Translations under genes and position numbers: made by a program
Part shown: in pieces, positions 1 to 64,000 of the stretch
Position numbering within the stretch: the stretch's first letter is position 1
Layout of the letters: the number at the start of each line of letters is the position of its first letter
Source of the DNA: a virus
Lineage: Duplodnaviria > Heunggongvirae > Uroviricota > Caudoviricetes
DNA length: 64,000 nt
Direction: 5' to 3' (one strand)
Virus record (IMG/VR): IMGVR_UViG_2880378312_000006
Notes under the pieces: generated by a model
Told to the model about the DNA's origin: nothing
Seen by the model: the letters and a program-made list of their open reading frames with translations, nothing else
The model's database searches: none

Positions 1-1
1 G

Positions 2-988
2 GTGGAAGAGGTGGCGCGTCACGCTGAGGAGGCGAAGAAGAATGCCGGAGAGGCGGAGACGTCAGCGAGGAATGCCGGCATATCAGCCAGTCAGGCAGAA
101 GAGAGCGCTGCAAATGCTGACACTTCAGCAGGGGATGCATCGGAGTCAGCCCGGCAGGCGGCAGAAAGTGCAGCCGCTGCAAAGCAGTCAGAGGAGGCGT
201 CCTCGTCCTCGGCCTCTGCGGCCGCTCAAAAAGCCAGTGAGTCATTACAAAGTGCAACAGATGCTGAGTTGTCAAAAAAGACGGCAGAAAGTGCAGCCGG
301 TAATGCAGCCAGGGATGCAACGACCGCAGCAGAAAAAGCCCGGGAGTCAGCAGAAAGCGCACAGTCAGCGGAACAAAGCAGGATAGCGGCGGAAGAAGCC
401 GTAAACCGAATCCCCACCGTGGTGGGGCCTCCCGGGCCAAAGGGGGAACCGGGGCCCGCGGGTCCTCAGGGGCCGAAGGGAGATAAAGGAGAGCGTGGAG
501 ACACCGGCCCGGCAGGGGCAACCGGCGAACGGGGACCGGCAGGTGATGCTGGTCCGGCAGGCCCGCAGGGGCCGAAAGGTGACAGGGGAGAGCGGGGAGA
601 GACCGGTCTGACGGGAAATGCAGGTCCACAGGGTCCAAAGGGAGACACCGGGGCAGCAGGCCCGGCAGGCCCACAGGGACCGAAAGGAGAAACAGGTGCG
701 GCTGGCCCGGTGGGGGCAACCGGACCTCAGGGACCGAAGGGCGACCCGGGGGAGACACAAATCCGTTTTCGTCTGGGGCCGGCGAGCATTATTGAGACAA
801 ACAGCCATGGCTGGTTCCCGGGTACAGATGGTGCGCTCATCACCGGACTGACCTTTCTTGCCCCCAAAGATACCACACGGGTTCAGGGTTTTTTTCAGCA
901 TTTGCAGGTCAGGTTTGGTGACGGGCCGTGGCAGGATGTTAAGGGGCTTGATGAAGTGGGCAGTGATACAGGCAGAACAGGAGAATGA
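2..988 (+). CDS. Tail fibre protein, C-terminal part (5' end lies outside the window); collagen-like Gly-X-Y repeat region plus C-terminal tip domain
   Basis: ORF open from the window edge; translation contains long GPxGxxG repeat runs; about 98 percent identical to the C-terminus of the complete tail fibre at 58483-59796. Confidence 0.85.
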
Positions 989-989
989 C

Positions 990-1259
990 ATGAACATACT
1001 AAAAAAACTTATGCAGCGTCTGTGCGGGCACGGAAAGCATGATGACCGTGAAGACGGGGAGTTACTTACAGCACAACTGCGTCTGGGGCCGGCAGACATC
1101 CTGGAGTCCGATGAGAATGGTATTATTCCGGAGCAGGACAGGGTAATCACGCAGGTGGTGATACTGGATGCGGATAAAAAGCAGATACAGTGCGTGGTAA
1201 GACCGCTGCAAATCCTGCGTGCTGACGGGACGTGGGAAAATATTGGCGGGATGAAGTAA
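990..1259 (+). CDS. Small conserved protein (89 aa) immediately downstream of the tail fibre; function unknown
   Basis: ATG 1 nt after the tail fibre stop; near-identical copy at 59798-60067; followed by a hairpin plus T-run. Confidence 0.55.
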   Translation: MNILKKLMQRLCGHGKHDDREDGELLTAQLRLGPADILESDENGIIPEQDRVITQVVILDADKKQIQCVVRPLQILRADGTWENIGGMK

Positions 1260-1274
1260 CCCGACAGCTTCACA

Positions 1275-1300
1275 AAACCGGAGTCCGGCTCCGGTTTTTG
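1275..1300 (+). terminator. Intrinsic terminator (hairpin ccggag/ctccgg plus T-run) after the tail fibre operon
   Basis: GC hairpin followed by ttttt; same structure after the duplicate copy near 60085-60110. Confidence 0.5.
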
Positions 1301-1371
1301 TTGTCATGTAAGGCAGATGTTTGTTAAAGCTATTTAAGTCTGGAGTTTAAATTAAAATAGGGAGTTTTATA

Positions 1372-1946
1372 ATGCCGTTAAATTCGGAGATTAGATCAAG
1401 CTCATTTTTAATGGATTGAATGTCCTTCGAGCTCAAGTAGCATCTAGCGGTCGAGGGGAGTTTACATTAGGTAATGAGACTGTCAGCATTGTATTTAATG
1501 AAACCGATGGGCGTTTTCTATCCAGCGGCAGTAGTGGGGGATTGCTTACTGAGTTATTCCTTTATGGGTTTAATAACGGCCCTGAAGCTCTTCGCGATAG
1601 GATGCTCAGTATGCTTTCGGACTCAGGTGAAGCACAATCGCAAGAGAGTATTCAGGACAAAATATCTCAATGTAAGTTTCCTGTTAGTTCAGGAAATTTC
1701 CAGTGCCCGCCAGAGTCTATTCAGTGTCCAATTACACTAGAGAGACCCGAAGAAGGAGTGTTTGTCAAAAATTCAGATAGTTCGGCAGTATGCTGCTTAT
1801 TTGATTTTGATGCATTTTCTCGTTTAGCTAGTGAAGGCTCATATCATCCACTGACCCGAGAACCAATAACGGCATCAATGATTATAAGTCCTGATAAATG
1901 TGTTTATGATCCTATCAAGGGAAACTTCATTATAAAAGATAGTTAA
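1372..1946 (+). pseudogene. nleG: nleG-family T3SS effector gene with an N-terminal frameshift
   Basis: ATG at 1372 gives MPLNSEIRSSSFLMD then a stop at 1417; the rest (ORF 1416-1946, no ATG) matches the intact homologue at 60181-60756 in another frame, including the conserved C-terminal CPITL...HPLTREPIT region. Confidence 0.7.
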
Positions 1947-2285
1947 AATATTTTTCTCTGAGAGAGTATTGGCTGTCAGTAATTTGTAAAAAAACGCCGC
2001 AGACATCCAGAATATAAGAAGGTGTCTGTGGTTGGCAGGTTTCAGATGACTTGAAGGCGTCTTTATGTAAATGCATTTTTCTGTGGAGATGTTGTCGGAA
2101 AATATTGGATTAAAAACATAATCCAAGTCAAATAGTAAGTTTGTTTTTTTTGAGATTAGGTGTGTGTATTTAGAATTTTTATGATGTGTTTATTTTGTGG
2201 GGTATTTTAGAAAAAATATATTAATCCTTATTAATAATAGCTGCCATCCATTTCAGCTATTATTTTAAAATAAACAAGTTAAAGC

Positions 2286-3611
2286 TTAGACTCTTGTTTC
2301 TTGGATTATATCAAAGATATCAACATGATTTGATGGATTATGATGTGGTAAGCCATTGCTTTCGATATCGATTACCACATCCTCTGGATTTGGATGCCGC
2401 TGTCCAACAGGGATACCTTCTTCCATTGCGCGTATATCAGCACCTGTGGCATGTTCAATATCTGCTTTATTGGGGAAAATAGCTCCTTCTCTTGCGTGCC
2501 ACCATATACGAGGATAGTCAGTGAATCTAGCTACTTCAAACTCGGCCTTGTTTAAATCGGCAGCCCCCAGTGTCGCACCAGCCCACCATAAAATAGTGTC
2601 TGGCTTTAATCCAGGGGTATTATACTGTATGGCATGCCCTGCTGCTTGCCCAACCATTGCACCGATATGAGGACTTAACATTGGATCTGTACTAGCAAAT
2701 CTGGATACTGCAAATCCCCCTAAAGCACCAAGCGCATTTGCGGCAGCATTGGTAAGAACGGCATATTTAGTATTAGGGTTATCTAAATCCCACTTGAAAT
2801 GTGCGCCAAACTCCAGCCCTAGAGTTGCCTGTAATGGAGATGCACCATATTTAAAATCTGCTTCTCCCGGTCTGATAACCCACTCCTCCGTGTAATTTGC
2901 TTTCGGCCCATCAGGAGTAAGTGGTGTTTCTCCAACAAGCTTCCATCCATTTTCAGTTTTGACTATAGGAAGTTCTACACCATGATTACGAACCACTTGA
3001 GCTGTTAATCCAAACCATGGTATTGGGTCTTTTGGCTCGGTGGTTACCGTCGAAGTAGTGGCTGATGTTCCAGTCGATGCAATAGTCGACACTGCAGTGG
3101 TTGATATATTACTGTTGCTTAATGCATTTTTTAACGGGCCAGGAAGGTCTTTAAAATTAAAACCTATTTCATCATGCAGAGGGAATATCTGTAAAAAATA
3201 ATTACCTGATGTAGGATGAATATCTGGTTTTACAATGTTTAGCTGGACACCATATTTACCAGAGATGCCTGAAACGGAACTAGGTATCTCTAATGCCATT
3301 TGGGTAACATTGAATAAACCAAACATATCCAATGTTTTTTTTCCTATGGATCCTTCTTCAAGGTGAGGAGCTATATATTCGTCTAGCCCTGAGAGCAGAC
3401 CTTTATCTTTTATCAAGCTCAGTAGAGCTGTTGTTTCACCGCATTCCGGTGCATGTTGCTGTATATCATCTGGAATATTAACAACAAATCCAGCTTGGCA
3501 TCCTAGAGGTAATTCGGATTGCGGTATTTGTGTAGAGGGTATTTGTTCTGTTTGATGATGTTGATTGTTTTGTGAGGTGATTCCAGATTGTATGGTCGGT
3601 TGAATGTTCAT
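2286..3611 (-). CDS. nleA: T3SS effector NleA (EspI), 441 aa
   Basis: 441-aa ORF starting MNIQPTIQSGITSQ and ending in the PDZ-binding motif ETRV; matches NleA from recollection; AT-rich upstream region. Confidence 0.85.
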   Translation of the reverse strand: MNIQPTIQSGITSQNNQHHQTEQIPSTQIPQSELPLGCQAGFVVNIPDDIQQHAPECGETTALLSLIKDKGLLSGLDEYIAPHLEEGSIGKKTLDMFGLFNVTQMALEIPSSVSGISGKYGVQLNIVKPDIHPTSGNYFLQIFPLHDEIGFNFKDLPGPLKNALSNSNISTTAVSTIASTGTSATTSTVTTEPKDPIPWFGLTAQVVRNHGVELPIVKTENGWKLVGETPLTPDGPKANYTEEWVIRPGEADFKYGASPLQATLGLEFGAHFKWDLDNPNTKYAVLTNAAANALGALGGFAVSRFASTDPMLSPHIGAMVGQAAGHAIQYNTPGLKPDTILWWAGATLGAADLNKAEFEVARFTDYPRIWWHAREGAIFPNKADIEHATGADIRAMEEGIPVGQRHPNPEDVVIDIESNGLPHHNPSNHVDIFDIIQETRV

Positions 3612-4001
3612 AATAAATCCTTATTACATGTTTATATCCATTAATAATATCAATCCATTGATACTATTAGTGTCACATATCCGATGTGGACAGCTTTAAT
3701 ATATAACTGTTTGAATGCTTGATTGATGTGACTTAGATCTCAAAATTAAGTTGTTAAATTTACCAGTTTATCGCTTGAACACTTAAAATAAATTATAAAT
3801 GTTTCTGTTATTGTTTTTTATAGTTTAAATTATTGTTGGTTGTATAAGCTGATTACATTTTTACTCTAAGTGTTATAAATATTTTATACTGATATTAGTC
3901 TTATTATATATTTTTTTAATGAAAATGAGCATAAAACTAAGACATATAATGCTTGGCAGCTTTATGCTCTTCTGATTGGCTGTATGTTTGATGACAAAAA
4001 A

Positions 4002-4036
4002 TTAGCGCAAGAGGACAAAAAATCACCTTGCGCTAA
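4002..4036. repeat. Perfect 10-bp inverted repeat (ttagcgcaag ... cttgcgctaa) with a 15-nt spacer; copy 1 of a roughly 170-bp diverged repeat
   Basis: Read directly; second copy at 6007-6041 with one arm substitution that keeps T-G (RNA G-U) pairing. Confidence 0.8.
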
Positions 4037-4271
4037 TGCTCTGTCTCAGGTCACTAATCACATCTAACTCATTGATTAATTGTGACTCTAAATGTAGTGT
4101 TTTGTCGCGTTTTGCAGTCTATCATTTAATCAATTGTATAAATAACATAATGATTTTTAATGTGTTTTTGTGATTTTATCCTCCTTCTGACATGGAAGTT
4201 GTTCGTTCAAAAATCTTATTAAATATCAAGTTGTTAAATCTGGTAAGTCATTATTGGTCAAAATAAAATCA

Positions 4272-5210
4272 TTATCCGATTTCAATTTTGTCCCACTCCC
4301 GCCCGCGACTGTCCCTATAATGCGCCGCCATTGAATCAGATTTATGTCCAAGAAGACGTTGTGCAAACTTGTAGCCAATCTGGTTCCGATATAGCCTCGC
4401 GGACAGACTACGTAGTTCATGAAATGTCGGTGGGTCTCCATCAAACGAGATCCCGGATGCATTTCGCGCCTTTGTTAAATACCGTGATACTGTGGCTGGA
4501 GAAAGTGGTTCGTGATAGGTTGATGCGATTATTGTTTCACTGCTGCTGGCCTCCCTGCATTTCTGTAGTGTATCAACCAGTGAGATGTCGAGTGCGTCAA
4601 TGGTTAGAGCCAGCGGAATGGCAATTTTGGCTCCTGTTTTACTCTGTCCAATGTGAAGATGACCATCGTTTATGTCTGACCACTTCATTCTGCACAAATC
4701 GCCCACTCTCTGCCCTGTAACGACAGCTAAATCCATTGACAGCCTCAGCCAGATGGGGAGGTGCTCAGCAGCATGGTAAATAGCGACATACTCATTAGCT
4801 GTCAGCCTTGAGCGCCTTACTTCTGACTTTGCTGCACGGGTTGTTGTTACTGGATTCGTTGCCACATGCCCCTCGGCTATTGCCCCTCGAAAAACGTCAA
4901 CAAGGGTTGACCTGATTACTCTTGCGGAAACCGCTTTACCTTCTGCGACGTAGGTGTTTAGCATTGCTGCCACCTCTTTCGTTGATATGTCAGTGAGCGG
5001 TTTGTCCGGCAATTTTCTTCGAATTGCCCTGATTTTGCTGGCGTAGTCGAGTAATGTTTTCGGCTTGCTCCCCCTCTAGCTGAGGATTGTTTCATATCGA
5101 TCAAGCCACGTATGAAGAGTGATTGAGTCAGTGCCTTTAACCCTGTCCAGCAATGATTCGTGCCCACTTTCGCTGAAAAGCTCAATGTTGGTGTGAATTC
5201 TACGAGCAAT
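4272..5210 (-). pseudogene. int: Lambda-type tyrosine integrase remnant (N-terminus replaced, internal amber stop)
   Basis: 246-aa ORF aligns with lambda Int from about residue 110 to the C-terminus (EGHVATNPV...HELRSLSARLY...GHKSDSMAAHYRD); the upstream frame reads ...TLHTWLDRYETILS-stop-RGSKPK where lambda has ILASRGIKQK; similarity ends near 5210. Confidence 0.8.
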
Positions 5211-5339
5211 GAAATGCCTCGTGGAAGGATGCAGTGATGATTTTAATCCTTTTGATATTATTAGGGTACCAGATCTTACTTACAACAAAGGATCTTTACA
5301 ATGTGGATGATTAGAGGCCTGTGAGCCTGTTTAGGATTC

Positions 5340-5991
5340 TGTGTAAATGCCTTTTCTTAAAAGTGACCGTCAAGACGGTCACCAAACTCGATAATAAAGC
5401 GGCTCATTGCCATTCGCCAGTCCCTTAACGGCATTGTCCATTTCTGTGACGCGGCCTGGATTGCCAGCCACACCACTTTTTTTACTGACTCGTCCGTCGG
5501 GAACACCTTGCGTTTCCTGATGGCATGCCGGATCACACTGTTCAGCGACTCGATGGCGTTCGTTGTGTAGATCACTTTGCGGATATCTGCCGGATAAGCG
5601 AAAAACGTCGCCAAGTTAGTCCAGTTTGACAGCTAGCACCGGCTTATCTGCGGATAGCGGCAGTCCCAGGCCGCAGCAAACGCTTCCAGTGCCTGCTGGC
5701 CTGCCTCTTCTGTGGGAGGCTAATCGCTTTCAGGTCGCGAGTGACGGCTTTGTATTCCTTCCATGACACGAAGCGCATGCTGTTGCGCACCATATGCACG
5801 ATGCATAACTGGATGCGGGCCTCCGGGAATTCTTTCAGGCCATACACACAGGCGATGAGGATATCGTTCAGACCGCGGTTTTTCAGTTCAGTCAGCACAT
5901 TGAACCAGAAATTCGCCCCTTCATTTTCGGCCAGCCGCATCCCCAGGAGCTCTTTCTGACCTGCGATATTGATGCCCAGTGCTAGGAACAT
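5340..5991 (-). mobile_element. IS256-family transposase remnant (frameshifted fragments)
   Basis: ORFs 5357-5614 and 5644-5991 carry IS256-family motifs (ILGINIAGQKELLG...LCIVHMVRNS...NAIESLNSVIRHAIRKRKVFPTDESVKK...WTMPLRDW); broken reading frame, no intact ends seen. Confidence 0.7.
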
Positions 5992-6006
5992 TTTTATGAT
6001 AAAAAA

Positions 6007-6041
6007 TTAGTGCAAGAAGACAAAGAATCGCCTTGCGCTAA
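6007..6041. repeat. Copy 2 of the inverted-repeat element (ttagtgcaag ... cttgcgctaa)
   Basis: Same orientation as copy 1; surrounding 170 bp about 75 percent identical to 3990-4160. Confidence 0.8.
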
Positions 6042-6275
6042 TGCTCTGAAACAGGTCACTAATATCATCTAAATAGTTGACTCATAGTGACAGCATGTGT
6101 TGTGTCTTGCAGTATTATATAGCCTATTATTTAGATTGAAGCCATCATAATCTATTGATGTTAATGGTTTTTTATTGTTTGTTGTTCGGCTTTTTATACT
6201 AATTTGAGCGAAACAAAAAGATAAAAAGTTGTTTTTCGGTAAGCGTACAGCGAGGGCCGTATTGACGGGGATGTG

Positions 6276-7814
6276 TTATTCAGCTGGCAGTGCTATGCGC
6301 CACGGAAGCAGTTCGCTGACCCGGTTGACCGGCCAGTCTGCTATGACGCCAAGCACATGGCGAAGGTAGCTTTCTGGATCCACGTCATTCAGTTTGCACG
6401 TCCCGATCAGGCTGTACAGTAGCGCTCCCCGCTCACCACCATGATCAGAGCCGAAGAACAGGAAGTTTTTACGACCCAGACTGACCGCCCGCAGGGCATT
6501 TTCAGCGATGTTGTTGTCGATTTCCACCCAGCCATCGTTCGCATAGTACGTCAGTGCCGGCCACTGGTTAAGTGCGTACGCGAACGCCTTCGCCAACTCT
6601 GAGTGTCGCGACAGGGTCTTCATCTTTTCACGCAACCAGCTTTCCAGGGATTTCAACAACGGTTTCGTTTTTCGCTGACGTTCAGCAAGCCGCTGCTCTG
6701 CCGGCATTCCCCTTATATCCGCCTCTATGGCGTACAACTGACCGATCTGCTCCAGGGCTTCTTCCGTCAGTGCTGACGGGATGCGGACGTGCACATCGTG
6801 GATCTTTCGGCGGGCATGAGCCCAGCAGGCAGCTTCCGTTATCCCACCATTGCGATACAGCTCGTTGAACCCGGCGTACGCATCCGCTTGCAGCACACCG
6901 CTGAAGCAGGCAAGATGAGTCTGCGGATGGATGCCTTTTCTGTCCGGGCTGTAAGCGAACCACACTGCAGGTGCCAACGCTGACCCTGCATTGCGGTCAT
7001 CACGAACATACGCCCACAACCGCCCGGTCTTCGTCTTCTTATTACCCGGCAGCAGTACCTGGACCGGGGTATCATCGGCATGGAGTTTGCCGTCAGTCAT
7101 GACATAGCCATGAAGCGCCTCTTCCAGCGGAGACAGCAGCCGGCAGCATGCATCCACCCAGCCCGACAGCAGTGAACGCCTCAGCTCCACACCTTGCCGG
7201 CCGTATATTTCTGACTGGCGATACAGCGGGGTGTGCTCTGCATACTTCGAGGTCAGCACGCGGGCCAGCAGCCCCGGTCCGGCGATACCCCGCTCGATGG
7301 GCCGCGAAGGTGCAGGTGCCTGCACGATGGCATCGCACTGAGTACAGGCATGTTTTTCCCGTACCGTCCGGATAACCCGGAAGGCGCTACGCATCAACTC
7401 CAGCTGTTCGGCGGTATCCTCGCCCAGATAGCTCAGTGAACCGCCGCAGTTCGGGCAGCACGGCGCCGCAGGCAACAGTCGCTTTTCGTCACGGGGTAGT
7501 GATTCAGGGAACGGCTTACGGGTGCGGGTCTGACGCAACGGACGCTGTACTGCCGGGTCATACACCCTACCAGTCAGCGTATCGCTCTCTTTCTGAAGCC
7601 GGTTCAGATCGGCTTCCATTTGTGCGATACGGCGGGAGACTTTTTCGGAACGACTGCCGAAGTTCATCCGGCGGAGTTTATCCAGCTGCGCCTGCAGATG
7701 GTCTATTTCGCGCTCCCGGTTGCTCAGCTTTTCCTGCAGGGCGTGGATCAGCGCTTCCTGTTCGGCCAGGCGCTGTTTCAGCAGGAAGATGTCGTCAGAA
7801 GAGATGTCGTTCAT
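6276..7814 (-). CDS. tnpC: IS66-family transposase (TnpC), 512 aa
   Basis: Full-length ORF with coiled-coil N-terminus and zinc-finger-like CPNCG motif, inside the IS. Confidence 0.85.
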
Positions 7815-7863
7815 AAGCCCGTATTTTACCGGGCTTATTCTGTGACAACCAGGATAAAGAGAT

Positions 7864-8211
7864 TTACAGCATGGTCAGGGAGGTCAGCAGCCGCTTAGGC
7901 TGTCGCCAGTCGATACCTTCCAGCAGCATCGCCAGCTGCGCCTGCGTAAGGAACACTTTGCCATCACGGGCTGACGGCCAGGCGAAGCGCCCACGCTCCA
8001 GCCGTTTGGTCAGGAGGCACAGTCCGTCACCGGTGGACCACAGCAGTTTAACCTGACTGCCGCTGCGGCCCCGGAAAATGAAAACATGGCCGGACATGGG
8101 ATCGTCTTTCAGCGCCGTTTGTACTTTCGCAGCCAGGCCGTTGAAGCCATTTCTCATATCGGTGATACCGGCAACCAGCCAAATTTTGGTCCCGGAAGGT
8201 AACGGGATCAT
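7864..8211 (-). CDS. tnpB: IS66 Orf2 (TnpB), 115 aa
   Basis: Conserved IS66 Orf2 size and position; overlaps the upstream gene by 4 nt. Confidence 0.8.
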
Positions 8212-8609
8212 CGCTTCAGTTCCTGTATCAGCAGAGTCAGGAGCTTTTCGCTGACATTGCCATTGAAGCGGAGCGTCCCGTGCCGGAACGTTACCTCACA
8301 GCTGATACTGAGGGTTTCCGGGTCCTCTGCGAGCGATTCTGGCTGTTCGGCAGCTGCATCGAGAGTCACAGGAAGTAGCTGGGGGCTCTCTGAAGAAGGT
8401 AATAGCAGCTTTCCCTCGCGCCATTGTTGTCGCCATTTGAACAACAGATTGGCGTTAATGCCATTTTCAAGAGCAAGTTTTGAGATGGATATCCCGGGTT
8501 CACAGGAGGCAGCAACGAGCTGCTGTTTAAATTCGGGAGGATAATTAGGGCAGCCTTTTCGCCTGCCGGGAGTCACATTTTTCTGCATATCTGATACTTT
8601 GGTTCCCAC
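8208..8609 (-). CDS. tnpA: IS66 Orf1 (TnpA), 133 aa
   Basis: First gene of the IS66 three-ORF set. Confidence 0.8.
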   Translation of the reverse strand: MGTKVSDMQKNVTPGRRKGCPNYPPEFKQQLVAASCEPGISISKLALENGINANLLFKWRQQWREGKLLLPSSESPQLLPVTLDAAAEQPESLAEDPETLSISCEVTFRHGTLRFNGNVSEKLLTLLIQELKR

Positions 8610-8892
8610 TACTTATTTGGTGGACACCACTTTGTCTAATTCGTCAGATTCTGACCAGACGGTTCAGGCTGTACGCTTACGTTTTTCGTGTCTTTAAGTG
8701 ATACCAGATGGTATTGCGCTAAATGTACCAATGGGTATACCAAGAGCACTAAAAACAAAGGGGCAACCACTTTGTAACCCCTTGATTATTTGCAGAAGCG
8801 CAGAAAATCGAACTCTGGAACCCTTTCGGGGCATCCTTTTTCAAGAATGAAGAAAAAAATAACTAAAAAATCAAGTTGTTAGGAAGTTATTC

Positions 8893-9162
8893 ATGGCTAG
8901 TGTACCAACTCTTTTCTGGGCTAATAGCTATGATTTGTTTGTATTATTTGTCTCTGTCTCTATTATTTTTGACATCCATGCGACTTCTGATATTGATAAC
9001 CTCAGTTGTGGAGTTCTGTCTGCGCTTCCGGGAGGACGCATATCAAAACTACAGGATCTTCTGTTAAACACTGTAAAGCCATCTACATTGCATGTTGTTG
9101 AGTCTAAGATACAATTTTTAGTAGATGATTTATCTGCTATAGGCCTAGATATTTCAGGTTGA
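8893..9162 (+). CDS. Hypothetical small protein (89 aa) in an AT-rich region next to ISEc8; possible effector-gene fragment
   Basis: ORF with aggaag RBS-like sequence upstream; no recognisable family. Confidence 0.25.
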   Translation: MASVPTLFWANSYDLFVLFVSVSIIFDIHATSDIDNLSCGVLSALPGGRISKLQDLLLNTVKPSTLHVVESKIQFLVDDLSAIGLDISG

Positions 9163-9419
9163 TGCCAAGTGTGTCCTGAAAAAATACTTTTTATTGAAAA
9201 TGGCATTTTTATCCTCACATTATGTCTTTCTCTTATAGTGCAATTTAATGTATTTAGAAACATTAAACTATGAATCTAAAAAGGCTACGCAGAGTACTGT
9301 TACACTTTAACAAATCATATTTACCACTCTGGAAATGGGATGGCTGGTTCATAAAATAATGAGTCTTTTTCAACGGTTGTTACATTGGTGTACTGATGAT
9401 TATGCCTTGTCGCTAAGAG

Positions 9420-9680
9420 CTACCATAACCGTACAGCGTGATTCATCCATGGCGAATAAATCGACTGATAAATCCCCCTGAGTTTCAGCTCTTGCTGTTG
9501 GACCTTGCCCGTTTCGCTATGGAACGCGTACCAGCTAGAGAATATTATTCGTTCTCCTCCAATGTTACGCAAGTTTTGTAAACGGTAACCAATCGTGATT
9601 AGTCCTGCATGTAACGGACATCAAGCTGTCTGGTTGATTTTTATTGCCAGTAGTTCGAGAGAGCAGACAACTGCGTCCGA
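9420..9680 (-). mobile_element. Internally deleted IS630-family remnant
   Basis: Segments match the ends of the larger IS630-like remnant at about 11700-12650 (for example 9600-9670 versus 12240-12310). Confidence 0.4.
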
Positions 9681-9916
9681 TGGAAAAATGGGCACGACAG
9701 GGTATTCAGGCAACCTCGCTGAGGAGGCTTATGGTACAGATTGTAATGTGAAGTATAAAACGTTAAAAATTCCATTTTAGAAACTAAATAGCTGTAATAT
9801 AAGTTCGATCTAATCTACTATTTTGACAGACAGATTGTATCAAGAATTAGGGAGTATGAAATAGATGGCAATAACTAGTAAAATTAATTTTGCAACATTT
9901 AAATCGAACCATACAG

Positions 9917-10564
9917 TCAAATTCTAGTGCATATATTTTGTGTGGCTAATATGCAAAAATATTGTTCTATTAGATTAAAATGGCATTCATCTTTGCTGAC
10001 AATCATTTCCGGAACAAAGGGTTCACGGCTGAGAGGGTGTGGAGCGTTGCGTCGGATAAGTTCAGTGAGTGCATTGTGGTCATATAATGAACATATTTCT
10101 GAGTTTTTTGCATTTCTGACAAAAACACCAGTTTCAGGAATGCATAATGTTATCGGGCAATTCAGGTGTTGTTCATGACAGGAAAAGTCTTGATGACTAA
10201 CAGTAAATGCATGAGAGTTAATTTTGTTTTGTATTGCACTACTGACGTTTTGGCGCGTACATGGGGTTGCACGGCTCTGTTCCATATATAAACGGAATGC
10301 CTGCAAAAAAGTATGGCCTCTGTTAAGCTGTATCTCCAGATTTTCTGCGAGAAGGCGATGCCCTCTTGCACTAAGGCGATCCAACAGTCCGCCGGAAACC
10401 GGTTCCACGCTAAAACTGTCCATAAATGAAATATGATGAAGTCTCATAGTGCGGCCTCTCACAACAAGCTGTTCACTCTGACTAACTCTTCCGACATGAC
10501 GTAAAGCCTCCAGTTCACTTTCAGACAATACTCTTTCACTCGAAAAGTTTAATATGACAGGCAT
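9917..10564 (-). CDS. nleG: NleG-family T3SS effector (U-box E3 ligase family), 215 aa
   Basis: Conserved C-terminal block CPITLCIPETGVFVRN...HPLSREPF shared with the other NleG paralogues in the window. Confidence 0.75.
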   Translation of the reverse strand: MPVILNFSSERVLSESELEALRHVGRVSQSEQLVVRGRTMRLHHISFMDSFSVEPVSGGLLDRLSARGHRLLAENLEIQLNRGHTFLQAFRLYMEQSRATPCTRQNVSSAIQNKINSHAFTVSHQDFSCHEQHLNCPITLCIPETGVFVRNAKNSEICSLYDHNALTELIRRNAPHPLSREPFVPEMIVSKDECHFNLIEQYFCILATQNICTRI

Positions 10565-10747
10565 ATTTTCTCCCTCTTTAGTCTATGTTATTGAACCATA
10601 TTGGTGACAGGAGTCAAGATACTAAATATGTGATAGGATTCAAACAAAAAATTAAATTTTGAACGAATGCTATTTACACATGTATTTTTTTAATTAAAAT
10701 GATTGTATACAATTTTTGTAAGCAAATTTTAATGAAAAGGATTTGTT

Positions 10748-20550: not shown

Positions 20551-20784
20551 TCAGTCAGTGTTTCTGGCTAACCAGCGACGCGCGCCAGCTTCAGTTTTAA
20601 ACGTTTTGCTTTTGGTATACGTCATCGCGGTGAACGTACCGTCCTGGTTGGGGAACACGCCACATACCAGAGATTCGTTGTTGCCAAGATTGAGCGTATC
20701 CATGTTGACCTCATTTCCCCTTAACGCCGGGGTAGCGGAACAAAAACCTGCTGCATAGTTATTAAAGTTGAACCCTGCCGTCAT
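20551..20784 (-). CDS. Hypothetical protein (77 aa), first gene downstream of cI
   Basis: ORF with GAGG-type RBS; translationally coupled to the 212-aa gene; occupies the rexA/ydfA position. Confidence 0.5.
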   Translation of the reverse strand: MTAGFNFNNYAAGFCSATPALRGNEVNMDTLNLGNNESLVCGVFPNQDGTFTAMTYTKSKTFKTEAGARRWLARNTD

Positions 20785-20995
20785 GTTCTTACGCCTCGGG
20801 CTGGCTACTTAACCCCTGACCACTGCCTGGTAACTCGAAGTATTGCCCTGCATTCTGTGGGGCGGGGTGAGGGAATGAATGAAGTTTAGAAAAACGAACA
20901 TTTAAGGTCAATGTTTTTTTATCAAAACATTTTAAGCAGGCAGCTGTTACGCCATCACTACGATGGCATACAGTTAATCAAATAGATGAGGTTGG

Positions 20996-21634
20996 TTAAA
21001 TATCTTGTTGAATTTTAAAGCATACTCCCAATATGCAAGATAGATCATCCAGCATAATTGAAGGGTAGCGAGGATTCGTGGGGACTAAAAGAATATCCGG
21101 CCCTTCTATCTCCAGTTTGCGAATGACAGGCGTTGTGGTCCCTTTGGGTAAGGCAAGGACAATATTTCCTGGTTGTACGATTCGATCGGGATCAACAAAA
21201 ACTGTTGAACCATTTGGGATGGAAACTCCACCACCAGATGTCGACATACTGTCACTCTCTAGAACAACAGCAAAGGTATTGGCCGGGATTTCTCCGACAA
21301 GCTGCACACAAGAGGTTATTGAGGAATTTTTCATATAATCACTCCAGCTTGCTGCCTGCTGAAGTGATAGTAGCGGAACCGTTTTTATCGGCGGTAAAGA
21401 TAGATCAAGCGAATCACCTGTATTTAACTCTCCTCCATTAAGAAGCCAATTTTCGTTTACTTTCAATATCTTTGCCAGTGAACTTATGTAACGCGAGGAC
21501 GGCGCTCCTCCACCGTTCATCCATTGACTTACGGAGCCTTTTGATGCGCCAGTGGCATTGACAAGGTCTTTGCCTTTCAAGTTTAGCGCATGCATACGTT
21601 GGGTTATGCGTTCAGATATTGTTTGCTTGTTCAT
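20996..21634 (-). CDS. cI: CI-like prophage repressor (XRE-type HTH plus S24 LexA-like peptidase domain), 212 aa
   Basis: N-terminal HTH (QRMHALNLKGKDLVNATGASKGSVSQW) and C-terminal S24 autopeptidase-like region; divergent from the cro-like gene. Confidence 0.85.
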   Translation of the reverse strand: MNKQTISERITQRMHALNLKGKDLVNATGASKGSVSQWMNGGGAPSSRYISSLAKILKVNENWLLNGGELNTGDSLDLSLPPIKTVPLLSLQQAASWSDYMKNSSITSCVQLVGEIPANTFAVVLESDSMSTSGGGVSIPNGSTVFVDPDRIVQPGNIVLALPKGTTTPVIRKLEIEGPDILLVPTNPRYPSIMLDDLSCILGVCFKIQQDI

Positions 21635-21725
21635 GTTTTGATTTTAAAACACAGATGGTTTTGTTTCTTGACTTTCTTTGGTTTTGATTATTAAACTTTT
21701 GGCGTTCAGTTTTATGGAGCGACTC
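21635..21725. promoter_or_regulatory. Divergent operator-promoter region between cI and cro (repeated TTTTGATT motifs, TTTTAAAA palindrome, TTGACT -35-like hexamer)
   Basis: 91-bp AT-rich intergenic region between divergent regulators; motifs read directly. Confidence 0.4.
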
Positions 21726-21968
21726 ATGAAAAAATCAGAAGTATTAGGCTATTTTGGCGGAGTTGTTAAAACAGCCGCCGCTCTAGGAACGTCAAAAACC
21801 ACAGTCAGCATGTGGGGGGAAGACGTTCCGTGGAAATGGGCGTTGCTAATTCAGGCAGTCACTGCCGGGGCGCTCAAATATGAGTTACACATACCGACGG
21901 TTGTCATTCCCGATTCTGATCATAATCCGCCTTCTAACCAAGGGGGGATTCATGAAAATCAAGCATGA
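21726..21968 (+). CDS. Cro-like / YdaS-family DNA-binding protein, 80 aa
   Basis: MKKSEVLGYFGGVVKTAAALGTSKTTVSMWGEDVPWKWALL is an HTH; GGAG RBS; divergent from cI. Confidence 0.7.
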   Translation: MKKSEVLGYFGGVVKTAAALGTSKTTVSMWGEDVPWKWALLIQAVTAGALKYELHIPTVVIPDSDHNPPSNQGGIHENQA

Positions 21969-22377
21969 ACACATCCGCATGGCGATGAATGCCTGGGCGC
22001 GTCCTGATGGCGAAAAAGTTCCGGCAGCTGGAATAACCCAGGCTTATTTTGAGTTGGGTATGACGTTTCCTGAACTGTACGACGACAGCCATCCGGAAGC
22101 CCTGGCTCGCAATACCCAGAAAATTTTCCGCTGGATAGAGAAAGACACCCCTGATGCAGTTGAAAAAATGCAGGCTCTGTTACCGGCGATCGAAAAGGCA
22201 ATGCCGCCTCTGCTGGTGGCCCGTATGCGCAGTCACAGCTCTGAATATTACCGTGAGATCGTCGAACGGAGGGATCGGCTGGTGAAAGATGTGGATGATT
22301 TTGTCGCAGCGGCGATCGCCTGGGGCACCCTGACTAACAGTGGGGGTCAGCCTGGTAATGCTGTTGTCGTGCATTGA
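21952..22377 (+). CDS. YdaT-like regulatory protein, 141 aa
   Basis: Follows the cro-like gene as ydaS-ydaT do in Rac; GGGGGG RBS before the ATG at 21952. Confidence 0.5.
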   Translation: MKIKHEHIRMAMNAWARPDGEKVPAAGITQAYFELGMTFPELYDDSHPEALARNTQKIFRWIEKDTPDAVEKMQALLPAIEKAMPPLLVARMRSHSSEYYREIVERRDRLVKDVDDFVAAAIAWGTLTNSGGQPGNAVVVH

Positions 22378-22445
22378 CCAACAATATTCATGCCGGATTT
22401 CTTCCGGATGTTCGAGGGTAAAGTTCGGTATCAGAAGAGGTGAGT

Positions 22446-23489
22446 ATGGCTAATGCCTGGCTCAGATTGTGGCATGACATGCCAAATGACCCCAAGTGGC
22501 GAACGATTGCCAGGGTATCAGGACAGCCAATCGCAACAGTGATGGCAGTGTATATCCATCTTCTGGTGAGCGCGTCACGAAATGTCACGACATGTCACGG
22601 CGTGTCACTACGTGGTCACATTGATGTCACGACGGAAGATTTAGCAAGTGCGCTTGATGTGACGGAAGACGTAATTGATTCAATTTTGCATGCAATGCAG
22701 GGGCGGGTTCTGGATGGTGACCTTATTTCCGGATGGGAAAAACGTCAGGTGCTGAAAGAGGACAATGGTAACGTTTCGCAAACGGCAAAATCCCCGGCAG
22801 AGCGCAAGAGAGCGCAGCGGGAGCGGGAAAAGCTGCGGAAACATAATGCTGATTGTCACGATGAGTCACGACGTGTCACGCATCTGTCACGACAAGTCAC
22901 GACAGATAAAGATACAGATAAAGATACAGATACAGAATTAAACCCCACACATAACGCGCGCGAGAGTATTCCGACCAGTGAGTCGAATGGTGCGCCGTTG
23001 CAGACAGCCGAACCTGAATACCTGGACGGCCTGAGCGAACCGATCGGGAAATTTTCGATGACTACTGTCTGGCAGCCGTCGCCGGATTTTCGACAACGGG
23101 CAGCAGTGTGGGGTATGGCTCTGCCTGAGCCGGAATTTACACCTGCTGAGCTTGCCGCATTCCGGGATTACTGGATGGCGGAGGGGAAGGTTTTCACGCA
23201 GGTTCAGTGGGAGCAGAAATTTGCCCGCCACGTGCAGCACGTCAGGGCACAGGTAAAACCAGTCAGCAAGGGGGGAAGCCATGCAGCATCAGGTGGCACG
23301 GCATCACGGGCAGTTCAGGAAATCCGGGCTGCACGCGAACAGTGGGAACGTGACAACGGATTTATCAGCAACGGAAACGGCCTGGAAGCTGTGGGAGCTC
23401 ATGGGGGAGGTGTATTCGAACCGCTGGACTCAGAAGAACGGGGCCGCACCTTCGAAGCTCTGGATTGCCCAGATTGGTGCGATGACTGA
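22446..23489 (+). CDS. Phage replication initiation protein (O-like), contains the iteron arrays
   Basis: Position after the immunity region; two 10-bp-phased TGTCACG arrays lie inside the coding sequence as lambda ori lies inside O; start could be GTG 22440 or ATG 22446. Confidence 0.55.
   Translation: MANAWLRLWHDMPNDPKWRTIARVSGQPIATVMAVYIHLLVSASRNVTTCHGVSLRGHIDVTTEDLASALDVTEDVIDSILHAMQGRVLDGDLISGWEKRQVLKEDNGNVSQTAKSPAERKRAQREREKLRKHNADCHDESRRVTHLSRQVTTDKDTDKDTDTELNPTHNARESIPTSESNGAPLQTAEPEYLDGLSEPIGKFSMTTVWQPSPDFRQRAAVWGMALPEPEFTPAELAAFRDYWMAEGKVFTQVQWEQKFARHVQHVRAQVKPVSKGGSHAASGGTASRAVQEIRAAREQWERDNGFISNGNGLEAVGAHGGGVFEPLDSEERGRTFEALDCPDWCDD
22574..22631. repeat. Iteron array 1: six copies of (T)GTCACG-like motif at 10-bp phasing
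   Basis: gtcacg at 22574, 22584, 22594, 22604 (gtcact), 22613 (ggtcac), 22626. Confidence 0.7.
22855..22935. repeat. Iteron array 2: five GTCACG copies at about 10-bp phasing followed by GATAAAGATACA direct repeats (AT-rich)
   Basis: gtcacg at 22855, 22865, 22875, 22886, 22896, then gataaagatacagataaagatacagatacag. Confidence 0.7.
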
Positions 23490-23943
23490 ACAGCAAATCC
23501 GTCTGGTGTGCCGTCAGTGCATGGACCGCTGCCGGGCGGGTGAAACGTGGCCCCCGGACCTGGCTGAGTTTGTTGCGCTGATTTCGGAGAGTGGGGCAAA
23601 TCCATTTGGTCTTACGGTGGATGCCGTGATGGAAGAGTACCGGCGCTGGCGCAATGAATCCTGGCGATACGACGGGAGTGATAAATACCCGTGGCCACAG
23701 CCTGTGCTGTACCACATCTGCCTCGAAATGCGTACCAGAGGGATTGAGCGCCAGATGACGCAAGGTGAGTTAAAACGACTTGCGGAACGGCAACTGACGA
23801 AATGGGCAAAGCATGTTGGTAACGGGATGAGTGTTCCGCCAGTGCGACGACAACTGGAAGGGGCGAAACACCCGCAAGGGCCAACGCCAATTGAACGGCT
23901 GAAACAGGAATACGAACGCCGGAAGGCAGCTGGTTTTATTTGA
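23401..23943 (+). CDS. Replication-module protein (second gene), start uncertain
   Basis: ORF 23281-23943 overlaps the end of the O-like gene in another frame; internal ATG at 23401 is a plausible start; no Walker motif seen. Confidence 0.35.
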   Translation: MGEVYSNRWTQKNGAAPSKLWIAQIGAMTEQQIRLVCRQCMDRCRAGETWPPDLAEFVALISESGANPFGLTVDAVMEEYRRWRNESWRYDGSDKYPWPQPVLYHICLEMRTRGIERQMTQGELKRLAERQLTKWAKHVGNGMSVPPVRRQLEGAKHPQGPTPIERLKQEYERRKAAGFI

Positions 23944-23958
23944 ATCTGAGAAACGATT

Positions 23959-24693
23959 TTGTCGGAGGAAATATTAATGGAAACCGTATTTGACGCACTG
24001 AAAGCACTGAAAAAAGCCTCTTCACAGGTAGTGGCATCGCGCCTTGGAATCAGCCGCGAAGATGCTGTCAACGAACTGTGGAAACTGAAGCGCCGTGGTG
24101 AAGCGGATAACAAGGGGTCGATGTGGTGGCTGACTCAGACTGGTGAAAGTGAACCAGTGTCACCGGTACCGAAAGTGACAGCGCAAATGCTGACTGAGGC
24201 GATTGAACATCATGGCCCACAAACGGCGGATGAGCTGGCACTGATGTTCGGGATTACCTCCCGCCGGGCGAATTCATCACTGGCCATGGCAATCAGCAAA
24301 GGGCGTCTGATTCGCGTGAATCAGGGCGGTAAATTTCGGTACTGCATACCGGGCGCTGATTTACCGGCAGAGCCGAAAGCCGCATCCATAACGGAAACGG
24401 ATGGTAAAGCCTTTCCTCAGCCAGCAGGTGTTGCGTTACCAGTCGGGGAAGCGGAAACACAGGAAGAAATAAAAACGGAAAGTGTGGCGGTCACAGTGCA
24501 GTCACAGCCGTCGTTCACCAGAAAGCATCCGGATGGTCTGATTTTACCATCGCTGCATGTGGCTAACCGCGAGCTGCGCCGGGCAAAAGGTCAGGTTCAG
24601 AAGTGGGAGCGAGTCTGCGCCGCGCTGCGGGAGCTGAACAAGTGCCGGGATATTCTCCGGGATATTACCGCCACCAGAGAACAGCAGCGGTGA
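23959..24693 (+). CDS. Conserved prophage protein, 244 aa (DUF1627-like by recollection)
   Basis: Intact ORF in the nin-like region. Confidence 0.4.
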
Positions 24694-24725
24694 GTGGGTG
24701 GAAGACGTGGTGCCGGGCGGAAATC

Positions 24726-25007
24726 ATGATACTCCGGCAGTGTGCGGGAACGATGAAGGTAAAAAGCGTTGGCGCACTTATCGGACGAACTGAAGCGGCA
24801 GTGAGAACGAAGGCACGGGAGCTGGGCATCAGCATGATGTTACGTGGTGATTTTCACCCGTCGGCAAAATATTCTCAGCGTGATATTGAGCTGGCGCGGC
24901 AACTGCATCAGAGAGGCATGCAAAGAAGGGAAATTGCCAGAAAATTAGGCATGCCGCTGCGCATAGTGAATAACTACGTTTATTTCGACAGGAGGGTGTC
25001 TGCGTGA
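24726..25007 (+). CDS. Hypothetical protein with C-terminal HTH-like region (about 93 aa; alternative GTG start at 24690)
   Basis: ORF 24603-25007; ATG at 24726; motif RREIARKLGMPLRIVNNY. Confidence 0.4.
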   Translation: MILRQCAGTMKVKSVGALIGRTEAAVRTKARELGISMMLRGDFHPSAKYSQRDIELARQLHQRGMQRREIARKLGMPLRIVNNYVYFDRRVSA

Positions 25008-25231
25008 AAATCCTGTATCAGGATTACGGCCCGGTGGGGCAGGTGGTTATCAGCAGTACTGTAATGGAGTTTCGGAAGCATAACCGTGTGGTGGATGCTG
25101 TGCTGTTAACCTGTCCGGGGATATCGGCGAGTCGTGCAGGTGTGTTTATTATGAAGACGAAATTATATGGCAGTAAGGCGTGGATAAAGAAGGCGTATCG
25201 TGTAGCGTTGCAGGAGGTTAACAGTGAGTGA
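25004..25231 (+). CDS. Hypothetical protein, 75 aa
   Basis: Start overlaps the upstream stop; part of a tightly packed same-strand block. Confidence 0.35.
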   Translation: MKILYQDYGPVGQVVISSTVMEFRKHNRVVDAVLLTCPGISASRAGVFIMKTKLYGSKAWIKKAYRVALQEVNSE

Positions 25232-25535
25232 AATTAAAGAAATGCCGGTAGTTCGTGACGGATATGGCTACTGGACACATCCTGAATATGAAAAATTCTG
25301 TGATGGTCGGGAATATATTTCAACGGAAGAGTTTAACGCCTGGATGGAGGAAAATAATCTTCAATACGTCCTCTGCTTCAGAGATGAAGGATGTGCTGAC
25401 CTTGATGCGTGTGATGCTGATATTTCTGCATGGGAACCGGAACGACCAGAGGGCGATGGCTGGTTTATTGGTTCCATTCATGATACGGAAGATGGCCCGG
25501 TTTGTGTCTGGTTGCGAAATAAGGCTGAAGCATAA
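25224..25535 (+). CDS. Hypothetical acidic protein, 103 aa
   Basis: Overlapping start and stop with the upstream gene. Confidence 0.4.
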   Translation: MSEIKEMPVVRDGYGYWTHPEYEKFCDGREYISTEEFNAWMEENNLQYVLCFRDEGCADLDACDADISAWEPERPEGDGWFIGSIHDTEDGPVCVWLRNKAEA

Positions 25536-25662
25536 AGGCGATAAACCAACTAACAACTAAATACTGAAGATTTAAATCAGAAACGATTTTTATTAAATCC
25601 TTAACCGGAGGGATTCCTGCACCCTCAGAACATCAGGAGGCCGCCCGAAAGGGCGGTAAGAA

Positions 25663-25881
25663 ATGAAACATTATTTAGAAAAAAATTACCCACGAAAGAG
25701 CAGAACAACAGAGTTTCTGTTTTTCATTCTGTTTATAGTGTTGATGATACCGATATCCCCGCTATTACTGGTCTGGATAATTGGAAGGACATTTGAACCA
25801 GTTATTGAGCTATATACCGATGTGACATGGGAATCATTCAGCGCACTGCACAATAAAATTAATCCGTATAAGGAAAACTGA
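25663..25881 (+). CDS. Small membrane protein, 72 aa
   Basis: Hydrophobic core FLFFILFIVLMIPISPLLLVWIIG. Confidence 0.4.
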   Translation: MKHYLEKNYPRKSRTTEFLFFILFIVLMIPISPLLLVWIIGRTFEPVIELYTDVTWESFSALHNKINPYKEN

Positions 25882-25882
25882 T

Positions 25883-26440
25883 ATGAGCACTATTACCAGA
25901 GAACGCGCGGAGATTAAATCATACATCACAGGCTTCCTGAGCGACTCGGCGCACGATAACAAGTCTTCAGACAGCCTGCTGGCTAATGTGTTTCGTATCG
26001 CGCTGGCATCACTGGAAGCAGAGCCGATAGCAATGGTAGTGCCTGATGAAATGGATTTGCTTACCTGCCATCTCGACGGTGTAACTAAAACATATGCTGA
26101 TGGCTGGAACGCCTGCCGCGTCGCCATGCTTCAGGCCGGAAACTTTCGGGAAAATAAGAATTCGTCAACCAACAATTTTCGGGAAATCTCGGAAACGTCA
26201 ACCAGATCTCCGATAACTCTGGATGGCTGGATAAGCTGTACTGAGCGAATGCCTGAAAAGAGCCAGAACGTGCTTATTTCGATGAATATCGATAGCGAGG
26301 CTGGGCCATTAATATATTCCGCACGCTATCTCGGAGGCACGTTCCGGCGCGGAGGTATAGCAGTTAGTCCGGGTAATGATCTTAGGCAAGCAACCCACTG
26401 GATGTCGCTACCAGAACCGCCGCAGGAGGTGAATCAATGA
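25883..26440 (+). CDS. Conserved prophage protein, 185 aa (DUF551-like by recollection)
   Basis: Intact ORF starting 2 nt after the upstream stop. Confidence 0.45.
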   Translation: MSTITRERAEIKSYITGFLSDSAHDNKSSDSLLANVFRIALASLEAEPIAMVVPDEMDLLTCHLDGVTKTYADGWNACRVAMLQAGNFRENKNSSTNNFREISETSTRSPITLDGWISCTERMPEKSQNVLISMNIDSEAGPLIYSARYLGGTFRRGGIAVSPGNDLRQATHWMSLPEPPQEVNQ

Positions 26441-26730
26441 CCTGGCCTGAAGCATTCACAACGGTAGGAATTGCGATGGCGGTGGCGCTGGTGGTGTATT
26501 CGATTTGCCGCTGGGGATAAAAACGGTTTGCGGGAAAAGGATAGTTAAGTAGAATTGCTGCGGGTGCTTGAGGCTATCTGCCTCGGGCATGAACACCAAC
26601 GGCAGATAGAGAAAAGCCCCAGTTAACATTACGCGTCCTGCAAGACGCTTAACATTAATCTGAGGCTCAATCCATGCTGAACACATGTAGGTTAGCCTCT
26701 TACGTGCCGAAAGGCAAGGAGAAGCAGGCT

Positions 26731-26886
26731 ATGAAGCAGCAAAAGGCGATGTTAATCGCCCTGATCGTCATCTGTTTAACCGTCATAGTGACGGCACTGG
26801 TAACGAGGAAAGACCTCTGCGAGGTGCGAATCCGAACCGGTCAGACGGAGGTCGCTGTCTTCGTAGACTACGAATCTGAGAAGTAA
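26731..26886 (+). CDS. hokD: Hok/Gef-family type I toxin, HokD-like, 51 aa
   Basis: MKQQKAMLIALIVICLTVIVTALVTRKDLCEVRIRTGQTEVAVF... matches K-12 HokD (RelF) as I recall it; overlapping mok-like frame from 26674; upstream inverted repeat ggctatctgcc/ggcagatagag and a downstream GC hairpin typical of hok mRNA. Confidence 0.85.
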   Translation: MKQQKAMLIALIVICLTVIVTALVTRKDLCEVRIRTGQTEVAVFVDYESEK

Positions 26887-27005
26887 GAGACCAGGCGGGG
26901 GAGTAATCTCCCGCCACCTCTGATGTGTCAGGCATCCTCAACGCACCCGCGCTTTACCATACTGAAAATGCTGTTTGAATGTTCATCTCTGAAAGAGGAC
27001 TATGA

Positions 27006-27350
27006 ATGAAAAAGGTATTGATTGCAGCACTTATTTCCGGTGTGTCTTTTGGCGCTTTTGCACAGCAGGGTGGTTTCCAGGGGCCAGAAGCAGAGCGTTC
27101 AACAGTAGCGCAGGCAAAAGAACTGAAGGATGATGCATGGGTTATCCTTGAAGGGAGCATCGTTAAAAAAGTGGGTGATGAACGTTATGAGTTTCGTGAC
27201 AATAGCGGGACAATTGTCACGGATATTGATGACAGCGTATGGGCCGGGCAGAATGTTTCTCCGAAAGACAAAGTAAGAATTGAGGGTGAAATTGATAAAG
27301 ACCTGAGCAGTGTTGAAGTTGATGTAAAGGCACTGAAATTATTAAAGTAA
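27006..27350 (+). CDS. YgiW/YdeI (BOF) family periplasmic OB-fold protein, 114 aa, signal peptide
   Basis: Signal peptide then GGFQGP...ILEGSIVKKVGDERYEFRDNSGTIVTDIDDSVW...EGEIDKD, the characteristic BOF pattern. Confidence 0.8.
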   Translation: MKKVLIAALISGVSFGAFAQQGGFQGPEAERSTVAQAKELKDDAWVILEGSIVKKVGDERYEFRDNSGTIVTDIDDSVWAGQNVSPKDKVRIEGEIDKDLSSVEVDVKALKLLK

Positions 27351-27471
27351 CCGCCCCTGCTTGTTAAGCCCGTCTTACTGACGGGTTTTCTGTTTGTACA
27401 TTCCGGCGTATTGCCTTACAATTCGCGCAGTCAGCCTGAACAACTGACACCTGCTGTCACCGGAGAATCCG

Positions 27472-27744
27472 ATGACACAACACATAAAATCCCACAATTC
27501 TGAAGCCGACCCGGAAATTAAGCAGGGGAGGCGTTTTCGTGCGCCTCAGTATGGCTGGTTTCACTATCTGTTCTGTACGATCGATGAGGCAGATATGCTT
27601 CAAGAGGCGTATCTGCGTCGCGGTGTCCGTGTGGAGCGGAGTCTGAACGCTGATCGTCTGACCTGGACCGTTTCTGTATATCTTCCTGTTCGTGCACATC
27701 TGCCACGGACACATGCCTGCTACCGTCAGCGCGTCTGGAGGTAA
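27472..27744 (+). CDS. Hypothetical protein, 90 aa (Rem-position gene)
   Basis: GGAGA RBS; sits where rem lies in Qin (between hokD and ydfU); no sequence-level identification. Confidence 0.3.
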   Translation: MTQHIKSHNSEADPEIKQGRRFRAPQYGWFHYLFCTIDEADMLQEAYLRRGVRVERSLNADRLTWTVSVYLPVRAHLPRTHACYRQRVWR

Positions 27745-28795
27745 TGTGCGGGTATTACTTCGACCTGTTCTGGTTCCGGAACTCGGGCTGGTGGTCCTTA
27801 AGCCCGGTCGTGAATCATTGCCAGTTTTTCATCGCGGCAGGGTGCTGGTGGAGCCGGAACCGAAAAACATGCGGGCGCTGCCATCTGGAGCGGTTCCTGC
27901 TGTTCGCCAGCCGCTGGCGGAAGATAAATCACTGCTGCCATTTTTCAGCGATGAGCGGGTGATTCGTGCAGCTGGCGGCGCTGGTGCACTGTCTGACTGG
28001 TTATTACGTCACGTGAAATCCTGCCAGTGGCCACACGGCGATTATCATCACAGCGAAACCGTTATTCACAGTTACGGTGCTGGCGCAATGGTGTTGTGCT
28101 GGCACTGCGACAACCAGCTGCGCGACCAGACCTCCGAATCACTTGAGCAACTTACTCAACAAAATCTGACAGCCTGGATGATTGACGTCATACGCCATGT
28201 AATGAATGGCACGCAGGAGCGGGAATTATCGCTGGCTGAATTATCCTGGTGGGCAGTCTGCAATCAGGTGGTGGACGCATTACCTGAGGCAGTATCGCGT
28301 CGCTCTCTGGGATTACCGGCGGAAAAAATCCGCTCCGTATACCGTGAAAGCGACATCATACCGGGAGAACAGACCGCCACCAGCATACTGAAGCAGCGCA
28401 CAAAAAATATTGCGCTACCGCCTCACACCCACCAGCAACAGAACCCACCACAGGAAAAGACGGTGGTCAGCATTGCCGTTGATCCGGAGTCTCCGGAATC
28501 CTTCATGAAACGACCTAAACGTCGCCGCTGGGTAAATGAGAAATACACACGCTGGGTAAAGACACAGCCGTGTGCGTGTTGTGGTAAGCCAGCGGACGAT
28601 CCTCATCATCTGATTGGTCATGGTCAGGGCGGAATGGGAACAAAATCCCACGATATTTTCACGCTACCGCTGTGTCGGGAGCATCACAACGAGCTTCATG
28701 CGGATCCGCTGGCGTTCGAAGAAAAGCATGGTTCCCAGGTTGATTTAATTTTTCGTTTTCTTGATCACGCCTTTGCAACCGGCGTGCTCGGGTAA
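27692..28795 (+). CDS. YdfU-like prophage protein (DUF968-type) with C-terminal HNH-like Cys/His motif; start uncertain
   Basis: C-terminal CACCGKPADDPHHLIGHGQGG...LCREHHNELH; position between hokD and rusA/Q mirrors Qin ydfU. Confidence 0.55.
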   Translation: MHICHGHMPATVSASGGNVRVLLRPVLVPELGLVVLKPGRESLPVFHRGRVLVEPEPKNMRALPSGAVPAVRQPLAEDKSLLPFFSDERVIRAAGGAGALSDWLLRHVKSCQWPHGDYHHSETVIHSYGAGAMVLCWHCDNQLRDQTSESLEQLTQQNLTAWMIDVIRHVMNGTQERELSLAELSWWAVCNQVVDALPEAVSRRSLGLPAEKIRSVYRESDIIPGEQTATSILKQRTKNIALPPHTHQQQNPPQEKTVVSIAVDPESPESFMKRPKRRRWVNEKYTRWVKTQPCACCGKPADDPHHLIGHGQGGMGTKSHDIFTLPLCREHHNELHADPLAFEEKHGSQVDLIFRFLDHAFATGVLG

Positions 28796-28807
28796 AAGAG
28801 GTTACTG

Positions 28808-29113
28808 ATGCGTATAGAGTTTGTTTTGCCTTACCCGCCGACGGTGAACACCTACTGGCGACGTCGTGGCAGCACATATTTTGTATCAAAAGCCGGTGAG
28901 CGTTATCGCCGGGATGTGGCACTTATTGTTCGCCAGCAGCGGCTGAAATTAAACCTGTCCGGAAGGCTGGCGATAAAGATTATTGCAGAGCCACCGGATA
29001 AGCGCCGTCGTGACCTGGACAATATCCTGAAAGCACCACTGGATGCGCTGACGCATGCCGGACTTCTCATAGACGACGAGCAGTTTGATGAAATCAATAT
29101 TGTGCGCGGCTAG
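28808..29113 (+). CDS. rusA: RusA-family Holliday junction resolvase, 101 aa
   Basis: MRIEFVLPYPPTVNTYW...RRRDLDNILKAPLDALTHAGLLIDD matches RusA motifs. Confidence 0.8.
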   Translation: MRIEFVLPYPPTVNTYWRRRGSTYFVSKAGERYRRDVALIVRQQRLKLNLSGRLAIKIIAEPPDKRRRDLDNILKAPLDALTHAGLLIDDEQFDEINIVRG

Positions 29114-29163
29114 CTCGTTTCTGGTGGGCGGCTGGGCGTGAAGATTTACAAAATTGAAAGTGA

Positions 29164-29730
29164 GTGAGCATAAATATGATATACCCGGAAATTACAGGCA
29201 AAAGCGGTGAGCATTTACGCCTGAAAACGCTGGAAAGTGTCTGGATCCAGGGGAAACTGCGTATGTGGGGGCGTTGGTCGTATATTGGCGACGGTAAGAC
29301 GGGAAATATGTTCAACCAATTACTGACCTCTAAAAAGCTGACAAAAACGGCAATTAACGAGGCGCTCCGGAGGATGAAAAAAGCGGGTCTGGACAAACCT
29401 GAACTTGAGGCTTTTTTGCGGGATATGATCAACGGCAATCAAAAAAGCTGGCTGGCACATTGTACCGATTCAGAGGCGTTAATAATCGATAGGGTTATTG
29501 GTGAAGTACTGGCAGGTTATCCCGGGCTGCTCAATGTTCTGAGTCAGCGTTATGTGGGGCGGGGGATGACTAAGCGCAAAATGGCTGAATTGCTGAATGA
29601 TGCACATCCGGAATGGAGTTTAAGAACCTGTGAAAGACGCATTGAGCATTGGCTAAAGGTGGCAGAATTTATTTTGTACAAACCAATGGTTATGGCTTTT
29701 GGTATAGAGAAAAAAGTTATTGCTTTTTGA
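29164..29730 (+). CDS. Q: Late antiterminator Q-like protein
   Basis: Gene immediately upstream of a short promoter-terminator unit and the tRNA/late-gene block; family assignment by position and recollection. Confidence 0.5.
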   Translation: MSINMIYPEITGKSGEHLRLKTLESVWIQGKLRMWGRWSYIGDGKTGNMFNQLLTSKKLTKTAINEALRRMKKAGLDKPELEAFLRDMINGNQKSWLAHCTDSEALIIDRVIGEVLAGYPGLLNVLSQRYVGRGMTKRKMAELLNDAHPEWSLRTCERRIEHWLKVAEFILYKPMVMAFGIEKKVIAF

Positions 29731-29808
29731 CGTAAAAACTGCTTCAATTCCGGTAAGCTTCGCAAAGCTGTACCGCGAGGCGAATAGCAGACATGGACAT
29801 TTGAAAGA

Positions 29809-29831
29809 GCCCGCTTTTTGCGGGTTTTTTT
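29809..29831 (+). terminator. Intrinsic terminator 79 nt downstream of Q; candidate tR' of the late promoter pR'
   Basis: gcccgc-ttttt-gcggg hairpin followed by seven T. Confidence 0.5.
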
Positions 29832-29954
29832 ATGACTGAAAAACGGCACGGGGCGTTAAACGCGCTGGTGGTTGCTAATACCGGTCTTTCAACTTGCTGG
29901 CTTTTTCGACAAGAGTTATTGGTATGTCACGTTAACCGGAAAAGGGAAAAAGAC

Positions 29955-30152
29955 ATGCTAAAACAGCAGGATATGACAGAAACCGCCAGAGTGGTGTTTA
30001 ATGAATTAAGCGTTACCGAACCGGCGACAGTCGGGGAGATTGCGCAGAATACTTACCTTTCACGCGAACGCTGCCAGTTAATACTGACCCAGCTGGTTAT
30101 GGCGGGTCTGGCAGACTATCAGTGCGGTTGTTACAGACGCATTCAGTCCTGA
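29955..30152 (+). CDS. Small hypothetical protein with winged-helix-like region (about 65 aa)
   Basis: ORF 29832-30152; the annotated ATG sits right after the terminator, so the internal ATG at 29955 with a purine-rich RBS is preferred. Confidence 0.3.
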   Translation: MLKQQDMTETARVVFNELSVTEPATVGEIAQNTYLSRERCQLILTQLVMAGLADYQCGCYRRIQS

Positions 30153-30287
30153 AGGCTTTTTATTTGTGGTAAATGGGCGGCTGGTGGGGGGGGCGGCACC
30201 TGTCAGTCCTTTGCTTATGTGTTGATGATAATTTACCTTTTGGGGCTATAATTGAGCTAACCAATTGCTAATGAAAGTAAAATTATA

Positions 30288-31001
30288 ATGGCTGTTGTCT
30301 GTTCAGTTATCATGGTTTGCTCCCCAATTAATATTTTTCTTGAAAAGGATACGTTGTCACTTAAGCCAGGCTCAGTCGTTCTGGCCACCAAATGCATCAG
30401 GGAGCTTTTCCTTATGCATTATGGCAAAGTTAAAATTGTCGATATAAGCGAATCCGTCGTAAGTCAATATCTGGAAAGTCAGCATAAGCTGACGAGGACT
30501 CGTCTGACTGACATTCCGCTTTACCTGTTGCTGGAACCCAACAATCCTGCGTTGGCTGCGGCTTTAATTACCAGCCAGGGATTTTCCGGAGAGGTCACGG
30601 ATATGTTTCTTATGATGGCCTGCCTGTCTCTGTTTGAAACAGATGAACGGATGTCATTGTTTTTAAGTGGATGTTTATCCAGCATAAGTGCCAAAGTCAG
30701 GGCGATAATTCAGACAGATATATCAGCAAGCTGGACGCTTGGTGCGATTGCTCTACAGTTGCATATGAGTGAGAGTTTGTTAAAGACAAAACTGAAAAAT
30801 GAAGGGGGCATGTTCAGTCGCTTGTTGCTGGAAGAGCGGATGCGTGTTGCTGTAAATATGTTATGTTCCCGGTATGGATATGGACAGGCTGTAGCAGAAA
30901 AATGTGGTTATTCAAGCCGGTCCTACTTTATTTCTGTATTTCACCGCTATTATGGCTTCCCGCCAGACAGATATGTATCCAGGCAAGGGCTTGATTATTG
31001 A
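30288..31001 (+). CDS. AraC/XylS-family transcriptional regulator, 237 aa
   Basis: C-terminal AraC-type HTH (...CGYSSRSYFISVFHRYYGFPPDRY); lies in the Q-dependent late region upstream of the tRNAs. Confidence 0.75.
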   Translation: MAVVCSVIMVCSPINIFLEKDTLSLKPGSVVLATKCIRELFLMHYGKVKIVDISESVVSQYLESQHKLTRTRLTDIPLYLLLEPNNPALAAALITSQGFSGEVTDMFLMMACLSLFETDERMSLFLSGCLSSISAKVRAIIQTDISASWTLGAIALQLHMSESLLKTKLKNEGGMFSRLLLEERMRVAVNMLCSRYGYGQAVAEKCGYSSRSYFISVFHRYYGFPPDRYVSRQGLDY

Positions 31002-31029
31002 TTTTCATCTGATTATTATTTTTTGGCTC

Positions 31030-31105
31030 GGCCCTTTAGCTCAGTGGTGAGAGCGAGCGACTCATAATCGCCAGGTCGCTGGTTCAAATCCAGCAAGGGC
31101 CACCA
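31030..31105 (+). tRNA. ileZ: tRNA with CAU anticodon, ileX/ileZ-like (tRNA-Ile lysidine type, or Met), 76 nt
   Basis: Cloverleaf folded by hand: 7-bp acceptor stem ggccctt/aagggcc, anticodon loop cuCAUaa, T-loop ggttcaaatcc, 3' CCA; near-identical to E. coli ileX from recollection. Confidence 0.85.
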
Positions 31106-31205
31106 TCACAAACCGCCATTAGCTTATCAGGAAGAGCAGACGACACCATAACAGGGTTGTTGGTGCGGGGCCGGGTCCCCGATGGCGGTCCATTATCGGT
31201 ATTCT

Positions 31206-31282
31206 GCGTTGTTAGCTCAGCCGGACAGAGCAATTGCCTTCTAAGCAATCGGTCAGTGGTTCGACTCCACTACAACGCGCCA
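31206..31282 (+). tRNA. argO: tRNA-Arg (anticodon UCU), 77 nt
   Basis: 7-bp acceptor stem gcgttgt/acaacgc, anticodon stem attgc/gcaat with loop cuUCUaa, T-arm agtgg-ttcgact-ccact, CCA end. Confidence 0.85.
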
Positions 31283-31451
31283 CACTTATTTTCCAGGCTC
31301 GCTTCGGCGGGCCTTTTTTGTATCTGCGCCACGCCCGGCGCATACCAACCACAGAGCCTTTCGGGGGTGAGCTTACGGAGTGGTCAGTGTGACTTTCTCT
31401 GTGGGCAGATCGCTCCCGGGCGTTGGCTCACCCACCCAAAGGAACGTCACG

Positions 31452-31883
31452 ATGTTTGGAATCTTCAAAAAGAAAACCCGCAGAGCGGCAACGGAAATTA
31501 AAAAGTTTGAAAAACGCGATCTGGCACAGGTGGTGATTAACGCCGCATACCTGGTGGCCTGTGCAGATGGTGAATGTGAGGCATCCGAGAAAGCGAAGAT
31601 CGAACAGGTACTGCGTAATCAGCCTGCGCTGTCCGCGTTTACGTCAGAAATTAATGCGATTAGCGCAACCATTATCGGTCAGCTGGATACGAACTTTAAA
31701 ACTGGTCGTCGTGCGGCGTTACGTGAGATTGAGGATGTGAAACACGATACGCGTGAAGCGGAAGATGTGCTGGATGTGGCGGTGGCCATTGCGGAGGCAG
31801 ACGGCGAAATTGAGCCGGAAGAGCGCAAGGTGCTGGAAGAGATTGCCGGTGTTCTGGGTCTTCGTCTGGAGAATCACCTGTGA
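31452..31883 (+). CDS. TerB-family (tellurite-resistance TerB-like) protein, 143 aa, in the position stx occupies in Stx phages
   Basis: Architecture parallels TerB: MFGIFKKK start, VACADGECEASEKAKI and VAIAEADGEIEPEERKVLEEIAGVLGL repeats of the ADG...E motif. Confidence 0.6.
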   Translation: MFGIFKKKTRRAATEIKKFEKRDLAQVVINAAYLVACADGECEASEKAKIEQVLRNQPALSAFTSEINAISATIIGQLDTNFKTGRRAALREIEDVKHDTREAEDVLDVAVAIAEADGEIEPEERKVLEEIAGVLGLRLENHL

Positions 31884-32047
31884 CGGTAAAACTGCGCCTG
31901 GCTGTGGCTGCACTCCTGCTGTTTCTGGTGGTGATGGTGGATTTCACCAGCAGAATCATGTCGGTGCTGGCGGATGGGGTGCTGGTCTGCGGCATTGTGG
32001 TATTGCTGTGGCCGGTGATAAAAAGAAACAGCCTGCATAATGCTTGA
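31880..32047 (+). CDS. Possible small two-TM membrane peptide (55 aa) coupled to the TerB-like gene
   Basis: GTG overlapping the upstream stop (cTGTGA); product VTVKLRLAVAALLLFLVVMVDF...VLVCGIVVLLWPVIKR; below the ORF-track size cutoff. Confidence 0.3.
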   Translation: MTVKLRLAVAALLLFLVVMVDFTSRIMSVLADGVLVCGIVVLLWPVIKRNSLHNA

Positions 32048-32360
32048 TTTTTTTGTTTGCTGTTTATTAAAAACACTTCTGCATGGTGAATCCCCCTGTG
32101 CGGAGGGGCGATCAGCAACCAGGTATATGGGATAATCGCGGATTCAGGTGCTGATACTGAATTCACCGGGAGGCACCCGGCACCATGCTTTGCCACAAAA
32201 GTGTTGTTTCTGTTTTTCTCAAACTATCATCGTTATCCCTTTATTTCCGGCTGCGCATGGCGCGGCTTTTTTTTACGACCAGCCACTGGCAGATGGTCAT
32301 CCTGTGATTTGATTCCGGTTCCGGCTTTTTAACTCTGTTCCTGTACACGGGAGAAATTCG

Positions 32361-34211
32361 ATGTCGATTAAACATTATGATGTTGTCAGGGCGGCGTCGC
32401 CGTCAGACCTTGCGGAAAAGCTGACACACAAACTGAAAGAGGGCTGGCAGCCGTTTGGTAGTCCGGTGGCCATAACCCCTTATACCCTGATGCAGGCGAT
32501 TACAGCAGAAGGTGATGTGGTGGTCAGTGGTGCAACTGAGCCGGATTGGTACTACGTCATCGTACTGGCCGGGCAGTCCAATGCCATGGCTTACGGTGAA
32601 GGGCTTCCGCTGCCGGATTCATACGATGCTCCGGATCCGCGCATTAAACAGCTGGCGCGCCGCAGTACAGTGACGCCGGGTGGGGCTGCCTGCAGATATA
32701 ACGATATTATTCCGGCCGACCACTGCCTGCATGATGTGCAGGATATGAGTACGCTGAATCATCCGAAGGCAGACCTGAGCAAAGGGCAGTACGGCTGTGT
32801 CGGCCAGGGGTTACATATTGCCAAAAAACTGCTCCCGTATATCCCGAATAACGCGGGGATCCTGCTGGTACCATGCTGTCGTGGTGGTTCGGCATTTACC
32901 CAGGGCGCGGAGGGGATATTCAGCGAGTCCACGGGGGCCAGCCAGGATTCGGCGCGCTGGGGTGTGGGTAAACCGTTATATCAGGACCTGATTGCGCGCA
33001 CCAAAGCTGCATTACAGAAGAACCCGAAAAATGTGTTGCTGGCGGTGTGCTGGATGCAGGGAGAGTTTGACATGAGCGCCGCCACCCACGCACAGCAACC
33101 TGCGCTGTTTACAGCCATGCTGACACAGTTTCGTGCTGACCTCTCCGTGTTTAACGCGCAGTGCCATGGTGGCAGTGCTGCAGATGTGCCGTGGATTTGT
33201 GGTGACACGACGTATTACTGGAAAAATACATACGCTACCCAGTACGACACCGTGTACGGCGGGTATAAAAACAGGGAGAGTGAGGGCGTTTATTTTGTGC
33301 CCTTCATGACAGACGGTAACGGCGTCAATACCGCCACTAACGCGCCGGCAGAAGATCCGGATATTCCGGCATCAGGATATTACGGTGCGGCATCGAGAAC
33401 GAATGGAAACCAGGTATCATCAAACCGCCCGACACATTTCAGTTCATGGGCGCGCAGGAGCATTATTCCGGATCGTCTGGCAACCGCTATTCTGAACGCA
33501 GCCGGGCGCACCTCAGCCTTCATCAGTGGTAAGGCACCGGAAATCAAACCCTCGCCCGGCGGCAACACGCCATCGGGTCCGTCTGCAGATACGTCCGTTC
33601 GCACAATCTCCCTGCTGCCGGCAGCCGGAGAGGCTGCTGCGCAGGGCTGGAGCATTAAGGATGGCGGAATTCAGTTGTCAGATGGTGTATTTAAGATCAC
33701 CAGGCAGAGCAATAAAACCTGGTCCCTGACGCATCCGGTGGATGACGCAATTACCCTGCTGACACAGGGCGGCAGACTGACCTGTAAGTTCCGCCTGTCA
33801 GGCGCACTGACCAACAATCAGTTCGGGCTGGGGATTTATCTGTATACGGACGCTCCCGTTCCTGATGGTGTGGCGATGACGGGTACCGGTAATCCGTTCC
33901 TGATGTCGTACTTCACTCAGACCACTGACGGCAGAGTGAATCTGATGCATCACAGGAAAGCCGGAAACACGAAGCTGGGGGAGTTCGGCGATTACGGTAA
34001 CGACTGGCAGACGCTGGAGCTGGTGTTCACCGCCGGCAGTGCCACGGTTACTCCGAAACTGAATGGAGTGGCTGGCCCGGCATTCCAGGTTATAAAAGAC
34101 AGTCTGACACTGGGACTGAATGCGCTGACGCTGACGGATGTTACAAAAAATGCAGCGTATGGCGTTGAGATAGAAAGTCTGATGCTGGAGATAAATGCAC
34201 CGGCAGCATAA
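32361..34211 (+). CDS. nanS-p: Prophage sialate O-acetylesterase NanS-p-like protein, 616 aa
   Basis: N-terminal DUF1737-like region MSIKHYDVVRAASPSDLAEKL and an SGNH/SASA esterase motif (LAGQSNAMAYGEG); position between the tRNA/stx locus and the holin as in Stx phages. Confidence 0.75.
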   Translation: MSIKHYDVVRAASPSDLAEKLTHKLKEGWQPFGSPVAITPYTLMQAITAEGDVVVSGATEPDWYYVIVLAGQSNAMAYGEGLPLPDSYDAPDPRIKQLARRSTVTPGGAACRYNDIIPADHCLHDVQDMSTLNHPKADLSKGQYGCVGQGLHIAKKLLPYIPNNAGILLVPCCRGGSAFTQGAEGIFSESTGASQDSARWGVGKPLYQDLIARTKAALQKNPKNVLLAVCWMQGEFDMSAATHAQQPALFTAMLTQFRADLSVFNAQCHGGSAADVPWICGDTTYYWKNTYATQYDTVYGGYKNRESEGVYFVPFMTDGNGVNTATNAPAEDPDIPASGYYGAASRTNGNQVSSNRPTHFSSWARRSIIPDRLATAILNAAGRTSAFISGKAPEIKPSPGGNTPSGPSADTSVRTISLLPAAGEAAAQGWSIKDGGIQLSDGVFKITRQSNKTWSLTHPVDDAITLLTQGGRLTCKFRLSGALTNNQFGLGIYLYTDAPVPDGVAMTGTGNPFLMSYFTQTTDGRVNLMHHRKAGNTKLGEFGDYGNDWQTLELVFTAGSATVTPKLNGVAGPAFQVIKDSLTLGLNALTLTDVTKNAAYGVEIESLMLEINAPAA

Positions 34212-34219
34212 TAAAAAAA

Positions 34220-34252
34220 GCCAGCGACTGACCTGAAAAAGAAGACGCTGGC
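34220..34252 (+). repeat. Hairpin 1 (gccagcg ... cgctggc) of a tandem diverged repeat unit of about 150 bp
   Basis: Read directly; paired with hairpin 2 at 34370-34402. Confidence 0.6.
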
Positions 34253-34369
34253 TAAAAGGCCTTATATGTTTGTAGAGACTTATTTTTCACAGACAGCAAT
34301 GATGCCTGTCAATATATTATCAATATGCGGATTGTTTCAGTTACAGATGCTTTATTAAGGAAAAAAACA

Positions 34370-34402
34370 GCCAGCACTGACTTTCGGTGGAGAGGTGCTG
34401 GC
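34370..34402 (+). repeat. Hairpin 2 (gccagcac ... gtgctggc) with compensatory substitutions relative to hairpin 1
   Basis: Stem preserved by paired changes (cg to ca with cg to tg); flanking sequence homologous to the hairpin 1 unit. Confidence 0.6.
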
Positions 34403-34578
34403 TCAGAAGGATAGTTGGATTTCACATGATACTTATGCCTGGCGGTATATTTTCTGACAGACAGTGACGGGTGTTGTCAAGATATTGTGTCATTTATAAC
34501 CTGAATCAGGGGGTGGCCGGAATGTTATCTGGCATTTTTAGCAGAGCCTGAATGCCATAATCACGGCTCCCGGCGTTG

Positions 34579-34609
34579 GCCGTCAGTGGGTGACACTGGC
34601 GGCTTTTTT
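34579..34609 (+). terminator. Strong intrinsic terminator about 50 nt upstream of the holin gene
   Basis: gccgtcagtg...cactggcggc hairpin followed by tttttt. Confidence 0.6.
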
Positions 34610-34659
34610 GTTTTTCTTTACTTTCATTTTCTGTCGGCGGTGACGGAGACATACATCAG

Positions 34660-34866
34660 ATGGAAAAAATCACAACAGGTGTGTCATACACCACGTCAGC
34701 GGTGGGGACGGGATACTGGTTACTGCAGCTGCTGGACAAAGTCTCTCCGTCCCAGTGGGTGGCGATAGGCGTGCTGGGGAGTCTGCTGTTTGGGCTGCTG
34801 ACATATCTGACGAACCTGTATTTCAAGATTAAAGAAGACCGGCGTAAGGCGGCGCGGGGAGAGTAA
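34660..34866 (+). CDS. S: Holin, phage 21 S-type pinholin, 68 aa
   Basis: [25 protein letters not shown]...[15 protein letters not shown] closely matches S21. Confidence 0.9.
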
Positions 34867-34867
34867 A

Positions 34868-35215
34868 GTGATGAAGAAAAAATACGAACTGGTTGTTAAA
34901 GGGATAAATAATTACCCGGATAAGATTACTGTTACTGTGGCACCGGAAATTGGTGGGTATCCGTCACTGTTGTTGCCAGATGTGGCGATTAGTCTTGACC
35001 GTACTGAAGGTGCCACGCTGGAGTTTTACGAAGCTGAGGCGAAAAAGCAGGCGAAGCAGTTTTTCATGGATGTTGCTGCCGGGTTATGTGAAGGGGATGG
35101 TCCGTTACCGGAAAAGCGTCCCGTAATTTTAGAGGCGCAGGATGTGTTGATAACCTACAGAGGAAAACTACCGGGAATAATTACGGGTTCTCTGAAGACT
35201 CCACCGCTGGCCTGA
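34868..35215 (+). CDS. Hypothetical soluble protein (115 aa) between holin and endolysin
   Basis: Start 2 nt after the holin stop; no family recognised. Confidence 0.5.
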   Translation: MMKKKYELVVKGINNYPDKITVTVAPEIGGYPSLLLPDVAISLDRTEGATLEFYEAEAKKQAKQFFMDVAAGLCEGDGPLPEKRPVILEAQDVLITYRGKLPGIITGSLKTPPLA

Positions 35216-35265
35216 AGACTTAACATATCCAGGGATTTGAAATCGATAAACCCTGATAAATATCC

Positions 35266-35799
35266 ATGAACGCAAAAATCAGATACGGCCTGTCGGCTGC
35301 CGTTCTGGCGCTGATTGGTGCAGGGGCGTCTGCGCCTGAAATCCTCGACCAGTTTCTGGATGAAAAGGAAGGTAACCACACCACAGCATACCGTGATGGT
35401 GCGGGTATCTGGACCATCTGCCGTGGAGCCACCCGGGGGGATGGTAAGCCTGTTATTCCTGGCATGAAGCTGTCGAAGGAAAAATGCGACCGGGTTAACG
35501 CCATTGAGCGTGATAAGGCGCTGGCATGGGTGGAGAAAAACATCAGAGTGCCGCTGACCGAACCCCAGAAAGCGGGGATCGCGTCATTCTGTCCGTACAA
35601 CATTGGCCCCGGTAAGTGTTTCCCGTCGACGTTTTACAGACGGATTAATGCAGGAGATCGAAAAGGTGCCTGCGAAGCGATTCGCTGGTGGATTAAGGAC
35701 GGTGGCAGGGACTGCCGTATTCGCTCAAATAACTGTTACGGTCAGGTATCCCGTCGTGACCAGGAGAGCGCGCTGGCGTGCTGGGGAATCGACAGATAA
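35266..35799 (+). CDS. R: SAR endolysin (lysozyme, phage 21 R-type), 177 aa
   Basis: N-terminal signal-anchor-release segment (YGLSAAVLALIGAGASAPEIL) followed by a lysozyme-type domain. Confidence 0.85.
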   Translation: MNAKIRYGLSAAVLALIGAGASAPEILDQFLDEKEGNHTTAYRDGAGIWTICRGATRGDGKPVIPGMKLSKEKCDRVNAIERDKALAWVEKNIRVPLTEPQKAGIASFCPYNIGPGKCFPSTFYRRINAGDRKGACEAIRWWIKDGGRDCRIRSNNCYGQVSRRDQESALACWGIDR

Positions 35800-36069
35800 G
35801 CAGAATATTTTGCTGAAAAATGAGGTTTGCTTATATGGACGGATAACACGAAATCCTGCAAATTGGCAAAATGTAAGTGAATAAAGTCAAAACAGTTGTT
35901 TAACACTCAGGCACCGTAATGATGCCTTTGTCATTTCTGCGCATCTCACGCGCATCTCACAACACAGAACCTTTCAGGATGACCCTTGAGGATACCGGTT
36001 TGGCTGTCGGTGCCTTTCTGTGGGCTGGATTCCTGTGAGACAAGGTTCATCACTAAAAGGAAATAACCG

Positions 36070-36639
36070 ATGAATATGATGGCCGTGCCGTTTCACGGCA
36101 ACTCTCTTTATGTAGTTAACCATAATGGCGAACCATACGTTCCCATGAAACCTGTCGTTGCGGGGATGGGGCTGGCCTGGCAATCACAGTTGGCTAAGTT
36201 AAGACAGCGTTTTGCGTCAACTATAACGGAAATCGTTATGGTTGCTGAGGATGGGAAACAACGCAATATGGTGTCCATGCCACTTCGAAAACTTGCCGGC
36301 TGGCTACAAACCATTAATCCCAACAAAGTAAAACCCGAAATCCGCGATAAGGTCATCCGGTATCAGGAAGAGTGCGACGATGTTCTTTACGAGTACTGGA
36401 CGAAGGGTTTTGTCGTTAATCCCCGTAAAATGAGCGTGATGGAAGAACTCAACCAGGCTTGTGCTGACATGAAACGGGATAAAAACATTGCCAGTGTGTT
36501 TGCTACCGGGCTGAATGAGTGGAAACAGGTTAAAGCCGCGCATGTATCAAAAATCCGTACGCTGGTAAATGAAGCGAATATGCTGATTGATTTTGTCCTG
36601 GCTGATACAGGCAAAGGGAAAATAACAAAGGCGGATTGA
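36070..36639 (+). CDS. ant: Phage antirepressor-like protein (AntA/Bro-N-type N-terminal domain), 189 aa
   Basis: N-terminal AVPFHGNSLYVVNHNGEPYVPMKPVVAGMGLAW pattern typical of phage antirepressors; located between R and Rz. Confidence 0.6.
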   Translation: MNMMAVPFHGNSLYVVNHNGEPYVPMKPVVAGMGLAWQSQLAKLRQRFASTITEIVMVAEDGKQRNMVSMPLRKLAGWLQTINPNKVKPEIRDKVIRYQEECDDVLYEYWTKGFVVNPRKMSVMEELNQACADMKRDKNIASVFATGLNEWKQVKAAHVSKIRTLVNEANMLIDFVLADTGKGKITKAD

Positions 36640-36781
36640 TGGGGTGGCTAATGATATCAGATAAACTCATAACGCTGGTGAAGAGCCTCTGTGTACTTGT
36701 CGGCATTTCATTTTCACTAATGCTGGTTGCTCTTTTTCTTTCCATGGCCTGGATGGCGTTGACTTCGGCAGGGCTGGTGGG

Positions 36782-37255
36782 GTGAGCATAAACCGAATGC
36801 TTTCCGCGTTTACCGTTATTCTGCTGGTGGTCTGTGGTGCGCTTAGTCTGGGGCTGAATCATTACCGCGATAACGCCATAACCTACAAAGAGCAGCGCGA
36901 TAAAAAAGTCAGTGAGCTGGAGCTGGCAAATGCAACCATTACTGATATGCAGCAGCGCCAGCGTGATGTTGCTGCACTTGATGCCAGATACTCGAGGGAA
37001 TTAGCTGATGCGAGAGCTGAAAATGAAACTCTGCGTGCTGATGTTGCCGCTGGTCGTAAGCGCCTGCGCATCAACGCCAACTGTCCAGGCTCCTTGCGTA
37101 AAGCCCCCATCACCTCCGGCGTGGATAATGCAACCGGTCCCCGACTGGCAGAAGCCGCTGAACGGGATTATTTCATCCTCAGAGAACGGCTGATGGCAAT
37201 GCAGAAGCAACTGGAAGGAGCACAGGAATATATCCGTACCCAGTGTATACCGTGA
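36782..37255 (+). CDS. Rz: Spanin inner-membrane subunit Rz, 157 aa
   Basis: High similarity to lambda Rz (NHYRDNAITYK...DVAAGRKRL...ERDYFILRERL). Confidence 0.9.
   Translation: MSINRMLSAFTVILLVVCGALSLGLNHYRDNAITYKEQRDKKVSELELANATITDMQQRQRDVAALDARYSRELADARAENETLRADVAAGRKRLRINANCPGSLRKAPITSGVDNATGPRLAEAAERDYFILRERLMAMQKQLEGAQEYIRTQCIP
37008..37193 (+). CDS. Rz1: Spanin outer-membrane lipoprotein Rz1, embedded in Rz in the +1 frame, 61 aa
   Basis: Lipobox LVVSAC; proline-rich; matches lambda Rz1 (CVKPP.PPAWIMQP.PDWQ.PLNGIIS). Confidence 0.85.
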   Translation: MRELKMKLCVLMLPLVVSACASTPTVQAPCVKPPSPPAWIMQPVPDWQKPLNGIISSSENG

Positions 37256-37718
37256 TGTTTTGTTACGAAGGTGTTACTGGTAACGTTAAGGTAATTTAAC
37301 AAAGAGTCAGTTCCGGACTTTATAGTGTGCTCAGTTCATGGCCAAAAACGATTTCTGTGATAAATATTTTGAATATTATTTACAGGTAAATGGAGTGGGG
37401 CACATGGATAGAAATATTACAATAGAGTATGAAGTATATGCCCGTATTGTATGGGCAGAGAAGGCAAAAACATGGTAATTCCGTGTGTTGCCATGATACC
37501 TGATTGGCAGAATTGTTGTTTGGTTTTGAGTATATAGTCAGCGTCTTTTGTTCGGTAATTGCTCTTTCAATTAAAATGCCAGATATGATTTGCTTTTCTT
37601 TGTTGTTTAGTTTTTTTGTATATTATTTTTATTGTTTTTATATAATTAGTTTTTTATTGTTGTCTTATTAAGGACGGTAAATTCAGGATGGCAGTCTGTA
37701 GATAAACGGAGGTTACTT

Positions 37719-38033
37719 ATGCTACATGATCACCTGGCAGAATGTCTGGAGAAAAAAGGACTGTACCGGAGAGCAGCTGAACGATGGGCAAAAGTGATGG
37801 TACAGCTAAGTGATGACCAGAAAAGAAAAGTGGCGGCACAGAAACGAGCAGAGTGTTTGCGTAAGGCGCGCCGGACTCCGGTTTCACCGGTGAACCTGAC
37901 CGAAATAAAACAAGCGGTCAACAGACTACATTCTGAGTTGGGAATGGGATTTGAAGAGCGGCGGGTATTCCGACGATATAAAGGGACAGGAGAACAGAAT
38001 ACGTCCGGAAACGCGCGGTCAAAAAAATGCTAA
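37719..38033 (+). CDS. pch: PerC-family transcriptional regulator (Pch-like), 104 aa
   Basis: Size and N-terminal motif (LAECLEKKGLYRRAAERWAKVM) resemble PerC/Pch; located between the lysis cassette and cos. Confidence 0.65.
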   Translation: MLHDHLAECLEKKGLYRRAAERWAKVMVQLSDDQKRKVAAQKRAECLRKARRTPVSPVNLTEIKQAVNRLHSELGMGFEERRVFRRYKGTGEQNTSGNARSKKC

Positions 38034-38114
38034 AAAATATCTGAGAGCGTTATTGCCTGTTACCATAAGAAAAAGCGACTTTAGTGGTCGCTTTTTGTGT
38101 CATATATAAGTCGT

Positions 38115-38339
38115 TTAAGTAAACCTGTCTGAACAGGTTCTCTGGTCGTGTTTGTCTTTGTTGGGTACAAATTGAGAATATTTTTCATTAATTAATCTTC
38201 TTCTGCAGGCTTCAATAACCCACGCTGAAAAATTTCCTGAACCTTTCAGATCAAGAGCGATGTTAATTTGTTCAATCATCTGGTTTGGAAATCGGATGTT
38301 GCGGGTTGTTGTTCTGCGGGTTCTGTTCTTTGATGACAT
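38115..38339 (-). CDS. Small basic protein with ribbon-helix-helix-like signature (74 aa), opposite strand to the flanking late genes
   Basis: RNIRFPNQMIEQINIALD...NFSAWVIEACRRRL resembles a beta-strand plus two helices (Arc/CopG-like). Confidence 0.4.
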   Translation of the reverse strand: MSSKNRTRRTTTRNIRFPNQMIEQINIALDLKGSGNFSAWVIEACRRRLINEKYSQFVPNKDKHDQRTCSDRFT

Positions 38340-38537
38340 AATGTTGCCCCATATTCAGTGTTGCTGATTTGTATTATCTGAAGTTGCTTTTACGTTAATT
38401 TGATGCAGATCAATTAATACGATACCTGCGTCATAATTGATTATTTGACGTGGTTTGATGGCGTAGATGCACGTTGTGACATGTAGATGATAATTATTAT
38501 CATTTTGCGGGTCCTTTCCGGCGATCCGACCGGTTAC

Positions 38538-38549
38538 GGGGCGGCGACC
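38538..38549 (+). other. cos: cosN: lambda 12-nt cohesive end GGGCGGCGACCT
   Basis: 38531-38580 reads cggttacGGGGCGGCGACCTcgcgggttttcgctatttatgaaaattttccgg, matching the lambda cos sequence; lies 176 bp upstream of Nu1. Confidence 0.9.
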
Positions 38550-38646
38550 TCGCGGGTTTTCGCTATTTATGAAAATTTTCCGGGGAAAATCATGTCGGTA
38601 CTTCTCGAACATAACTATTTGTTTTTTCTAATATCGAATCCGTAAA

Positions 38647-38701
38647 GGTCCGACATGAAAACGCCTGAAAAAGTCATTTTCGGGCACTTTCATGTCGGAC
38701 C
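38647..38701. repeat. 14-bp perfect inverted repeat (ggtccgacatgaaa / tttcatgtcggacc) between cosN and Nu1, with a third CATGTCGG copy at 38591; candidate cosB (terminase small subunit binding) elements
   Basis: Read directly. Confidence 0.6.
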
Positions 38702-38725
38702 CTGTATTTGTTGTGAGACTGTTTC

Positions 38726-39245
38726 ATGAAGGTTAATAAAAAGAAACTTGCCGAAATTTTCAACGTGGATCCGCGAACGATTGAACGCTGGCAGTCTCAG
38801 GGGCTCCCTTGCGTCTCCGGAGGTGGTAAGGGCGTTGAATCTGTATTTGATACCGCCACGGCAATTCAGTGGTATGCGCAGAGGGAAGCTGATATCGAAA
38901 ATGAAAAACTCCGTAAAGAGGTTGAGGATTACAGGGCTGCCAGCGAGGCAGATCTCCAGCCTGGGACTATTGAGTACGAACGCCATCGACTTACGCGTGC
39001 GCAGGCTGACGCCCAGGAGCTGAAGAATGCCAGAGACTCCGCAGAAGTGGTGGAAACCGCATTCTGTACTTTCGTGCTGTCACGGATCGCAGGTGAAATT
39101 GCCAGTATTCTTGACGGGATCCCTCTCTCAGTACAGCGGCGTTTTCCGGAACTGGAAAACCGACATGTTGATTTCCTGAAACGGGATATCATCAAAGCCA
39201 TGAACAAAGCAGCCGCGCTGGATGAACTGATACCGGGGTTGCTGA

Positions 39246-39271
<26 letters not shown>
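38726..39271 (+). CDS. nu1: Terminase small subunit Nu1, 181 aa
   Basis: C-terminal two thirds nearly identical to lambda Nu1; N-terminal DNA-binding region diverged. Confidence 0.95.
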
Positions 39272-42952
<3,681 letters not shown>

Positions 42953-42972
<20 letters not shown>

Positions 42973-44272
42973 TCTCCCGCATATTGCCAGCATGGCTTTT
43001 AATGAGCCGCTGATGCTTGAACCCGCCTATGCGCGGGTTTTCTTTTGTGCGCTTGCAGGCCAGCTTGGGATCAGCCGCCTGACGGATGCAGTATCCGGCG
43101 ACAGCCTGACTGCCGGAGAGGCACCCGCGGCGCTGGCGTTATCCGGTGATGATGACGGACCACGACAGGCCCGGAGTTATCAGGTCATGAACGGCATCGC
43201 CGTGCTGCCGGTGTCCGGTACGCTGGTCAGCCGGACGCGGGCGCTGCAGCCGTATTCGGGAATGACCGGTTACAACGGCATTATCGCCCGTCTGCAACAG
43301 GCTGCCAGCGATCCGATGGTGGACGGCATTCTGCTCGATATGGACACACCGGGCGGGATGGTGGCGGGAGCATTTGACTGTGCTGACATCATCGCCCGTG
43401 TGCGAGACATAAAACCGGTATGGGCGCTGGCCAACGACATGAACTGCAGTGCAGGTCAGCTGCTTGCCAGCGCCGCCTCCCGGCGTCTGGTCACGCAGAC
43501 CGCCCGGACAGGCTCCATCGGCGTCATGATGGCTCACAGTAATTACGGTGCTGCCCTGGAGAAACAGGGCGTGGAAATCACGCTGATTTACAGCGGCAGC
43601 CATAAGGTGGATGGCAACCCCTACAGCCATCTACCGGGTGATGTCCGGGAAACACTGCAGTCCCGGATGGATGCAACCCGCCGGATGTTTGCGCAGAAGG
43701 TGTCGGCATATACCGGCCTGTCCGTGCAGGCTGTGCTGGATACCGAGGCTGCAGTGTACAGCGGTCAGGAGGCCATTGATGCCGGACTGGCTGATGAACT
43801 TGTCAACAGCACCGATGCGATCACCGTTATGCGTGATGCACTGGATGCACGTAAATCCCGTCTCTCAGGAGGGCGAATGACCAAAGAGACTCAATCAACA
43901 ACTGTTTCAGCCACTGCTTCGCAGGCTGACGTTACTGGCGTGGTGCCAGCGACGGAGGGCGAAAACGCCAGCGCGGCGCAGCCGGACGTGAACGCGCAGA
44001 TCACCGCTGCGGTTGCGGCAGAAAACAGCCGCATTATGGGGATCCTCAACTGTGAGGAGGCTCACGGACGCGAAGAACAGGCCCGCGTGCTGGCAGAAAC
44101 CCCCGGTATGACCGTGGAAACGGCCCGCCGCATTCTGGCCGCAGCACCACAGAGTGCACAGGCGCGCAGTGATACTGCGCTGGATCGTCTGATGCAGGGG
44201 GCACCGGCACCGCTGGCTGCAGGTAACCCGGCATCTGATGCCGTTAACGATTTGCTGAACACACCAGTGTAA
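42953..44272 (+). CDS. C: Prohead protease / scaffold gpC (Nu3 in-frame within its 3' part), GTG start
   Basis: Translation from the GTG at 42953 (VTAELRNLPHIASMAFNEPLMLEPAYARVFF...) is near-identical to lambda gpC. Confidence 0.9.
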
Positions 44273-44281
44273 GGGATGTTT

Positions 44282-44614
44282 ATGACGAGCAAAGAAACCT
44301 TTACCCATTACCAGCCGCTGGGCAACAGTGACCCGGCTCATACCGCAACCGCGCCCGGCGGATTGAGTGCGAAAGCGCCTGCAATGACCCCGCTGATGCT
44401 GGACACCTCCAGCCGTAAGCTGGTTGCGTGGGATGGCACCACCGACGGTGCTGCCGTTGGCATTCTTGCGGTTGCTGCTGACCAGACCAGCACCACGCTG
44501 ACGTTCTACAAGTCCGGCACGTTCCGTTATGAGGATGTGCTCTGGCCGGAGGCTGCCAGCGACGAGACGAAAAAACGGACCGCGTTTGCCGGAACGGCAA
44601 TCAGCATCGTTTAA
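44282..44614 (+). CDS. D: Head decoration protein gpD, 110 aa
   Basis: [27 protein letters not shown]... near-identical to lambda gpD; terminator hairpin follows at 44636-44656. Confidence 0.95.
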
Positions 44615-44669
44615 CCTGACCCTTCATCACTAAAGGCCGCCTGTGCGGCTTTTTTTACGGGATTTTTTT

Positions 44670-45695
44670 ATGTCGATGTACACAACCGCCCAACTGCTGG
44701 CGGCAAATGAGCAGAAATTTAAGTTTGATCCGCTGTTTCTGCGTCTCTTTTTCCGTGAGAGCTATCCCTTCACCACGGAGAAAGTCTATCTCTCACAAAT
44801 TCCGGGACTGGTAAACATGGCGCTGTACGTTTCGCCGATTGTTTCTGGTGAGGTTATCCGTTCCCGTGGCGGCTCCACCTCTGAATTTACGCCGGGATAT
44901 GTCAAGCCGAAGCATGAAGTGAATCCGCAGATGACCCTGCGTCGCCTGCCGGATGAAGATCCGCAGAATCTGGCGGACCCGGCTTACCGCCGCCGTCGCA
45001 TCATCATGCAGAACATGCGTGACGAAGAGCTGGCCATTGCTCAGGTCGAAGAGATGCAGGCAGTTTCTGCCGTGCTCAAGGGCAAATACACCATGACCGG
45101 TGAAGCCTTCGATCCGGTTGAGGTGGATATGGGCCGCAGTGCGGCGAACAACATCACGCAGTCCGGCGGCACGGAGTGGAGCAAGCGTGACAAGTCCACG
45201 TATGACCCGACCGACGATATCGAAGCCTACGCGCTGAACGCCAGCGGCGTGGTGAATATCATCGTGTTTGACCCGAAAGGCTGGGCGCTGTTCCGTTCCT
45301 TCAAAGCCGTCAGGGAGAAGCTGGATACCCGTCGCGGCTCTCATTCCGAACTGGAGACAGCGGTAAAAGACCTGGGCAAAGCGGTGTCTTATAAGGGAAT
45401 GTATGGCGATGTGGCCATCGTCGTGTATTCCGGACAGTACGTGGAAAACGGCGTCAAAAAGAACTTCCTGCCGGACAACACGATGGTGCTGGGGAACACT
45501 CAGGCACGCGGTCTGCGCACCTATGGCTGCATTCAGGATGCGGACGCACAGCGCGAAGGCATTAACGCCTCTGCCCGTTACCCGAAAAACTGGGTGACCA
45601 CCGGCGATCCGGCGCGTGAGTTCACCATGATTCAGTCAGCACCGCTGATGCTGCTGGCTGCCCCTGATGAGTTCGTGTCCGTACAACTGGCGTAA
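44670..45695 (+). CDS. E: Major capsid protein gpE, 341 aa
   Basis: MSMYTTAQLLAANEQKFKFDPLFLR... near-identical to lambda gpE; hairpin plus T-run at 45698-45721. Confidence 0.95.
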   Translation: MSMYTTAQLLAANEQKFKFDPLFLRLFFRESYPFTTEKVYLSQIPGLVNMALYVSPIVSGEVIRSRGGSTSEFTPGYVKPKHEVNPQMTLRRLPDEDPQNLADPAYRRRRIIMQNMRDEELAIAQVEEMQAVSAVLKGKYTMTGEAFDPVEVDMGRSAANNITQSGGTEWSKRDKSTYDPTDDIEAYALNASGVVNIIVFDPKGWALFRSFKAVREKLDTRRGSHSELETAVKDLGKAVSYKGMYGDVAIVVYSGQYVENGVKKNFLPDNTMVLGNTQARGLRTYGCIQDADAQREGINASARYPKNWVTTGDPAREFTMIQSAPLMLLAAPDEFVSVQLA

Positions 45696-45736
45696 TCATG
45701 GCCCTTCGGGGCCATTGTTTTTCTGTGGAGGAGTCC

Positions 45737-46135
45737 ATGACGAAAGATGAACTGATTGCCCGTCTCCGCTCGCTGGGTGAACAACTGAACCGTGATGTCA
45801 GCCTGACGGGGACGAAAGAAGAACTGGCGCTCCGTGTGGCAGAGCTGGAAGAGGAGCTTGATGACACGGATGAAACTGCCGGTCAGGACACCCCTCTCAG
45901 CCGGGAAAATGTGCTGACCGGACATGAAAATGAGGTGGGATCAGCGCAGCCGGATACCGTGATTCTGGATACGTCTGAACTGGTCACGGTCGTGGCACTG
46001 GTGAAGCTGCATACTGATGCACTTCACGTCACGCGGGATGAACCTGTGGCATTTGTGCTGCCGGGAACGGCGTTTCGTGTCTCTGCCGGTGTGGCAGCCG
46101 AAATGACAGAGCGCGGCCTGGCCAGAATGCAATAA
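45737..46135 (+). CDS. FI: DNA packaging protein FI, 132 aa
   Basis: MTKDELIARLRSLGEQLNRDVSLTGTKEEL... near-identical to lambda FI. Confidence 0.9.
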   Translation: MTKDELIARLRSLGEQLNRDVSLTGTKEELALRVAELEEELDDTDETAGQDTPLSRENVLTGHENEVGSAQPDTVILDTSELVTVVALVKLHTDALHVTRDEPVAFVLPGTAFRVSAGVAAEMTERGLARMQ

Positions 46136-46146
46136 CGGGAGGCGCT

Positions 46147-46500
46147 GTGGCTGATTTCGATAACCTGTTCGATGCTGCCATTGCCCGCGCCGATGAAACG
46201 ATACGCGGGTACATGGGAACGTCAGCCACCATGACATCCGGTGAGCGGTCCGGCGCAGTAATACGTGGTGTTTTTGATGACCCTGAAAATATCAGCTATG
46301 CCGGACAGGGCGTGCGCGTTGAAGGCTCCAGCCCGTCCCTGTTTGTCCGGACTGATGATGTGCGGCAACTGCGGCGTGGTGACACGCTGACCATTAACGG
46401 CGAGATGTTCTGGGTGGACCGTGTTTCTCCGGATGACGGAGGGAGTTGTTATCTCTGGCTCAACCGTGGGCAACCACCGGCAGTTAACCGGCGACGATAA
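46147..46500 (+). CDS. FII: Head completion protein FII, 117 aa
   Basis: Near-identical to lambda FII. Confidence 0.9.
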   Translation: MADFDNLFDAAIARADETIRGYMGTSATMTSGERSGAVIRGVFDDPENISYAGQGVRVEGSSPSLFVRTDDVRQLRRGDTLTINGEMFWVDRVSPDDGGSCYLWLNRGQPPAVNRRR

Positions 46501-46514
46501 ACGCAGGGTGAATT

Positions 46515-47048
46515 ATGGCGATAAAAGGGCTTGATCAGGCGATTGAAAATCTGAGCCGGGTTCGTAAAAACGCCATTCCGGCGGCTTCAGCAATGGCCAT
46601 TAACCGCGTGGCCACAACGGCGATTAATCAGTCTTCATCACAGGTTGCCCGGGAGACAAAGGTACGCCGGAAACTGGTAAAGGAACGGTCCAGACTGAAA
46701 CGGGCCACGGTCAGAAATCCGAATGCCAGAATTATCGTTAAACGCGGTGATCTCCCTGTGATTAAGCTGGGGATCAGGATGCTGGGCCGTCGTCCGGACA
46801 GCATACTTAAAGCTGGTCAGCATCGGTATCAGCGGGCATTTATCCAGCGATTAAAAAATGGTCGCTGGCATGTCATGCAGCGTGTGGCCGGGAAAAACCG
46901 TTACCCCATTGATGTGGTGAAAATCCCGATGGCGGCCCCACTGAAACAGGCGTTTGATGAGAATATTGACCGTATCCGGCGTGAACGTCTGCCCGGAGAA
47001 CTGGCATACGCGCTGAAACAACAACTTAGGATTGCGATAAAACGATGA
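46515..47048 (+). CDS. Z: Tail completion protein gpZ, 177 aa
   Basis: Lambda order; gpZ-like N- and C-terminal regions. Confidence 0.85.
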   Translation: MAIKGLDQAIENLSRVRKNAIPAASAMAINRVATTAINQSSSQVARETKVRRKLVKERSRLKRATVRNPNARIIVKRGDLPVIKLGIRMLGRRPDSILKAGQHRYQRAFIQRLKNGRWHVMQRVAGKNRYPIDVVKIPMAAPLKQAFDENIDRIRRERLPGELAYALKQQLRIAIKR

Positions 47049-47440
47049 AACATACTGATATCCGTGCGGCAGTGCTGGATGCACTGGAGCTGCATGAACA
47101 CGGGGCGACGCTGTTTGATGGTCGCCCCGTTGTTTTTGACGAAGAGGATTTTCCGGCCGTCGCGGTTTATCTGACGGATGCAGAGTATACCGGTGAAGAG
47201 CTGGATGCAGATACCTGGCGGGCCACACTGCATATTGAGGTGTTTTTACCGGCACAGGTACCGGATTCGGAGCTTGATCAGTGGATGGAAAGCCGGATTT
47301 ATCCGGCGGTGACTGCGATCCCGGCACTGGCAGACCTGATTACGACGATGGTTACGCAGGGCTATGAGTATCGTCGTGATGACGATATGGCGTTATGGAG
47401 TTCTGCGGATCTGACTTATTCCATTACATACGAGATGTGA
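47045..47440 (+). CDS. U: Tail terminator gpU, 131 aa
   Basis: Lambda order and size. Confidence 0.85.
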
Positions 47441-47447
47441 GGACGAT

Positions 47448-48200
47448 ATGGCAACACCAAATCCCCTTGAGCCGGTAAAAGGTGCCGGTACCACTCTGTG
47501 GGTTTACAACGGCAAGGGTGATGCTTATGCAAACCCGTTGTCAGACGATGACTGGCAGCGACTGGCTAAGGTGAAGGATCTGACGCCGGGCGAGATGACG
47601 GCAGAACCCTACGATGATAACTACCTGGATGATGAAGACGCGGACTGGACCGCGACCGGGCAGGGGCAGAAGTCTGCAGGAGATACCAGTTTTACGCTGG
47701 CCTGGAAACCGGGAGAAGAAGGTCAGAAAGGGCTTATAGGCTGGTTTGAAAGCGGGGATGTGCGGGCCTATAAAATCCGTTTCCCAAATGGCACGGTGGA
47801 TGTGTTCCGTGGCTGGGTCAGCAGTATCGGTAAGGCCGTGACGGCGAAAGAAGTGATCACCCGCACGGTGAAAGTCACTAACGTGGGCAAACCTTCCGTG
47901 GCGGAAGAACGCAGCGAAATTACGCCGGCCACTGCAATTAAGGTGACACCGACATCCGGTACGGTGGCAAAAGGGAAAACAACCACCCTGACTGTTTCTT
48001 TTGAGCCGGAAAGTGCAACCGACAAGACGTTCAGAGCGGTTTCCGCCGATCCGTCGAAAGCCACCATTAGTGTGAAAGATATGACAATTACGGTAAACGG
48101 CGTGGCGACAGGTAAGGTGCAGATCCCTGTGGTGAGCGGAAATGGTCAGTTCGCCGCAGTGGCTGAAGTCACCGTTACTGAAGCGGGCGCTGCAGGGTAA
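47448..48200 (+). CDS. V: Major tail tube protein gpV, 250 aa
   Basis: Lambda order and size; C-terminal Ig-like region. Confidence 0.9.
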
Positions 48201-48213
48201 ACGGAGGTAATAC

Positions 48214-48636
48214 ATGTTTCTGAAAACAGAACAATTTGAATATAACGGTGTGTCCGTCACGCTTTCCGAATTGTCTGCGCTGCAGCGGTTTGATTATATA
48301 AAGTTTGTTTCAGACGCAGAACAACAGGAGACAACGAAGCATGATGTCGTGCACATTAACCAGCGATATCTGGAAACGGCATCCCTGCTTGTGGCGATGT
48401 CGCTATGGCATTCCCATTCCCTCAAAGGCACTCTGGCCTCTCCGGAGACAGAGATGCAGCAGATCCGCCGTGAAGTGATGCTGGGATGGCCTGCTGATGC
48501 ACTGAATCAGGCAACGAACCGGGTGCTTTATCTTTCAGGTATGCTGGATAACCGGCACGATGCCGATCCTGAACAAACCGGTAAAGCAGAAGCGACTGAG
48601 TCGGTAACATCAAAAAAGCATTCGAAGGCGAGCTGA
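48214..48636 (+). CDS. G: Tail assembly chaperone gpG, 140 aa
   Basis: MFLKTEQFEYNGVSVTLSELSALQR... matches lambda gpG. Confidence 0.9.
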   Translation: MFLKTEQFEYNGVSVTLSELSALQRFDYIKFVSDAEQQETTKHDVVHINQRYLETASLLVAMSLWHSHSLKGTLASPETEMQQIRREVMLGWPADALNQATNRVLYLSGMLDNRHDADPEQTGKAEATESVTSKKHSKAS

Positions 48637-49076
48637 ACTTTGTCCTGAAACTGGCGCGAGAGATGGGGAGACCCGACTGGCGCGCCATGCTTGCCGGGAT
48701 GACATCCACCGAATATGCCGACTGGCGACGTTTTTACTGCACGCATTATTTTCAGGATACCCAACTGGACGCTCATTTTTCCGGGCTGATGTACGCCGTA
48801 CTCAGCCTGTTTTTTGGCGATCCGGATATGCATCCGGCGGATTTCAGTCTGCTTGCTCCAGCGTGTGAGGAAGAGCAGACGGAGATGCCGGACGAGGAAG
48901 AAATGCTGATGCAGAAAGCGACAGGAGTTGCCGGAGGCGTCCGGTTCGGAGGGGACGGAGGGCGCGATATTTCACCTTCTGCGGATGTGGTGGATGTCAG
49001 CGAGGATGATGTTGCATTAATGATGGCTTCAGCGGGGATTTCCGGAGGTGTGAGATATGTCCCAGCCAGCGGGTGA
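48214..49076 (+). CDS. G-T: Tail assembly chaperone G-T fusion, made by programmed -1 ribosomal frameshift at the slippery heptamer AAAAAAG (48612-48618)
   Basis: The -1 frame after the heptamer continues as ...KAFEGELNFVLKLAREMGRPDWRAMLAGM..., matching lambda gpT; heptamer is in X XXY YYZ phase with the G frame. Confidence 0.8.
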
Positions 49077-51669
49077 TCTGGTTATTGATTTGAGTCTGGA
49101 TGCGGCCCGGTTTGATGAACAGATGGCCCGGGTACGCCGTCATTTTTCCAGTCTGGAGGCGGATGCCAGAAAAACCGCCAGTACTGTTGAACAGGGGCTG
49201 AGCCGACAGGCGCTGGCGGCACAAAAAGCCGGGATATCAGTCGGACAGTATAAGGCTGCCATGCGCACACTGCCCGCACAGTTCACGGATATTGTCACTC
49301 AGCTTGCCGGTGGTCAGAATCCCTTCCTTATCATGCTGCAGCAGGGGGGGCAGATCAGCGATTCATTCGGTGGACCGCTCAGCCTGCTTACCCTGCTGAA
49401 GGAGGAACTTCTCGGGATCAGGGATGCCTCTGAATCATCAGAGGAGTCGCTGTCAGATACGGCAAATGCACTGGCTGAAAATGCCCGGAATGCCGGTGAG
49501 CTGGGACGATTTATGTCGGTGGCCCGTGTGGCGGCAGGTGGCGGGGTTGCCGTACTGGCCGCGCTTGCTGCCGCCGCCTGGCAGGCAGAGCAGGCTGACC
49601 GGGCCTTATTGCGTTCACTGATCCTGACCGGAGGGGCGGCTGCCACCACAACGGCAGAATTGTGGAAAATGGCCGGGGTGATCAGCGATGAAGCCGGTGG
49701 TGGTATCAGACAGGCGGCAGAAAATCTGGCCCGTCTGGCAGAAAGCGGGAAATATACCGCCGGGCAGCTACGGATCATGGGGGAAACCTCTCAGAGATGG
49801 CTGCAGACGGTGGGGGACGATGCCGGGAAGGTGGAAAAAGCCTTTGAAGGGATTGCAGCAGATCCGGTGAAGGCGCTGGCCTCCCTGAATCAGCAGTATA
49901 ACTTCCTGAGCGTTTCCCAGTTACGCCATATTGATGAGCTTGAGCGCACGAAAGGTAAACAGGTTGCGGTGACGGAGGCGATGTCCCTGTTTGCGGATGT
50001 CATGAATGCACGTCTGGAGCAACTTGATAAAGCGGCCACGCCGGTGGAAAAAATCTGGGACGATGTTAAAACCTGGACTTCTGACGCATGGGCATGGATA
50101 GGTGATCATACACTGGGGGCACTCAGTCTGATCACTGACGTGGTGGCCGGAACCGTTGAACAAGTGAAGCTGCTGCTTGTGCAGGGGGATCTGGCGCTGG
50201 CTGAATTTATTCAGTCAGCCTGGGAAACGACAAAGAATGTGCCCGGCGTTGGTGCGTTGTTTGGTGAACTGGCAGAAGAGAACCGCGTATTTATTGAGAA
50301 AACAAAACGCGATGAACTGGCGCTGAGAAAATCCATTGCGGAACGGGATGCGCGTATACGCCAGGGGGAAATGGGGTACATCAACCGCTCGCGTGCAACA
50401 GGCGTCAGCAAAGGTCCGGGGCAGCAGGAAGCCGTCAGCCGTCTGGCTGAAGAGCTGACAGGTAAAAAGCATACATCACCGAAAACGCGCTCTGCCGGGG
50501 AGAGGGAAGAGGAGCAGGCAAGAGAGGCTCTGCTTGCCCTTGAAGCTGAGCTCAGGACGCTGGAAAAACACAGCGGTGCGAATGAGAAAATCAGCCGGCA
50601 GCGCCGTGATTTATGGAAGGCGGAAAGTCAGTATGCGGTCCTGAAAGAGGCTGCCACGAAACGACAGTTATCTGAGCAGGAAAAATCCCTGCTGGCGCAT
50701 AAAGACGAGACGCTGGAGTACAAACGCCAGCTGGCTGAGCTGGGCGACAAGGTTGAATACCAGAAACGCCTGAATGAGCTGGCACAGCAGGCGGTGCGGT
50801 TTGAAGAGCAGCAGAGCGCGAAGCAGGCCGCCATCAGCGCAAAAGCCCGCGGTCTCACTGACCGTCAGGCGCAGCGGGAGTCTGAAGCGCAGCGTCTTCG
50901 GGACGTGTACGGTGATAATCCGGCTGCGCTGGCGAAGGCCACATCGGCACTGAAGAACACCAGGTCTGCGGAGGAGCAGCTTCGTGGAAGCTGGATGGCC
51001 GGGCTGAAGTCCGGCTGGGGCGAGTGGGCGGAAAGTGCGACGGACAGTTTTTCGCAGGTTAAAAGTGCTGCCACGCAGACCTTTGACGGTATTGCACAGA
51101 ATATGGCGGCGATGCTGACCGGTGCAGAGGCAGACTGGCGGGGATTCACCCGTTCGGTGCTGTCCATGATGACAGAAATCCTGCTTAAACAGGCCATGGT
51201 GGGCATTGTCGGGCGTATCGGCAGCGCCATTGGCGGTGCTTTCGGTGGTGGTGCATCTGCTTCCTCGGGGACGGCCATTCAGGCTGCGGCGGCGAACTTC
51301 CATTTCGCGACCGGAGGATTTACGGGGACGGGCGGCAAATATGAGCCTGCGGGGATAGTTCACCGCGGGGAGTTTGTTTTCACGAAAGAGGCAACCAGCC
51401 GGATAGGTGTGGGGAATCTTTACCGTCTGATGCGCGGCTATGCGGAAGGTGGTTATGTGGGTGGTGCCGGAAGTCCGGCGCAGATGCGGCGGGCGGAAGG
51501 TATTAATTTTAATCAGAACAATCACGTGGTGATTCAGAACGACGGCACCAACGGACAGGCGGGGCCGCAGCTGATGAAGGCGGTGTATGACATGGCCCGC
51601 AAGGGGGCGCAGGATGAGCTCCGGCTGCAGTTGCGTGATGGCGGTATGTTATCGGGGAGCGGGCGATGA
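49057..51669 (+). CDS. H: Tail tape measure protein gpH, 870 aa
   Basis: Lambda order; long alpha-helical protein. Confidence 0.9.
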   Translation: MSQPAGDLVIDLSLDAARFDEQMARVRRHFSSLEADARKTASTVEQGLSRQALAAQKAGISVGQYKAAMRTLPAQFTDIVTQLAGGQNPFLIMLQQGGQISDSFGGPLSLLTLLKEELLGIRDASESSEESLSDTANALAENARNAGELGRFMSVARVAAGGGVAVLAALAAAAWQAEQADRALLRSLILTGGAAATTTAELWKMAGVISDEAGGGIRQAAENLARLAESGKYTAGQLRIMGETSQRWLQTVGDDAGKVEKAFEGIAADPVKALASLNQQYNFLSVSQLRHIDELERTKGKQVAVTEAMSLFADVMNARLEQLDKAATPVEKIWDDVKTWTSDAWAWIGDHTLGALSLITDVVAGTVEQVKLLLVQGDLALAEFIQSAWETTKNVPGVGALFGELAEENRVFIEKTKRDELALRKSIAERDARIRQGEMGYINRSRATGVSKGPGQQEAVSRLAEELTGKKHTSPKTRSAGEREEEQAREALLALEAELRTLEKHSGANEKISRQRRDLWKAESQYAVLKEAATKRQLSEQEKSLLAHKDETLEYKRQLAELGDKVEYQKRLNELAQQAVRFEEQQSAKQAAISAKARGLTDRQAQRESEAQRLRDVYGDNPAALAKATSALKNTRSAEEQLRGSWMAGLKSGWGEWAESATDSFSQVKSAATQTFDGIAQNMAAMLTGAEADWRGFTRSVLSMMTEILLKQAMVGIVGRIGSAIGGAFGGGASASSGTAIQAAAANFHFATGGFTGTGGKYEPAGIVHRGEFVFTKEATSRIGVGNLYRLMRGYAEGGYVGGAGSPAQMRRAEGINFNQNNHVVIQNDGTNGQAGPQLMKAVYDMARKGAQDELRLQLRDGGMLSGSGR

Positions 51670-51995
51670 AAACCTTTCGCTGGAAAGTGAAGCCGGATAT
51701 GGAGGTGAACTCGCAGCCATCGGTGCGTGAAGTGCGTTTTGGTGACGGGTACTCACAGCGTATGGCGGCAGGGCTGAATGCTGACCTGAAAACATACCGT
51801 GTGACGCTTTCCGTGACCCGGGAGGAGGCCCGGCATCTGGAAGCGTTCCTGGCAGAGCACGGAGGCTGGAAGGCATTTTTGTGGAAGCCACCCTATGCAT
51901 ACCGGCAGATAAAGGTGACCTGTGCCGGGTGGTCTGCGCGGGTCGGGATGTTGCGCGTTGAGTTCAGCGCGGAGTTTAAGCAGGTGGTGAACTGA
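51666..51995 (+). CDS. M: Tail tip protein gpM, 109 aa
   Basis: Lambda order and size. Confidence 0.9.
   Translation: MKTFRWKVKPDMEVNSQPSVREVRFGDGYSQRMAAGLNADLKTYRVTLSVTREEARHLEAFLAEHGGWKAFLWKPPYAYRQIKVTCAGWSARVGMLRVEFSAEFKQVVN

Positions 51996-64000: not shown

Follow-up and report, generated by a model that had tools for sequence, protein, structure and literature searches.

The window analyzed here is a 64,000-nucleotide stretch of a tailed-phage record (Caudoviricetes; IMGVR_UViG_2880378312_000006). Within it, a palindrome occurs twice: once upstream of the effector gene nleA, and again on the far side of an integrase remnant. What is this palindrome, and why does it lie among effector genes? 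The original prediction suggested a regulatory element shared by effector genes, the end of a mobile element, or a recombination site. We are highly confident that each copy is instead the sib/tI site and the P arm of a lambdoid attachment (att) site: copy 1 belongs to the fossil of an uncut, HK022-like attP, and copy 2 to the relic of an attR of lambda specificity.

The repeated palindrome and its neighborhood

Reading the sequence confirmed the perfect 10-bp inverted repeat that had been proposed. In copy 1 it consists of ttagcgcaag (4002-4011), a 15-nt spacer (aggacaaaaaatcac, 4012-4026), and cttgcgctaa (4027-4036), and it recurs in direct orientation at 6007-6041 (copy 2). The same tail follows the palindrome in both copies; in copy 1 it comprises tgctctg (4037-4043), caggtcactaat (4047-4058), and catctaa (4061-4067). 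The 35-nt palindromes are identical at 31 positions; of the four differences, three are in the loop and one, C to T at 6011, is in an arm. The window contains the 17-mer CTTGCGCTAATGCTCTG exactly twice, and local BLAST also finds two copies of the element. The exact gapped pattern matches the window once, versus 0.00 matches expected from 100 shuffles. Chance does not explain the repeated palindrome. Diverged repeats of about 170 bp had been described around the two copies; there is indeed a direct repeat, but it is 142 nt long (3987-4128 and 5992-6133, 77% identity, BLAST E = 8e-26).

Three features define the surroundings:

2286-3611, minus strand: nleA, a type III secretion system effector gene (441-aa open reading frame; RefSeq annotation of the identical sequence), which is cargo of the phage b region and lies downstream of copy 1
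5199-5310, plus strand: 3' fragment of nleF, remaining after a deletion of 1,674 bp that took nleH1-2 and most of nleF
5357-5991, minus strand: remnant of an IS256-family transposase (positions 184-377 of 379 of profile PF00872; RefSeq), truncated internally at 5991

The deletion was identified by base-by-base comparison with FDAARGOS_293 and is common to 57 genomes. Copy 1 lies 391 bp from the start codon of nleA, close to the 390 bp estimated earlier, and copy 2 begins one base past the open reading frame of the IS256-family remnant (5644-5991), which it had been said to abut. The setting, next to the ompW prophage site, is the PPompW exchangeable effector locus, which holds nleA, nleH, nleF, espM, and nleG as well as chromosome-derived att sequences (Nakamura et al. 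2021, PMC8112680).

The sib/tI site and P arm of lambdoid phages

When we searched phage records with positions 3960-4330, positions 3990-4330 matched the part of lambdoid phage genomes that contains attP and int, in Gally (81% identity), HK022 (79%), and HK97 and lambda (74-75%). The aligned 50 nt already carry labels in GenBank. They are the "sib transcription processing site" of HK022, whose attP site follows directly, and the "sib retroregulation site" of HK97. Projecting these annotations through the alignment places sib at 3994-4044 in copy 1 and at 5999-6049 in copy 2. The tail corresponds to two Int-binding features in the lambda record, "int 1" and "int 2". Their projection yields the arm-type sites P1 and P2 in both copies; the distance to the core is conserved, and the motifs CAGGTCACTAAT and TnGTGAC are retained. 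The element is already known: it is the classical sib/tI site of lambda plus the adjoining integrase-binding arm. A search of Rfam 15 over 3700-6400, with E up to 1, matched no family.

We compared 12 loci that carry the element. The hairpin and the U-run are nearly invariant across these loci, including those from Salmonella phages, in which the P arm has only about 70% identity. Shortly beyond the U-run, homology gives way to variable cargo. Arm substitutions occur only in copy 2 of the window and in plasmid pDEC5D-3; each breaks a pair on the minus strand, and each is found in a decayed context. Among intact copies the hairpin does not vary, so there is no compensatory covariation, and the structural support consists of conservation and energy.

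In lambda-type phages, int is transcribed across attP, and a hairpin with a U-run (tI) lies about 200 nt past the core. Transcripts that start at pI end at tI; they are stable and allow Int to be made. Those from pL, antiterminated by N, pass tI, and base pairing of their U-run with upstream sequence gives a longer stem (sib). Cleavage of this stem by RNase III opens the int mRNA to decay in the 3'-to-5' direction, which is called retroregulation. When the phage integrates, attP is split and sib shifts to the attR end, away from int, so that retroregulation is lifted on induction. The classical work on sib is reportedly that of Schindler and Echols in 1981, Guarneros et al. in 1982, and Schmeissner et al. 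in 1984. More recent papers describe sib as a downstream element that retroregulates int (PMC5300877) and place tI in the b region beside att, where it shields the prophage's b region from outside transcription (PMC11253608).

Because the integrase remnant is on the minus strand, this is the relevant strand for the hairpin. Read on the minus strand, copy 1 has the order int (5198 down to 4272), P', core, P, sib, which puts sib downstream of int across attP. The order in copy 2 is the attR configuration that is expected after integration.

As minus-strand RNA, copy 1 is predicted to form a hairpin of -18.0 kcal/mol (z = -5.8) that is followed by six U residues (positions 3996-4001 of the window). 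With its flanks included, the prediction is an extended stem of -29.6 kcal/mol (z = -5.9) in which the U-run pairs with upstream sequence. The arms of this stem, 3993-4011 and 4027-4045, are a 19-nt inverted repeat (I2), and the predicted fold of the lambda sequence has the same architecture (-24.3 kcal/mol). A simple terminator scan did not flag the copy 1 hairpin, probably because the scan takes loops of 3-8 nt and the 10-bp arms here enclose a 15-nt loop.

The arm substitution in copy 2 had been thought to preserve pairing as G-U. This holds for RNA from the plus strand only; on the minus strand, which is the sense strand of int, it gives a C·A mismatch. The mismatch weakens both predicted folds: the hairpin is at -12.8 kcal/mol instead of -18.0, and the extended fold is at -15.0 kcal/mol (z = -1.9) instead of -29.6. 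The copy 2 hairpin retains six U residues after it and has the mismatch internally, and its extended stem is predicted to form no longer. Judging from these folds, the copy 2 hairpin is decayed.

We propose that both copies still act on leftward transcription to some degree. Since the copy 1 hairpin is intact, it would terminate such transcription about 390 bp before nleA, and this may insulate nleA from upstream transcription. Copy 2 would provide residual termination ahead of the IS256 and nleF remnants, for instance of read-out from the leftward genes of an adjacent insertion sequence, ISEc8 (see below). Residual termination by the two copies is likely.

Two att relics

Copy 1 is part of the following arrangement:

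3994-4044, minus strand: sib/tI, with the hairpin at 4002-4036 (projection of the HK022 annotation, alignments, RNA folds, and inverted repeat I2)
4042-4061: Int arm-type site P1, tgtctCAGGTCACTAATcac (projection of lambda "int 1", J02459 27583-27602)
4074-4093: Int arm-type site P2, gattaaTTGTGACTctaaat (projection of lambda "int 2", 27615-27634)
4183-4198: attP core and crossover region, CCTTCTGACATGGAAG (comparison with strain RM9975)
4244-4275: P' arm, taagtcattattggtcaaaataaaatcattat, which, as in lambda, overlaps the stop codon of int (alignment with the attP of lambda, HK022, and HK97)
4272-5198, minus strand: pseudogene of an HK022-like tyrosine integrase, with the catalytic domain only, frameshifted and missing its N terminus

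Within the P' arm we presume that sites P'1-3 are present, as assigned from what is known of lambda. Past the P arm, copy 1 is collinear with HK022 and lambda through the core and the P' arm and into the 3' end of int. The crossover region can be located by comparison with strain RM9975, which has the same nleA, sib, and P arm. There, homology ends after CCTTCTGACATGGAAG and chromosomal genes come next (annotated as DUF1175 family and alpha-2-macroglobulin family), whereas the window and pDEC5D-3 continue past the core into the P' arm. By this comparison of sequences, the RM9975 junction is a true attR, which puts the crossover of copy 1 within 4183-4198.

The integrase itself is recognizable (PF00589, E = 1.9e-38) and is 87% identical at the amino acid level to the C-terminal part of HK022 Int. 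RefSeq annotates it as a frameshifted, N-terminally truncated pseudogene, and the arm-binding N terminus is absent. It is not a functional cognate integrase. Because the gene is frameshifted and lacks the arm-binding part, the att sites are relics rather than a working module. We propose that copy 1 represents the sib-P-core-P'-int stretch of an HK022-like phage, which would have kept the uncut attP order while its integrase died.

Copy 2 has a different continuation:

5999-6049, minus strand: sib/tI, decayed, with the hairpin at 6007-6041 (alignments and folds)
6047-6066 and 6079-6098: Int arm-type sites P1 and P2 (projection of lambda features)
6188-6202: lambda-type att core, gGCTTTTTATACTAA, one T shorter than the lambda core GCTTTTTTATACTAA (alignments)
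6203-6238: B' arm and ybhB-side flank of lambda attB, part 1 (alignment of the attR junction)
6239-8680, minus strand: ISEc8 (IS66 family, 2,442 bp), inserted in the bacterial flank of the attR relic (inverted repeats, sequence, and annotation)
8689-8722: ybhB-side flank relic, part 2, beyond ISEc8

The P arm of copy 2 runs to GGCTTTTTATACTAA (6188-6202), which matches the lambda core at 14 of 15 bases. The sequence past the core, TTTGAGCGAAAC, aligns to the host side of attR beside ybhB-bioA in VR50, VL40, a K-12 lysogen, and O157 FRIK944. It is interrupted by ISEc8, which is bounded by an 8-bp target duplication (GTTTTTCG, 6231-6238 and 8681-8688). Homology to the ybhB flank resumes beyond the insertion (39 nt, 87% identity, E = 7e-8). 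Altogether, about 70 bp of host flank is homologous to the ybhB side of lambda attB, in two parts split by ISEc8.

Within E. coli, conservation of the true ybhB flank is 97% or more, which implies that the copy 2 relic is old or came from a relative. When we looked for a donor among genomes at one per species, an exact 28-mer from the ybhB-like flank had no match. In the same one-per-species sampling, the variant core/B' junction appeared only in a metagenome-assembled genome (MAG) of Leclercia, as an empty attB, and the remaining flank there is unlike the relic. The open reading frame beside this empty attB is presumably ybhC, which we recognized by eye.

We propose that copy 2 was the sib-P-core-B' end of a prophage of lambda specificity that once lay beside ybhB. 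It would have been carried into the effector locus with its ~70 bp of host-flank homology and later struck by ISEc8, while its hairpin decayed. The cargo module just upstream of copy 2 in reference O157 genomes is paralogous to a prophage end that is still at ybhB. The native ybhB locus of O157 has a tail-fiber fragment, nleH1-1, an IS256 remnant, nleD, attR, and ybhB, in that order; the reference copy 2 module has a tail-fiber fragment, nleH1-2, nleF, an IS256 remnant, and copy 2. The two modules are 81-85% identical (nleH1-2 is 85% identical to the nleH1-1 region, and the IS256 remnants are 81.5% identical). We also considered that a tandem lysogen with one shared core might have given rise to both the junction in copy 1 and the attR of copy 2, and we rejected this: the cores differ (CCTTCTGACATGGAA and GGCTTTTTATACTAA).

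Tentatively, then, copy 2 could be an undescribed fourth chromosome-derived att fragment in the PPompW locus. As an attR half-site (P-O-B') with ~70 bp of ybhB-side homology, it would be the footprint expected of an aberrant excision like that of lambda-bio phages. Nakamura et al. left open the route by which host att DNA enters prophages (PMC8112680). If our suggestion is true, aberrant excision that carries attR and host flank into another phage is one such mechanism. The lambda-attB-derived attR half-site in the effector locus is the sole mildly new point of this analysis, and it may be new; the main text of PMC8112680 makes no mention of it.

Could the relics still be live targets, at which copy 1 or copy 2 docks phages of the HK022 or lambda type? 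This is compatible with our main explanation, and would add a present-day function that extends the prophage-in-prophage system known from the locus, but we consider it quite unlikely. Functional chromosome-derived attB sequences are known in the locus (PMC8112680), copy 2 retains the 7-bp overlap TTTATAC and both arm sites, and the core of copy 1 is a real crossover point in RM9975. Against this, the core of copy 2 is short by one T, and its B' site reads TAATTTG where attB has TAACTTG. Also, of the 1,937 genomes with a match to the copy 2 junction, 1,933 cover 80% or more of its length; interruptions are therefore at best rare, and we saw no occupied example. The neighboring int is dead.

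Effector genes, insertion sequences, and known systems

If the element is the sib/tI site and P arm of a lambdoid phage, its place among effector genes has a simple explanation. Effector cargo fills the phage b region, from the tail-fiber genes to att, and so nle genes end up directly beside sib and att. VL40 has the same layout with an ipaH effector as the cargo. The link to nle genes is positional, and the element is not specific to them. It is present, almost invariant, in lambda, HK022, HK97, Gally, and Salmonella phages, all of which lack nle genes. A genome-wide search, which had been suggested as a way to find an association with nle genes, instead gave 3,539 occurrences of the element among 5,426 complete E. 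coli genomes, of which 2,062 (~38%) have it, including a K-12 lysogen and other strains without nle genes. These results argue against a shared regulatory element of effector genes.

A more specific version of this idea is that the palindrome is a cis-regulatory operator of nle genes, bound by a transcription factor and similar to the nle regulatory inverted repeat (NRIR). An nle-associated inverted repeat has been published (PMC7142665), copy 1 is 391 bp upstream of nleA, and copy 2 is near nleH1-2 and nleF in reference O157 genomes. But copy 2 is downstream of these genes, beyond the 3' end of nleF. The element is always at the boundary of att and int, with no fixed distance to a promoter, and its occurrence in nle-free phages and lysogens does not fit the distribution of the NRIR, which is confined to a subset of nle promoters. 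A review places nleA in the Ler-regulated class, outside the NRIR class (PMC7142665), and the copy 2 substitution disrupts a pair on the relevant strand. We therefore think that an operator is very improbable.

That the element is the terminal inverted repeat of an insertion sequence of the IS256 or IS66 family, or a MITE-like derivative of one, has next to no chance of being right: although copy 2 directly abuts the IS256-family remnant and has ISEc8 200 bp to its right, the two copies are direct rather than inverted, the remnant is truncated internally where it meets copy 2 (positions 184-377 of 379 in the profile), ISEc8 is bounded by inverted repeats unrelated to the element (GTAAGCGTACAGC...) and by a separate target duplication, copy 1 has no neighboring IS, and the homologs in lambda, HK022, and HK97 are not associated with any IS.

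The element is thus not the end of an IS, but it does mark an end of another kind, the right end of a lambdoid phage at the boundary of the b region and att. Similarly, the suggestion of a recombination site holds for the tail (the P arm of attP with its Int arm-type sites) and not for the palindrome, which is a terminator and processing site that acts at the level of RNA. Weak repeat families (D4, D9, D10, and D13) in the AT-rich region upstream of nleA (3612-3990) led us to check it for one more att relic in degenerate form, which would have been the third; local BLAST gave nothing beyond chance.

Identifying the palindrome as sib/tI removes a false lead, since it is neither a new regulator of effector genes nor a new mobile-element end. 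Each sib-P arm is a landmark for the right end of a former lambdoid phage. Two of them imply that the O157:H7 effector locus was assembled from at least two stacked phage ends, one with the nleA module and one with the nleH/nleF module, and one of these ends still has host DNA from the classical lambda attachment site. This fits the published prophage-in-prophage picture of how EHEC accumulated type III effectors, and extends it slightly.

Four known systems are close to what we found. The first is the sib/tI site of lambda, which is nearly identical in sequence (TTAGCGCAAGAAGACAAAAATCACCTTGCGCTAA in lambda and TTAGCGCAAGAGGACAAAAAATCACCTTGCGCTAA in copy 1). It shares with copy 1 its position across att from int, its strand, the U-run, the predicted extended stem, and the adjacent P1 site. 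It differs in context: here copy 1 has only a pseudogene as its partner int, copy 2 has no int at all, and the pL/pI context is gone, so that retroregulation no longer has a target. The stem-breaking substitution further sets copy 2 apart from lambda.

The second is the attP-int region of HK022 (X51962; sib at 190-239 and attP at 243-469), which is the best-annotated full-length match to copy 1. Its P and P' arms are collinear with those of copy 1 (79% DNA identity), but the cores differ (CCTTCTGACATGGAAG in copy 1 and CCTTTAGGTGAATAAG in HK022), which implies a different integration specificity.

The third is the attR of lambda at ybhB/bioA. Copy 2 shares its order of sib, P1, P2, core, B', and ybhB-proximal intergenic DNA. 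Unlike the native attR at ybhB, copy 2 belongs to the effector locus next to the integration site of the ompW prophage, and it is only about 81% identical. Relative to the native junction, it is missing 8 bp of flank and one T of the core, and it is split by ISEc8.

The fourth is the set of attB-in-prophage sequences from PPompW (PMC8112680). These are in the same locus and are likewise chromosome-derived att DNA beside effector genes, 81-87% identical to their chromosomal source. They are of the attB type and come from yecE, ykgJ/ecpE, and ompW, whereas copy 2 is an attR-type half-site (P arm and B') from lambda attB at ybhB.

A deletion and an insertion in the effector locus

In comparison with FDAARGOS_293 and other reference O157 genomes, the exchangeable ompW-associated effector locus that holds both copies of the element lacks 1,674 bp at window position 5198|5199. 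The missing segment spans the terminal part of the int remnant, a tail-fibre fragment, nleH1-2, and the greater part of nleF. FRIK944 and FRIK2455 are among the 57 complete genomes that share the deletion, so it is a natural variant of a lineage, in which two effector genes were lost.

The second copy, which is an attR relic of lambda specificity, has a ybhB-like flank that is interrupted by an insertion sequence:

6239-8680: ISEc8, complete, 2,442 bp, inserted within this flank
6231-6238 and 8681-8688: 8-bp target duplication of ISEc8, GTTTTTCG

In genomes of other serotypes (for instance, an O145 strain), the match stops at the insertion point, which suggests that ISEc8 is absent from those genomes.

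An IHF-like motif at the uncut attP

In the HK022-like attP of copy 1, the H' position is taken up by ATCAAGTTGTTA (4226-4237), which fits the IHF consensus. One near-copy, at 3746-3757, precedes nleA by about 135 bp; another, at 8870-8881, lies just upstream of the ORF that starts at 8893. Motif and near-copies form a weak repeat family (D9) of the window. Since the E values in local BLAST are about 0.5-0.75, the resemblance is possibly due to chance.

Related modules and attachment sites in other genomes

The module of nleA, sib, attP, and int remnant is also carried by pDEC5D-3, a 57.8 kb plasmid of the O55:H7 strain DEC5D (at about 3190-3240 of the comparison locus). There, the P arm contains an expanded tandem repeat of GGGTTTTTAT, with about five copies, and a G to T substitution lies in one arm of the sib hairpin. 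In RM9975 (3001-3300 of its comparison locus), the nleA-sib-P arm module is terminated by a true prophage/chromosome junction, which adjoins genes with DUF1175 family and alpha-2-macroglobulin family annotations. This junction defines a site used for integration by the HK022-like att type to which copy 1 belongs.

In a Leclercia sp. MAG (NZ_DAIQCE010000017.1; 3695-3735 of its comparison locus), a lambda-type attB, CTGCTTTTTTATACTAATTTGAGCGAAACGGGAAG, is unoccupied and adjoins an ORF that, by eye, is presumably ybhC. Both the lambda core and the T variant of the B' arm therefore occur outside Escherichia.

In O157:H7, as seen in FRIK944 (comparison locus NZ_CP016625.1, 984536-989991), a prophage sits at the native lambda attB. 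At the right end of this prophage, nleH1-1, an IS256 remnant, and nleD come directly before attR and ybhB. With 81-85% identity, this right end is paralogous to the nleH1-2/nleF module of the ompW-associated locus.

Follow-up and report, generated by a model that had tools for sequence, protein, structure and literature searches.

A candidate replication origin of phased repeats and an AT-rich tract within the initiator gene of a lambdoid prophage

Why does the presumed replication initiator gene of a lambdoid prophage carry, inside its own reading frame, two arrays of a short repeat set one helical turn apart, and could these arrays be part of the origin from which the prophage is replicated? 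The gene lies in a stretch of 64,000 nucleotides of viral DNA (IMG/VR record IMGVR_UViG_2880378312_000006), the whole of which is called the window here. An origin that is made of iterons and an AT-rich tract and lies inside the gene for its initiator is a principle already established for lambda, SPP1 and the RepA_N plasmids, and the open-access texts consulted contained nothing on TGTCACG repeats, or on the origins of initiators of the DnaT-domain or replisome-organizer type, in lambdoid prophages. The evidence set out below makes it likely, in our judgement, that positions 22574-22943 are an iteron-plus-unwinding-element replication origin of a lambdoid prophage, located inside its own initiator gene.

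Phased repeats and an AT-rich tract inside the initiator gene

Six and then five copies of a TGTCACG-like motif had been predicted in the gene at a regular spacing of about 10 bp, and both arrays (Table 1) can indeed be read directly from the DNA and were recovered by three tools, with a spacing of 10-11 bp. Tandem Repeats Finder (TRF) returned period-10 arrays at both places. In array 1, GTCAC starts at 22574, 22584, 22594, 22604, 22615 and 22626 (spacing 10, 10, 10, 11 and 11 bp), whilst in array 2 GTCACG starts at 22855, 22865, 22875, 22886 and 22896 (spacing 10, 10, 11 and 10 bp). Array 1 departs from exact GTCACG in two of its six copies, the fourth (GTCACT) and the fifth (GTCACA), and all 11 copies of the two arrays lie on the + strand. 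From the last copy of array 1 to the first of array 2 the distance is 229 bp, start to start, in agreement with the earlier estimate of about 220 bp. The direct repeats expected after the second array are likewise present, reported by TRF as (ACAGATAAAGAT)x2.9 at 22902-22936, and the two quoted peptides, VTTCHGVSLRGH and TDKDTDKDTD, both occur in the 347-aa product of 22446-23489.

At the frequency found in the rest of the window, 328 bp would contain 0.29 copies of GTCAC, against the 11 observed (Poisson P = 3e-14). Resampling of synonymous codons with the amino acids kept gave a mean of 2.0 GTCAC copies and a maximum of 8 in 20,000 trials, and when the gene's own synonymous codons were permuted the mean was 3.4 and the maximum 9, with none of the 20,000 permutations reaching 11. 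Counting both strands, 9 of the 39 exact GTCACG sites of the 64-kb window fall in the arrays. Across the family, array 1 has a core of four copies, to which the type found in the window adds two, and the copy number of array 2 ranges from 3 to 6.

The original prediction also held that the DNA constrains the coding sequence to specify a repetitive peptide. The constraint by the DNA is borne out, but the peptide does not repeat at the period of the DNA repeat, since the 10-bp unit is read in three frames, in which the core encodes S-R (TCA CGx), V-T (GTC ACG) or C/G-H (xGT CAC).

Table 1. Positions of the features in the window and loci of the two further motif classes.
Feature	Position	Strand	Description
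Initiator gene	22446-23489	+	'O position'; 347 aa
Array 1	22574-22631	+	six GTCAC(G) cores, 10-11 bp spacing
Array 2	22855-22901	+	five GTCACG cores, 10-11 bp spacing
AT-rich, purine-rich tract	22902-22943	+	(ACAGATAAAGAT)x2.9 + ACAGAATTAAA; candidate DNA-unwinding element; recombination joint of N- and C-modules
Coding region of the DnaT-like three-helix ssDNA-binding domain (C-module)	23034-23255	+	
Lambda-P-like helicase-loader gene	23482-23943	+	overlaps the end of the initiator gene; frame open upstream to 23281
DnaD-NTD-like winged-helix domain	aa 1-~100		N-terminal
Basic helix	aa 117-133		
Disordered linker	aa ~135-196		
DnaT-like ssDNA-binding domain	aa ~197-270		disordered tail after
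CGAACG(C) motif class			loci L112, L114-L117, L119, L124-L126, L128, L129
GTAACG motif class			loci L086, L108, L109, L118

In nearly all array-bearing loci AGATAAAGATAAAG, or a close variant of it, follows three bases after the last core. The tract that it belongs to has a GC content of 15-35% and is mostly 72-88% purine on the top strand, even in loci of 60-70% GC (L096, L102 and L107), and it is kept in other reading frames, where it encodes LDKIREE, SHDRLDKRR or PQIREEE instead of TDKDKD. Of all 40-bp duplexes between 20.5 and 25.5 kb in the window it has the lowest stability (dG -42.4, the mean being -55.7 with an sd of 4.2 kcal/mol), and it lies within the top 0.8% of the window for low stability, with the stability minimum at 22904; among the listed stability minima only the tract falls inside an annotated gene. 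A conserved tract of such low predicted stability looks like a DNA-unwinding element beside the iterons, and would be the place at which the strands separate. Between 22300 and 23100 there is no DnaA box closer than two mismatches and no GATC, which is neutral for the reading as an origin. Written in GC-rich synonymous codons, the segment 22902-22943 would read GACAAGGAC....

Conservation of the cores and concerted change of motif

In order to compare the cores with the remainder of the gene, codon usage was tabulated for 21 distant GTCAC-class loci. Valine in the cores was encoded by GTC in 42 of 43 cases, the figure for other places being 32 of 164 (Fisher p = 2e-22), the threonine codon ACG in 41 of 42 against 20 of 98 (p = 5e-19), the serine codon TCA in 20 of 21 against 23 of 163 (p = 6e-14) and the histidine codon CAC in 20 of 20 against 25 of 49 (p = 4e-5), whilst at the same loci the arginine codon of the spacer varied freely through all four CGN forms. 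Among 37 distinct close sequences, variable positions numbered 2 of 55 in the cores, 15 of 39 in the spacers and 63 of 116 at third codon positions elsewhere. A profile of 182 copies consists of GTCAC, followed by G in 86% of copies, and by weak preferences only in the spacer of 4-5 bp. The protein cannot explain the repeats, because the 10-bp period places the core in three reading frames and the core codons are nearly fixed; codon usage thus indicates that selection on the cores is acting on the DNA and not on the protein.

Close homologues lacking the repeats had been named beforehand as the finding that would speak against the prediction, and none turned up: the arrays are present in all of the 83 close loci, those of phages Evi and Tritos included, the copy number being either four or six for array 1 and anywhere from four to six for array 2. 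Evi and Tritos keep the five cores of array 2 intact, with a change in every spacer, and their array 1, of four copies, is shorter by exactly 21 bp, or two units. The gain and loss of copies through 21-bp and 10-bp indels keeps the period.

Distant loci were sought by scanning one genome per species, and came from gamma- and beta-proteobacteria. The N-domain, whose family has roughly 1,000 members, is ~60% identical across Klebsiella, Enterobacter, Pseudomonas, Azotobacter, Bordetella, Chromobacterium and others, and at about 20 distant loci (45-72% amino acid identity) GTCAC recurs at offsets 128, 138, 148 and 159 of the gene and, further on, at ~386-417, the flanks of ~2.8 kb holding only 0-7 GTCAC/GTGAC. 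Some distant relatives (L105, L113, L120-L123, L127, L130 and L131) are without arrays, and the arrays are thus not obligatory for the domain family. A constant helical phase between the two arrays is not supported either, their separation being 229 bp in all close relatives, mostly 227 or 229 bp in distant ones and otherwise anything from 188 to 319 bp.

Other subfamilies have a different hexamer at the same two sites, on the same strand and with the same spacing of 10-11 bp (Table 1), and both arrays of a gene always share one motif, be it GTCACG, CGAACG or GTAACG. Such a joint switch would be expected of two arrays that are read by a single factor whose specificity has drifted. The residues that tell proteins of the GTCAC class from those of the CGAACG class are confined to the loop encoded by array 1 and a basic segment at aa 108-128; N-domain identity is 0.70 within the GTCAC class and 0.63 between classes, covariation outside the loop and the basic segment is weak, and a split of the N-domain tree by motif class was not found, the classes being interleaved in UPGMA clustering. 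A bolder idea, which we consider improbable, is that array 1 serves both as a binding site and as the coding sequence of the loop that reads it (aa 44-62), making the cassette self-referential. If the loop took part in reading the iteron, any alteration of the repeat would act on the binding site and its reader simultaneously. A single step could then create a new origin specificity (incompatibility type), which would account for the joint switch of the arrays.

The initiator protein, its neighbours and the exchange of modules

The gene had been described as O-like, a term that suits its position and its role but not its sequence, the protein consisting of a DnaD-NTD-like winged helix plus a DnaT-like domain. 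Homology with lambda O was ruled out, neither the whole protein nor its N-terminal half matching Phage_rep_O (PF04492) in Pfam at E values up to 10, and at the same limit there was no match to RepA_N (PF06970). The N-domain has the winged-helix fold of the DnaD N-terminal type, whilst the C-module exceeds the gathering score of the DnaT-like domain PF17948 and has its three-helix fold. Positions 1-118 of the 119 in TIGR01714 align with the N-domain at 17.2 bits (E 0.0045), below the cut-off of 49.8, and PF09681 matches the window protein weakly, at 12.8 bits and likewise under its cut-off, and the Evi homologue at 23.3 bits. Two PHROG families labelled 'replisome organizer' were also matched (phrog_4880, E 3.5e-6; phrog_10469, E 8e-9), and many close relatives carry the NCBI label 'phage replisome organizer'.

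In the AF2 model, array 1 encodes the loop SRNVTTCHGVSLRGHIDVT, which joins helix 3 (aa 29-45) to the helix-turn-helix (HTH; aa 63-84) and has low pLDDT at aa 49-55 and pLDDT <50 in the two extra units specific to the window. Array 2 encodes CHDESRRVTHLSRQVT and, together with the tract, accounts for the disordered linker that leads from the basic helix to the DnaT-like domain. With one array in a loop and the other in a linker, the DNA signals are written where the protein tolerates arbitrary sequence. The helix of the HTH that is presumed to serve for recognition, EDVIDSILHAMQ, is acidic, and what the DnaD N-domain is chiefly known for is oligomerisation, more than binding to particular sequences, so that it is uncertain which surface would read the DNA.

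The initiator gene is preceded by a cI-like repressor gene, which is on the opposite strand, by a cro-like gene and by a member of the YdaT family that occupies the cII position. The loader gene that follows matches Pfam Phage_lambda_P (PF06992) at 57.9 bits, the PGAP name at the corresponding position being 'replication protein P', and is itself followed by a DUF1627 gene. The set of domains, with a winged helix of the DnaD-NTD/RepA_N-like kind, a DnaT ssDNA-binding domain and a lambda-P-like gene next, fits an initiator.

The gene is a mosaic. The first 492-498 bp of the query, counted from 22440 (6 bp before the ATG), include both arrays and the tract and share ~85% identity with named phages, Evi and Tritos among them, in which the C-terminal half is unrelated. 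Over its last ~550-585 bp the query matches DUF1376/YdaU-type genes, for example that of Rac-SA53, at 86-97% identity. The DUF1376/YdaU-type genes that share this C-terminal half also have a P-like gene next to them. Similarity with Evi and Tritos ends directly after ACAGATAAAGATACAGATAAAGATACAGAT, and similarity with Rac-SA53 begins inside the same kind of tract (AATAAAGATACAGATACAGAT...), after a different N-module. In Rac-SA53 the N-module, of the DUF1376/YdaU type, has no GTCACG arrays; it has the pair GGTGTTCAAACA/GGTGTTTGAACA and the shared AT-rich tract. As the recombination joints fall in the tract, the alignments indicate that the N-domain, the two arrays and the tract are one exchangeable cassette and that the C-domain travels with the loader gene.

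The locus as a replication origin, its alternatives and its relatives

The central part of the original prediction was that these are the phased iterons of an origin embedded in an initiator gene. The tests of selection, homologues, motif change and the tract all favoured it, and we infer from them that the arrays are bound by the initiator, that the strands of the tract come apart and that this is where replication begins. The initiator would be made from transcripts of the early rightward promoter, and its N-terminal winged helix, probably together with the basic helix and the array-1 loop, would bind the GTCACG cores. With direct repeats set one helical turn apart, proteins bound to the cores would be aligned on one face of the DNA, where they may oligomerise, as DnaD-NTD and RepA_N domains are known to do. 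The two arrays, ~230 bp apart, may be brought together, and the complex would strain the adjacent (GATAAA/GATACA)n tract until it opens, the DnaT-like C-module and the lambda-P-like loader then bringing host DnaB onto the opened strand.

All that selection at the DNA level, phasing and the concerted change of motif show is that something reads the duplex, and the arrays might be protein-binding sites without being an origin, used for autoregulation, for handcuffing and copy control, as a transcription roadblock, as a centromere-like element or in packaging. Two arrays of short direct repeats phased at one turn in fact resemble a centromere or pac at least as much as they do ori-lambda: parC of plasmid R1 has two sets of five 11-bp iterons, and pac of phage P1 has two clusters of hexamers. 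We nevertheless regard such non-origin sites as unlikely, given that the two domains of the gene that houses the arrays and its downstream partner are all of replication type, that a conserved, purine-rich tract of low stability stands at a fixed distance directly after the arrays, and that the arrays travel as a cassette with the initiator N-domain. No partition ATPase or terminase gene lies adjacent to the arrays, and an integrated lambdoid prophage needs no centromere. The roles of origin and of autoregulatory site are, moreover, not mutually exclusive.

A role of the repeats in the early mRNA, as binding sites or structures that control the translation or stability of the initiator message, would leave much the same constraint on synonymous sites, and every copy has the sense orientation, both in the window and in each of the relatives; this orientation is uninformative, however, because it has been fixed by common descent inside a coding frame. 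A period of 10-11 bp that is kept through the gain and loss of copies is the helical repeat of duplex DNA, and the tract and the behaviour of the cassette can be explained by DNA unwinding and have no explanation at the level of RNA, which makes an mRNA role very unlikely. Hardly credible, and already largely refuted, is the reading in which the repeats have no function as DNA and result either from a conserved peptide (SRNVT-RGH-DVT; CH-ESR-VT; DKDKD) or from the slipped-strand expansion of a simple repeat where loop and linker tolerate it. The peptides SRNVT, RGH, DVT, CH, SR and VT are conserved across the family, and copy number does change by indels of unit length, as in slippage, but the synonymous codons of the cores are fixed, and a repeat arising at the protein level was rejected as the cause by the codon tests and by synonymous resampling, which never yields 11 copies. 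The same core moreover occurs in three frames, the tract is kept across frames and against the GC content of the host, both sites switch motif together in other subfamilies, and the peptides belong to a loop modelled with low confidence and to a disordered linker, where constraint on the protein should be weakest.

If the locus is read as an origin, one of its nearest comparisons is with lambda, where the iterons are ~19 bp long and palindromic; the Stx phages P27 and 933W have six-iteron origins, and hybrids of lambdoid phages inherit the N-terminal part of O together with ori and its C-terminal part together with P. The window matches lambda in having repeats and an AT-rich tract inside an initiator gene, with a P-type loader gene downstream, and in the place of this gene in the early right operon after the genes in the cro and cII positions, an origin function being probable here; it matches the hybrids in that the N-part goes with the arrays and the C-part with the loader, seen here as mosaicism. 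The protein, in contrast, is not homologous to lambda O and has a DnaT-like C-terminal domain, and array 1 forms part of the very sequence that encodes the DNA-binding domain, unlike in ori-lambda. Whereas ori-lambda has one array of four O-binding iterons in the middle of gene O, adjoining an AT-rich tract (PMC7466680), the window has two arrays ~230 bp apart of 6-bp direct cores that recur once per helical turn, and the repeat scan found no palindromic 19-mers. Set against the proposal of a lambda ori-in-O arrangement with a different iteron, the layout of a probable origin in a gene agrees with lambda, and the protein family, the anatomy of the repeats and the number of arrays differ from it.

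The oriL of phage SPP1 lies inside gene 38, where AB-box direct repeats bound by G38P, an initiator without an AAA+ domain, are adjacent to an AT-rich DUE, and the genes for the loader G39P and the helicase follow (PMC6316719, PMC5737612). In gene 38 the repeats are at offsets ~360-450 of 771 bp, a mid-gene position that resembles array 2 plus the tract, and one relative of the window N-domain (P0100) carries the G38P-type C-terminal domain PF09524. Direct similarity to G38P was sought and rejected, the N-domains showing none (BLASTP E = 13), and SPP1 G38P itself has no match to PF09681. The sequences and lengths of the repeats also differ, and SPP1 has a second origin, oriR, elsewhere, whereas the 64-kb window has no second GTCACG cluster.

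The Rep of the RepA_N plasmid pSK41 offers a third parallel, in that ori lies inside the rep gene and its segment encodes a linker; this central, ori-encoded domain is dispensable (PMC5703833). The window differs from pSK41 in coming from a proteobacterial phage and not a Firmicute plasmid, in the missing Pfam RepA_N match, in having a second array, in the coding region of the N-domain, and hexamer cores at one-turn spacing, and in combining a DnaT-like C-domain with a lambda-P-like loader where pSK41 Rep has a primase-binding domain. Compared with lambda, SPP1 and the RepA_N plasmids alike, the window stands apart in its hexamer direct cores, one to each turn, in its DnaT-like C-domain and in that its arrays bracket the coding sequence of the HTH, the wing and the basic helix.

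The finding is not surprising in principle, and is moderately interesting as a widespread, uncharacterised family of candidate origins with three specificity classes. It gives a candidate origin to a replication module that is common in E. coli, is widespread in gamma- and beta-proteobacterial prophages and was without a described origin, and the reading as an origin and cassette explains why the initiator gene recombines at the AT-rich tract. A DNA signal written through a coding frame at a tolerant loop and linker is a natural experiment on overlapping constraints, and three iteron specificities on one protein scaffold offer a handle on the evolution of origin specificity and phage incompatibility.

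As to the prophage itself, the closest genome, that of E. coli O157:H7 TR01, is 98-99% identical here, and the window resembles a tandem pair of defective lambdoid prophages next to ydfJ in that strain; TR01 was rejected as an exact map of the window, being close but not identical. Its annotation includes integrase, RecE, portal and capsid pseudogenes, so that the prophage looks defective, and neither excision nor replication was seen for prophages of the O157 Sakai Sp11/Sp12 type (PMC2669165). For both reasons this particular copy may never fire. For EHEC prophages the locus would mark the point at which replication and local amplification start. The initiator gene is 100% identical to a gene in E. 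coli O157:H7 strains, and among 5,426 complete E. coli genomes 2,498 match part of it and 654 match at least 80%.

Array variants and a near-copy of the core

Copies of GTCACG in the Erwinia phyllosphaerae locus L094 are spaced at 5 bp (GTCACGTCACGTCACG) in both arrays, with inverted copies interspersed among the direct ones in each, an arrangement that is a compressed form of the putative iteron arrays. The window gene itself also contains a conserved stretch, TTGATGTGACGGAAGA, that nearly repeats TTGATGTCACGACGGAAGA but has G in place of C in the core. In the protein this stretch gives LDVTE within the helix-turn-helix; its V-T residues are encoded by GTG ACG rather than GTC ACG, and most family members retain the reverse-strand GTGAC at this site.

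Positions of the arrays, near-copy, tract and repeats compared
Feature	Sequence	Position
Near-copy TTGATGTGACGGAAGA	Window	22654-22669
TTGATGTCACGACGGAAGA	Window	22621
AT-rich tract	Window	22902-22943
Corresponding region, Rac-SA53 ydaU	L136	1443-1545
Compressed arrays	L094	gene offsets 141-223 and 411-450
ACTACG/CGTAGT repeats	L131	offsets 328-462

The AT-rich tract and exchange of modules

The (GATAAA/GATACA)n AT-rich tract is common also to an unrelated N-module, that of DUF1376/YdaU type in Rac-SA53, where GGTGTTCAAACA/GGTGTTTGAACA, 23 bp apart, are located where the GTCACG arrays would stand. The crossover between N- and C-modules falls at this tract, suggesting a common candidate unwinding element that serves different putative origin-binding domains. 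The same N-domain as in the window gene occurs in L122 (a Serratia MAG) and L131 (Pantoea), joined directly to a different domain (YVYYVA..GISRNPWAR..), with neither arrays nor tract present (gene offsets ~300-470 in the two loci); ACTACG/CGTAGT repeats were found in L131. In the related protein P0100, with 65% identity in the N-domain, the C-terminal domain is PF09524 (Phg_2220_C), which is also that of SPP1 G38P, providing an architectural tie between the window-gene family and SPP1-type replisome organizers.

Prophage setting and distribution

By similarity to E. coli O157:H7 TR01, ~1-17800 and ~17900-56000 of the window represent two tandem lambdoid prophages adjoining ydfJ. Gene content was read from the annotation of TR01, a related but not identical strain, and comprises IS66/IS256 elements, nleG7 and DUF1076 effector-like genes, integrase, RecE, portal and capsid pseudogenes, and tRNA-Arg and tRNA-Ile genes in the late region.

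Gene copies near-identical to proteobacterial versions were also observed on short contigs of assemblies assigned to unrelated phyla (L110, Anaerolineaceae MAG; L132, Collinsella MAG; P0043, Staphylococcus saprophyticus), placements that probably reflect binning or contamination artefacts rather than host range.

Follow-up and report, generated by a model that had tools for sequence, protein, structure and literature searches.

A hokW-mokW-sokW-type toxin-antitoxin locus followed by a YgiW-like BOF gene within the nin region of a lambdoid prophage

Introduction

Is the short Hok-family gene of a lambdoid prophage a K-12-type hokD, an inactive relic or a regulated type I toxin-antitoxin locus, and is the BOF-domain gene that follows it a mere neighbour or a part of the same transcription unit? 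The question arose from a preliminary description of the window (the whole stretch of viral DNA analysed here, 64,000 nucleotides long), which had been made from the letters alone and proposed a HokD-like toxin locus lacking relBE and followed by an unusual cargo gene of the YgiW/YdeI type.

The hokW locus of the Stx phage VT2-Sakai (Sp5) has been the subject of experimental work (Takada et al. 2021; PMC8621323). HokW, a protein with 44% identity to R1 Hok, causes growth arrest and is found in the inner membrane. It is neutralised when sokW is expressed under its native promoter, with partial help from RNase III and Hfq (PMC8621323). Both hokW and sokW RNAs are present in Sp5 lysogens, and the locus has no effect on the growth of these lysogens when they are uninduced (PMC8621323). 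After addition of mitomycin C, sokW vanishes and HokW appears in a RecA-dependent manner, about 1 h before endolysin. Once the Sp5 locus is deleted, growth arrest comes about 40 min later and only half as much phage is released (PMC8621323; Takada et al. 2021). As to the downstream gene, members of the BOF family, namely YgiW, YdeI/OmdA and Vibrio cholerae SipA, are periplasmic proteins that bind porins or OmpA and confer protection against peroxide, cadmium and antimicrobial peptides (PMC6370654).

Here, we report that positions 26560-27397 (plus strand) constitute, with high confidence, an intact paralogue of the type I toxin-antitoxin locus hokW-mokW-sokW, accompanied by a downstream YgiW-like BOF gene. 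The locus is already known: hokW, mokW, sokW and the YgiW-like L0136 are all annotated in the GenBank record of phage 933W (AF125520.1). It is thus real but ordinary, one more instance of an annotated and experimentally tested toxin-antitoxin locus. We also examine how the BOF gene is placed with respect to the hok transcription unit.

Results

Toxin gene and relationship to known loci

The features of the hok mRNA, from promoter to 3' end, are as follows.

26527-26555, plus strand: predicted hok promoter, with a weak -35 (TTTGCG/TTGCGG) and the -10 TAGAAT at 26550-26555
26560-26590, plus strand: predicted 5' end of the hok mRNA (5' fbi arm and tac hairpin), with inverted repeats and the start of the match to Rfam RF01794
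26674-26886, plus strand: mok open reading frame, 70 amino acids, upstream ATG, stop codon shared with hok
26731-26886, plus strand: hok toxin gene, 51 amino acids
26894-26950, plus strand: hok 3' UTR, with a GC hairpin (26894-26915) followed by the 3' fbi arm (26929-26950)

The product of the toxin gene matches the Pfam family HOK_GEF (PF01848) with an E-value of 4.3e-23 and a score of 81 bits (cut-off 22), as well as PHROG 251 (E = 1e-32). The family assignment made in the preliminary description therefore stands, but the protein it had named as the match does not: all 51 residues are identical to those of HokW from phage 933W, compared with 47 of 51 (92%) for K-12 HokD. Upstream of hok, the ATG at 26674 opens the mok frame, whose product is 100% identical to MokW; this start codon and its Shine-Dalgarno motif (GAGG, 26663-26666) both lie inside the stretch complementary to Sok. 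A mok-like overlapping frame had indeed been announced, and it exists, though not as a shifted overlap: mok is in frame with hok and forms an N-terminal extension of it, as in mokW and in K-12 mokC/hokC. In R1, mok occupies a frame different from that of hok. Both the hok and the mok reading frames are uninterrupted.

The nucleotide sequence tells the same story over a longer distance. A segment of 921 bases (26500-27420) aligned with 933W, VT2-Sakai (Sp5) and other Stx phages at 98.2-98.3% identity over 98% of its length, and the block held in common with 933W covers 976 bp (26422-27397, 97.3% identity), all similarity ending at 27397. Hok and Mok are identical in the two contexts, and the BOF gene (L0136), the terminator and an upstream 27-residue mini-ORF are shared; the BOF protein is identical to L0136 at 113 of 114 positions, V78I being the sole change. 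The hok RNA unit differs from that of 933W by two nucleotides, one (26639) within a hairpin loop, the other (26894) at the foot of the 3' hairpin stem. Both positions are taken to be neutral. The differences between the two contexts concern the surroundings: the block of 933W/Sp5 lies in the b-region beside attR, whereas the window copy lies in the nin region, and 933W is an Stx2 phage, whereas the window prophage carries no stx gene.

The relationship to K-12 hokD (relF), located in the Qin prophage, is more limited. The two loci share 93.8% DNA identity over hok and its 3' UTR only (26717-26958), and both stand upstream of a DUF968/YdfU gene; in Qin, however, the leader, the mok start and sok are missing, with relBE in their place, the terminator comes right after the fbi arm and there is no BOF gene. 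Judging from this alignment, K-12 hokD is a truncated derivative. The reading of the window locus as a K-12-type hokD was rejected, given the presence of the leader and the absence of relBE. The latter had been pointed out beforehand and was borne out by tblastn searches with RelB and RelE over the whole 64-kb window, which returned no match (best E-values 0.019 and 0.13). This absence is ordinary, since full-length loci of the hokD/hokW type, covering at least 80% of a 418-nt query, are the norm, occurring in 4028 of 5426 complete E. coli genomes.

The kinship with the K-12 hokC (gef)/mokC/sokC locus and with the R1/IncF hok/sok loci is one of architecture, which can be aligned along the whole mRNA. 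These loci match RF01794 at 107-118 bits, and their Sok promoters and terminators occupy conserved positions. Differences include a Sok/sokT hairpin that is 18 nt shorter in hokC than in the window locus, and a terminator that is displaced in the window by the BOF gene, unlike in R1/IncF and hokC.

The hok mRNA: promoter, leader and fold-back elements

A strict scan for promoters and terminators across 26300-27500 missed the promoters of both hok and sok as well as the Sok terminator. The two promoters escaped it because their hexamers fell below 4/6, those of sok reaching just 3-4 of 6 each, and the Sok terminator because its stem is long and contains a mismatch; all three were found instead by homology, folding and a relaxed hexamer scan. 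The predicted hok promoter scored 8/12 in the relaxed scan, the homologous site of the E138 locus reaching 9/12, and its -10 aligns with TACAAT/TATAAT in the hok loci of the P1-like, hokC and IncF types.

Rfam RF01794 is matched by the leader (26562-26736) along the entire model, with 113.5 bits (gathering score 59) and an E-value of 2e-26. Three other weak Rfam matches (ceN48, G-CSF_SLDE and sR2), all with E > 0.1, were dismissed as chance. The long-range inverted repeats reported in the preliminary description were readily located, 26560-26580 pairing with 26929-26950: positions 26560-26567 (GCGGGTGC) pair with 26943-26950 (GCACCCGC), and 26568-26580 pair with 26929-26941. The arms co-vary with those of the IncF/R1-type locus, which has GGCGC/GCGCC where the window locus has GGGTGC/GCACCC.

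Folding of the 403-nt RNA predicted paired 5' and 3' ends at -168 kcal/mol (z = -7.4), none of 100 shuffled sequences being as good. When the RNA was extended to the predicted 838 nt of a hok-BOF transcript, the hok domain was still closed by the fold-back pairing (z = -5.6), which was present in both the minimum free energy and the centroid folds of the two RNAs. Removal of the 3' arm in silico let the 5' end fold as a local hairpin, as expected for the tac/fbi switch of hok mRNAs.

The Sok antisense RNA

A sok-like antisense element was sought on the minus strand and is present there, together with a promoter and a terminator hairpin.

26682 to about 26606, minus strand: predicted gene of the antisense RNA sok, about 71-77 nt in length and complementary to the start codon of mok and the Shine-Dalgarno motif preceding it
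26717-26689, minus strand: predicted sok promoter, with -35 TTGCCT (26717-26712), a 17-nt spacer and -10 TAACCT (26694-26689); 7/12 in the relaxed scan

The extent of the RNA follows from two annotated relatives, as the sokW misc_RNA of AF125520 maps to 26682-26612 and the K-12 RefSeq sokC maps by alignment to 26682-26606, both on the minus strand. The RNA contains a long terminator hairpin that ends in GGGGC and is followed by UUUUCUCU; its predicted fold has -32.7 kcal/mol (z = -6.0). The promoter hexamers align with TATCCT/TAATCT (-10) and TTGCCT/TTGACC (-35) in IncF, P1-like and hokC loci. The primers YO-421/422, with which the promoter-less sokW was obtained (PMC8621323), replace exactly the 8 bases at 26688-26695, a stretch that includes the -10, so that TAACCT becomes GAGCCG. 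In the Sp5 copy, mutation of the sokW promoter unmasked the toxicity of HokW, an effect that was partly undone by providing sokW in trans (PMC8621323).

The RF01794 match, although the model is named 'sok', was rejected as direct proof of the antisense RNA: the model is written in hok-sense orientation, and in K-12 it matches the hokC strand, opposite the annotated sokC. It therefore supports the leader and not the antisense transcript.

The YgiW-like BOF gene

The BOF gene lies directly downstream of hok, as had been described. Its surroundings comprise three features.

26959-27365, plus strand: insertion of about 0.4 kb relative to hokD-type loci without BOF, carrying the BOF gene
27006-27350, plus strand: BOF gene, 114 amino acids, with the Shine-Dalgarno motif GAGGA at 26995-26999
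27366-27397, plus strand: intrinsic terminator of 9 pairs and a T-run (AAGCCCG-loop-CGGGTTT)

The protein matches the Pfam family BOF (PF04076) with an E-value of 1.9e-33 and 115 bits (cut-off 25.8), and NCBIfam NF033674 with 136.8 bits (cut-off 35). It also passes the cut-off of the YgiW/YdeI model TIGR00156 (112.3 bits versus 108.15) and stays far from that of the YdeI equivalog NF007471 (64.8 bits versus 179). On these scores, the phage protein is closer to YgiW than to YdeI. It shares 53% identity over 94 residues (18-111; E = 3.5e-29) with chain A of the E. coli YgiW structure 1NNX, and the fold predicted from this similarity is the OB fold of that structure. The N-terminus, MKKVLIAALISGVSFGAFA/QQ, combines MKK, a hydrophobic stretch and AFA, which we read directly from the sequence as the n-, h- and AxA c-regions of a signal-like peptide.

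With the YgiW/YdeI/SipA family, the phage protein has in common the BOF domain and the QGGFQGP motif after the signal-like sequence. It is shorter, with 114 residues compared with the 128 and 130 positions of the YgiW/YdeI family models, and has a single copy of the QGGFxGP motif, whereas YgiW has two. The genetic linkage differs as well, YgiW being linked to qseBC and the phage gene to hok. We found no functional study of a phage-borne YgiW-like protein in the literature. By analogy with its family, the product would be a member of the YgiW subfamily that is secreted and has an OB fold, and it would presumably act as a lysogenic-conversion factor in envelope stress.

Position of the BOF gene in the locus

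Homology to the loci of E138, TUM2805, PKF8 and Qin stops at 26958 and resumes at 27382-27432, depending on the locus. In these four BOF-less relatives, a terminator (AACCCG-loop-CGGGTT and a T-run) stands 8 nt past the fbi arm. Inspection of the sequences identifies the terminator behind the BOF gene as the positional homologue of this hok terminator. Accordingly placed terminators directly past the 3' fbi element are a classical trait of hok/sok loci; here the trait is absent, the terminator being displaced behind BOF. This is no argument against membership of the hok/sok family, since the validated hokW locus shows the same deviation.

The stretch from the end of hok to the beginning of BOF (26886-27006) contains no terminator-like site, and the promoter-like hexamers of the gap reach 7/12 at most, which is the level of chance. 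From this comparison, the BOF gene seems to have entered the hok transcription unit at a point past the fold-back element and ahead of the terminator. We did not find such a location of a BOF gene described in the publications consulted.

Genomic context and distribution

Over 24.9 kb, the window matches lambdoid prophages of O157-type genomes with 100% identity. The prophage begins with int, xis, exo, dicB, the repressor gene, cro, replication genes and genes for DUF4014 and DUF551 proteins, and continues with hok, BOF, a 90-residue ORF, DUF968, RusA, tRNAs, lysis genes and terminase. The hok/sok-BOF block sits in the nin region of a prophage that belongs to an O157:H7-type E. coli and is devoid of stx. 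At its left end, a further small reading frame was observed.

26437-26520, plus strand: hydrophobic candidate mini-ORF of 27 amino acids (MTWPEAFTTVGIAMAVALVVYSICRWG), whose start overlaps the DUF551 stop (ATGA)

It forms the left part of the 976-bp block and has the same length in 933W, from which it is separated by six nonsynonymous and two synonymous changes. It gave no match to Pfam, NCBIfam or PHROG, and its status as a gene is uncertain.

The full-length relatives typically occupy the same nin-region slot, upstream of DUF968-RusA-Q. The BOF gene of the window was found in 546 of the 5426 complete E. coli genomes (549 records) and in 45 phage records. A combined query of hok and BOF was covered to at least 80% at one place in 549 records, which are all the records with this BOF gene; at the level of records, BOF always adjoins hok. 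The two genes form a standard, mobile cassette of about 1 kb in STEC prophages, and the view of BOF as an unusual prophage cargo was overstated, the gene being a regular partner of this hok variant. When one genome per species was scanned, the BOF relatives among the matches listed were at most 51% identical (Ewingella, Rahnella and others), and none of these listed matches had a hok gene within 3 kb.

Discussion

By homology to R1 hok/sok, and going by the experiments on the Sp5 copy, the locus would operate as follows. The weak promoter (-10 at 26550) would give rise to a stable hok mRNA starting near 26560, whose 5' end would pair with 26929-26950 into an untranslatable form, 3' processing being the step that would activate the full-length molecule. 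Sok, transcribed from its own promoter, would pair with the ribosome-binding site and start codon of mok, thereby preventing the translation of mok and the coupled translation of hok. Upon loss of Sok, the 51-residue Hok would be made, enter the inner membrane and damage the cell; in Sp5, where Sok is lost on RecA-dependent induction, the locus brings lysis forward and doubles the release of phage. The orientation of the cassette may bear on this last step. It is co-directional here with the rightward early operon (cro and replication genes), and in 933W, only once the prophage has excised, with pL transcription running across int and attP. Antiterminated read-through on induction could remove Sok and release HokW, and co-direction with early antiterminated transcription would fit the induction-dependence of HokW, two contexts being too few for significance.

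Could the locus instead be an inactive relic like K-12 hokD/relF, devoid of working regulation or expression? Some K-12 chromosomal loci are inactivated or truncated, such as the leaderless hokD of Qin or hokC, which IS186 abuts, and the -10 and -35 elements of the window locus are weak, the sok -10 and the hok -35 in particular matching the consensus poorly. Yet the promoter, tac, fbi, sok target, mok, hok, sok and terminator are all intact, and just two neutral positions separate them from the active Sp5 copy, which makes a relic highly improbable. Retaining the reading as an intact hokW-type locus, we infer its activity from the 99.5%-identical Sp5 copy, from which promoters, Sok transcript and toxicity are transferred. 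A different matter is the main role of such a locus, which might lie less in helping lysis than in prophage retention through post-segregational killing or in abortive infection, the roles not being exclusive. R1 hok/sok stabilises plasmids and lowers the plating of T4, according to work cited in PMC8621323; in PKF8, a full-length relative shares this variable cargo slot with a neighbouring AbiH gene, and other relatives reside on P1-like plasmids. We consider retention or defence unlikely as the main role, as the only experiments made on hokW show an effect in favour of lysis and release on induction (PMC8621323), and keep lysis help as the preferred function.

The relation between hok and BOF is more finely balanced. 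Since the BOF gene follows the 3' fold-back element and precedes the counterpart of the hok terminator, it may be co-transcribed with hok as the distal cistron of an mRNA of about 840 nt, a proposal to which we give roughly even chances. The argument consists of the lack of a recognisable terminator and of comparative anatomy; within the 120-nt spacer, a terminator that depends on Rho or escapes recognition, or else a promoter of a type other than sigma70, would uncouple BOF from hok. Alternatively, BOF would be an independent 'moron' with its own promoter, the hok mRNA would end before it and the two genes would be mere neighbours. Four weak promoter-like hexamer pairs (7/12) within 26935-27003 could serve such a gene, which also has a good Shine-Dalgarno motif and a terminator of its own, signals that are common on phage morons; furthermore, R1-type regulation requires a 3' end near the fbi arm for exonuclease removal. 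Such hexamer pairs would be expected by chance, however, and an mRNA ending ahead of BOF finds no hairpin with a T-run in 26886-27006, while the terminator that BOF would call its own occupies the place of the hok terminator in BOF-less loci. A single match moreover spans hok and BOF in all E. coli records with this BOF gene. Independence of the two genes is accordingly a possibility that we hold to be rather doubtful. As for co-transcription in its complete form, with BOF inside the hok unit, expression in lysogens from the constitutive hok promoter and a block of the usual activation by 3' trimming, we put it forward tentatively, as something short of an even bet.

For the hok family, these results indicate that K-12 'hokD', the reference used by annotators, is a truncated exception, full-length loci with sok being the norm in E. 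coli prophages. The pairing of hok and BOF also bears on epidemiology: in a genome-wide association study, genes labelled 'ygiW_2' and 'mokC-like' were interdependent markers of haemolytic uraemic syndrome (PMC11950266), probably because hok and the YgiW-like gene form one cassette. If the two genes are co-transcribed, the published phenotype of the hokW-sokW::km deletion may partly reflect a polar effect on BOF, and hokW-sokW knock-outs would need non-polar designs. Co-transcription would also hinder the classical activation of hok mRNA by 3' trimming, and it would mean that a BOF gene for stress protection is expressed in lysogens from the promoter of a toxin-antitoxin system.

The leader and flanks of the hok-BOF cassette

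The Rfam model RF01794, although labelled 'sok antitoxin', is built on the hok-sense strand and covers the entire leader as far as the hok AUG, as seen when window positions 26562-26736 are compared with K-12. In the K-12 stretch carrying hokC/mokC/sokC (L028, 16400-17400), its match falls on the strand opposite the RefSeq sokC feature, and strand calls derived from RF01794 are therefore misleading.

Two small ORFs flank the hok and BOF genes:

26437-26520, + strand: unannotated hydrophobic 27-aa ORF, MTWPEAFTTVGIAMAVALVVYSICRWG
27472-27744, + strand: 90-aa ORF of unknown function, PHROG 1212

The ATG start codon of the 27-aa ORF shares bases with the DUF551 stop codon (ATGA overlap). An ORF of equal length is retained in the Stx2 phage 933W, with six nonsynonymous and two synonymous changes relative to the window, and there the upstream gene differs from the DUF551 gene of the window. 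This ORF may encode a small membrane protein and form part of the hok-BOF cassette. On the other side, the 90-aa ORF ends 2 nt ahead of the start of a DUF968 (YdfU-like) gene at 27746; this pair directly follows hok in prophages lacking the BOF gene, whereas in the K-12 cryptic prophage Qin this position is taken by rem.

Immediately upstream of the hok locus, the variable slot of one BOF-less relative, E. coli PKF8 (L032, 721-3110), contains an AbiH-family abortive-infection gene together with a gene for a 463-aa hypothetical protein on the opposite strand, which suggests that this slot gathers defence cargo.

Small RNAs, tRNAs and the stx position

Elsewhere in the prophage, Rfam and tRNA features were located as follows:

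19301-19352, - strand: DicF antisense sRNA (RF00039, 76.7 bits), adjoining dicB in the early-left region
31030-31102 and 31206-31279, + strand: two tRNA genes, for which the identical RefSeq prophage has Ile and Arg
32052-32224, + strand: STnc100-family sRNA (RF02076, 104.7 bits), downstream of both tRNA genes

In Stx phages, stx separates the tRNAs from the esterase gene; at the corresponding site the window prophage has one gene of the TerB family and one with DUF3927.

Association with disease

A case-control genome-wide association study of STEC in Ireland (PMC11950266) reported a joint, interdependent association of 'ygiW_2' and a mokC-like 'group_5720' with haemolytic uraemic syndrome. 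These are probably just the two neighbouring genes of the cassette (window 26674-27350), borne on Stx2a phages.

Follow-up and report, generated by a model that had tools for sequence, protein, structure and literature searches.

The locus analysed here raises the question of whether an AraC/XylS-family regulator gene on the late strand of a lambdoid prophage is a late gene, switched on by Q at lytic induction, or a cargo gene that is transcribed in the lysogen. In the gene map of the window, by which we mean the whole 64,000-nt stretch of viral DNA under analysis, the regulator gene is located 3' of a Q gene with its pR'-tR' unit and 5' of the holin and lysozyme genes. The window is 100% identical to E. 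coli O157:H7 genomes by sequence comparison. The first-pass annotation had described a Q-like gene, a hairpin with a T7 run, a 237-aa AraC gene and tRNAs in this order, and all of them are present. The features are as follows.

29176..29730, + strand: Q-type late antiterminator gene (DUF1133 family, distant relative of phage 21 Q; EDL933 Z2102)
29720..29748, + strand: candidate pR' late promoter, overlapping the Q stop codon (alignment across DUF1133-Q phages)
29758..29786, + strand: conserved leader-transcript box (GCTTCGCAAAGCTGTACCGCGAGGCGAA), kept in other phage loci
29808..29831, + strand: tR'-like intrinsic terminator (hairpin, TTTTT loop, T7 run)
29955..30152, + strand: 65-aa ORF with a weak TrmB-like winged helix (annotated CDS; EDL933 Z2103)
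30225..30252, + strand: promoter-like element for psrB (ATGATA, 16 nt, TATAAT), with which the swappable cargo segment opens on the left
30288..31001, + strand: psrB, 237-aa AraC/XylS-family regulator (Pfam; identity with EDL933 Z2104)
31030..31105, + strand: tRNA, anticodon CAT (ARAGORN; Rfam 72.5 bits; tRNA-Ile in the RefSeq annotation)
31206..31282, + strand: tRNA-Arg (TCT), argO type (ARAGORN; Rfam 67.3 bits)
31295..31320, + strand: intrinsic terminator closing the psrB-tRNA unit (terminator scan)

Identity and reported role of the regulator

The 237-aa protein is WP_000301797.1 and is identical to Z2104 of the EDL933 prophage CP-933O (1905274-1905987), which has the same neighbours; the product names of Z2101-Z2104 agree with the local gene order. 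Z2104 is named PsrB in two reviews (PMC10877973, PMC8565820). The gene at 30288-31001 is psrB, an already known and characterised prophage regulator of O157:H7, and the earlier guess of a Psr/PatE-type EHEC prophage regulator was right. Pfam places the DNA-binding domain at residues 155-230 (HTH_AraC, 2.9e-13, 50 bits against a cut-off of 26.6; HTH_18, 2.4e-9, 37.8 bits against a cut-off of 33.6). The best NCBIfam matches were YdeO (2.1e-30) and GadX (9e-25), both far under the equivalog cut-offs. Orthology with either was thus rejected: YdeO (NF007407) scored 106.1 bits against a cut-off of 348 with residues 1-229 aligned, and GadX (NF007432) scored 87.3 bits against 500 over residues 107-232 only. 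The phage family of PsrB is PHROG 1450, which is separate from YdeO and GadX. The C-terminal domain of the PsrB model superimposes on GadX (3mkl) with an rmsd of 1.2-1.5 A and a TM score of 0.89-0.91 at 42% identity. With the full-length model, Foldseek retrieved Rns, CsvR and ToxT (E about 1e-9 to 1e-10), a class that is also matched in sequence at residues 110-230 (about 5e-16), and the fold search returned the expected AraC-class matches only.

The function of PsrB has been reported in the literature. The statements on PsrB in the two reviews, which summarise Tree 2011 and Yang 2015, are that it binds the gadE and hdeA promoters, activates both and raises acid resistance, and that it represses type III secretion indirectly (PMC10877973, PMC8565820). 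Based on this literature, PsrB would be an activator of the AraC/XylS family that is encoded on a prophage and falls into the YdeO/GadX/AppY-like group; it would switch on glutamate-dependent acid resistance via the gadE and hdeA promoters and lower LEE type III secretion through GadE and YhiF. Through PsrB-type regulators, prophages plug into two circuits of EHEC, acid resistance (GAD) and type III secretion, and this control of host circuits affects stomach survival and colonisation. The role of PsrB is established knowledge, and therefore the locus represents no new kind of system.

The swappable cargo segment

The regulator gene was first annotated as the first substantial gene after the terminator, which is a fair description, though a conserved 65-aa ORF (29955-30152) that was omitted there precedes it. 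This winged-helix-like ORF matches PHROG 331 (3.9e-37) and, below the cut-off, Pfam TrmB (0.0021); it is present in all 82 related loci and broken in 10 of them. On the other side of psrB, the first tRNA starts 28 nt 3' of the gene and is called Met by ARAGORN and tRNA-Ile (ileZ type) by RefSeq. The slot between the 65-aa ORF and the ileZ/argO-type tRNAs is a recurrent one in lambdoid phages. The tRNAs were the sole above-threshold Rfam matches in the search across 29731-31001. The terminator scan detected no strong terminator directly after psrB, where a hairpin at 30980-30993 has a stem of just 5 bp and is weak; a strong one is reached at 31295-31320, past the tRNAs, with an 8-bp stem, six G-C pairs and a T-run. 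In line with this terminator, Z2105 is silent in EDL933 where Z2104 is expressed. The promoter scan also listed a promoter-like TTGATT-17-TATTAT before the first tRNA (30991-31019).

psrB is swappable cargo (a moron) between conserved phage genes. Homology to a sibling EDL933 prophage, the other prophage of OI-57, extends up to 30224 and begins again from 31028 with flanks that are 83% identical, and in the sibling the place of psrB is taken by a DNA methyltransferase of 352 aa. The swappable segment thus delimited is 803 bp long (30225-31027) and opens with the promoter-like element. In Sakai Sp10, Q is followed directly by the tRNAs, with no AraC gene after Q. A larger cassette, from about 29820/29857 to about 31320, recurs with breakpoints near these positions in most of the 80 IMG/VR loci compared, and in many of them the right end of homology is at about 31319-31330. 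Upstream of the cassette, the Q genes of these 80 loci belong to four families (DUF1133, PF06530, PF03589 and PF06323). The complete, deposited genome of Stx2k phage phiSTEC1575 has a 91.6% PsrB homologue in the same place, with the cassette directly 5' of stx2. The GC content of psrB is 43.8%, compared with 50.1% for the window. Of 5426 complete E. coli genomes, 722 carry the gene, with a median of 2 copies, and O157 genomes have 2 psr copies. All 82 related loci have an unbroken psrB ORF, and its pN/pS is 0.2-0.45.

Probable transcription of psrB from its own element and from the late promoter

The Q-like ORF opens at GTG 29164 and has its annotated start at 29176. Its product matches Pfam DUF1133 (3.7e-105) and Phage_antitermQ (5.9e-8; 33.1 bits against a 26-bit cut-off), the PHROG family 'anti-termination protein Q-like' (5.3e-81) and, over residues 80-181, phage 21 Q (PDB 6p18; E=4.8e-4). 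In E. coli and Klebsiella phages, DUF1133 homologues annotated as Q adjoin cargo and lysis genes and lie just 5' of them; the Providencia homologue is unannotated. The candidate pR' comprises a -35 TTGCTT (29720-29725), a 17-nt spacer and a -10 TTCAAT (29743-29748), whose positions are shared, by alignment, among E. coli, Klebsiella and Providencia phages with a DUF1133 Q; it is a weak match to the consensus and is absent from the list of the promoter scanner. The leader box that follows (29758-29786) is conserved in vB_EcoS-683R6, an E. coli phage, and in part in PSTCR8lys, a Providencia phage; it is possibly a pause or Q-loading element. Assignment of the leader to the isrK family was rejected, as 29757-29830 matched at 19.8 bits (E 0.85) against an Rfam gathering score of 50. 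Direct reading of the tR'-like hairpin gives a 7-bp stem (29808-29814 / 29820-29826; five G-C pairs plus G-U and A-U), a TTTTT loop and a T7 run at 29825-29831. The hairpin and T7 terminator had been placed 79 nt after the Q-like gene, and the stem does begin 78-79 nt past the stop codon of Q. It lies in a 91-nt stretch with a folding energy of -34.1 kcal/mol (z = -4.2), and none of 200 shuffles was as stable. The consensus terminator scanner missed this hairpin, in our guess because an upstream A-tract pairs with the T-run. Of the five phage loci in the alignment, four have an equivalent hairpin with a T-run 50-110 nt past Q, and the Rac-SA53 version is weak. Across these five phages and prophages, the predicted pR'-leader-tR' architecture is conserved after DUF1133 Q genes.

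The promoter-like element at 30225-30252 (ATGATA-16-TATAAT) is the best sigma-70-like match in 29000-32500, with 10 of 12 positions, in a region where the number of such matches equals the shuffle expectation. It lies 35 nt 5' of the psrB ATG, and its TATAAT (30247-30252) is invariant in 38 distinct variants. The -35 is poor, and two variants have a 13-nt deletion between the -35 and the -10. In the published RNA-seq of uninduced EDL933 (11 conditions, RPKM), the values for Z2104 were 26, 37, 1, 21, 36, 5, 4, 14, 14, 18 and 7, which are low counts and may include reads cross-mapped to the ~90%-identical psr copy. The values were 18, 2, 0, 10, 5, 0, 0, 2, 2, 4 and 0 for Q (Z2102), and 27, 0, 0, 2, 0, 0, 0, 4, 0, 25 and 0 for Z2105. 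Z2104 was above background in uninduced conditions in which Z2102, Z2105 and Z2106 read 0-5. The pattern of Z2103 resembles that of Z2104, so some transcription could begin upstream of the 65-aa ORF; neither the scanner nor inspection yielded a convincing sigma-70 match 5' of this ORF (29857-29954).

We hypothesize, with a probability of roughly 0.8, that the known regulator PsrB is lysogenic-conversion cargo with its own predicted promoter, which is probably also read through under Q. In the lysogen, as judged from sequence conservation and the RNA-seq, psrB would be transcribed from the predicted promoter with its -10 at 30247-30252, and the transcript probably continues through both tRNAs and ends at the terminator of 31295-31320. 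Once Q is present, RNA polymerase that starts at pR' and has become terminator-resistant would, by the known mechanism of Q, pass tR' and transcribe psrB too. In Stx phages, stx2 occupies the same slot and is read in this way, with Q-dependent expression. On mechanistic grounds, read-through of psrB under Q is likely. The first-pass placement of psrB inside a Q-dependent late unit is thus supported with regard to position, on the late strand after Q, pR' and tR'. The accompanying claim that the gene depends in essence on Q and is expressed with lytic induction is not supported in that form: the cargo segment opens with a promoter-like element, and Z2104 is transcribed in uninduced EDL933 where Q is silent. 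An own promoter combined with silence during induction had been named in advance as evidence against the late-unit reading, and the promoter-like element and the uninduced transcription of Z2104 agree with the first of these two points.

A more elaborate form of this hypothesis, which we regard as rather unlikely, is a dual mode: in the lysogen the own promoter would give low expression, in an induced subpopulation Q would drive a burst, and the activity of PsrB would perhaps be set by a gut fatty acid in a Rns/ToxT-like N-terminal pocket. The model of the N-domain has a pLDDT of 50-78, and with confidence at this level it gives no case for a ligand pocket. If the dual mode were true, lytic cells, or cells given trans-acting Q by a co-resident Stx phage, would turn acid resistance on and type III secretion off alongside toxin release, and, in those Stx phages that have a psr cassette directly 5' of stx2, a single transcript would link the making of toxin to the reprogramming of the host.

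It is unlikely that psrB behaves in essence as a late gene, kept silent in the lysogen by termination at tR' and turned on only via Q at lytic induction to reprogram the host just before lysis. Its strand and its position downstream of Q, pR' and tR' match those of late genes, the close homologue in the Stx2k phage lies directly 5' of stx2, and there is no terminator-proof barrier between tR' and psrB. However, Z2104 is above background in 10-11 uninduced conditions where values of about zero are recorded for Q, for RusA and for the late genes downstream, and the invariant TATAAT is part of the cargo segment itself. Moreover, published work cited in the reviews describes altered secretion in ordinary culture and altered sheep colonisation upon psrA deletion, which argues for expression without lysis. 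A regulator made minutes before lysis would be of little benefit to the lysogen, and the related O157 prophages Sp6, Sp9 and Sp10 are not mitomycin-inducible.

It is even less probable that PsrB mainly serves the phage, by acting on the adjacent tRNAs or other late or cargo promoters or by tuning induction, with the effects on gadE and hdeA as a by-product. psrB is tightly linked to ileZ/argO-type tRNAs in 82 of 82 loci, with the short distance to the first tRNA given above, and it uses the rare codons that these tRNAs are expected to read (ATA for 4 of 14 Ile; AGA plus AGG for 5 of 13 Arg). A Rac prophage regulator is described as controlling both phage and host operons (PMC11879457). On the other hand, the sibling prophage keeps the same tRNAs with the methyltransferase instead of psr, so the tRNAs do not need Psr. 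We know of no phage-side target of PsrB, and those direct targets that are reported in the review passages on PsrB are host promoters. That psrB is a functionless, decaying remnant of a cryptic prophage is effectively refuted by its conservation: the lineage is partly defective elsewhere (EDL933 and FDAARGOS_293 have a truncated integrase and a truncated RecE) and the adjoining 65-aa ORF is broken in some loci, but psrB, whose being a pseudogene would have refuted the first-pass reading, is intact throughout under the pN/pS given above, widespread in E. coli and transcribed, and overexpression phenotypes of PsrB are published according to a review.

Thus, psrB is best regarded as cargo of the lysogen, and the analysis adds detail to the existing picture without altering it: the exact segment boundaries (30225-31027), the methyltransferase in the sibling's slot, the four Q families before the cassette, the position that the cassette may take immediately 5' of stx2, and the conserved, predicted pR'-leader-tR' unit of DUF1133-type Q genes. 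With these details, the choice between own promoter, Q read-through or both is now easy to test.

Comparison with known systems

The closest known system is PsrB itself (Z2104, CP-933O / OI-57, EDL933), with an identical protein and the same order of RusA, DUF1133 Q, 65-aa ORF, AraC gene, tRNA-Ile, tRNA-Arg and TerB. At the gene level there is no difference from CP-933O; the prophage here has an intact integrase, excisionase and exonuclease, whereas the left arm in EDL933 is truncated, and its left neighbour differs, being the effector end of an nleA prophage. PsrA (reported as z1789, OI-50) is, in the review passages on the Psr proteins, 90% identical to PsrB and represses type III secretion by the same GadE/YhiF route (PMC10877973, PMC8565820); the gene here is PsrB and not a PsrA copy. 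By tblastn, no psr homologue was detected in the CP-933N/OI-50 region of EDL933. Unlike the reviews, where psrA is z1789, a table of the gene products of EDL933 lists Z1789 as 'putative envelope protein'.

PatE (Z0321, CP-933H / OI-8) is another AraC-like protein from a prophage that activates gadE and hdeAB, and its alignment with PsrB is full-length and takes in a conserved N-terminus (MA..CSVI), although the two are only 37% identical. Its gene is in a degraded prophage remnant beside an IS and not, as psrB, in the slot between Q and lysis genes. PsrB also resembles YdeO, GadX and AppY, the AraC-type activators of gadE in E. coli K-12, with the YdeO match covering residues 1-229. AppY is prophage-borne like PsrB and directly activates gadE (AppY paper). 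The PsrB model appears to share the two-domain fold of Rns, CsvR and ToxT, at 16-21% identity and with a high overall rmsd.

As for the placement, stx1/stx2 in the Q-to-S slot and lambda bor and lom are, like psrB, cargo among conserved late landmarks, with variable slot content and lower GC. Unlike these genes, psrB encodes a transcription factor and not a toxin or surface protein, and no terminator separates it from the tRNAs. In having a promoter-like element to itself and a position that also allows reading from pR', psrB resembles the lambdoid morons.

Identity of psrB and its place downstream of Q

In this work, the 237-aa AraC/XylS protein was found to be identical to EDL933 Z2104; its two Pfam HTH domains of the AraC type both score above threshold, and the EDL933 gene order around Z2104 exactly matches that of the window. 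The gene is therefore psrB, and the suggestion of the first-pass annotation that it might be a known EHEC prophage regulator proved right. The same protein (RefSeq WP_000301797.1) is encoded at EDL933 1905274-1905987 in prophage CP-933O, with the same neighbours. Two reviews name z2104 (OI-57) as PsrB and describe an AraC/XylS regulator with binding to the promoters of gadE and hdeA, which makes cells more acid-resistant, helps them survive passage through the mouse stomach and, supplied in trans, represses type III secretion via GadE and YhiF (PMC10877973, PMC8565820). These targets and phenotypes come solely from the literature, through reviews, and knowledge of psrB and its function dates from 2011-2015. 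The same reviews place psrA at z1789 in OI-50 (CP-933N). The product listed for Z1789 is 'putative envelope protein', and no psr homologue was found between Q and terB in the resequenced EDL933 CP-933N region (L005). O157 genomes carry two psr copies, so psrA should lie elsewhere than in the searched stretch.

The gene upstream of psrB encodes a Q homologue (DUF1133; PHROG 'Q-like', 5e-81; a match to phage 21 Q that is weak yet significant). On the same strand after Q follow psrB, the tRNAs, terB, an esterase gene, holin and lysozyme genes. By position, psrB lies within the late unit; that lambdoid phages carry cargo genes between Q and their lysis genes is textbook knowledge.

Features from Q to the tRNA terminator (window positions)
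29164/29176-29730, +, Q homologue ORF (DUF1133)
29720-25 and 29743-48, +, candidate pR' (TTGCTT, TTCAAT) from the alignment of five Q loci, overlapping the Q stop codon
29758-29786, +, leader box GCTTCGCAAAGCTGTACCGCGAGGCGAA, conserved in aligned Q loci
29808-29826, +, hairpin with GC-rich core CCCGC-TTTTT-GCGGG, running into T7 at 29825-29831, 78-79 nt after the Q stop codon
29955-30152, +, 65-aa ORF between the terminator and psrB
30225-30252, +, promoter-like element ATGATA-16-TATAAT, ranked first among sigma-70-like matches in a 3.5-kb scan
30288-31001, +, psrB, 237-aa ORF
31030-31105, +, tRNA, anticodon CAT, annotated as tRNA-Ile (ileZ type); called Met(CAT) by ARAGORN
31206-31282, +, tRNA-Arg (TCT)
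31295-31320, +, strong terminator 3' of the tRNAs

This order agrees with what had been proposed from the sequence, namely a hairpin and T7 after the Q-like gene followed by the AraC gene and the tRNAs, to which the 65-aa ORF is added. The 91-nt stretch with the hairpin folds at -34.1 kcal/mol (z = -4.2), a value equalled by none of 200 shuffles. A consensus terminator scanner made no call at the 29808-29831 hairpin, which we attribute to pairing of the upstream A-tract with the T-run. By aligning the sequences flanking the Q stop codon (110-150 nt) in five phage or prophage elements, a common layout was obtained, consisting of a -35/-10 pair overlapping the Q stop, the leader box, and an intrinsic terminator 50-110 nt downstream, which is weak in Rac-SA53. 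The proposal of a pR'-tR' unit after Q is supported by this layout. The promoter-leader-terminator unit (29720-29831 in the window) is common to DUF1133-type Q genes of E. coli, Klebsiella and Providencia phages (Q loci L089, L090, L091, L092). In sequenced E. coli and Klebsiella phages, homologues annotated as Q directly precede cargo genes, among them tRNAs and genes for TciA and a pertussis-like toxin, with holin or lysin coming next; the Q homologue at the equivalent position in a Providencia phage carries no annotation. The predicted leader is ~75 nt long and has a weak, below-threshold isrK-like Rfam match. Its conserved box could be a pause and Q-loading site, or the leader could be a short phage sRNA, as StxS is.

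Two further observations concern the surroundings of psrB. A run of eight G's (30186-30193) is located after the 65-aa ORF and before the promoter-like element of psrB, ~55 nt 5' of the -10 hexamer; the length of the run is ~6-9 across otherwise near-identical loci, which may be sequencing noise or slippage, and other variants have GGGTGTTAGG in its place. Moreover, rare codons are abundant in psrB (ATA, 4 of 14 Ile codons; AGA and AGG, 5 of 13 Arg codons), and these are the codons that the two adjoining tRNAs are expected to read.

Cargo modularity and expression

Three lines of evidence, modularity, cargo swap and expression, point to psrB as an autonomous cargo gene. Homology to the window begins at ~29820-29857, just past the terminator, and stops at ~31285-31330, just past the tRNA terminator, in the majority of 80 IMG/VR loci, as it does in the complete genome of the Stx2k phage phiSTEC1575. 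In the IMG/VR loci the 1.5-kb cassette stands downstream of four unrelated Q families, sometimes with other cargo between. In phiSTEC1575, stx2AB is located directly downstream of the cassette, and in locus L081 the ORF at the position corresponding to stx2 has 319 aa, the length of Stx2A. Furthermore, the sibling paa/adfO prophage of EDL933 (L093) keeps Q, the 65-aa ORF and the tRNAs, and a 352-aa DNA methyltransferase replaces psrB (L093 12953-14125, EDL933 1857953-1859125, the counterpart of window 30225-31027). The breakpoints are sharp and the flanks are 83% identical: homology ends at 30224 and resumes at 31028, so the swapped segment starts exactly at the promoter-like element, whose TATAAT is invariant across 38 sequence variants.

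Published strand-specific RNA-seq of uninduced EDL933 (PMC4048457, Tables S2 and S4) covers 11 conditions.

RPKM in the 11 conditions (PMC4048457); read counts are low and cross-mapping with the second psr copy is possible
Z2101 (RusA): 13, 1, 0, 3, 0, 0, 0, 0, 0, 3, 0
Z2102 (Q): 18, 2, 0, 10, 5, 0, 0, 2, 2, 4, 0
Z2104 (psrB): 26, 37, 1, 21, 36, 5, 4, 14, 14, 18, 7
Z2105 (next late gene): 27, 0, 0, 2, 0, 0, 0, 4, 0, 25, 0

Z2104 was above background in essentially all of them, and the pattern of Z2103 resembles that of Z2104. By comparing Z2104 with Z2102 and Z2105, it follows, at these low counts, that psrB is transcribed with Q and the late genes silent and that transcription stops before Z2105, which fits termination at 31295-31320. 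Thus, psrB expression is shown in these data to be independent of the neighbouring late genes. The first-pass annotation had placed the AraC gene in a Q-dependent late unit, where it would be induced with the lytic cycle; its late-region position stands, whereas its RNA in uninduced cells speaks against dependence on Q. We hypothesize that psrB transcription would start at ~30259 and include the two tRNAs. When Q is present, pR' transcription would also read through into psrB; a lytic-cycle-coupled burst may be a second expression mode. Such read-through might give a pulse of PsrB in cells undergoing induction, also from the cassette that precedes stx2 in certain Stx phages. Such a burst is unneeded to explain psrB and is not the main documented role of PsrB.

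Prophage setting and inducibility

All 64 kb of the window are 100% identical to E. coli O157:H7 strain 113 (NZ_CP028680.1, 2558549-2622548), one of the O157:H7 chromosomes matching at 100%. The lambdoid prophage spans ~14.8 kb to 62.6 kb, from the integrase to three NleG-type effector genes at its right end (60181-62181), and adjoins a truncated ydfJ. The left 14 kb belong to a different prophage, whose effector end they represent (nleA, nleG and espM1). A PerC-family (Pch-like) regulator gene (37719-38033) lies 3' of the lysis genes of the psrB prophage, which appears to unite a candidate type III secretion activator (Pch-like), a repressor (Psr) and effectors in one element, a combination remarked for psr prophages in a review.

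The related Sakai prophages Sp6, Sp9 and Sp10 excise spontaneously, but mitomycin C does not induce them (PMC2669165). In Sp10 the Q gene is not followed by an AraC gene, so the Sp10 late region differs from that of the window. The CI-like repressor ORF (20996-21634, -) encodes 212 aa and has a Peptidase_S24 domain together with HTH_3, the latter scoring under the Pfam cut-off; RefSeq annotates only the C-terminal 112 aa, as 'LexA family protein'. SOS inducibility of the psrB prophage hinges partly on production of the full-length repressor.

Two other loci of the prophage deserve mention. The Rfam sRNA family STnc100 is strongly matched at 32052-32224 (104.7 bits; gathering score 47), between the DUF3927 and SASA esterase genes and followed by a terminator at 32249-32267. 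In the EDL933 RNA-seq, Z2099, a 'hypothetical' small gene immediately 5' of the DUF968 gene and next to a YgiW/YdeI-like stress-protein gene and hok, reached 64-1156 RPKM in 11 of 11 conditions, far exceeding its neighbours. Z2099 may represent a further cargo gene with high expression, or an sRNA; Z2098-Z2099 tentatively correspond to about 27000-27750 in the window.

Conservation and relatives of PsrB

The psrB ORF is intact in all 82 collected loci, with pN/pS of 0.2-0.45, which rules out a pseudogene, one of the outcomes that would have counted against the original proposal. Among 5426 complete E. coli genomes, 722 carry genes of the psr type, the median being two copies, and one IMG/VR contig (L051) has two in tandem (2082-2795 and 4001-4714), 1.2 kb apart. 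The top curated-family matches of PsrB, to YdeO (E 2e-30, full length) and to GadX (9e-25), fall far short of the equivalog cut-offs. In the AlphaFold model of PsrB (pLDDT 75.7) a GadX-like DNA-binding domain is predicted with confidence, and the overall two-domain fold predicted by the model matches Rns, CsvR and ToxT. Among prophage regulators, PatE of CP-933H is 37% identical to PsrB, and in lambdoid phage 1H12 and its relatives an AraC-type gene whose product is 40% identical to PsrB likewise lies between Q and holin.

Follow-up and report, generated by a model that had tools for sequence, protein, structure and literature searches.

A tciA-tciB accessory cassette, homologous to that of phage P1, in the stx slot of lambdoid prophage Sp11

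What occupies the position of the stx genes in a prophage whose late region resembles that of a Stx phage, and what might it do there? The question was raised by an earlier note on a 64,000-nucleotide stretch of DNA from a member of the Caudoviricetes (IMG/VR record IMGVR_UViG_2880378312_000006; hereafter the window), in which the slot seemed to hold a TerB-like gene followed at once by a gene for a small hydrophobic peptide. The whole window proved to be 100% identical both to prophage Sp11 of Escherichia coli O157:H7 Sakai and to EDL933, and both genes are already in RefSeq, as ECs_2190, "TciA/TerB-like protein" (WP_001302123.1), and ECs_5731, a DUF3927 protein (WP_000216636.1). By homology, positions 31452 to 32047 are the tciA-tciB accessory cassette of the lambdoid prophage Sp11, the counterpart of tciA/tciB in phage P1 (facts on P1 were drawn from GenBank record NC_005856 and later papers). 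The pair had been named in P1 and annotated in the very same genome, two points absent from the earlier note. For the Sp11 locus, our analysis is therefore mostly a clarification, the "unusual cargo" being an ordinary annotated tciAB cassette. The features of the locus are listed in Table 1.

Table 1. Features in and around the tciA-tciB cassette (positions in the window)
Feature	Position	Strand	Evidence
Q-like late antiterminator (ECs_2193)	29164-29730	+	Pfam DUF1133 E=3.7e-105, Phage_antitermQ E=5.9e-8; Sakai annotation "phage antiterminator"
ORF between Q and PsrB	29832-30152		
PsrB, prophage AraC-like regulator (Z2104 / ECs_2191)	30288-31001	+	HTH_AraC E=2.9e-13; YdeO/GadX-like (NCBIfam); Sp11/OI-57 position
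tRNA with anticodon CAU, annotated ileZ (tRNA-Ile2; Sakai ileZ5)	31030-31105	+	ARAGORN; Rfam tRNA 72.5 bits
tRNA-Arg (UCU), argO (Sakai argO5)	31206-31282	+	ARAGORN; Rfam
Terminator-like hairpin (31295-31314) and U tract, directly after argO	31295-31322	+	Scan: 8 pairs, 6 G-C; fold -14.6 kcal/mol, z=-3.96
tciA (ECs_2190), ATG to stop; 143 aa, TerB family, predicted cytoplasmic	31452-31883	+	Pfam; PHROG; PDB 2JXU; AlphaFold2
tciB (ECs_5731), GTG to stop; 55 aa, hydrophobic, DUF3927	31880-32047	+	Pfam; PHROG; alignments; dN/dS
STnc100-family sRNA element, 5 nt after the tciB stop	32052-32224	+	Rfam RF02076, 104.7 bits vs gathering score 47
Second terminator-like hairpin (32249-32267) and U8, between cassette/sRNA and esterase gene	32249-32275	+	Terminator scan; fold -12.9 kcal/mol
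nanS-p-like SASA carbohydrate esterase (ECs_2189)	32361-34211	+	Pfam DUF1737, SASA, DUF6645
Class II holin (ECs_2188), opening the lysis cassette	34660-34866	+	Sakai and EDL933 annotation

TciA, TciB and the coupling of their genes

The tciA gene is preceded by a Shine-Dalgarno-like AGGA (31440-31443) 8 nt upstream of its start codon. Its 143-aa product had been placed in the TerB family from the letters alone, with a profile search proposed as the check, and this assignment was confirmed: TerB (PF05099) matched residues 31-138 with an E value of 3.7e-14 and 53.4 bits, above the curated cut-off of 24.4. PHROG 632 matched as well (E value of 1e-68), and a sequence search aligned Klebsiella TerB (PDB 2JXU) with residues 15-137 (E value of 2.9e-7). 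AlphaFold2 predicted a TerB-like fold of six helices (pLDDT 82, pTM 0.77), for which the best PDB matches in Foldseek were 2H5N (prob 1.00, TM 0.53-0.60) and 2OU3 (prob 0.80), the latter described as "tellurite resistance protein of COG3793"; because the Foldseek E values ranged from 0.01 to 0.6, the support from the fold is only moderate. Two A-D-G...E motifs (D39-G40...E46 and D117-G118...E124) were invariant or nearly so in one alignment and largely kept across 12 distant phage homologues in another, and these duplicated acidic motifs of the TerB family are the proposed metal-binding residues. The profile matches and the model together show TciA to be a putatively soluble, full-length TerB-fold protein that keeps both motifs. 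It shares 41% identity with TciA of P1.

The second gene, tciB, has a Shine-Dalgarno-like GGAG (31868-31871) 8 nt upstream of its GTG. Its product matched DUF3927 (PF13064; E value of 4.3e-17, 62.3 bits against a cut-off of 25) and PHROG 1470, "TciB-like" (E value of 4e-30), and is 58% identical to P1 TciB over residues 21-51. The DUF3927 family is small, with 115 representatives at an E value of at most 1e-3 among 1.84 billion proteins, nearly all of them 50-65 aa long, and in our alignments the conserved residues of TciB were K4, D21, D32-G33, W44-P45 and K48. The description of a 55-aa hydrophobic peptide starting with GTG was thus borne out, but its supposed two-helix topology was not: AlphaFold2 modelled a single continuous helix (residues 3-54, pLDDT 90). 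We dropped a hairpin model of TciB, as this one long helix was all that AlphaFold2 yielded.

The two reading frames overlap by 4 nt (cacCTGTGAcgg), the GTG of tciB overlapping the tciA stop codon (GTGA) just as had been described from the sequence. This overlap was preserved in 78 of 80 related loci, while the folding of the junction was nothing unusual (z=0.17). Values of dN/dS well below 1, 0.02-0.10 for tciA and 0.12-0.35 for tciB, indicate that both genes are under purifying selection.

Single-protein scans of IMG/VR with TciA returned close relatives only; the diversity sample consisted of GenBank phage records and one genome per species. Of 38 diverse loci from phages and prophages, about 33 had a small membrane ORF next to the TerB-like gene, among them loci of virulent phages. 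A DUF3927-type ORF began between -10 and +4 nt from the tciA stop in 12 of 19 phage loci (among them P1, D6, N4-like Pollock, Erwinia jumbo phage ChrisDB, Pseudomonas phage Nican01, Pantoea phage LIET2 and Salmonella phage Arash) and adjoined it in the genomes of 15 of 19 bacterial species. Since in almost every lineage the tciB start lies on or next to the tciA stop, both proteins would be made from one message, probably by coupled translation. The sequence comparisons indicate that the coupling of TciA to a membrane partner is ancient.

The partner is not always of the same kind. In Pseudomonas AF, Ebordelon, P. juntendi and Paracoccus, the neighbour abutting TciA is an unrelated protein of about 67 aa that has a membrane segment at its N terminus; in Vibrio phage MS02, the only locus seen with such ter neighbours, the TerB homologue directly follows TerD-TerD-x-TerC; and in Vibrio K480 an Na_Ca_ex membrane protein is encoded two genes downstream. 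Such changes of partner, to TerC or to an unrelated small membrane protein, suggest that TerB belongs to a unit tethered to the membrane and acting in lytic growth. Neither protein strictly requires the other, because TciB occurs without TciA in phages 434 and 2B8, and phiM5, PMBT3 and Marinomonas prophages have TciA but no small membrane ORF with it. The 247-aa membrane protein preceding the lone TciB of phage 434 showed no similarity to TerB (hhalign probability 0.1). Apparent natural TerB-DUF3927 fusions (P0006, P0066, P0248, P0287), considered as evidence of interaction, were rejected as frameshift or chimeric artefacts.

The stx slot and late transcription

A comparison with the stx-flanking regions, as the earlier note had suggested, supported its placing of the cassette in the stx slot at nucleotide resolution, with homology to Stx phages on both flanks. 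Stx2 phages share window positions 31026-31330, with ileZ and argO as the common left flank; beyond that, their sequence departs into stx2A. The terminator-like hairpin marks the left edge of the slot, the homology stopping near 31330. On the other side, a Stx1 phage shares positions 32067-32188, which lie about 95 nt after its stxB. The STnc100 element forms the constant right border: it also follows stx2B, stxB and other tciB genes, and members of its family were found after the cargo in Min27, 75/02 Stx, JLK-2012 and Klebsiella Kp4866-6. A nanS-p-like esterase gene likewise lies after stx in Min27 and 75/02 Stx. The cassette was present in 836 of 5426 complete E. coli genomes (about 15%), with a median of 6 and up to 10 matching places per genome, and EHEC genomes carry several tciAB copies each, those of O157 numbering 5-10 and being near-identical. 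Far from being an unusual replacement for stx, the cassette is a usual, frequent cargo of this slot.

The layout claimed for the late region held as to its elements, in that Q, both tRNA genes, the nanS-p-like esterase gene and the holin gene are all present. It failed as to the terminator and tRNAs following directly on Q: two genes, an ORF and psrB, intervene, and strong terminator-like hairpins flank the cassette instead. PsrB, the identity of which is published (PMC10877973), lies between Q and the tRNAs and is context outside the cassette.

The Q-like gene is the start of a one-strand late unit that holds the cassette. Our scan listed no promoter-like site on the plus strand in positions 31020-33392, and so none between the left terminator and tciA. 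From the position between Q and the lysis genes on one strand, the terminators and this lack of promoter-like sites, we infer that transcription of the cassette is Q-dependent and induced together with lysis. Lying between two intrinsic terminators with no promoter-like site, the Sp11 cassette would be read only by Q-modified, terminator-resistant RNA polymerase. Searches for published expression data gave no locus-tag matches for ECs_2190 or its neighbours, and none in the supplements of an O157 prophage-induction transcriptome. Sp11 itself is defective, with its repressor and integrase disrupted, and shows no excision, replication or packaging after mitomycin C (PMC2669165).

The setting in other phages is of interest here. 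The genes of phage LMessi run from Q through one small ORF, TciA, TciB and two small ORFs to the holin. In P1, tciABC lies downstream of the C1-repressed ban promoter, its transcripts are reported to be induced in P1vir infection (bioRxiv 10.64898/2025.12.28.696737), and tciA, tciB and tciC are non-essential, their knock-down by CRISPRi being without effect on plaque formation (PMC10695390). The pair is also present in strictly virulent phages, both N4-like and jumbo.

Proposed function and alternatives

We propose that tciAB encodes a co-translated TerB protein and its membrane partner and acts as a dispensable fitness module of the lytic phase, a reading to which we give about an even chance of being right. 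TciB would sit in the inner membrane and keep TciA on its cytoplasmic side, and would thus do for TciA what TerC, a polytopic membrane protein, does for TerB in the ter operons of bacteria; a TerB-TerC complex has been published (Turkovicova 2016, as cited in PMC12054061 and PMC11003894). What the pair would influence is the physiology of membrane, cations or stress in infected cells that are going through the lytic cycle, not in lysogens, and it would be a dispensable aid to fitness and not a toxin. We infer TciA-TciB binding, membrane location and metal binding, and found no experiments on any TciA or TciB in the literature searched. Counting against the model are the single long helix modelled for TciB, the occurrence of either protein without the other, the artefactual nature of the apparent fusions, the defective state of Sp11, and the place of the most conserved residues of TciB (D21, D32-G33), which lie in or near a polar stretch in the middle of the peptide. 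These residues are not at the termini, which would face TciA in a hairpin.

The homology to TerB of terZABCDEF and the many copies retained in EHEC genomes could also point to lysogenic conversion, with the pair expressed in the lysogen and protecting it against tellurite, pore-forming colicins or superinfecting phages; small inner-membrane proteins are, moreover, a common form of superinfection exclusion. Tellurite, pore-forming colicin and phage resistance are the three ter-operon phenotypes, and this is the reading behind the P1 name "tci". We judge such a role unlikely, in that terminators insulate the cassette, which lacks a promoter-like site, and conservation of the pair extends to N4-like and jumbo phages that are strictly virulent and form no lysogens. 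TerC and TerD, the reported minimal tellurite-resistance unit (PMC12054061), are absent from the locus, which offers a TerB homologue only. The authors of the PMBT3 and FSL SP-058/076 genome papers likewise doubted tellurite resistance, and our search found no published test of any phage TciA for resistance to tellurite, colicins or phages. Phages are known to turn homologues of defence components against host defences, and TciA might be a decoy, a phage copy of TerB that competes for the membrane partners of host TerB systems such as Shango or the phage-inhibiting ter operon. TerB domains do occur in the anti-phage system Shango (bioRxiv 10.1101/2022.11.11.516204), terC contributes to phage resistance (PMC12054061), and ter islands are present in O157:H7 (PMC3064760). 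We nevertheless hold a decoy to be distinctly unlikely: because its conserved acidic motifs are kept, TciA looks like a working TerB and not a crippled mimic, the Vibrio phage with TerD, TerC and TerB together suggests that phages use Ter functions and do not block them, and no meaningful PADLOC match was obtained.

Two further readings make TciB the active party. Small and hydrophobic, with basic ends, and encoded in the late unit upstream of the lysis genes, it might be a holin- or antiholin-like protein regulated by TciA that sets the timing of lysis, and class II holins are similar in size and in having two hydrophobic segments. This is very unlikely, given that a separate class II holin gene lies 2.6 kb downstream, that in P1, N4-like and jumbo phages the pair lies in early or tRNA regions, well away from the genes for lysis, and that TciB matched no holin family in Pfam or PHROGs. 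The least probable role, and the one raised by the earlier note, is that of a toxin-like or sensor-effector pair made up of a soluble sensor and a membrane effector that harms the cell. A soluble protein joined to a small membrane protein does resemble the architecture of some abortive-infection and toxin systems, and PADLOC gave one very weak match for TciA (PDC-S48, E value of 0.005 over 35 residues). It gave none for TciB, however, and no toxin, antitoxin or defence family was matched in Pfam, PADLOC or NCBIfam; genomes bear up to 10 matching places at no obvious cost, the knock-down in P1 leaves plaque formation unaffected, and virulent phages carry the pair. The reading is not supported.

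A bolder form of the proposed TerB-membrane partner model, to which we assign only a small chance, is that TciA-TciB is a minimal phage-borne counterpart of TerB-TerC. TciB, with its two near-invariant, membrane-embedded aspartates, would then be a small membrane subunit that handles cations or substitutes for TerC and is controlled by TciA, and its switching-on in the lytic cycle of many unrelated temperate and virulent phages would adjust the envelope of the infected cell or its ion state. If so, a possible purpose would be to block superinfection, colicin entry or the triggers of abortive infection, and it would be no accident that the pair repeatedly lies next to phage tRNA genes, the two being expressed under one programme.

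Beyond Sp11, purifying selection maintains the pair in lambdoid, P1-like, N4-like and jumbo phages. The membrane partner comes from two unrelated families, and is TerC in one phage, a pattern suggesting that TerB proteins need a partner to act at the membrane. Phage P1 or the small temperate phage LMessi would be an easy genetic system for the question of TerB function.

Comparison with known systems

The closest relative is tciA-tciB(-tciC) of P1, as annotated by Lobocka et al. (2004), in which a TerB-like protein of about 141-143 aa is likewise followed at once by a DUF3927 protein of about 54 aa, tRNA genes adjoin the cassette, and the position implies transcription in the lytic cycle. Unlike Sp11, P1 and D6 have a third peptide, TciC, of 36-37 aa with a single membrane segment, and TciC-like peptides were seen only in these two phages. 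None follows tciB in Sp11, where the sole ORF (32040-32135, 31 aa) is unrelated, too little hydrophobic and located over the STnc100 element. The P1 cassette also belongs to the C1-controlled ban operon, whereas that of Sp11 is in a putatively Q-dependent late unit.

With stx1AB and stx2AB, tciAB shares a slot that has ileZ-(argN)-argO and a terminator on its left and, on its right, the STnc100 element followed by the nanS-p esterase and holin genes, although the proteins and their function are unrelated. The AsxR/AgvB antisense sRNA genes, which adjoin STnc100 in Stx phages, were not detected in the window.

With TerB of terZABCDEF (2JXU), TciA shares family, length, colinearity over residues 15-137, the predicted all-helical fold and the A-D-G...E motifs, and the proposed union of a soluble TerB with a membrane partner would be analogous to TerB-TerC. 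In contrast to ter operons, the locus is phage-borne and has no TerZ, A, C, D or E, and a 55-aa DUF3927 protein takes the place of polytopic TerC as partner. The annotated Sp11 region holds no ter genes, and tellurite resistance is not expected from TerB alone.

A further analogy may be drawn with E. coli DjlA and YebE (DUF533), in which a TerB-like domain is held at the inner membrane; TciA matched DjlA (NCBIfam, E value of 4.2e-7) and DUF533 (E value of 1e-5), both below the curated cut-off. In DjlA and YebE the anchor is part of the same polypeptide, whereas in the phage pair a separate small protein, translated together with TciA, would provide it.

The coupled tciA and tciB genes and their products

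The earlier note had described a gene for a TerB-like protein followed by one for a membrane peptide, and its coordinates and description of both open reading frames (ORFs) agreed with the ORF listing and the sequence (see the table at the end of this section). The two genes overlap by 4 nt (CTGTGA), and each start codon lies downstream of a Shine-Dalgarno-like motif. Across 80 related IMG/VR loci, dN/dS was 0.02-0.10 for tciA (dS up to 0.67) and 0.12-0.35 for tciB (dS up to 0.68), and the GTGA overlap together with the upstream GGAG was conserved in 78 of the 80; a few alleles were truncated or frameshifted. These results showed that the genes for a TerB-fold protein and for a small hydrophobic partner are coupled and are both under purifying selection.

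The TerB membership proposed for the larger product was borne out by a Pfam TerB match (E value of 3.7e-14, 53.4 bits, cut-off 24.4), and TciA was also assigned to PHROGs family 632 'tellurite resistance' (E value of 1e-68). Klebsiella TerB (PDB 2JXU) could be aligned with it end to end (E value of 2.9e-7, TciA residues 15-137 versus 21-144). The AlphaFold2 model, built with 20 homologues, consists of six helices (pLDDT 82, pTM 0.77), and its top structural matches in the PDB were 2H5N and 2OU3 (the second entered there as a COG3793 tellurite-resistance protein), with TM-scores of 0.4-0.6 and weak E values. TciA contains two A-D-G...E motifs (D39/G40/E46 and D117/G118/E124), both of which are kept, along with an N-terminal MFG-x-F-KKK motif, even in phage homologues at 27-40% identity.

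TciB matched Pfam DUF3927 (E value of 4.3e-17, 62.3 bits, cut-off 25) and PHROGs family 1470 'TciB-like' (E value of 4e-30), with conserved residues K4, D21, D32-G33, W44-P45 and K48. Among 1.84 billion proteins, this small family has 115 representatives, almost all of them 50-65 aa long. Of the two hydrophobic helices originally described, the hydrophobic stretches are present (residues 7-20 and 26-47, separated by a polar D-F-T-S-R turn); however, AlphaFold2 predicted a single continuous helix, and a hairpin is therefore only presumptive. TciB occurs without TciA in phages 434 and 2B8, and no TerB likeness was found in the membrane protein that precedes TciB in phage 434.

Features in the window and in sampled loci (L-numbers label individual loci)
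Locus	Feature	Coordinates	Strand	Remarks
Window	106-aa ORF	29832-30152	+	directly 3' of Q; PHROG 331 (unknown function), E value of 1.2e-47
Window	PsrB gene (Z2104, OI-57)	30288-31001	+	AraC-like; between Q and tRNAs
Window	Left-flank homology	31026-31330		Stx2 phages; ileZ, argO, terminator-like hairpin
Window	tRNA genes	31030-31282
Window	Cargo slot	~31331-32051		filled by tciAB
Window	Shine-Dalgarno-like motif	31440-31443		AGGA, 8 nt upstream of tciA start
Window	tciA	31452-31883	+	ATG ORF, 143 aa
Window	Shine-Dalgarno-like motif	31868-31871		GGAG, 8 nt upstream of tciB start
Window	tciB	31880-32047	+	GTG ORF, 55 aa
Window	STnc100-family sRNA element	32052-32224	+	Rfam RF02076, 104.7 bits; begins 5 nt past tciB stop
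Window	Right-flank homology	32067-32188		Stx1 phage 75/02
Window	Two terminator-like hairpins	34516-34604	+	just upstream of holin gene; second with 11 pairs
L006 (Pollock)	Small annotated ORF	3486-3572
L006 (Pollock)	Group I intron	3559-3911		Rfam RF00028, 101 bits
L088 (AF)	~67-73-aa partner	4432-4653		absent from deposited annotation
L093	~67-73-aa partner	4443-4646
L094 (Nican01)	Small membrane ORF	4435-4617		absent from deposited annotation
L089 (K480)	TerB homologue region	4924-6003		Na_Ca_ex protein two genes after
L110 (MS02)	ter cluster	1036-4426		TerD, TerD, unknown gene, TerC, TerB homologue

The stx slot and its borders in prophage Sp11

Many E. coli O157:H7 chromosomes, Sakai and EDL933 among them, match the 5.2 kb around the cassette with 100% identity. 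In Sakai the cassette lies within prophage Sp11 as ECs_2190 'TciA/TerB-like protein' and ECs_5731, and the EDL933 RefSeq names are 'tellurite resistance TerB family protein' and 'DUF3927 family protein'; the pair is thus already annotated in this genome, and the observation is correct but ordinary. Sp11 is defective, with repressor and integrase disrupted, and circularisation, replication and packaging were not observed after mitomycin C (PMC2669165).

The claim that the cassette occupies the stx slot was confirmed at nucleotide resolution on both flanks. On the left, Stx2 phages align with the window and then diverge, stx2A of Stx2 phage Min27 beginning 43 nt past the end of homology; on the right, alignment with Stx1 phage 75/02 resumes ~95 nt after stxB, ahead of the esterase gene. 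These homologous flanks therefore delimit the slot. The STnc100 element also follows stx2B (Min27), stxB (75/02) and tciB (JLK-2012, a Klebsiella phage), and is therefore the constant boundary of the slot on its right side. STnc100 is related to PasD sRNAs according to a 2026 preprint. In Stx phages it lies next to the antisense genes AsxR/AgvB, which were not detected in the window. The cassette has a terminator-like hairpin with a U tract on either side (-14.6 and -12.9 kcal/mol), and a scan between the left hairpin and tciA detected no promoter-like site.

From Q through the lysis cassette, every gene lies on one strand. The PsrB gene, on the same strand as Q and within the would-be late transcription unit, encodes a characterised prophage protein that regulates acid resistance and type III secretion (PMC10877973). 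The 106-aa ORF gave only weak, winged-helix-like Pfam matches, and its Sakai version, ECs_2192, is shorter. The hairpins upstream of the holin gene, which matched no Rfam family, lie in the esterase-holin gap, the site of PasA/PasC-type prophage sRNAs according to a 2026 preprint.

The 596-nt cassette was present in 836 of 5426 complete E. coli genomes, at a median of 6 matching places per carrier genome and up to 10 (7 in Sakai). EHEC transcriptome or ribosome-profiling reads from tciAB are consequently not assignable to one prophage. Judged by name, the named organism groups from the TciA search included no 'Stx...-converting phage' (three single-record groups were unnamed). Hence, while the earlier note had the slot right, its emphasis on tciAB as a stand-in for stx has to be reversed: tciAB is what the slot ordinarily contains, and stx is the special case.

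Membrane partners of TciA homologues across phages and prophages

The comparison covered 38 loci: 19 were phage loci representing no fewer than 12 unrelated phage types, and the other 19 came from bacterial genomes, one per species. A DUF3927-type ORF starts about -31 to +4 nt from the tciA stop in 27 loci, including lambdoid phages, P1, D6, Klebsiella phage-plasmids, N4-like Pollock, an Erwinia jumbo phage, Pseudomonas Nican01, Pantoea LIET2 and Salmonella Arash. In four loci (Pseudomonas AF, Ebordelon, P. juntendi and Paracoccus) the neighbour is an unrelated protein of ~67 aa with a membrane segment at the N terminus. This second partner family (~67-73 aa; L088, L093, L126 and L128), with the motif C-x-[WF]-YGY-x-x-ER...VGC...G-[WY]-VPR-x-EL-R, abuts the TciA homologue and replaces DUF3927; it matched no Pfam family. 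In two loci, an IMG/VR contig and a Pantoea genome, the stop is abutted by other, unclassified small hydrophobic ORFs of 26 and 49 aa, respectively, and six have no small membrane ORF (Vibrio phages vB_VpaP-MS02, here MS02, and K480, phiM5, PMBT3 and two Marinomonas prophages). These counts sum to 39 because the Pantoea 49-aa locus was scored twice, first as DUF3927-type and then, better, as unclassified. The pair was thereby shown to occur in many unrelated phages, virulent ones among them.

Two of the six loci with no small membrane ORF nevertheless have a membrane protein near the TerB homologue: in MS02 the homologue directly follows TerC, and in K480 a membrane protein of the Na+/Ca2+-exchanger family is encoded two genes further on. 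MS02, of virulent type, thus carries a phage-borne ter cluster. In the Nican01 record, the small membrane ORF falls in an 890-bp unannotated gap. In Pollock, ~450 nt separate the tciB homologue from a downstream group I intron; the 5' end of the intron overlaps the small annotated ORF, and the intron ends just before the 'ATPase, N4 gp24-like' gene.

Genes for tRNAs were found less than 1 kb from tciAB in 9 of the 38 loci, in unrelated backgrounds: Sp11, JLK-2012 (whose set, Asn-Thr-Gly, differs from that of Sp11), P1, D6, the Erwinia jumbo phage, Franconibacter, Paracoccus and two MAG prophages (the window, L001, L005, L007, L091, L112, L113, L127 and L128). The distance was 1.4-2.3 kb in three further loci. 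Such proximity looks far above chance for a single accessory gene, though it is not universal, and may stem from a common expression programme or from location in a shared accessory region.

Possible roles of the pair and known relatives

We suggest that the small protein would be a membrane partner of TciA, because a TerB-TerC complex has been published (as cited in PMC12054061 and PMC11003894), because DUF3927 is replaced elsewhere by another small membrane protein or TerC, and because single-chain, membrane-anchored TerB domains exist. The pair would be produced in lytic development, presumably by Q-modified polymerase in Sp11, after loss of C1 in P1 and by default in virulent phages, and might tune a property of the infected cell that relates to its membrane, cations or stress. 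We give this model as a whole an even chance and any specific physiological role a far smaller one.

A resistance determinant expressed in the lysogen is a weakened alternative, given that TerC and TerD are lacking, that terminators insulate the cassette, and that virulent phages carry the pair too. An anti-defence decoy is an improbable but possible alternative: TerB domains occur in Shango (bioRxiv 10.1101/2022.11.11.516204), and ter operons inhibit phages (PMC12054061). A holin-like role of TciB is at odds with where its gene lies in P1, N4-like and jumbo phages. The toxin or sensor-effector pair suggested earlier found no support, since a genome-wide CRISPRi screen of P1 scored tciA, tciB and tciC each as non-essential (PMC10695390), PADLOC gave no meaningful match, and a genome may carry the cassette at as many as 10 places. 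What the observation still offers is a testable lead, from the partner pattern, on the role of TerB-like proteins.

By sequence, the Sp11 genes encode TerB and DUF3927 family members, and their identity as a P1-type tciAB cassette is nearly certain. They do not belong to a ter operon. In the P1 record, tciA (TerB-like), tciB (DUF3927) and tciC (36 aa) lie downstream of the C1-controlled ban promoter with flanking tRNA genes, and tciABC has been described as induced during P1vir infection (bioRxiv 10.64898/2025.12.28.696737). Sp11, in contrast to P1, lacks tciC. In DjlA and YebE/DUF533, to both of which TciA gave weak matches, the TerB domain is membrane-anchored within a single chain.

Follow-up and report, generated by a model that had tools for sequence, protein, structure and literature searches.

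The small RNA (sRNA) PasA of EPEC E2348/69 is encoded on the minus strand of NC_011601 between E2348C_0688 (esterase) and E2348C_0689 (holin), with a major form of 85 nt (743499 to 743415) and a minor form of 236 nt (743499 to 743264), its Northern probe being GCCAGCACTGACTTTCGGTGGAGAG (Pearl Mizrahi et al. 2021, PMC8550237, Table S6). PasA is Hfq-dependent in EPEC, as judged by Northern analysis in Δhfq and by RIL-seq, where it has about 40 partners, and the seed proposed for it, GCCAGCACCU, extends into the 5′ arm of its terminator (PMC8550237, Fig. S5). Table S6 of the same paper also refers to “homologues identified in EHEC (EcOnc51/EcOnc52)”, of which EcOnc52 is an orphan site of Hfq binding, for which a terminator is predicted (Tree et al. 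2014, PMC4104026); the literature examined reports neither a Northern nor a mapped 5′ end nor a function for it. A common variant, PasA-2, has the same 3′ end as PasA and a diverged first 40 nt (Zhu, Shabalina & Storz 2026 preprint). According to Zhu et al., pasA copies are not tandem duplicates, and Northern data suggest that the mature PasA 5′ end is cut from a longer transcript.

Here we analyse the intergenic region between the esterase (nanS-p) and holin genes in a 64,000-nucleotide stretch of viral DNA (IMGVR_UViG_2880378312_000006, referred to as the window), where an earlier note had marked two tandem repeat units. We consider it highly probable that this region comprises two head-to-tail sRNA genes on the minus strand, antisense to the prophage late operon, of which unit 2 belongs to the PasA family and unit 1 is a diverged relative. 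The evidence consists of identity to the validated PasA locus, the strand and anatomy of the terminators, covariation of the stems and the distribution of the family.

Locus organisation

The two units, each with an A-run, a GC-rich hairpin and a conserved tract, are present between nanS-p and the lysis genes as the earlier note had claimed (Table 1). They lie approximately 150–168 bp apart and are both contained in the gap of approximately 450–480 bp between the esterase and holin genes. The esterase gene, annotated in homologous records as encoding a carbohydrate esterase of the SASA family, ends at a stop codon directly next to the terminator of unit 1. Unit 2 is found about 2.17 kb on from the STnc100 (PasD-like) RNA with the esterase gene between them, as in the published synteny. 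By its position, the STnc100 match represents a PasD/EcOnc13-type prophage sRNA, and the window therefore has the published pasD-esterase-pasA arrangement.

Table 1. Features of the esterase–holin region (positions in the window)
Feature	Position	Strand	Details
STnc100 (PasD-like) RNA	32052-32224	+	Rfam, 104.7 bits; between tRNA genes and esterase gene
nanS-p-type sialate O-acetylesterase gene	32361..34211	+	616 aa; ORF list; Pfam SASA, DUF1737, DUF6645
PasA target motif	34179..34189	+	CUGAUGCUGGA; 3′ end of esterase mRNA; identical to RIL-seq-derived site of E2348/69 orthologue
Unit 1 predicted sRNA, EcOnc52 type	34213..34278	-	~66 nt; 5′ end estimated to within ~3 nt
Unit 1 Rho-independent terminator	34213..34253	-	8-bp stem AGCCAGCG/CGCUGGCU, 19-nt loop, U7 (34219 to 34213)
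Hairpin 1	34219-34226 / 34246-34253 (arms)	+ (as read)	AGCCAGCG/CGCTGGCT; A7 at 34213-34219 before
Unit 1-specific segment			AAGUCUCUACAAACAUAUAAGGCC
Unit 1 promoter-like tract	34282..34312	-	-35 TTGACA (34312 to 34307), 17-bp spacer, weak -10 TGAAAA (34289 to 34284)
Unit 2 sRNA, PasA-family variant	34361..34445	-	85 nt; coordinates from NC_011601 743499 to 743415 by gap-free alignment
Unit 2 (PasA) Rho-independent terminator	34361..34403	-	9-bp stem AGCCAGCAC/GUGCUGGCU, 17-nt loop, G, U7 (34367 to 34361)
Hairpin 2	34369-34377 / 34395-34403 (arms)	+ (as read)	AGCCAGCAC/GTGCTGGCT; A7 at 34361-34367 before
Unit 2 promoter-like tract	34449..34480	-	-35 TTGACA (34480 to 34475), 17-bp spacer, weak -10 TCAGAA (34457 to 34452)
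Terminator-like hairpin with T-run	34578..34614	+	Terminator scan; phage 434 annotation; directly upstream of holin gene
Holin S, class II (P21-type)	34660..34866	+	Pfam Phage_holin_2_1, E = 7e-33

The + strand hairpin directly upstream of the holin gene is outside the repeat units and is conserved in PasA and PasC loci. A second + strand terminator-like hairpin with a T-run is seen at 34516-34533, between unit 2 and the holin start. The hairpin at 34578-34614 could end nanS-p or moron transcripts without Q, or alternatively a + strand RNA that converges with PasA might have its 3′ end there. Two small ORFs overlap the region (30 aa, + strand, 34266-34358, and 38 aa, minus strand, 34425-34309), and were set aside because they span the terminator hairpins and the most variable segment.

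Among the surrounding genes, an ORF of 237 aa with an AraC-family HTH (+ strand, 30288-31001) ends shortly before tRNA-Met and tRNA-Arg (31030-31105 and 31206-31282), at a location where the gene for the late antiterminator Q might be expected. A DUF1327 ORF of 115 aa (+ strand, 34868-35215) is found between the holin gene and the lysozyme gene (35266-35799). Elsewhere in the prophage, Rfam matches were obtained for sok antitoxin RNA (26562-26736, + strand, 113.5 bits) and DicF (19301-19352, minus strand, 76.7 bits).

The repeat units and the strand of their hairpins

The palindrome AGCCAG-N16-28-CTGGCT occurs twice in the 64-kb window, on both occasions at these hairpins, with 0.04 occurrences expected. 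Both hairpins are much more stable than shuffled sequences (z = -4.60 for unit 1 and -3.25 for unit 2, with none of 200 shuffles as stable). Alignment of the whole units gives z = 8 against dinucleotide shuffles, which falls to z = 1.8 when the hairpins are removed, indicating strong divergence of the units everywhere except in the terminator and the short promoter blocks. As judged from this comparison, the two units are real copies, either old or fast-diverging.

Read on the minus strand, unit 1 runs ...UUUUAGCCAGCG-loop-CGCUGGCUUUUUUUAUUAUG and unit 2 runs ...CUGAGCCAGCAC-loop-GUGCUGGCUGUUUUUUUCC, and both have the GC-rich stem, loop and U-run of an intrinsic terminator, with predicted folds of -16.5 kcal/mol (unit 1) and -16.3 kcal/mol (unit 2). 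The sequences 3′ of the hairpins on the + strand, AAAAGG and CAGAAGG, contain no U-tract. The A-runs that precede the hairpins on the + strand are the complements of the U-tails, so that a hairpin followed by U7 exists on the minus strand only. The terminator scan, which was limited to loops of 3–8 nt, recovered just an inner sub-hairpin of unit 1 (minus strand), since the true loops of 17–19 nt exceed this limit. In the curated genome of phage 434, where the region is 96.7% identical, both hairpins are annotated as minus-strand terminators, and a separate + strand terminator is annotated just before S.

The feature described by the earlier note is real and was correctly described, but was put on the wrong strand. 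Of the functions it had offered, terminators are borne out, although on the minus strand, as is a small RNA. Transcripts are known experimentally at the near-identical E2348/69 locus. The “conserved tract” that it placed after each hairpin is really the promoter-proximal region that precedes each sRNA when the minus strand is read.

Covariation of the terminator stem

The paired changes that had been reported between hairpins 1 and 2 amount to one true double change (G-C vs A-U) and one extra pair, and the proposal of selection on structure finds wider backing in the family. In an alignment of 18 distinct hairpins of the family, 93% of cells are paired, with double changes at three pairs; none of 500 shuffles reaches the observed covariation score, and slid registers of the alignment are 24–48% paired. 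The double substitution C-G to U-A (AGCCAGUAC/GUACUGGCU) is found in at least 11 loci in different contexts, and the double substitution G-C to A-U distinguishes the unit 1/PasC type from the PasA type. The number of independent compensatory events is small (about 2–3), as is usual for a terminator. Variants also carry G-U intermediates, namely U-G in locus L105 and in plasmid pRM10386-2 and, in PasC, U-G at the ninth pair; on the + strand, each of these would become an A-C mismatch. The loops are 14–19 nt across variants and differ in both length and sequence. When applied to eleven full-length variants, RNAalifold predicts this helix alone, with no structure in the 5′ body.

Two readings offered by the earlier note can be weighed on this evidence. 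If the hairpins acted on the + strand, they would be tandem terminators or attenuators gating read-through from nanS-p into the lysis cassette. Their location in the nanS-p to S intergenic region is in keeping with this, and a + strand RNA can form the same stems, but the lack of a U-tract after either hairpin on that strand, the G-U pairs of the variants and the presence of a separate canonical + strand terminator with a T-run (34578-34614) make it very improbable. The inverted repeats might instead be protein-binding palindromes at the DNA level, such as operators or recombination sites, for which their perfect 8–9 bp arms and the conservation of the outer 7 bp could be cited. We give this reading the lowest probability of all, as the spacers (17–19 bp in the window) range from 14 to 19 nt and vary in sequence across variants, the conservation is compensatory and not symmetric and is coupled to obligatory U-tails, as fits RNA terminators, and RNAs ending there have been observed experimentally at the homologous locus (PMC8550237).

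Unit 2 is a PasA-type sRNA

The pasA intergenic region of E2348/69 PP2 matches the window at nearly every base, and the alignment is free of indels throughout the two units. The reported PasA ends 743499, 743415 and 743264 map to window positions 34445, 34361 and 34210, respectively; 34361 is the end of the unit 2 U-tail, and 34210 is just past the U-tail of unit 1, inside the esterase stop codon. The PasA Northern probe matches the window exactly at 34370-34394, and the seed is found on the minus strand at 34393-34402. In addition to the probe and seed matches of unit 2, the locus has the position of the PasA/PasC family, being antisense between a SASA esterase and the holin and lysozyme genes with a PasD/STnc100-like RNA upstream, and both units carry the 3′ stem-loop with poly-U on the sRNA strand (8–9 bp stems followed by U7). 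The esterase mRNA also retains the target motif of Table 1, which is listed for PasA as “E2348C_0688 ... GAUAGAAAGU CUGAUGCUGGA GAUAAAUGCA” (PMC8550237 supplement).

Compared with PasA of E2348/69, unit 2 is identical over the 3′ 43 nt and differs at 11 of 42 positions in the 5′ body; it is probably of the PasA-2 type. In EHEC Sakai, the EcOnc51 peak (Sp12, 2237479-2237555) covers the 3′ half of unit 2 and its terminator. A discrete, Hfq-stabilised RNA of about 80 nt is known from the near-identical E2348/69 locus (Northern, RNA-seq and RIL-seq) and from Sakai CRAC (PMC8550237; PMC4104026). For the window itself, expression, Hfq dependence and RNA partners are carried over from these near-identical loci and are to be read as predictions. 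Rfam has no PasA model and gave no relevant match at gathering score at the repeat units; at E <= 10, only chance snoRNA-like matches were obtained in 34100-34700.

Promoter-like tracts

Upstream of each sRNA on the minus strand is a shared tract, TTGACA-N10-CTGTCTGT-N2/3-AAAAT, with only two matches in the window, a count that is not independent evidence as the pattern was derived from these two copies. The weak -10 of unit 1 sits within TGTGAAAAAT, while that of unit 2 is separated by 6 nt from the 5′ end reported for PasA, and the 5′ ends of PasA and PasC, as seen in RNA-seq coverage, fall at the same aligned position. In unit 1, the -35 to -10 tract has no substitutions over 31 positions in three diverged copies that have 4–5 substitutions over 28 positions of the body. 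In unit 2, the tract from -35 to -1 has 1–4 substitutions over 35 positions across variants, and the body 5–12 over 42. The tract is 2–4 times less divergent than the body in both units, and divergence begins right at the mapped 5′ end, as expected for a conserved promoter driving a diversifying sRNA. Most of this evidence is biased, because the IMG/VR variants were picked by the promoter pattern; the copies chosen independently of it are that of pRM10386-2 and the unit 2 copies of locus L119, Z1323HEC0010 and 2022H048.

From these patterns we infer that the TTGACA tracts may well be active promoters. Their -10 hexamers, TCAGAA and TGAAAA, lack the A2 and T6 that are usual at this element, and neither TTGACA site was called by the promoter scan. 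No matching sequence was present in the EDL933 Cappable-seq tables.

Read on the + strand, the same blocks contain promoter-like CAGACA-17-TATATT (34290-34318) and CAGACA-17-GATATT (34456-34484), directed towards the holin gene. These may be promoters in that direction; the only transcript support is one RIL-seq + strand fragment, 743494-743512 (window 34440-34458), which pairs with PasB in EPEC (PMC8550237).

Unit 1 as a paralogue or a tail of PasA

We infer that unit 1 is likely to be transcribed independently. The EcOnc52 Hfq-CRAC peak (Sakai Sp4, 1181998-1182075, minus strand) maps onto unit 1, and its 5′ edge falls 7–10 nt downstream of the unit 1 -10-like element. Sp4 has lost unit 2 through an IS629 that inserted 22 bp before the TTGACA of unit 1. 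As different prophages have identical copies of unit 1, EcOnc52 reads could be multi-mapped from tandem copies. In E2348/69, the unit 1 region has its own entry, “pasA.E2348C_0688.IGR”, which on its own qualifies as an sRNA by the authors' definition and which is RNA2 in all of its chimeras, with a U-tract and five partners; in an escD chimera, RNA2 is 743267-743294 on the minus strand, corresponding to the unit 1 terminator (PMC8550237). For the original authors, unit 1 is the tail of a read-through PasA transcript, the minor isoform of 236 nt (PMC8550237), and the 3′ end of this isoform (743264) does correspond to the unit 1 terminator. The segment equivalent to the seed in the terminator arm is GCCAGCGUC in unit 1 versus GCCAGCACCU in unit 2.

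We put at about even the chances that unit 1 is a separately transcribed sRNA of approximately 66 nt, a tandem, diverged paralogue of PasA with its own 5′ body and terminator-arm “seed”. As a tandem paralogue with its own promoter, unit 1 would go beyond the published PasA literature examined. A competing possibility, which we regard as doubtful, is that only unit 2 is a gene, and that unit 1 is a decayed duplicate without promoter activity of its own, serving as a back-up terminator or 3′ extension for PasA read-through. Such a view agrees with the designation of 743264 as a “minor” PasA 3′ end and the merging of the unit 1 entry with PasA (PMC8550237), with Zhu et al. not counting unit 1 as a separate pasA copy, with the weak -10 of unit 1 and with the poor alignment of the units outside the terminator (z = 1.8). 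It is harder to reconcile with the invariance of the -35 to -10 tract (0/31) in diverged copies that have 14–18% substitutions in the body, or with the persistence of unit 1 alone behind four different rearrangement breakpoints, where at least 19 bp upstream of the -35 are kept. One of these breakpoints is that of Sakai Sp4, where the EcOnc52 Hfq peak was called, and the 5′ edge of this peak just past the -10-like element also speaks against a mere tail. Separately from this question, the TTGACA...CTGTCTGT...AAAAU tract might be a transcribed 5′ leader with an RNase E-type site in the GAAAAU/AUA stretch, the promoter being located further upstream and the mature sRNAs being processing products. 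The Northern data of Zhu et al., suggesting that a longer transcript is cleaved to give the PasA 5′ end, point in this direction, as do the reported 5′ end being in an AU-rich single-stranded stretch and the better -10 elements (TATATT, GATAAT) and CTGAAA -35 just upstream in unit 1, the sole minus-strand site from the promoter scan. We nonetheless consider a leader unlikely, since in each unit a perfect TTGACA stands exactly 17 bp from a hexamer starting with T, 6 nt before the observed 5′ end, and since, by our own reading of the sequence, unit 2 has only poor counterparts of the upstream candidates in unit 1. A leader would in any case alter only how the 5′ end is made, and not the identity of the locus.

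Under the preferred reading of two sRNA genes, each unit would consist of a sigma-70-like promoter (TTGACA, 17-bp spacer and a weak A-rich -10), a short, fast-evolving single-stranded body about 30–45 nt long, and a terminator that would double as the 3′ Hfq-binding module. Unit 2 would be an 85-nt, trans-acting, Hfq-dependent base-pairing regulator of the PasA family, and unit 1 a diverged paralogue of about 66 nt, whose terminator would also catch read-through from unit 2 and so yield the 236-nt minor isoform. The two terminators in series would also halt antisense transcription before it reaches the esterase gene. As the proposed seed is part of the stem, any substitution in the 5′ arm has to be matched by one in the 3′ arm, and such co-change would explain the compensatory changes that mark the family types. 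The stem differences may also alter target specificity.

Distribution and mobility

A scan of IMG/VR with the promoter pattern returned at least 120 loci and at least 54 distinct unit sequences. Among the matches listed, at least 70 or so loci have the tandem pair with a spacing of 167–169 nt, at least about 24 have a single PasC-type unit, at least about nine are single units with a PasA-like terminator abutting the esterase, and in a few unit 1 or unit 2 stands alone behind IS elements or other breakpoints. Both units therefore also occur singly in other prophages, showing the modularity of the locus. The region is present in 688 of 5426 complete E. coli genomes (~13%), with a median of five places per genome, and the window is 100% identical to O157:H7 strain 8368. 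Among species-representative genomes, the scan recovered one real locus, in E. albertii, together with 23 chance matches in unrelated MAGs, and gave no evidence of the family outside Escherichia.

IS629/IS3-family insertions recur at different points in six loci (L004, which is Sakai Sp4, L042, L089, L107, L108 and L081), namely upstream of unit 1, in the unit 2 U-tail, in the unit bodies and in the terminators. This short intergenic region appears to be an insertion hot spot, which makes single-unit or disrupted loci. A diverged copy of unit 1, 91% identical, is carried by pRM10386-2 (L153) and similar plasmids of ~80–95 kb in O26 and other strains, where it is accompanied by a 3′ remnant of the esterase gene and adjoins IS600 and IS629 remnants, indicating that the sRNA unit has moved outside prophages.

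PasC and the origin of the units

PasC (E2348/69 PP5) is a single unit, without approximately 150 nt of the tandem arrangement. It has a terminator of the unit 1 type (AGCCAGCG...CGCUGGCU-U7) abutting the esterase stop, and a promoter and 5′ body of the unit 2 type. Its loop is 14 nt, compared with 19 nt in unit 1 of the window, and the body of the latter is different from and shorter than that of PasC. PasC looks like a hybrid of units 2 and 1, which is not stated in the published papers examined; its layout is what would be expected if the AGCCAGC arms shared by the units of a tandem pair had recombined.

The 5′ part of the unit 2 transcript, AAUAUACCGCCAGGCAUAAGUAUCAUGUGAAA, is similar to the unit 1 promoter module, AATATATTGACAGGCATCATTGCTGTCTGTGAAAAA. 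A second repeat register is also seen, in which 34435-34454 matches 34302-34321 at a spacing of 133 nt with 80% identity, and with CCGCCA in place of TTGACA. This hints at a nested duplication of a module of about 35 nt.

Implications

The tandem covarying hairpins are best seen as two minus-strand sRNA genes, one of them very probably a copy of a validated Hfq-dependent regulator, in ~13% of complete E. coli genomes, mostly EHEC/EPEC. Being absent from Rfam and from RefSeq annotation, the locus will keep being rediscovered. It is in essence already known, as PasA/PasA-2 together with an EcOnc52-type unit; the remaining novelty would lie in unit 1 as an independent tandem paralogue. If unit 1 is a separate sRNA, many EHEC/EPEC prophages carry an unrecognised two-gene sRNA cassette, from which PasC would have been formed by recombination of its two terminators, and the statement that pasA copies never arise by tandem duplication needs revising. 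If it also regulates by itself, the virulence-associated Hfq network gains a further multicopy prophage sRNA, and unit 1 would be a case of sRNA birth by tandem duplication, promoter retention and co-evolution of terminator and seed.

Comparison with known systems

Unit 2 resembles PasA/EcOnc51 (Pearl Mizrahi et al. 2021, PMC8550237; Tree et al. 2014, PMC4104026) in its antisense orientation, location in the esterase–holin gap, terminator, seed and 85-nt span, and differs from E2348/69 PasA in the 11 substitutions of the 5′ 42 nt. EcOnc52 of Sakai Sp4 has a promoter tract and body identical to those of unit 1, and the same terminator but for a 2-nt deletion in the loop and one extra C. HnrS, a 66-nt multicopy prophage sRNA (EcOnc10-12), was considered for unit 1 and rejected, as it belongs to a different locus ~3 kb off in Sp12 and its sequence is absent from the window. 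EcOnc50 and EcOnc15 were likewise rejected for this locus, as they map near tRNAs and stx genes instead.

AgvB/AsxR (RF02702/RF02703) and the other convergent sRNAs at the PR′ moron site are also short, Hfq-bound and antisense to the late operon, with a variable 5′ region, a conserved 3′ terminator part and multiple paralogous copies per genome. However, they are located between the moron CDS and the esterase, whereas the units of the window follow the esterase, and their sequence is different; the AgvB/AsxR Rfam models (51–60 nt, with a conserved 42-nt 3′ region) have no match in the window at gathering score, nor any in 34100-34700 when E values up to 10 are allowed. By analogy only, the arrangement may be likened to the tandem sRNA genes OmrA/OmrB and PrrF1/PrrF2, in which head-to-tail units each have a promoter, a diverged 5′ region and a related terminator.

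What the first reader, a model, noticed from the sequence alone, without database searches (positions are those of the whole stretch)
34868..35215. Unknown 115-aa gene inserted between pinholin and SAR endolysin
In phage 21-type lysis cassettes S and R are adjacent. Here a soluble 115-aa protein of no recognisable family starts 2 nt after the holin stop and ends 50 nt before the endolysin, so it is co-expressed with lysis. It could be a lysis regulator or late-expressed cargo.
Basis: partly seen in the sequence, partly recalled or inferred. Interest (0 to 1): 0.5.

Follow-up and report, generated by a model that had tools for sequence, protein, structure and literature searches.

The report
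YdfR (DUF1327) gene in lysis cassette
The small gene between the holin and the endolysin is real, but it belongs to the already catalogued YdfR/DUF1327 family, which sits at this exact spot in prophages of more than half of all E. coli genomes and still has no established function.

Summary
The ORF is real, but its likelier start is the ATG at 34871 (114 aa), not the GTG at 34868.

The claim of "no recognisable family" is wrong. The protein matches Pfam DUF1327 over its full length (E=5.5e-46), and NCBI annotates the identical protein as "YdfR family protein". E. coli K-12 ydfR occupies the same slot in the Qin prophage.

Related DNA occurs in 3155 of 5426 complete E. coli genomes and 101 phage records. 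In all 13 loci whose start I read, the gene begins 4 nt after the holin stop. It is optional: phage 933W joins S directly to R. It is also restricted to Escherichia and Shigella.

The family is modular. A conserved N-domain of about 74 aa (three strands plus a helix) carries C-terminal parts that vary, giving proteins of 72 to 296 aa.

Fold and profile searches found no informative relative. The only functional data concern K-12 YdfR, which binds the catalytic half of RNase E and co-purifies with RNA (2026 paper).

Verdict: an already known family member of unknown function, so low interest. My best guess is a dispensable cytoplasmic late protein acting on host RNA turnover. A role in lysis timing is not excluded.

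The parts
34578..34604 (+). Terminator-like GC-rich hairpin followed by a T-run, about 55 nt upstream of the holin start. Late transcription presumably reads through it by antitermination (inference).
   Evidence: 11-pair stem with 7 GC pairs, tail TTTTTGTTTT.
34660..34866 (+). Phage-21-type class II holin (pinholin type), 68 aa. It lacks the upstream Met that gives the 71-aa form in 933W and Qin.
   Evidence: PF04971, E=7e-33. ACATACATCAGATG here against GTATGTACCAGATG in 933W; hydrophobic segment.
34856..34863 (+). Shine-Dalgarno-like GGGGAGAG inside the last holin codons, 9 nt (from GGAG) before the ydfR ATG. In 933W the same element precedes the endolysin gene R.
   Evidence: Direct reading of the sequence.
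34871..35215 (+). YdfR-family (DUF1327) gene, 114 aa plus stop. The GTG at 34868 is the ORF-finder start. The ATG at 34871 is the annotated and likelier start.
   Evidence: PF07041, E=5.5e-46, profile positions 1-92 of 93; phrog_406, E=4e-64; WP_000731259.1 'YdfR family protein'.
34871..35092 (+). N-domain, residues 1-74. This is the conserved DUF1327 core: three beta-strands and one long helix, with a conserved D-R-x-E-G-x-x-L-E-F-Y-E motif (E46, G47, Y53 and E54 invariant across ten diverse members).
   Evidence: AlphaFold2 block-mean pLDDT 68-90 for this domain, with the same topology in two independent runs; invariant and near-invariant columns; 46% identity to K-12 YdfR over residues 1-74.
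35093..35212 (+). C-module, residues 75-114 (…EKRPVILEAQDVLITYRGKLPGIITGSLKTPPLA). Its sequence is strongly conserved within the subfamily, but it is predicted with low confidence. It is absent from K-12 YdfR and occurs fused to a different N-terminus in P0152. Longer relatives continue beyond it.
   Evidence: invariant columns 80-111; pLDDT below 50; P0152; 296-aa forms.
35216..35265 (+). 50-nt spacer ending in the conserved endolysin leader CCTGATAAATATCC. No significant RNA structure was found.
   Evidence: the leader is shared by L005, L007, L008 and L009; z-score -0.05.
35266..35799 (+). SAR-type endolysin, 177 aa, T4-lysozyme family. It has an N-terminal Gly/Ala-rich weakly hydrophobic segment and an E35-x8-D44-x5-T50 motif.
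   Evidence: PF00959, E=1.5e-24; KD19 1.67 at residues 9-27. PMC8136144 reports predicted SAR endolysins in Stx phages.
36070..36639 (+). Antirepressor-like gene (P22_AR_N plus ORF11CD3 domains). This is a second non-lysis gene interrupting the cassette, between R and Rz.
   Evidence: the same position in 933W is annotated 'ant'.
36639..36785 (+). 48-aa hydrophobic small ORF immediately upstream of Rz (phrog_4906, unknown function).
   Evidence: (WP_000539795.1).
36797..37255 (+). Rz i-spanin. The ORF finder starts it at 36782 and NCBI's annotation at 36797.
   Evidence: (PF03245, E=1.3e-46).
37008..37193 (+). Rz1-like o-spanin ORF embedded in Rz in another reading frame, with a lipoprotein-type signal (…LVVSAC…).
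   Evidence: translation; analogous Rz1 annotation in 933W.

Best explanation
The ORF is a short (114-aa) member of the YdfR/DUF1327 family. This family is found only in lambdoid prophages of Escherichia and Shigella, and its home is the slot between the phage-21-type holin and the SAR endolysin.

**Shown here**
- Family membership and strict synteny.
- Optional presence.
- A soluble, mildly acidic protein.
- A conserved N-domain (three strands plus a helix) joined to a conserved but structurally unresolved C-module.
- No promoter-like site of its own upstream.
- The start codon sits behind the Shine-Dalgarno element that serves the endolysin in phages lacking ydfR.

**Inferred**
- It is made late, from the Q-antiterminated late transcript, together with S and R.
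- It is an accessory cytoplasmic factor, not a core lysis component.

**Most likely mode of action (extrapolated from the K-12 homologue, not tested here)**
- The N-domain binds the catalytic N-terminal half of host RNase E, and/or RNA.
- This would modulate RNA turnover during the late phase, for example the stability or processing of the long late/lysis transcript.

Family assignment is about 0.99 certain. The RNase E/RNA mechanism is about 0.3. The confidence given below is for the whole statement.
For: **Family**
- PF07041, 155 bits against a cut-off of 25, covering profile positions 1-92 of 93.
- phrog_406.
- NCBI names the identical protein 'YdfR family protein'.
- 46% identity to K-12 YdfR over residues 1-74, E=1e-22.

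**Synteny**
- In all 13 loci whose start I read, the gene begins 4 nt after the holin stop.
- The 8 loci from species-representative genomes align to the Qin region, with the match between holin-like and rrrQ-like sequence.

**Frequency**
- 3155 of 5426 complete E. coli genomes and 6711 places.
- 101 phage records.

**Dispensable for lysis**
- 933W has S followed directly by R.

**Selection**
- dN/dS of the N-domain is about 0.3 at dS>1, against 0.06-0.14 for S and R.

**Cytoplasmic and soluble**
- No hydrophobic segment long enough for a membrane span.

**Functional lead from K-12 YdfR (PMC13232886)**
- It binds Rne(1-597) in bacterial two-hybrid assays, and residues 1-72 are sufficient.
- It co-purifies with FLAG-tagged Rne(1-598).
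- The Strep-tagged protein brings down DNase-resistant nucleic acid.
- Overexpression is not toxic.

**Weak structural echo**

**Precedent**
- Phages are known to target RNase E: T7 gp0.7, T4 Srd, phiKZ Dip (PMC4980113).
Against: - The RNase E data come from a 46%-identical homologue that lacks the C-module.
- Those data rest on two-hybrid assays and on pull-downs with overexpressed protein.
- K-12 YdfR overexpression changed few transcripts. The authors could not exclude that a contaminant retained the RNA.
- The lysine pattern that resembles a dsRNA-binding helix is not conserved across the family.
- An RNase E role does not explain why the gene is tied so strictly to the S-R junction.
- The window's version may be a truncated remnant of 176- to 296-aa forms.
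Confidence: 0.4

Rival explanations
1. YdfR is a lysis-timing regulator that acts directly on the pinholin or the SAR endolysin. It could be a cytoplasmic factor that binds the holin's cytoplasmic ends or the endolysin's N-terminus before export. The conserved but disordered C-module would be the contact motif.
For: - The gene is found exclusively next to a phage-21-type holin and a SAR lysozyme, in every locus examined.
- Its start is fixed 4 nt after the holin stop, behind the Shine-Dalgarno element that drives R in 933W.
- The C-module is highly conserved yet predicted disordered, as expected for a partner-binding motif.
- In this window the holin lacks the 71-aa (antiholin) start, so another timing device would be useful.
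Against: - 933W-type phages lack the gene altogether.
- Loci with the 71-aa holin form also carry ydfR, so ydfR does not compensate for a missing antiholin start.
- K-12 YdfR lacks the C-module.
- The protein has no membrane segment or signal sequence.
- K-12 YdfR overexpression gave no growth phenotype.
- No similarity to any known lysis regulator appeared in Pfam or PHROGs.
Confidence: 0.25
2. YdfR is a moron-type cargo gene. Its benefit would fall on the lysogen or on something other than lysis (for example stress or cold response, or envelope physiology), and it merely uses the S-R junction as a permissive insertion site.
For: - The S-R slot is plastic. It also holds opposite-strand ORFs (L005, L009) and an unrelated 185-aa gene (L006).
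- The K-12 Qin cluster is reported to be up-regulated under cold stress. ydfR was also a hit in an envelope-integrity screen.
Against: - No + strand promoter-like site lies between 34318 and the gene, and a terminator-like hairpin lies upstream of the holin.
- ydfR reads were almost absent in uninduced K-12.
- The envelope-screen hit could be a polar effect of the deletion cassette on the endolysin gene downstream. This is my inference and is untested.
- No match to known defence-system proteins in PADLOC.
Confidence: 0.15
3. The 114-aa gene is a truncated, functionally decaying remnant of a longer (176- to 296-aa) protein. It is still translated, but it has little or no activity of its own.
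For: - Family members come in a length series of 72, 103/104, 114/116, 162, 176, 183 and 287/296 aa. The window protein stops exactly where longer forms continue (…TPP|TALRSEKDD…).
- Selection is weaker than on S and R.
- NCBI flags some copies as incomplete.
- Frameshifted holin-YdfR fusions exist (P0010, P0068).
Against: - The 114/116-aa form is the commonest. Single 90%-identity clusters hold hundreds to more than 1000 member sequences.
- The window's allele is found at 80% or more coverage in 1254 genomes, and it occurs in inducible Stx phages.
- dN/dS is well below 1 in both the N-domain and the C-module.
Confidence: 0.15

Closest known systems
E. coli K-12 YdfR (P76160, Qin prophage; Pfam DUF1327 / PF07041)
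   Same: - Same family. The N-domain is 46% identical over residues 1-74.
- Same genomic slot: the gene starts 4 nt after the class II holin stop, and the lysozyme gene lies immediately downstream.
   Different: - K-12 YdfR is 103 aa with an unrelated C-terminal tail (…EKLSEKVESYLQHQYSFKIENPANKHERPHHKYL), and it overlaps rrrQ.
- The window protein instead carries the conserved C-module EKRPVILEAQDVLITYRGKLPGIITGSLKTPP, followed by a 50-nt spacer.
- RNase E binding has been shown only for the K-12 protein.
YYZ_gp44 of Stx phage YYZ-2008, and the unannotated ORF between S and R of phage H-19B
   Same: - The YYZ-2008 protein is 100% identical, and the H-19B ORF is 98% identical.
- The holin-YdfR-lysozyme block is the same in both.
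   Different: - Those phages carry stx genes upstream.
- This window's prophage has TerB-family and DUF3927-family genes at that position and no stx.
Phage 933W / phage 21-type lysis cassette (S, R, Rz/Rz1)
   Same: - The holin (dN/dS 0.11), the endolysin (96% nucleotide identity), the ant-like gene and Rz/Rz1 are all shared.
   Different: - 933W has S followed directly by R.
- The window has 400 nt (ydfR plus spacer) where 933W has 5 nt.
- The first codons of R differ (MNAKI… against MSRKL…).
- The holin here lacks the 71-aa start.
Phage modulators of RNase E: T4 Srd, phiKZ Dip, T7 gp0.7
   Same: - These are possible functional analogues.
- Like K-12 YdfR, Srd binds the catalytic N-terminal half of RNase E (PMC4980113; PMC13232886).
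   Different: - No sequence or fold relationship was detected.
- Those proteins come from virulent phages.
- The effect of YdfR on RNase E activity is unknown.
Long YdfR forms (PHROG 1085, 296 aa; PHROG 2091, 183 aa)
   Same: - The first ~112 residues (N-domain plus C-module) are collinear with the window protein.
   Different: - Long forms add a helical hairpin and a further C-terminal domain of about 150 aa, of unknown function.
- The window protein stops before these.

Membership tests
YdfR / DUF1327 (Pfam PF07041) | Score above Pfam's gathering threshold, with near full-length coverage of the profile | tested here: met
   155.2 bits against a cut-off of 25, E=5.5e-46, profile positions 1-92 of 93.
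YdfR / DUF1327 (Pfam PF07041) | Detectable homology to the name-giving protein, E. coli K-12 YdfR | tested here: met
   BLASTP 46% identity over 74 aa, E=1e-22. Only the N-domain aligns.
YdfR / DUF1327 (Pfam PF07041) | Genomic position between a class II (phage-21-type) holin and a lysozyme in a lambdoid prophage | tested here: met
   The same arrangement is seen in all comparison loci that carry the gene.
YdfR / DUF1327 (Pfam PF07041) | Binding to the N-terminal catalytic half of RNase E and co-purification of RNA (reported for K-12 YdfR only) | not testable with these tools
   PMC13232886. This needs two-hybrid or pull-down assays with this allele.
PHROG 406 | Full-length match to the profile | tested here: met
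   E=3.8e-64, profile positions 1-113 of 114. The category is 'unknown function'.
Phage-21-type pinholin / SAR-endolysin lysis cassette (the context) | Holin of the P21 S family | tested here: met
   PF04971, E=7.3e-33.
Phage-21-type pinholin / SAR-endolysin lysis cassette (the context) | Dual-start motif giving a longer antiholin (71 aa) and a shorter holin (68 aa) | tested here: not met
   the upstream ATG present in 933W, Qin and L005 reads ATA here and in YYZ-2008. Only the 68-aa form can be made.
Phage-21-type pinholin / SAR-endolysin lysis cassette (the context) | Endolysin with an N-terminal weakly hydrophobic Gly/Ala-rich signal-arrest-release segment and an E-x8-D/C-x5-T catalytic motif | tested here: met
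   residues 9-27 LSAAVLALIGAGASAPEIL, KD19 1.67; E35, D44 and T50 read directly from the sequence. Export and release behaviour were not tested.
Phage-21-type pinholin / SAR-endolysin lysis cassette (the context) | Rz/Rz1 spanin pair, with Rz1 embedded in Rz | tested here: met
   PF03245, E=1.3e-46; embedded 61-aa ORF with a lipoprotein-type signal.
Double-stranded-RNA-binding domain (dsRBD) | Alpha-beta-beta-beta-alpha fold, significant profile or structure match, and a conserved KKxAK-type helix motif | tested here: not met
   - No Pfam hit other than DUF1327 at E<=0.1.
- The N-terminal helix is absent.
- The basic residues are not conserved, apart from position 62.
Known anti-phage defence proteins (PADLOC) | Match to a defence-system profile | tested here: not met
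   only a chance-level hit, E=0.021 at 12.9 bits.
Known holin antagonists and endolysin regulators (for example T4 RI, P1 LydB, Mu releasin) | Sequence homology, or a membrane or periplasmic location | tested here: inconclusive
   - Pfam and PHROGs return only families of unknown function.
- The protein has no membrane segment or signal sequence.
- No direct pairwise comparison with those proteins was run.

The most novel reading that the evidence does not exclude
YdfR is a lambdoid-prophage effector with two parts. The N-domain docks on the catalytic half of host RNase E (or on RNA), and the conserved but disordered C-module contacts a second partner. Together they would couple RNA turnover of the late transcript to the timing of pinholin/SAR-endolysin lysis. 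In Stx phages this would also affect the timing of toxin release. Such a role might help explain why Stx1a and Stx2c phages carry the gene while 933W-like Stx2a phages do not.
Probability: 0.2. Interest if true: 0.55.

Novelty: already known. Interest (0 to 1): 0.18.

Why it matters
As a discovery it matters little. The gene, its family and its position are already in Pfam, PHROGs and RefSeq annotation, and in the K-12 genome map.

What remains of interest is that a gene present in about 58% of complete E. coli genomes, often in several copies, still has no assigned function. It sits in the middle of the lysis cassette of many Shiga-toxin phages. The first biochemical lead, RNase E binding, dates only from 2026. 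A simple deletion and lysis-timing experiment in an inducible Stx1a or Stx2c phage would show whether it affects lysis or toxin release.

Tried and rejected
1. **Structure-based function assignment.**
   - Two AlphaFold2 runs gave the same N-domain, but the C-module stayed unresolved.
   - Foldseek against the PDB and BFVD gave nothing at E<=0.001.
   - The AlphaFold-database library was not available.
   - The recurring dsRBD hits were considered and rejected as evidence of membership (see the membership test).
2. **Sequence and profile searches against solved structures.** Nothing was found.
3. **Defence-system profiles (PADLOC) and NCBIfam.** Nothing was found.
4. **Exhaustive HMMER search of 1.84 billion representative proteins.** Only 54 clusters matched, all of them fragments or mosaics of the same family, so there are no distant annotated relatives.
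5. **RNA structure in the ydfR-R spacer that might gate endolysin translation.** It is no better than shuffled sequence.
6. **Own promoter for ydfR.** None was found.
7. **Does ydfR compensate for the missing antiholin start of this holin?** Rejected, because loci with the 71-aa holin also carry ydfR.
8. **Apparent hits in Veillonella and Bacillota genomes.** One contig (L022) is 99% identical to E. coli Qin DNA, and the other (L024) is 79-88% identical to the Qin region. I read both as binning contamination, so the family stays restricted to Escherichia and Shigella.
9. **Literature.**
   - A search for "DUF1327" found one paper, which I did not read.
   - Most "ydfR" hits are an unrelated melanoma cell line.
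   - Only PMC13232886 contains functional data.

Full report

The ORF finder lists 34868..35215 (+) as a 115-aa ORF starting at GTG. One codon further on is an ATG at 34871. A GGAG at 34858-34861 lies 9 nt upstream of that ATG. NCBI's annotation of a genome with an identical holin-to-lysozyme block (E. coli M7638, NZ_CP040313.1) starts the gene at this ATG. That gives a 114-aa protein, WP_000731259.1.

- Upstream is a 68-aa holin of the phage-21 S family (PF04971, E=7e-33).
- Downstream is a 177-aa lysozyme (PF00959). It has an N-terminal Gly/Ala-rich, weakly hydrophobic segment and an E35-x8-D44-x5-T50 motif, the hallmarks of a SAR endolysin.
- Further downstream come an antirepressor-like gene, a 48-aa hydrophobic ORF, and Rz with an embedded Rz1.

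The product has no membrane-spanning segment and a pI of 5.5. So the coordinates, the gaps and the "soluble" description all hold.

**2. What family is it?**

The statement "no recognisable family" does not hold.
- The protein matches Pfam DUF1327 (PF07041) with 155 bits against a cut-off of 25, across profile positions 1-92 of 93.
- It matches PHROG 406 end to end.
- RefSeq names it "YdfR family protein".
- The name-giver is E. coli K-12 ydfR in the cryptic Qin prophage. In a K-12-like genome, ydfR lies between the holin (annotated essD) and rrrQ, and starts 4 nt after the holin stop.
- The window protein and K-12 YdfR share 46% identity over residues 1-74 (E=1e-22). After that they diverge completely.

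**3. How common is it, and how fixed is its position?**

- The 1251-bp holin-ydfR-lysozyme block is 100% identical in E. coli M7638 and 98.9% identical in Stx phage YYZ-2008.
- 2460 of 5426 complete E. coli genomes hold at least 80% of the block.
- The ydfR gene alone finds related DNA in 3155 genomes, at 6711 places and up to 8 per genome.
- A translated search of phage records finds it in 101 records, all Escherichia phages.
- In all 13 loci whose start I read, the gene starts 4 nt after the holin stop.
- Eight loci from a scan of one genome per bacterial species align to the Qin region, with the match between holin-like and rrrQ-like sequence.

That species scan returned only Escherichia coli, E. 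albertii, E. ruysiae and Shigella, plus two metagenome bins. One bin's contig is 99% identical to E. coli Qin DNA. The other is 79-88% identical to the Qin region. I read both as contamination.

An exhaustive HMMER search of 1.84 billion representative proteins found only 54 clusters. The family is therefore very frequent but taxonomically narrow.

**4. Is it optional?**

Yes.
- Phage 933W has S followed by R after 4 nt. Alignment places the difference at window 34875-35274 (400 nt) against 5 nt in 933W.
- Both arrangements use the same GGGGAGAG element inside the holin's last codons.
- Among phage records, 369 match the block but only about 101 encode a DUF1327 protein.
- Stx1a-converting phages: 41 with the gene, of 47 that match the block. 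Stx2c-converting phages: 15 of 17. Stx2a-converting phages: 2 of 124.

The slot is generally plastic.
- Some loci add an opposite-strand ORF between ydfR and R (L005, L009).
- One locus (L006) has a 185-aa gene that lacks the DUF1327 domain.

**5. Anatomy of the family**

Members come in lengths of 72, 103/104, 114/116, 162, 176, 183 and 287/296 aa. Three parts can be distinguished.
- **N-domain (about 74 aa).** It occurs in two main allelic types. It carries a conserved D-R-x-E-G-x-x-L-E-F-Y-E motif, with E46, G47, Y53 and E54 invariant across ten diverse members.
- **C-module (residues 78-112 here).** It is nearly invariant within its subfamily. It is missing from K-12 YdfR, and it is found fused to a different N-terminus in P0152.
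- **Optional extensions.** The L006 gene corresponds to the C-terminal 180 residues of the 296-aa form (PHROG 1085). All these profiles are labelled "unknown function".

The window protein stops exactly where the long forms continue.

Selection on ydfR is purifying but weaker than on its neighbours. dN/dS is about 0.3 for the N-domain at dS>1, against 0.06-0.14 for the holin and lysozyme.

**6. Structure**

Two AlphaFold2 runs, one of the 114-aa protein and one of a 183-aa relative, agree.
- Residues 5-73 form three beta-strands followed by a long helix (block-mean pLDDT 68-90).
- Residues 74 to about 120 have pLDDT below 50 in both runs.
- The extension of the 183-aa form is a helical hairpin.

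Structure searches gave nothing significant.
- Foldseek found no hit at E<=0.001 against the PDB or viral models.
- One library was unavailable.

**7. What is known experimentally**

The only functional work I found is PMC13232886 (RNA Biology, 2026). It reports the following for K-12 YdfR:
- It was recovered in a bacterial two-hybrid screen with RNase G as bait.
- It binds RNase E(1-597), and residues 1-72 are sufficient.
- It co-purifies with Rne(1-598).
- It brings down DNase-resistant nucleic acid.
- Overexpression was not toxic and changed few transcripts.

The same paper notes that ydfR was a hit in an envelope-integrity screen. I confirmed that it appears in that screen's supplementary tables. 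Because the endolysin gene lies immediately downstream, a polar effect of the deletion cassette could explain the hit. This is my inference.

A genomic survey of Stx phages describes the pinholin/SAR-endolysin cassette. In the passages I searched, it does not mention this gene.

**8. Most likely mechanism**

Shown:
- The gene is a YdfR-family member in its canonical slot.
- It has no promoter-like site of its own.
- It lies behind the ribosome-binding element that otherwise serves R.
- It is dispensable for lysis in related phages.

Inferred:
- It is expressed late, together with S and R.
- It acts in the cytoplasm.

Extrapolated:
- Its N-domain targets the catalytic half of RNase E, and/or RNA. 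This would be functionally analogous to T4 Srd, which also binds that half of RNase E.

I give the RNase E/RNA mechanism about 0.3. The rivals are a direct lysis-timing regulator (0.25), a lysogen-benefit cargo gene (0.15) and a decaying truncated remnant (0.15). None can be excluded by computation.

**9. Verdict**

Novelty: already known (an annotated family of unknown function). Interest is low. What remains of value is that a simple deletion experiment could assign a role to a very widespread lysis-cassette gene of Shiga-toxin phages.

Noticed in passing
window 34620-34662: The holin has only the 68-aa start. The upstream Met codon that gives the 71-aa (antiholin) form in 933W, Qin and L005 reads ATA here and in phage YYZ-2008 (ACATACATCAGATG against GTATGTACCAGATG). 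This cassette therefore appears to lack the dual-start timing device.
   Followed up: partly
window 34578-34604: A strong terminator-like hairpin (11 pairs, 7 of them GC, followed by a T-run) lies about 55 nt upstream of the holin start, inside the late operon. The upstream sequence here and in YYZ-2008 differs from that of 933W.
   Followed up: no
window 36070-36785: The lysis cassette is interrupted a second time between R and Rz. The interruption consists of an antirepressor-like gene (P22_AR_N plus ORF11CD3) and a 48-aa hydrophobic ORF (phrog_4906, unknown function) that ends just before Rz.
   Followed up: partly
window 31030-34211: The region upstream of the lysis genes has the layout of an Stx phage: tRNA-Ile and tRNA-Arg, then a 616-aa SASA-family esterase with DUF1737 and DUF6645 domains. 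Where stx would sit, it carries TerB-family and DUF3927-family genes instead.
   Followed up: no
L005 2025-2297 (- strand); L009 1744-2040 (- strand); L006 1714-2271: The holin-endolysin slot is a variable hot spot. Some prophages add an opposite-strand ORF after ydfR (90 aa in L005, 98 aa in L009; PHROGs 2411 and 25324, unknown function). One prophage (L006) carries only the C-terminal 185-aa part of the long YdfR form, without the DUF1327 domain.
   Followed up: partly
L015, L016, L017 801-1688: A 296-aa intact reading frame (DUF1327 domain, C-module, helical region and a further domain; PHROG 1085) is annotated by NCBI as an 'incomplete' YdfR pseudogene covering only its first 336 nt. This looks like an annotation artefact for the long form.
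   Followed up: no
window ~16960, compared with NZ_CP040313.1: The window is collinear with the E. coli M7638 chromosome at more than 99% identity from position 1314 to the right end. The one difference is that the IS1203 copy inserted in the recE-like gene of M7638 is absent here.
   Followed up: partly
window ~2286-3611, ~9917-11338 and 60169-62169: By alignment to the annotated M7638 genome, type III effector genes lie to the left of the prophage in the window (nleA, nleG, espM1). Three further DUF1076 (NleG-like) genes lie at the prophage's right end. The prophage abuts a truncated ydfJ.
   Followed up: no
L022 (Veillonella parvula MAG) and L024 (Bacillota MAG): Contigs assigned to Veillonella and Bacillota metagenome bins carry the Qin-type holin-ydfR-lysozyme region. 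The Veillonella contig is 99% identical to E. coli, and the Bacillota contig is 79-88% identical. This most likely reflects binning contamination.
   Followed up: yes
P0010, P0068 (database proteins): Some contigs encode holin-YdfR fusion proteins (PF04971 plus PF07041). These are apparently produced by a frameshift in the last holin codons, and one such cluster has 13 member sequences.
   Followed up: no

Follow-up and report, generated by a model that had tools for sequence, protein, structure and literature searches.

A pchB gene and a convergent ylcI/ynfO-family gene in the lysis–cos interval of an Sp11-type prophage of Escherichia coli O157:H7

Gene content and origin of the locus

Two convergent genes occupy the interval between the lysis cassette and cos in the DNA analyzed here, a 64,000-nt stretch of caudoviral sequence referred to below as the window. 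The first, on the plus strand (37719–38033), is an ATG-initiated open reading frame (ORF) of 104 aa that represents a group-1 allele of pch; the second, on the minus strand (38115–38339), is an ATG-initiated ORF of 74 aa belonging to the ylcI/ynfO family (DUF3950). Directly left of the pch region is the lysis cassette, with the lysozyme gene (35266–35799) and Rz (36782–37255; Phage_lysis, E = 1e-46); an antirepressor (ant)-like gene (36070–36639) also lies on that side. On the right, a 12-nt lambda-type cohesive end, GGGCGGCGACCT, was read from the sequence as cosN at 38539–38550 (plus strand), followed by nu1 (38726–39271, plus strand; Phage_Nu1 PF07471, E = 4.4e-91), which RefSeq labels ‘terminase small subunit’ and which points away from ylcI on the other side of cos. 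Alignment to the right end of lambda extends through base 38538 of the window, and the same 12-mer also adjoins ylcI in loci L001, L002, L006 and L007. These neighbors bear out the initial annotation, which had placed a 104-aa PerC/Pch-family gene between the lysis cassette and cos; all of its elements are found at the coordinates it gave, and its reading proved right in essence.

E. coli O157:H7 is the source of the whole window. Positions 608–14751 correspond to the right-hand part of prophage Sp9 in Sakai, which runs from nleA through nleG and espM1 to an ompW′ fragment, and 28933–64000 match Sakai Sp11 at 99.2–99.7% identity, covering ~35 kb around pch and reaching ydfJ. By the latter match, pch and the reverse ORF stand at the site of pchB in a prophage of the Sp11 type, whose left end differs from that in Sakai by an Sp9-type ompW′ junction in place of Sp12. 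In a RefSeq genome identical to the window over 24.8 kb, the annotated late genes, beginning at the Q region and ending with the tail genes, all lie on the plus strand, with the exception of the YlcI/YnfO gene and one pseudogene fragment. The former is the sole intact minus-strand gene of the late region, in agreement with the earlier description of an isolated antisense-oriented gene in an otherwise unidirectional late region. Because both ORFs have strong family matches and many O157:H7 chromosomes contain the 1,421-bp stretch around them at 100% identity, we rejected the possibility that they are chance ORFs.

The pch gene and its leader

The start codon of pch is preceded, 7 nt upstream, by a GGAGG Shine–Dalgarno sequence. 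Its product matches the Pfam PerC profile PF06069 at E = 5.4e-44 and 148.8 bits (gathering cut-off 22.6) over profile positions 1–89 of 90, and RefSeq names it ‘PerC family transcriptional regulator’. The five annotated Sakai pch genes were retrieved and then aligned to the window protein. With PchB (ECs_2182, Sp11) it shares 100% identity, that is, no difference at the protein level, and with PchA (ECs_1091, Sp4; L6V) and PchC (ECs_2737, Sp14; V59M) 99%, compared with 30% for PchD (ECs_1388, SpLE1) and 40% for PchE (ECs_1588, Sp7). On the basis of these values, the window pch corresponds to the already characterized group-1 allele and is predicted to be active. A best alignment to the inactive pchDE variants, which the initial annotation had considered as an alternative outcome, was not what we found.

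The activity of such alleles has been published, in line with the earlier remark that pch genes of EHEC can activate the LEE via Ler: group-1 Pch proteins activate LEE1/ler (PMC6265319; PMC4764244) and act as anti-silencers, with Pch lowering the binding of H-NS, StpA, Hha and YdgT to the LEE1 promoter (PMC4764244). Group-1 pch genes, in contrast to pchD and pchE, are needed for ler and espA to be fully expressed and for adherence, and PchD and PchE have little effect on the LEE (PMC6265319). Judged from its sequence identity to PchB, this pch copy would activate LEE1/ler by relieving silencing by the H-NS complex. Of 5,426 complete E. coli genomes, 669 contain pch at ≥99% identity, the median copy number being three.

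Upstream of the gene lies an AT-rich leader (37480–37718, plus strand), the presumed pch promoter and silencing target, in which GC content falls to 26% at 37550–37699 and which contains the AT-rich direct repeats D1 and D4. A scan of 37480–37718 called no sigma-70 consensus site on either strand. A GC content this low fits a silenced, horizontally acquired pch promoter, for which the leader would be the predicted location.

The reverse-strand gene and the cos-proximal region

The product of the reverse ORF matches Pfam DUF3950 (PF13132) at E = 1.8e-18 and 66.6 bits (cut-off 25), NCBIfam YlcI_YnfO_N (NF041551) at 34.6 bits (cut-off 30) and phrog_949 at E = 1.7e-31, the function entry of which in PHROG is ‘unknown’; RefSeq names it ‘YlcI/YnfO family protein’. 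It is basic, with 15 K/R against 7 D/E residues and a net charge of about +8, the basic residues being concentrated in an N-terminal KNRTRRTTTRN arm. Residues 1–49 are near-invariant and comprise this arm, a brief IRF(P) stretch of strand-like character and two helices connected through a G-x-G-N-F-S turn that includes the family-conserved NFS motif at residues 36–38, whereas the tails beyond residue 49, here residues 50–74, are unrelated among homologues. Over the first 49 codons, window and lambda ylcI differ by 15 synonymous and 4 nonsynonymous changes (Sd = 15, Nd = 4; dS = 0.69), and the resulting dN/dS of 0.05 indicates purifying selection. From this substitution pattern and the family matches, the 74-aa reverse ORF is judged to be a real gene.

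DNA homologous to ylcI occurs in 4,620 of 5,426 complete E. coli genomes, and the DUF3950 family as a whole is small, amounting to 106 clusters at the 50% identity level in a set of 1.8 billion representatives. Homologues at 28–50% identity were detected in Providencia, Proteus, Rouxiella, Pasteurella and satellites; they retain the pattern [KR]-x-I-R-F-P-x-x-L-I-E-x-I ... N-F-S-A-W-V-x-E-A-C, and some of them have no lambda-type cosN within the fetched flanks. From the curated YlcI alignment we excluded ~3.5-kb ENA contigs and records labeled as S. aureus or Campylobacter phage, as these ‘variants’ resemble error-prone reads or contamination with lambda control DNA. A ‘transcriptional repressor’ label in Pasteurella was likewise discarded, since it was given to a longer reading frame that runs opposite to the tblastn match. 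The searched literature yielded no ylcI expression data, and a RIBOseq study of small genes in Sakai gave no match to ylcI by coordinate, sequence or name, with the caveat that coordinate versions may differ.

The YlcI/YnfO family is the standard left-hand neighbor of cos in lambda-like phages, lambda included. In the window, the distance from the ylcI start codon is 200 bp to cosN and 386 bp to nu1, and the ylcI–cos–nu1 geometry is common to the window, Sp11, Sp14, DLP12, Qin and lambda. In K-12, ylcI of DLP12 is divergent from nohD and ynfO of Qin from nohA, each with a 389-bp gap. The lambda counterpart is a 64-aa DUF3950 ORF at 48109–48303 (minus strand) that both NC_001416 and J02459 leave without an annotated feature, although PGAP names it in some lambda-like records. 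Among Sakai copies, identity to the window protein is 100% beside pchB in Sp11, 93% beside pchC in Sp14 and, over the N-terminal 53 residues, 92% in Sp8, which has no pch; of the Sp4 copy beside pchA, only the last 27 codons remain after truncation by IS629. The reverse ORF is, hence, conserved in related prophages, a point on which the initial annotation had made its case depend.

Within this conserved layout, DNA homology to lambda begins at window position 38205, inside ylcI. The ylcI tail found in the window travels with pch, being present in the Sp14 (pchC) and the IS-truncated Sp4 (pchA) copies. Together with the variability of the tails, these data indicate that an insert carrying pch replaced cargo of the bor/ybcV/ybcW type, as present in lambda, DLP12 and Sp8. 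The joint falls at about ylcI codon 45–49, and recombination inside ylcI gave the window copy its new C-terminal tail. A functional pairing of the two genes is not supported, since lambda, DLP12, Qin and Sp8 carry ylcI but no pch, and pchA persists beside a truncated ylcI. We regard pch as cargo and ylcI as backbone, two unrelated genes with a common terminator-like hairpin between them.

This hairpin, AAAAAGCGAC-N7-GTCGCTTTTT at 38070–38096, has perfectly matching 10-nt arms (inverted repeat I8), contains A and T runs and is the only stable element in an RNA fold of 38030–38120. Its position between the convergent genes makes it a likely bidirectional intrinsic terminator, predicted from sequence. 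A scan for terminators missed it; the likely reason is that its T run forms part of the stem. No Rfam RNA family was found within 37250–38750. The small RNA HnrS was considered for this site and dismissed, as its paper places it in Sp9, Sp10 and Sp12 and not in Sp11.

On the other side of ylcI, a 199-bp spacer (38340–38538) separates the start codon from cosN. Only 17 of its 199 positions differ from lambda, compared with ~45% of ylcI synonymous sites, which argues for strong constraint at the DNA level, and six lambdoid elements share the spacer almost without change. By homology to lambda the spacer must contain a predicted cosQ, and packaging signals alone may account for its extreme conservation. 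It presumably also contains a putative ylcI promoter. A sigma-70 scan called no minus-strand promoter upstream of ylcI; the sole site found there was on the plus strand (GTGACA-16-TATCAT, 38476–38503), the count being below shuffle expectation. The spacer holds an inverted repeat (38409–38441) and an AT palindrome (38486–38501), designated I6 and I7, both invariant or nearly so across the six lambdoid elements. The initial annotation had proposed a search for operator repeats near the reverse gene. No operator motif common to the upstream regions of phage and satellite DUF3950 genes was found, and neither repeat, sharing no motif with the satellites, is a convincing operator.

We assessed the proposed ribbon–helix–helix (RHH) character of YlcI by several methods. 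An AF2 monomer model based on a 30-sequence alignment was extended at residues 1–18, with helices at 19–32 and 37–55 separated by the turn sequence GSGNFS, at moderate confidence (pLDDT 81–88 over residues 21–50, mean 69.5). No β-strand was called in the monomer, as expected for a fold in which the strand forms only in the dimer. Foldseek against the PDB returned a single match, the RHH protein YiiF (2k5j; E = 9.8), and a search of the BFVD gave no significant fold match. A profile search of PDB sequences ranked the CopG RHH protein 9kkd third (E = 0.45), aligned in register. In hhalign comparisons to Arc, Mnt and CopG, the expected register was recovered, with NIRFP over NLRWP, NFRMP and ITLS; the best of these, for Arc, was not significant (P = 0.0036, probability 9%). 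Pfam RHH_6 was matched at E = 0.092 by one of 30 DUF3950 members. Pfam, PDB profile and hhalign searches thus yielded no significant similarity of YlcI to a known RHH family. All methods point in the same direction, none significantly, and suggest that an RHH fold is plausible. Of the original characterization as a basic 74-aa protein with an RHH-like pattern, the size and basicity stood, and the family relationship did not reach significance.

Distant homologues provided further context. Satellites with a DUF3950 gene carry an integrase, an AlpA-like gene, a primase and, in some, a capsid gene. Their DUF3950 gene is antisense to all others and divergent from the main replication/packaging operon across 146–194 bp, which is a repressor-like placement. 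One E. coli satellite has two DUF3950 copies. One of these, cluster P0213 (43 blocks of the collection index), is fused to the N-terminal helix–turn–helix (HTH) of a Terminase_2 small terminase (E = 1.6e-11), and P0193 is a second such fusion cluster (E = 1.7e-06). In the HK97-like prophage next to the two-copy satellite, the DUF3950 gene is divergent from HNH–terS genes, and a Rouxiella copy sits in a chromosomal, nonphage context beside cytochrome bd genes. By analogy, these contexts support a DNA-binding role at the head of an operon and would be compatible with a packaging-linked role.

Interpretation and comparison with known systems

Taken together, our preferred reading, to which we assign a probability of roughly 80%, is that the locus comprises pchB and a YlcI/YnfO-family gene as two independent, convergent genes in the lysis–cos accessory slot of an Sp11-type prophage. 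In this arrangement, pchB, behind its AT-rich leader, would presumably be expressed from the prophage in the lysogen. For YlcI, we infer a minimal Arc/CopG-like RHH dimer that would bind DNA. Its gene would be read from the spacer beside cos, in the direction opposite to the late operon, and the protein would most likely serve as a small local regulator acting on a predicted target, either the conserved spacer or the divergent packaging operon. Several results speak against this view of YlcI: the monomer model is of moderate confidence and has no β-strand, the sigma-70 scan called no minus-strand site upstream of the gene, phage and satellite upstream regions share no operator motif, the searched literature yielded no expression data, and packaging signals alone may explain how well the spacer is conserved.

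Several other explanations were weighed against this reading. YlcI might instead be a packaging accessory that binds cos-proximal DNA or the small terminase and modulates cos recognition, cleavage or packaging termination, with satellite copies interfering with or redirecting helper packaging. The constant position of DUF3950 genes beside the start of the packaging module, be it cos–nu1 or HNH–terS, the two fusions to a small-terminase HTH (P0213 and P0193) and the conservation of the 199-bp spacer beyond that of ylcI synonymous sites all speak for such a role. However, lambda packaging of cosmids needs no more than a short cos fragment, which implies that the YlcI ORF is not essential for the process; the Rouxiella homologue resides in a nonphage chromosome; and cos adjacency could be mere hitch-hiking. 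Furthermore, the redirecting protein Rpp is a winged-HTH protein with no reported link to DUF3950 (PMC6739421). We consider this role unlikely, though not negligibly so. Far less probable is the view that the pch copy here is a duplicate that is silent or lacks activity, leaving the locus devoid of regulatory consequence. The AT-rich leader hints at silencing, and with a median of three near-identical copies in O157 genomes any single one may be redundant, but the ORF is intact, has a good Shine–Dalgarno sequence and encodes a protein identical to PchB, and plasmid-borne pchA, pchB and pchC each gave phenotypes (PMC6265319).

The two explanations that concern the status of the reverse ORF are more improbable still. 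One holds that it is not a gene at all and is kept open by packaging-driven conservation of cos-flanking DNA, as might be suspected from the even stronger conservation of the adjoining noncoding 199 bp, from the lack of a promoter in the sigma-70 scan and from its absence from the lambda reference annotation. A count of 15 synonymous to four nonsynonymous changes against lambda runs counter to this idea, as do the curated Pfam, NCBIfam and PHROG families and the homologues at 28–50% identity, which maintain the residue pattern even where no lambda-type cosN was present in the fetched flanks; we regard it as very improbable. The other, that YlcI is the RHH antitoxin of a toxin–antitoxin pair, ranks lowest and is effectively refuted by gene layout. 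A partner toxin had been among the features to look for, and we found none: downstream of ylcI come the hairpin and convergent pch, and the only minus-strand ORF upstream (38355–38612) spans cosN and matches no Pfam, NCBIfam or PADLOC family, leaving no family-matching, co-oriented ORF on either side. A PADLOC search for defense systems at the locus returned only subthreshold noise. In addition, ylcI is solitary in five other elements, lambda, DLP12 and Qin among them, and, since the tails are unrelated, the conserved part of YlcI has no C-terminal toxin-binding extension.

Under the preferred reading of two independent genes, the region is largely ordinary: pch is already annotated and characterized, and the YlcI/YnfO family is known and already annotated. 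The pch gene matters for pathogenesis as one of three redundant group-1 copies through which O157:H7 turns on the LEE, and, this copy being already characterized, nothing new follows from it. By contrast, ylcI is among the most widespread uncharacterized genes of lambdoid phages, located 200 bp from cos and recurring in satellites. Were YlcI to prove a binder of cos-proximal DNA or a regulator of the packaging operon, the best-studied phage would gain a component. As a tentative extension, which we hold to be doubtful at present, DUF3950 proteins including that encoded by the 64-aa lambda ORF may be Arc/CopG-like DNA-binding proteins coupled to the cos/packaging module, co-opted by satellites as a divergent regulator and fused in one lineage to a small-terminase HTH. 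Such a protein might, for example, repress transcription entering nu1–A in the lysogen or act on the 199-bp spacer left of cos. If this were true, an overlooked component of lambda biology would be at hand. The function of DUF3950 beside cos is the only lead worth following here, a lead and not a finding.

The window Pch resembles PchA, PchB and PchC of EHEC O157:H7 Sakai in its 104-aa length and its C-terminal extension, and the loci of these three likewise belong to lambdoid prophages (Sp4, Sp11 and Sp14, respectively), with Rz on one side and cos on the other. With PchD, PchE and the EPEC plasmid-encoded PerC it has the PerC domain (PF06069) in common, along with invariant residues that include R17, R18, W23, M27 and C46; these proteins, however, measure 89–90 aa, lack the 14-residue C-terminal extension, show only 30–40% identity to the window Pch and occur in other genomic contexts.

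For YlcI, the Arc and Mnt repressors of the phage P22 immI region and repressors of the CopG family serve for comparison. They are of similar size and have, like the layout predicted for YlcI, a basic N-terminal arm, an N-[IL]-R-[FW]-P strand motif, a helix A, a G-x-S/N turn and a helix B. Mnt is transcribed against the late operon, the orientation that ylcI has as well. Unlike Arc and Mnt, ylcI does not lie beside an antirepressor gene: the ant-like gene of the window lies at a distance of 1.5 kb, and lambda, DLP12 and Qin lack it. None of the similarities to Arc, Mnt or CopG is statistically significant, and YlcI dimerization and operator binding are predictions. The occurrence of DUF3950 genes in satellites, one of them fused to a TerS-type HTH, also led us to consider homology to Rpp, which redirects packaging in E. 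coli PICIs. Rpp, too, is a small satellite protein tied to cos/small-terminase function, but this candidate was rejected, as Rpp is a winged-HTH protein of 144–153 aa with a coiled-coil dimerization domain and not a DUF3950 protein, and its description makes no mention of DUF3950 (PMC6739421).

The window YlcI can also be set beside YlcI of DLP12, YnfO of Qin and the product of the lambda ORF, which are identical to it at 46 of the first 49 residues. They differ in their tails past residue 49, which are unrelated to that of the window protein, and in the neighbor on the far side of the gene, which is pch in the window versus ybcW/ybcV/bor or ydfO in DLP12, lambda and Qin. In all three, the gene has the same orientation as in the window and faces the nu1 homologue across cos at a distance of ~389 bp.

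The cos-left spacer and its lambda counterpart

Between cosN and the start codon of ylcI lies a non-coding spacer (38340-38538) that differs from lambda at only 17 of 199 positions, whereas ~45% of synonymous sites differ across the adjoining 49 ylcI codons (dS = 0.69). The spacer is thus constrained at the DNA level, over a stretch reaching well past the short cosQ element. Within the spacer, 38409-38441 forms a conserved inverted repeat and 38486-38501 an AT palindrome. Phage lambda itself carries a 64-aa DUF3950/YlcI-type ORF on the minus strand (NC_001416 48109-48303, equivalent to 2710-2904 of the lambda locus L010), with the right cohesive end of the genome 200 bp away. This ORF is annotated in some lambda-like records, but the reference records NC_001416 and J02459 contain no feature at its position.

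Small genes and RNA genes in the same prophage

Between Rz and pch, a 46-aa ORF (37338-37478, plus strand) gives a full-length match to phrog_2157 (E = 1.1e-37). This ORF is likely to be a genuine small phage gene; the identical RefSeq genome has no annotation for it. The lysis cassette is interrupted between the endolysin and Rz genes by an antirepressor-like gene with P22_AR_N and ORF11CD3 domains (36070-36639, plus strand), followed by a 48-aa ORF assigned to phrog_4906 (36639-36785). Rfam matches at gathering score comprised the sok antitoxin RNA (26562-26736), which adjoins a Hok/Gef gene, the STnc100 sRNA (32052-32224), DicF (19301-19352) and two tRNAs (31030-31279); none of the matches in the prophage fell inside the pch/ylcI feature.

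DUF3950 genes in satellites, a bacterial chromosome and suspect records

One E. coli phage satellite, adjoining the truncated terS of an HK97-like prophage, encodes two antisense DUF3950 genes (L011 5590-5772 and 6001-6363; also in L012 and L013). One of the two copies, the 120-aa protein P0213, joins DUF3950 to the HTH domain from the N-terminus of a Terminase_2 small terminase, and P0193 is a related fusion. Satellites from Proteus, Providencia and Pasteurella (L014 6001-6183, L019 5001-5183 and L020 4853-5011) carry an antisense DUF3950 ORF that diverges from the replication operon. A larger called ORF on the opposite strand overlaps it in two of these three, so each such pair probably includes one miscalled ORF. 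Outside a phage setting, a 59-aa DUF3950 gene with 53-57% identity to the window protein lies on a Rouxiella sp. chromosome, immediately following cytochrome bd oxidase subunit genes (L018 5001-5180). Lambda-type YlcI, with frameshift-like variants, also occurred in dozens of ~3.5-kb ENA contigs and in records bearing the names Staphylococcus aureus and, at 48.4 kb, 'Campylobacter phage CJLB-4'; protein hits P0029-P0057, P0044 and P0227 and record MW057783.1 belong to this group. These entries resemble reads from lambda control DNA or contamination of public databases.

Prophage junctions compared with Sakai

At 12600-14800, the Sp9-type prophage ends on its right side in an ompW' fragment, and the integrase of the Sp11-type prophage comes directly after it. 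In Sakai, ompW' precedes yciE, so the order here suggests a tandem or rearranged junction. About 1.7 kb with nleH1-2 and nleF, present in Sakai Sp9, is absent at 5198/5199. In Sakai Sp4, the pchA segment (L004 37131-38680) is inverted with respect to the remaining late region. Only the last 27 codons of the ylcI beside pchA are left there, cut exactly at one end of an IS629, and this remnant lies 3.2 kb from cosN.
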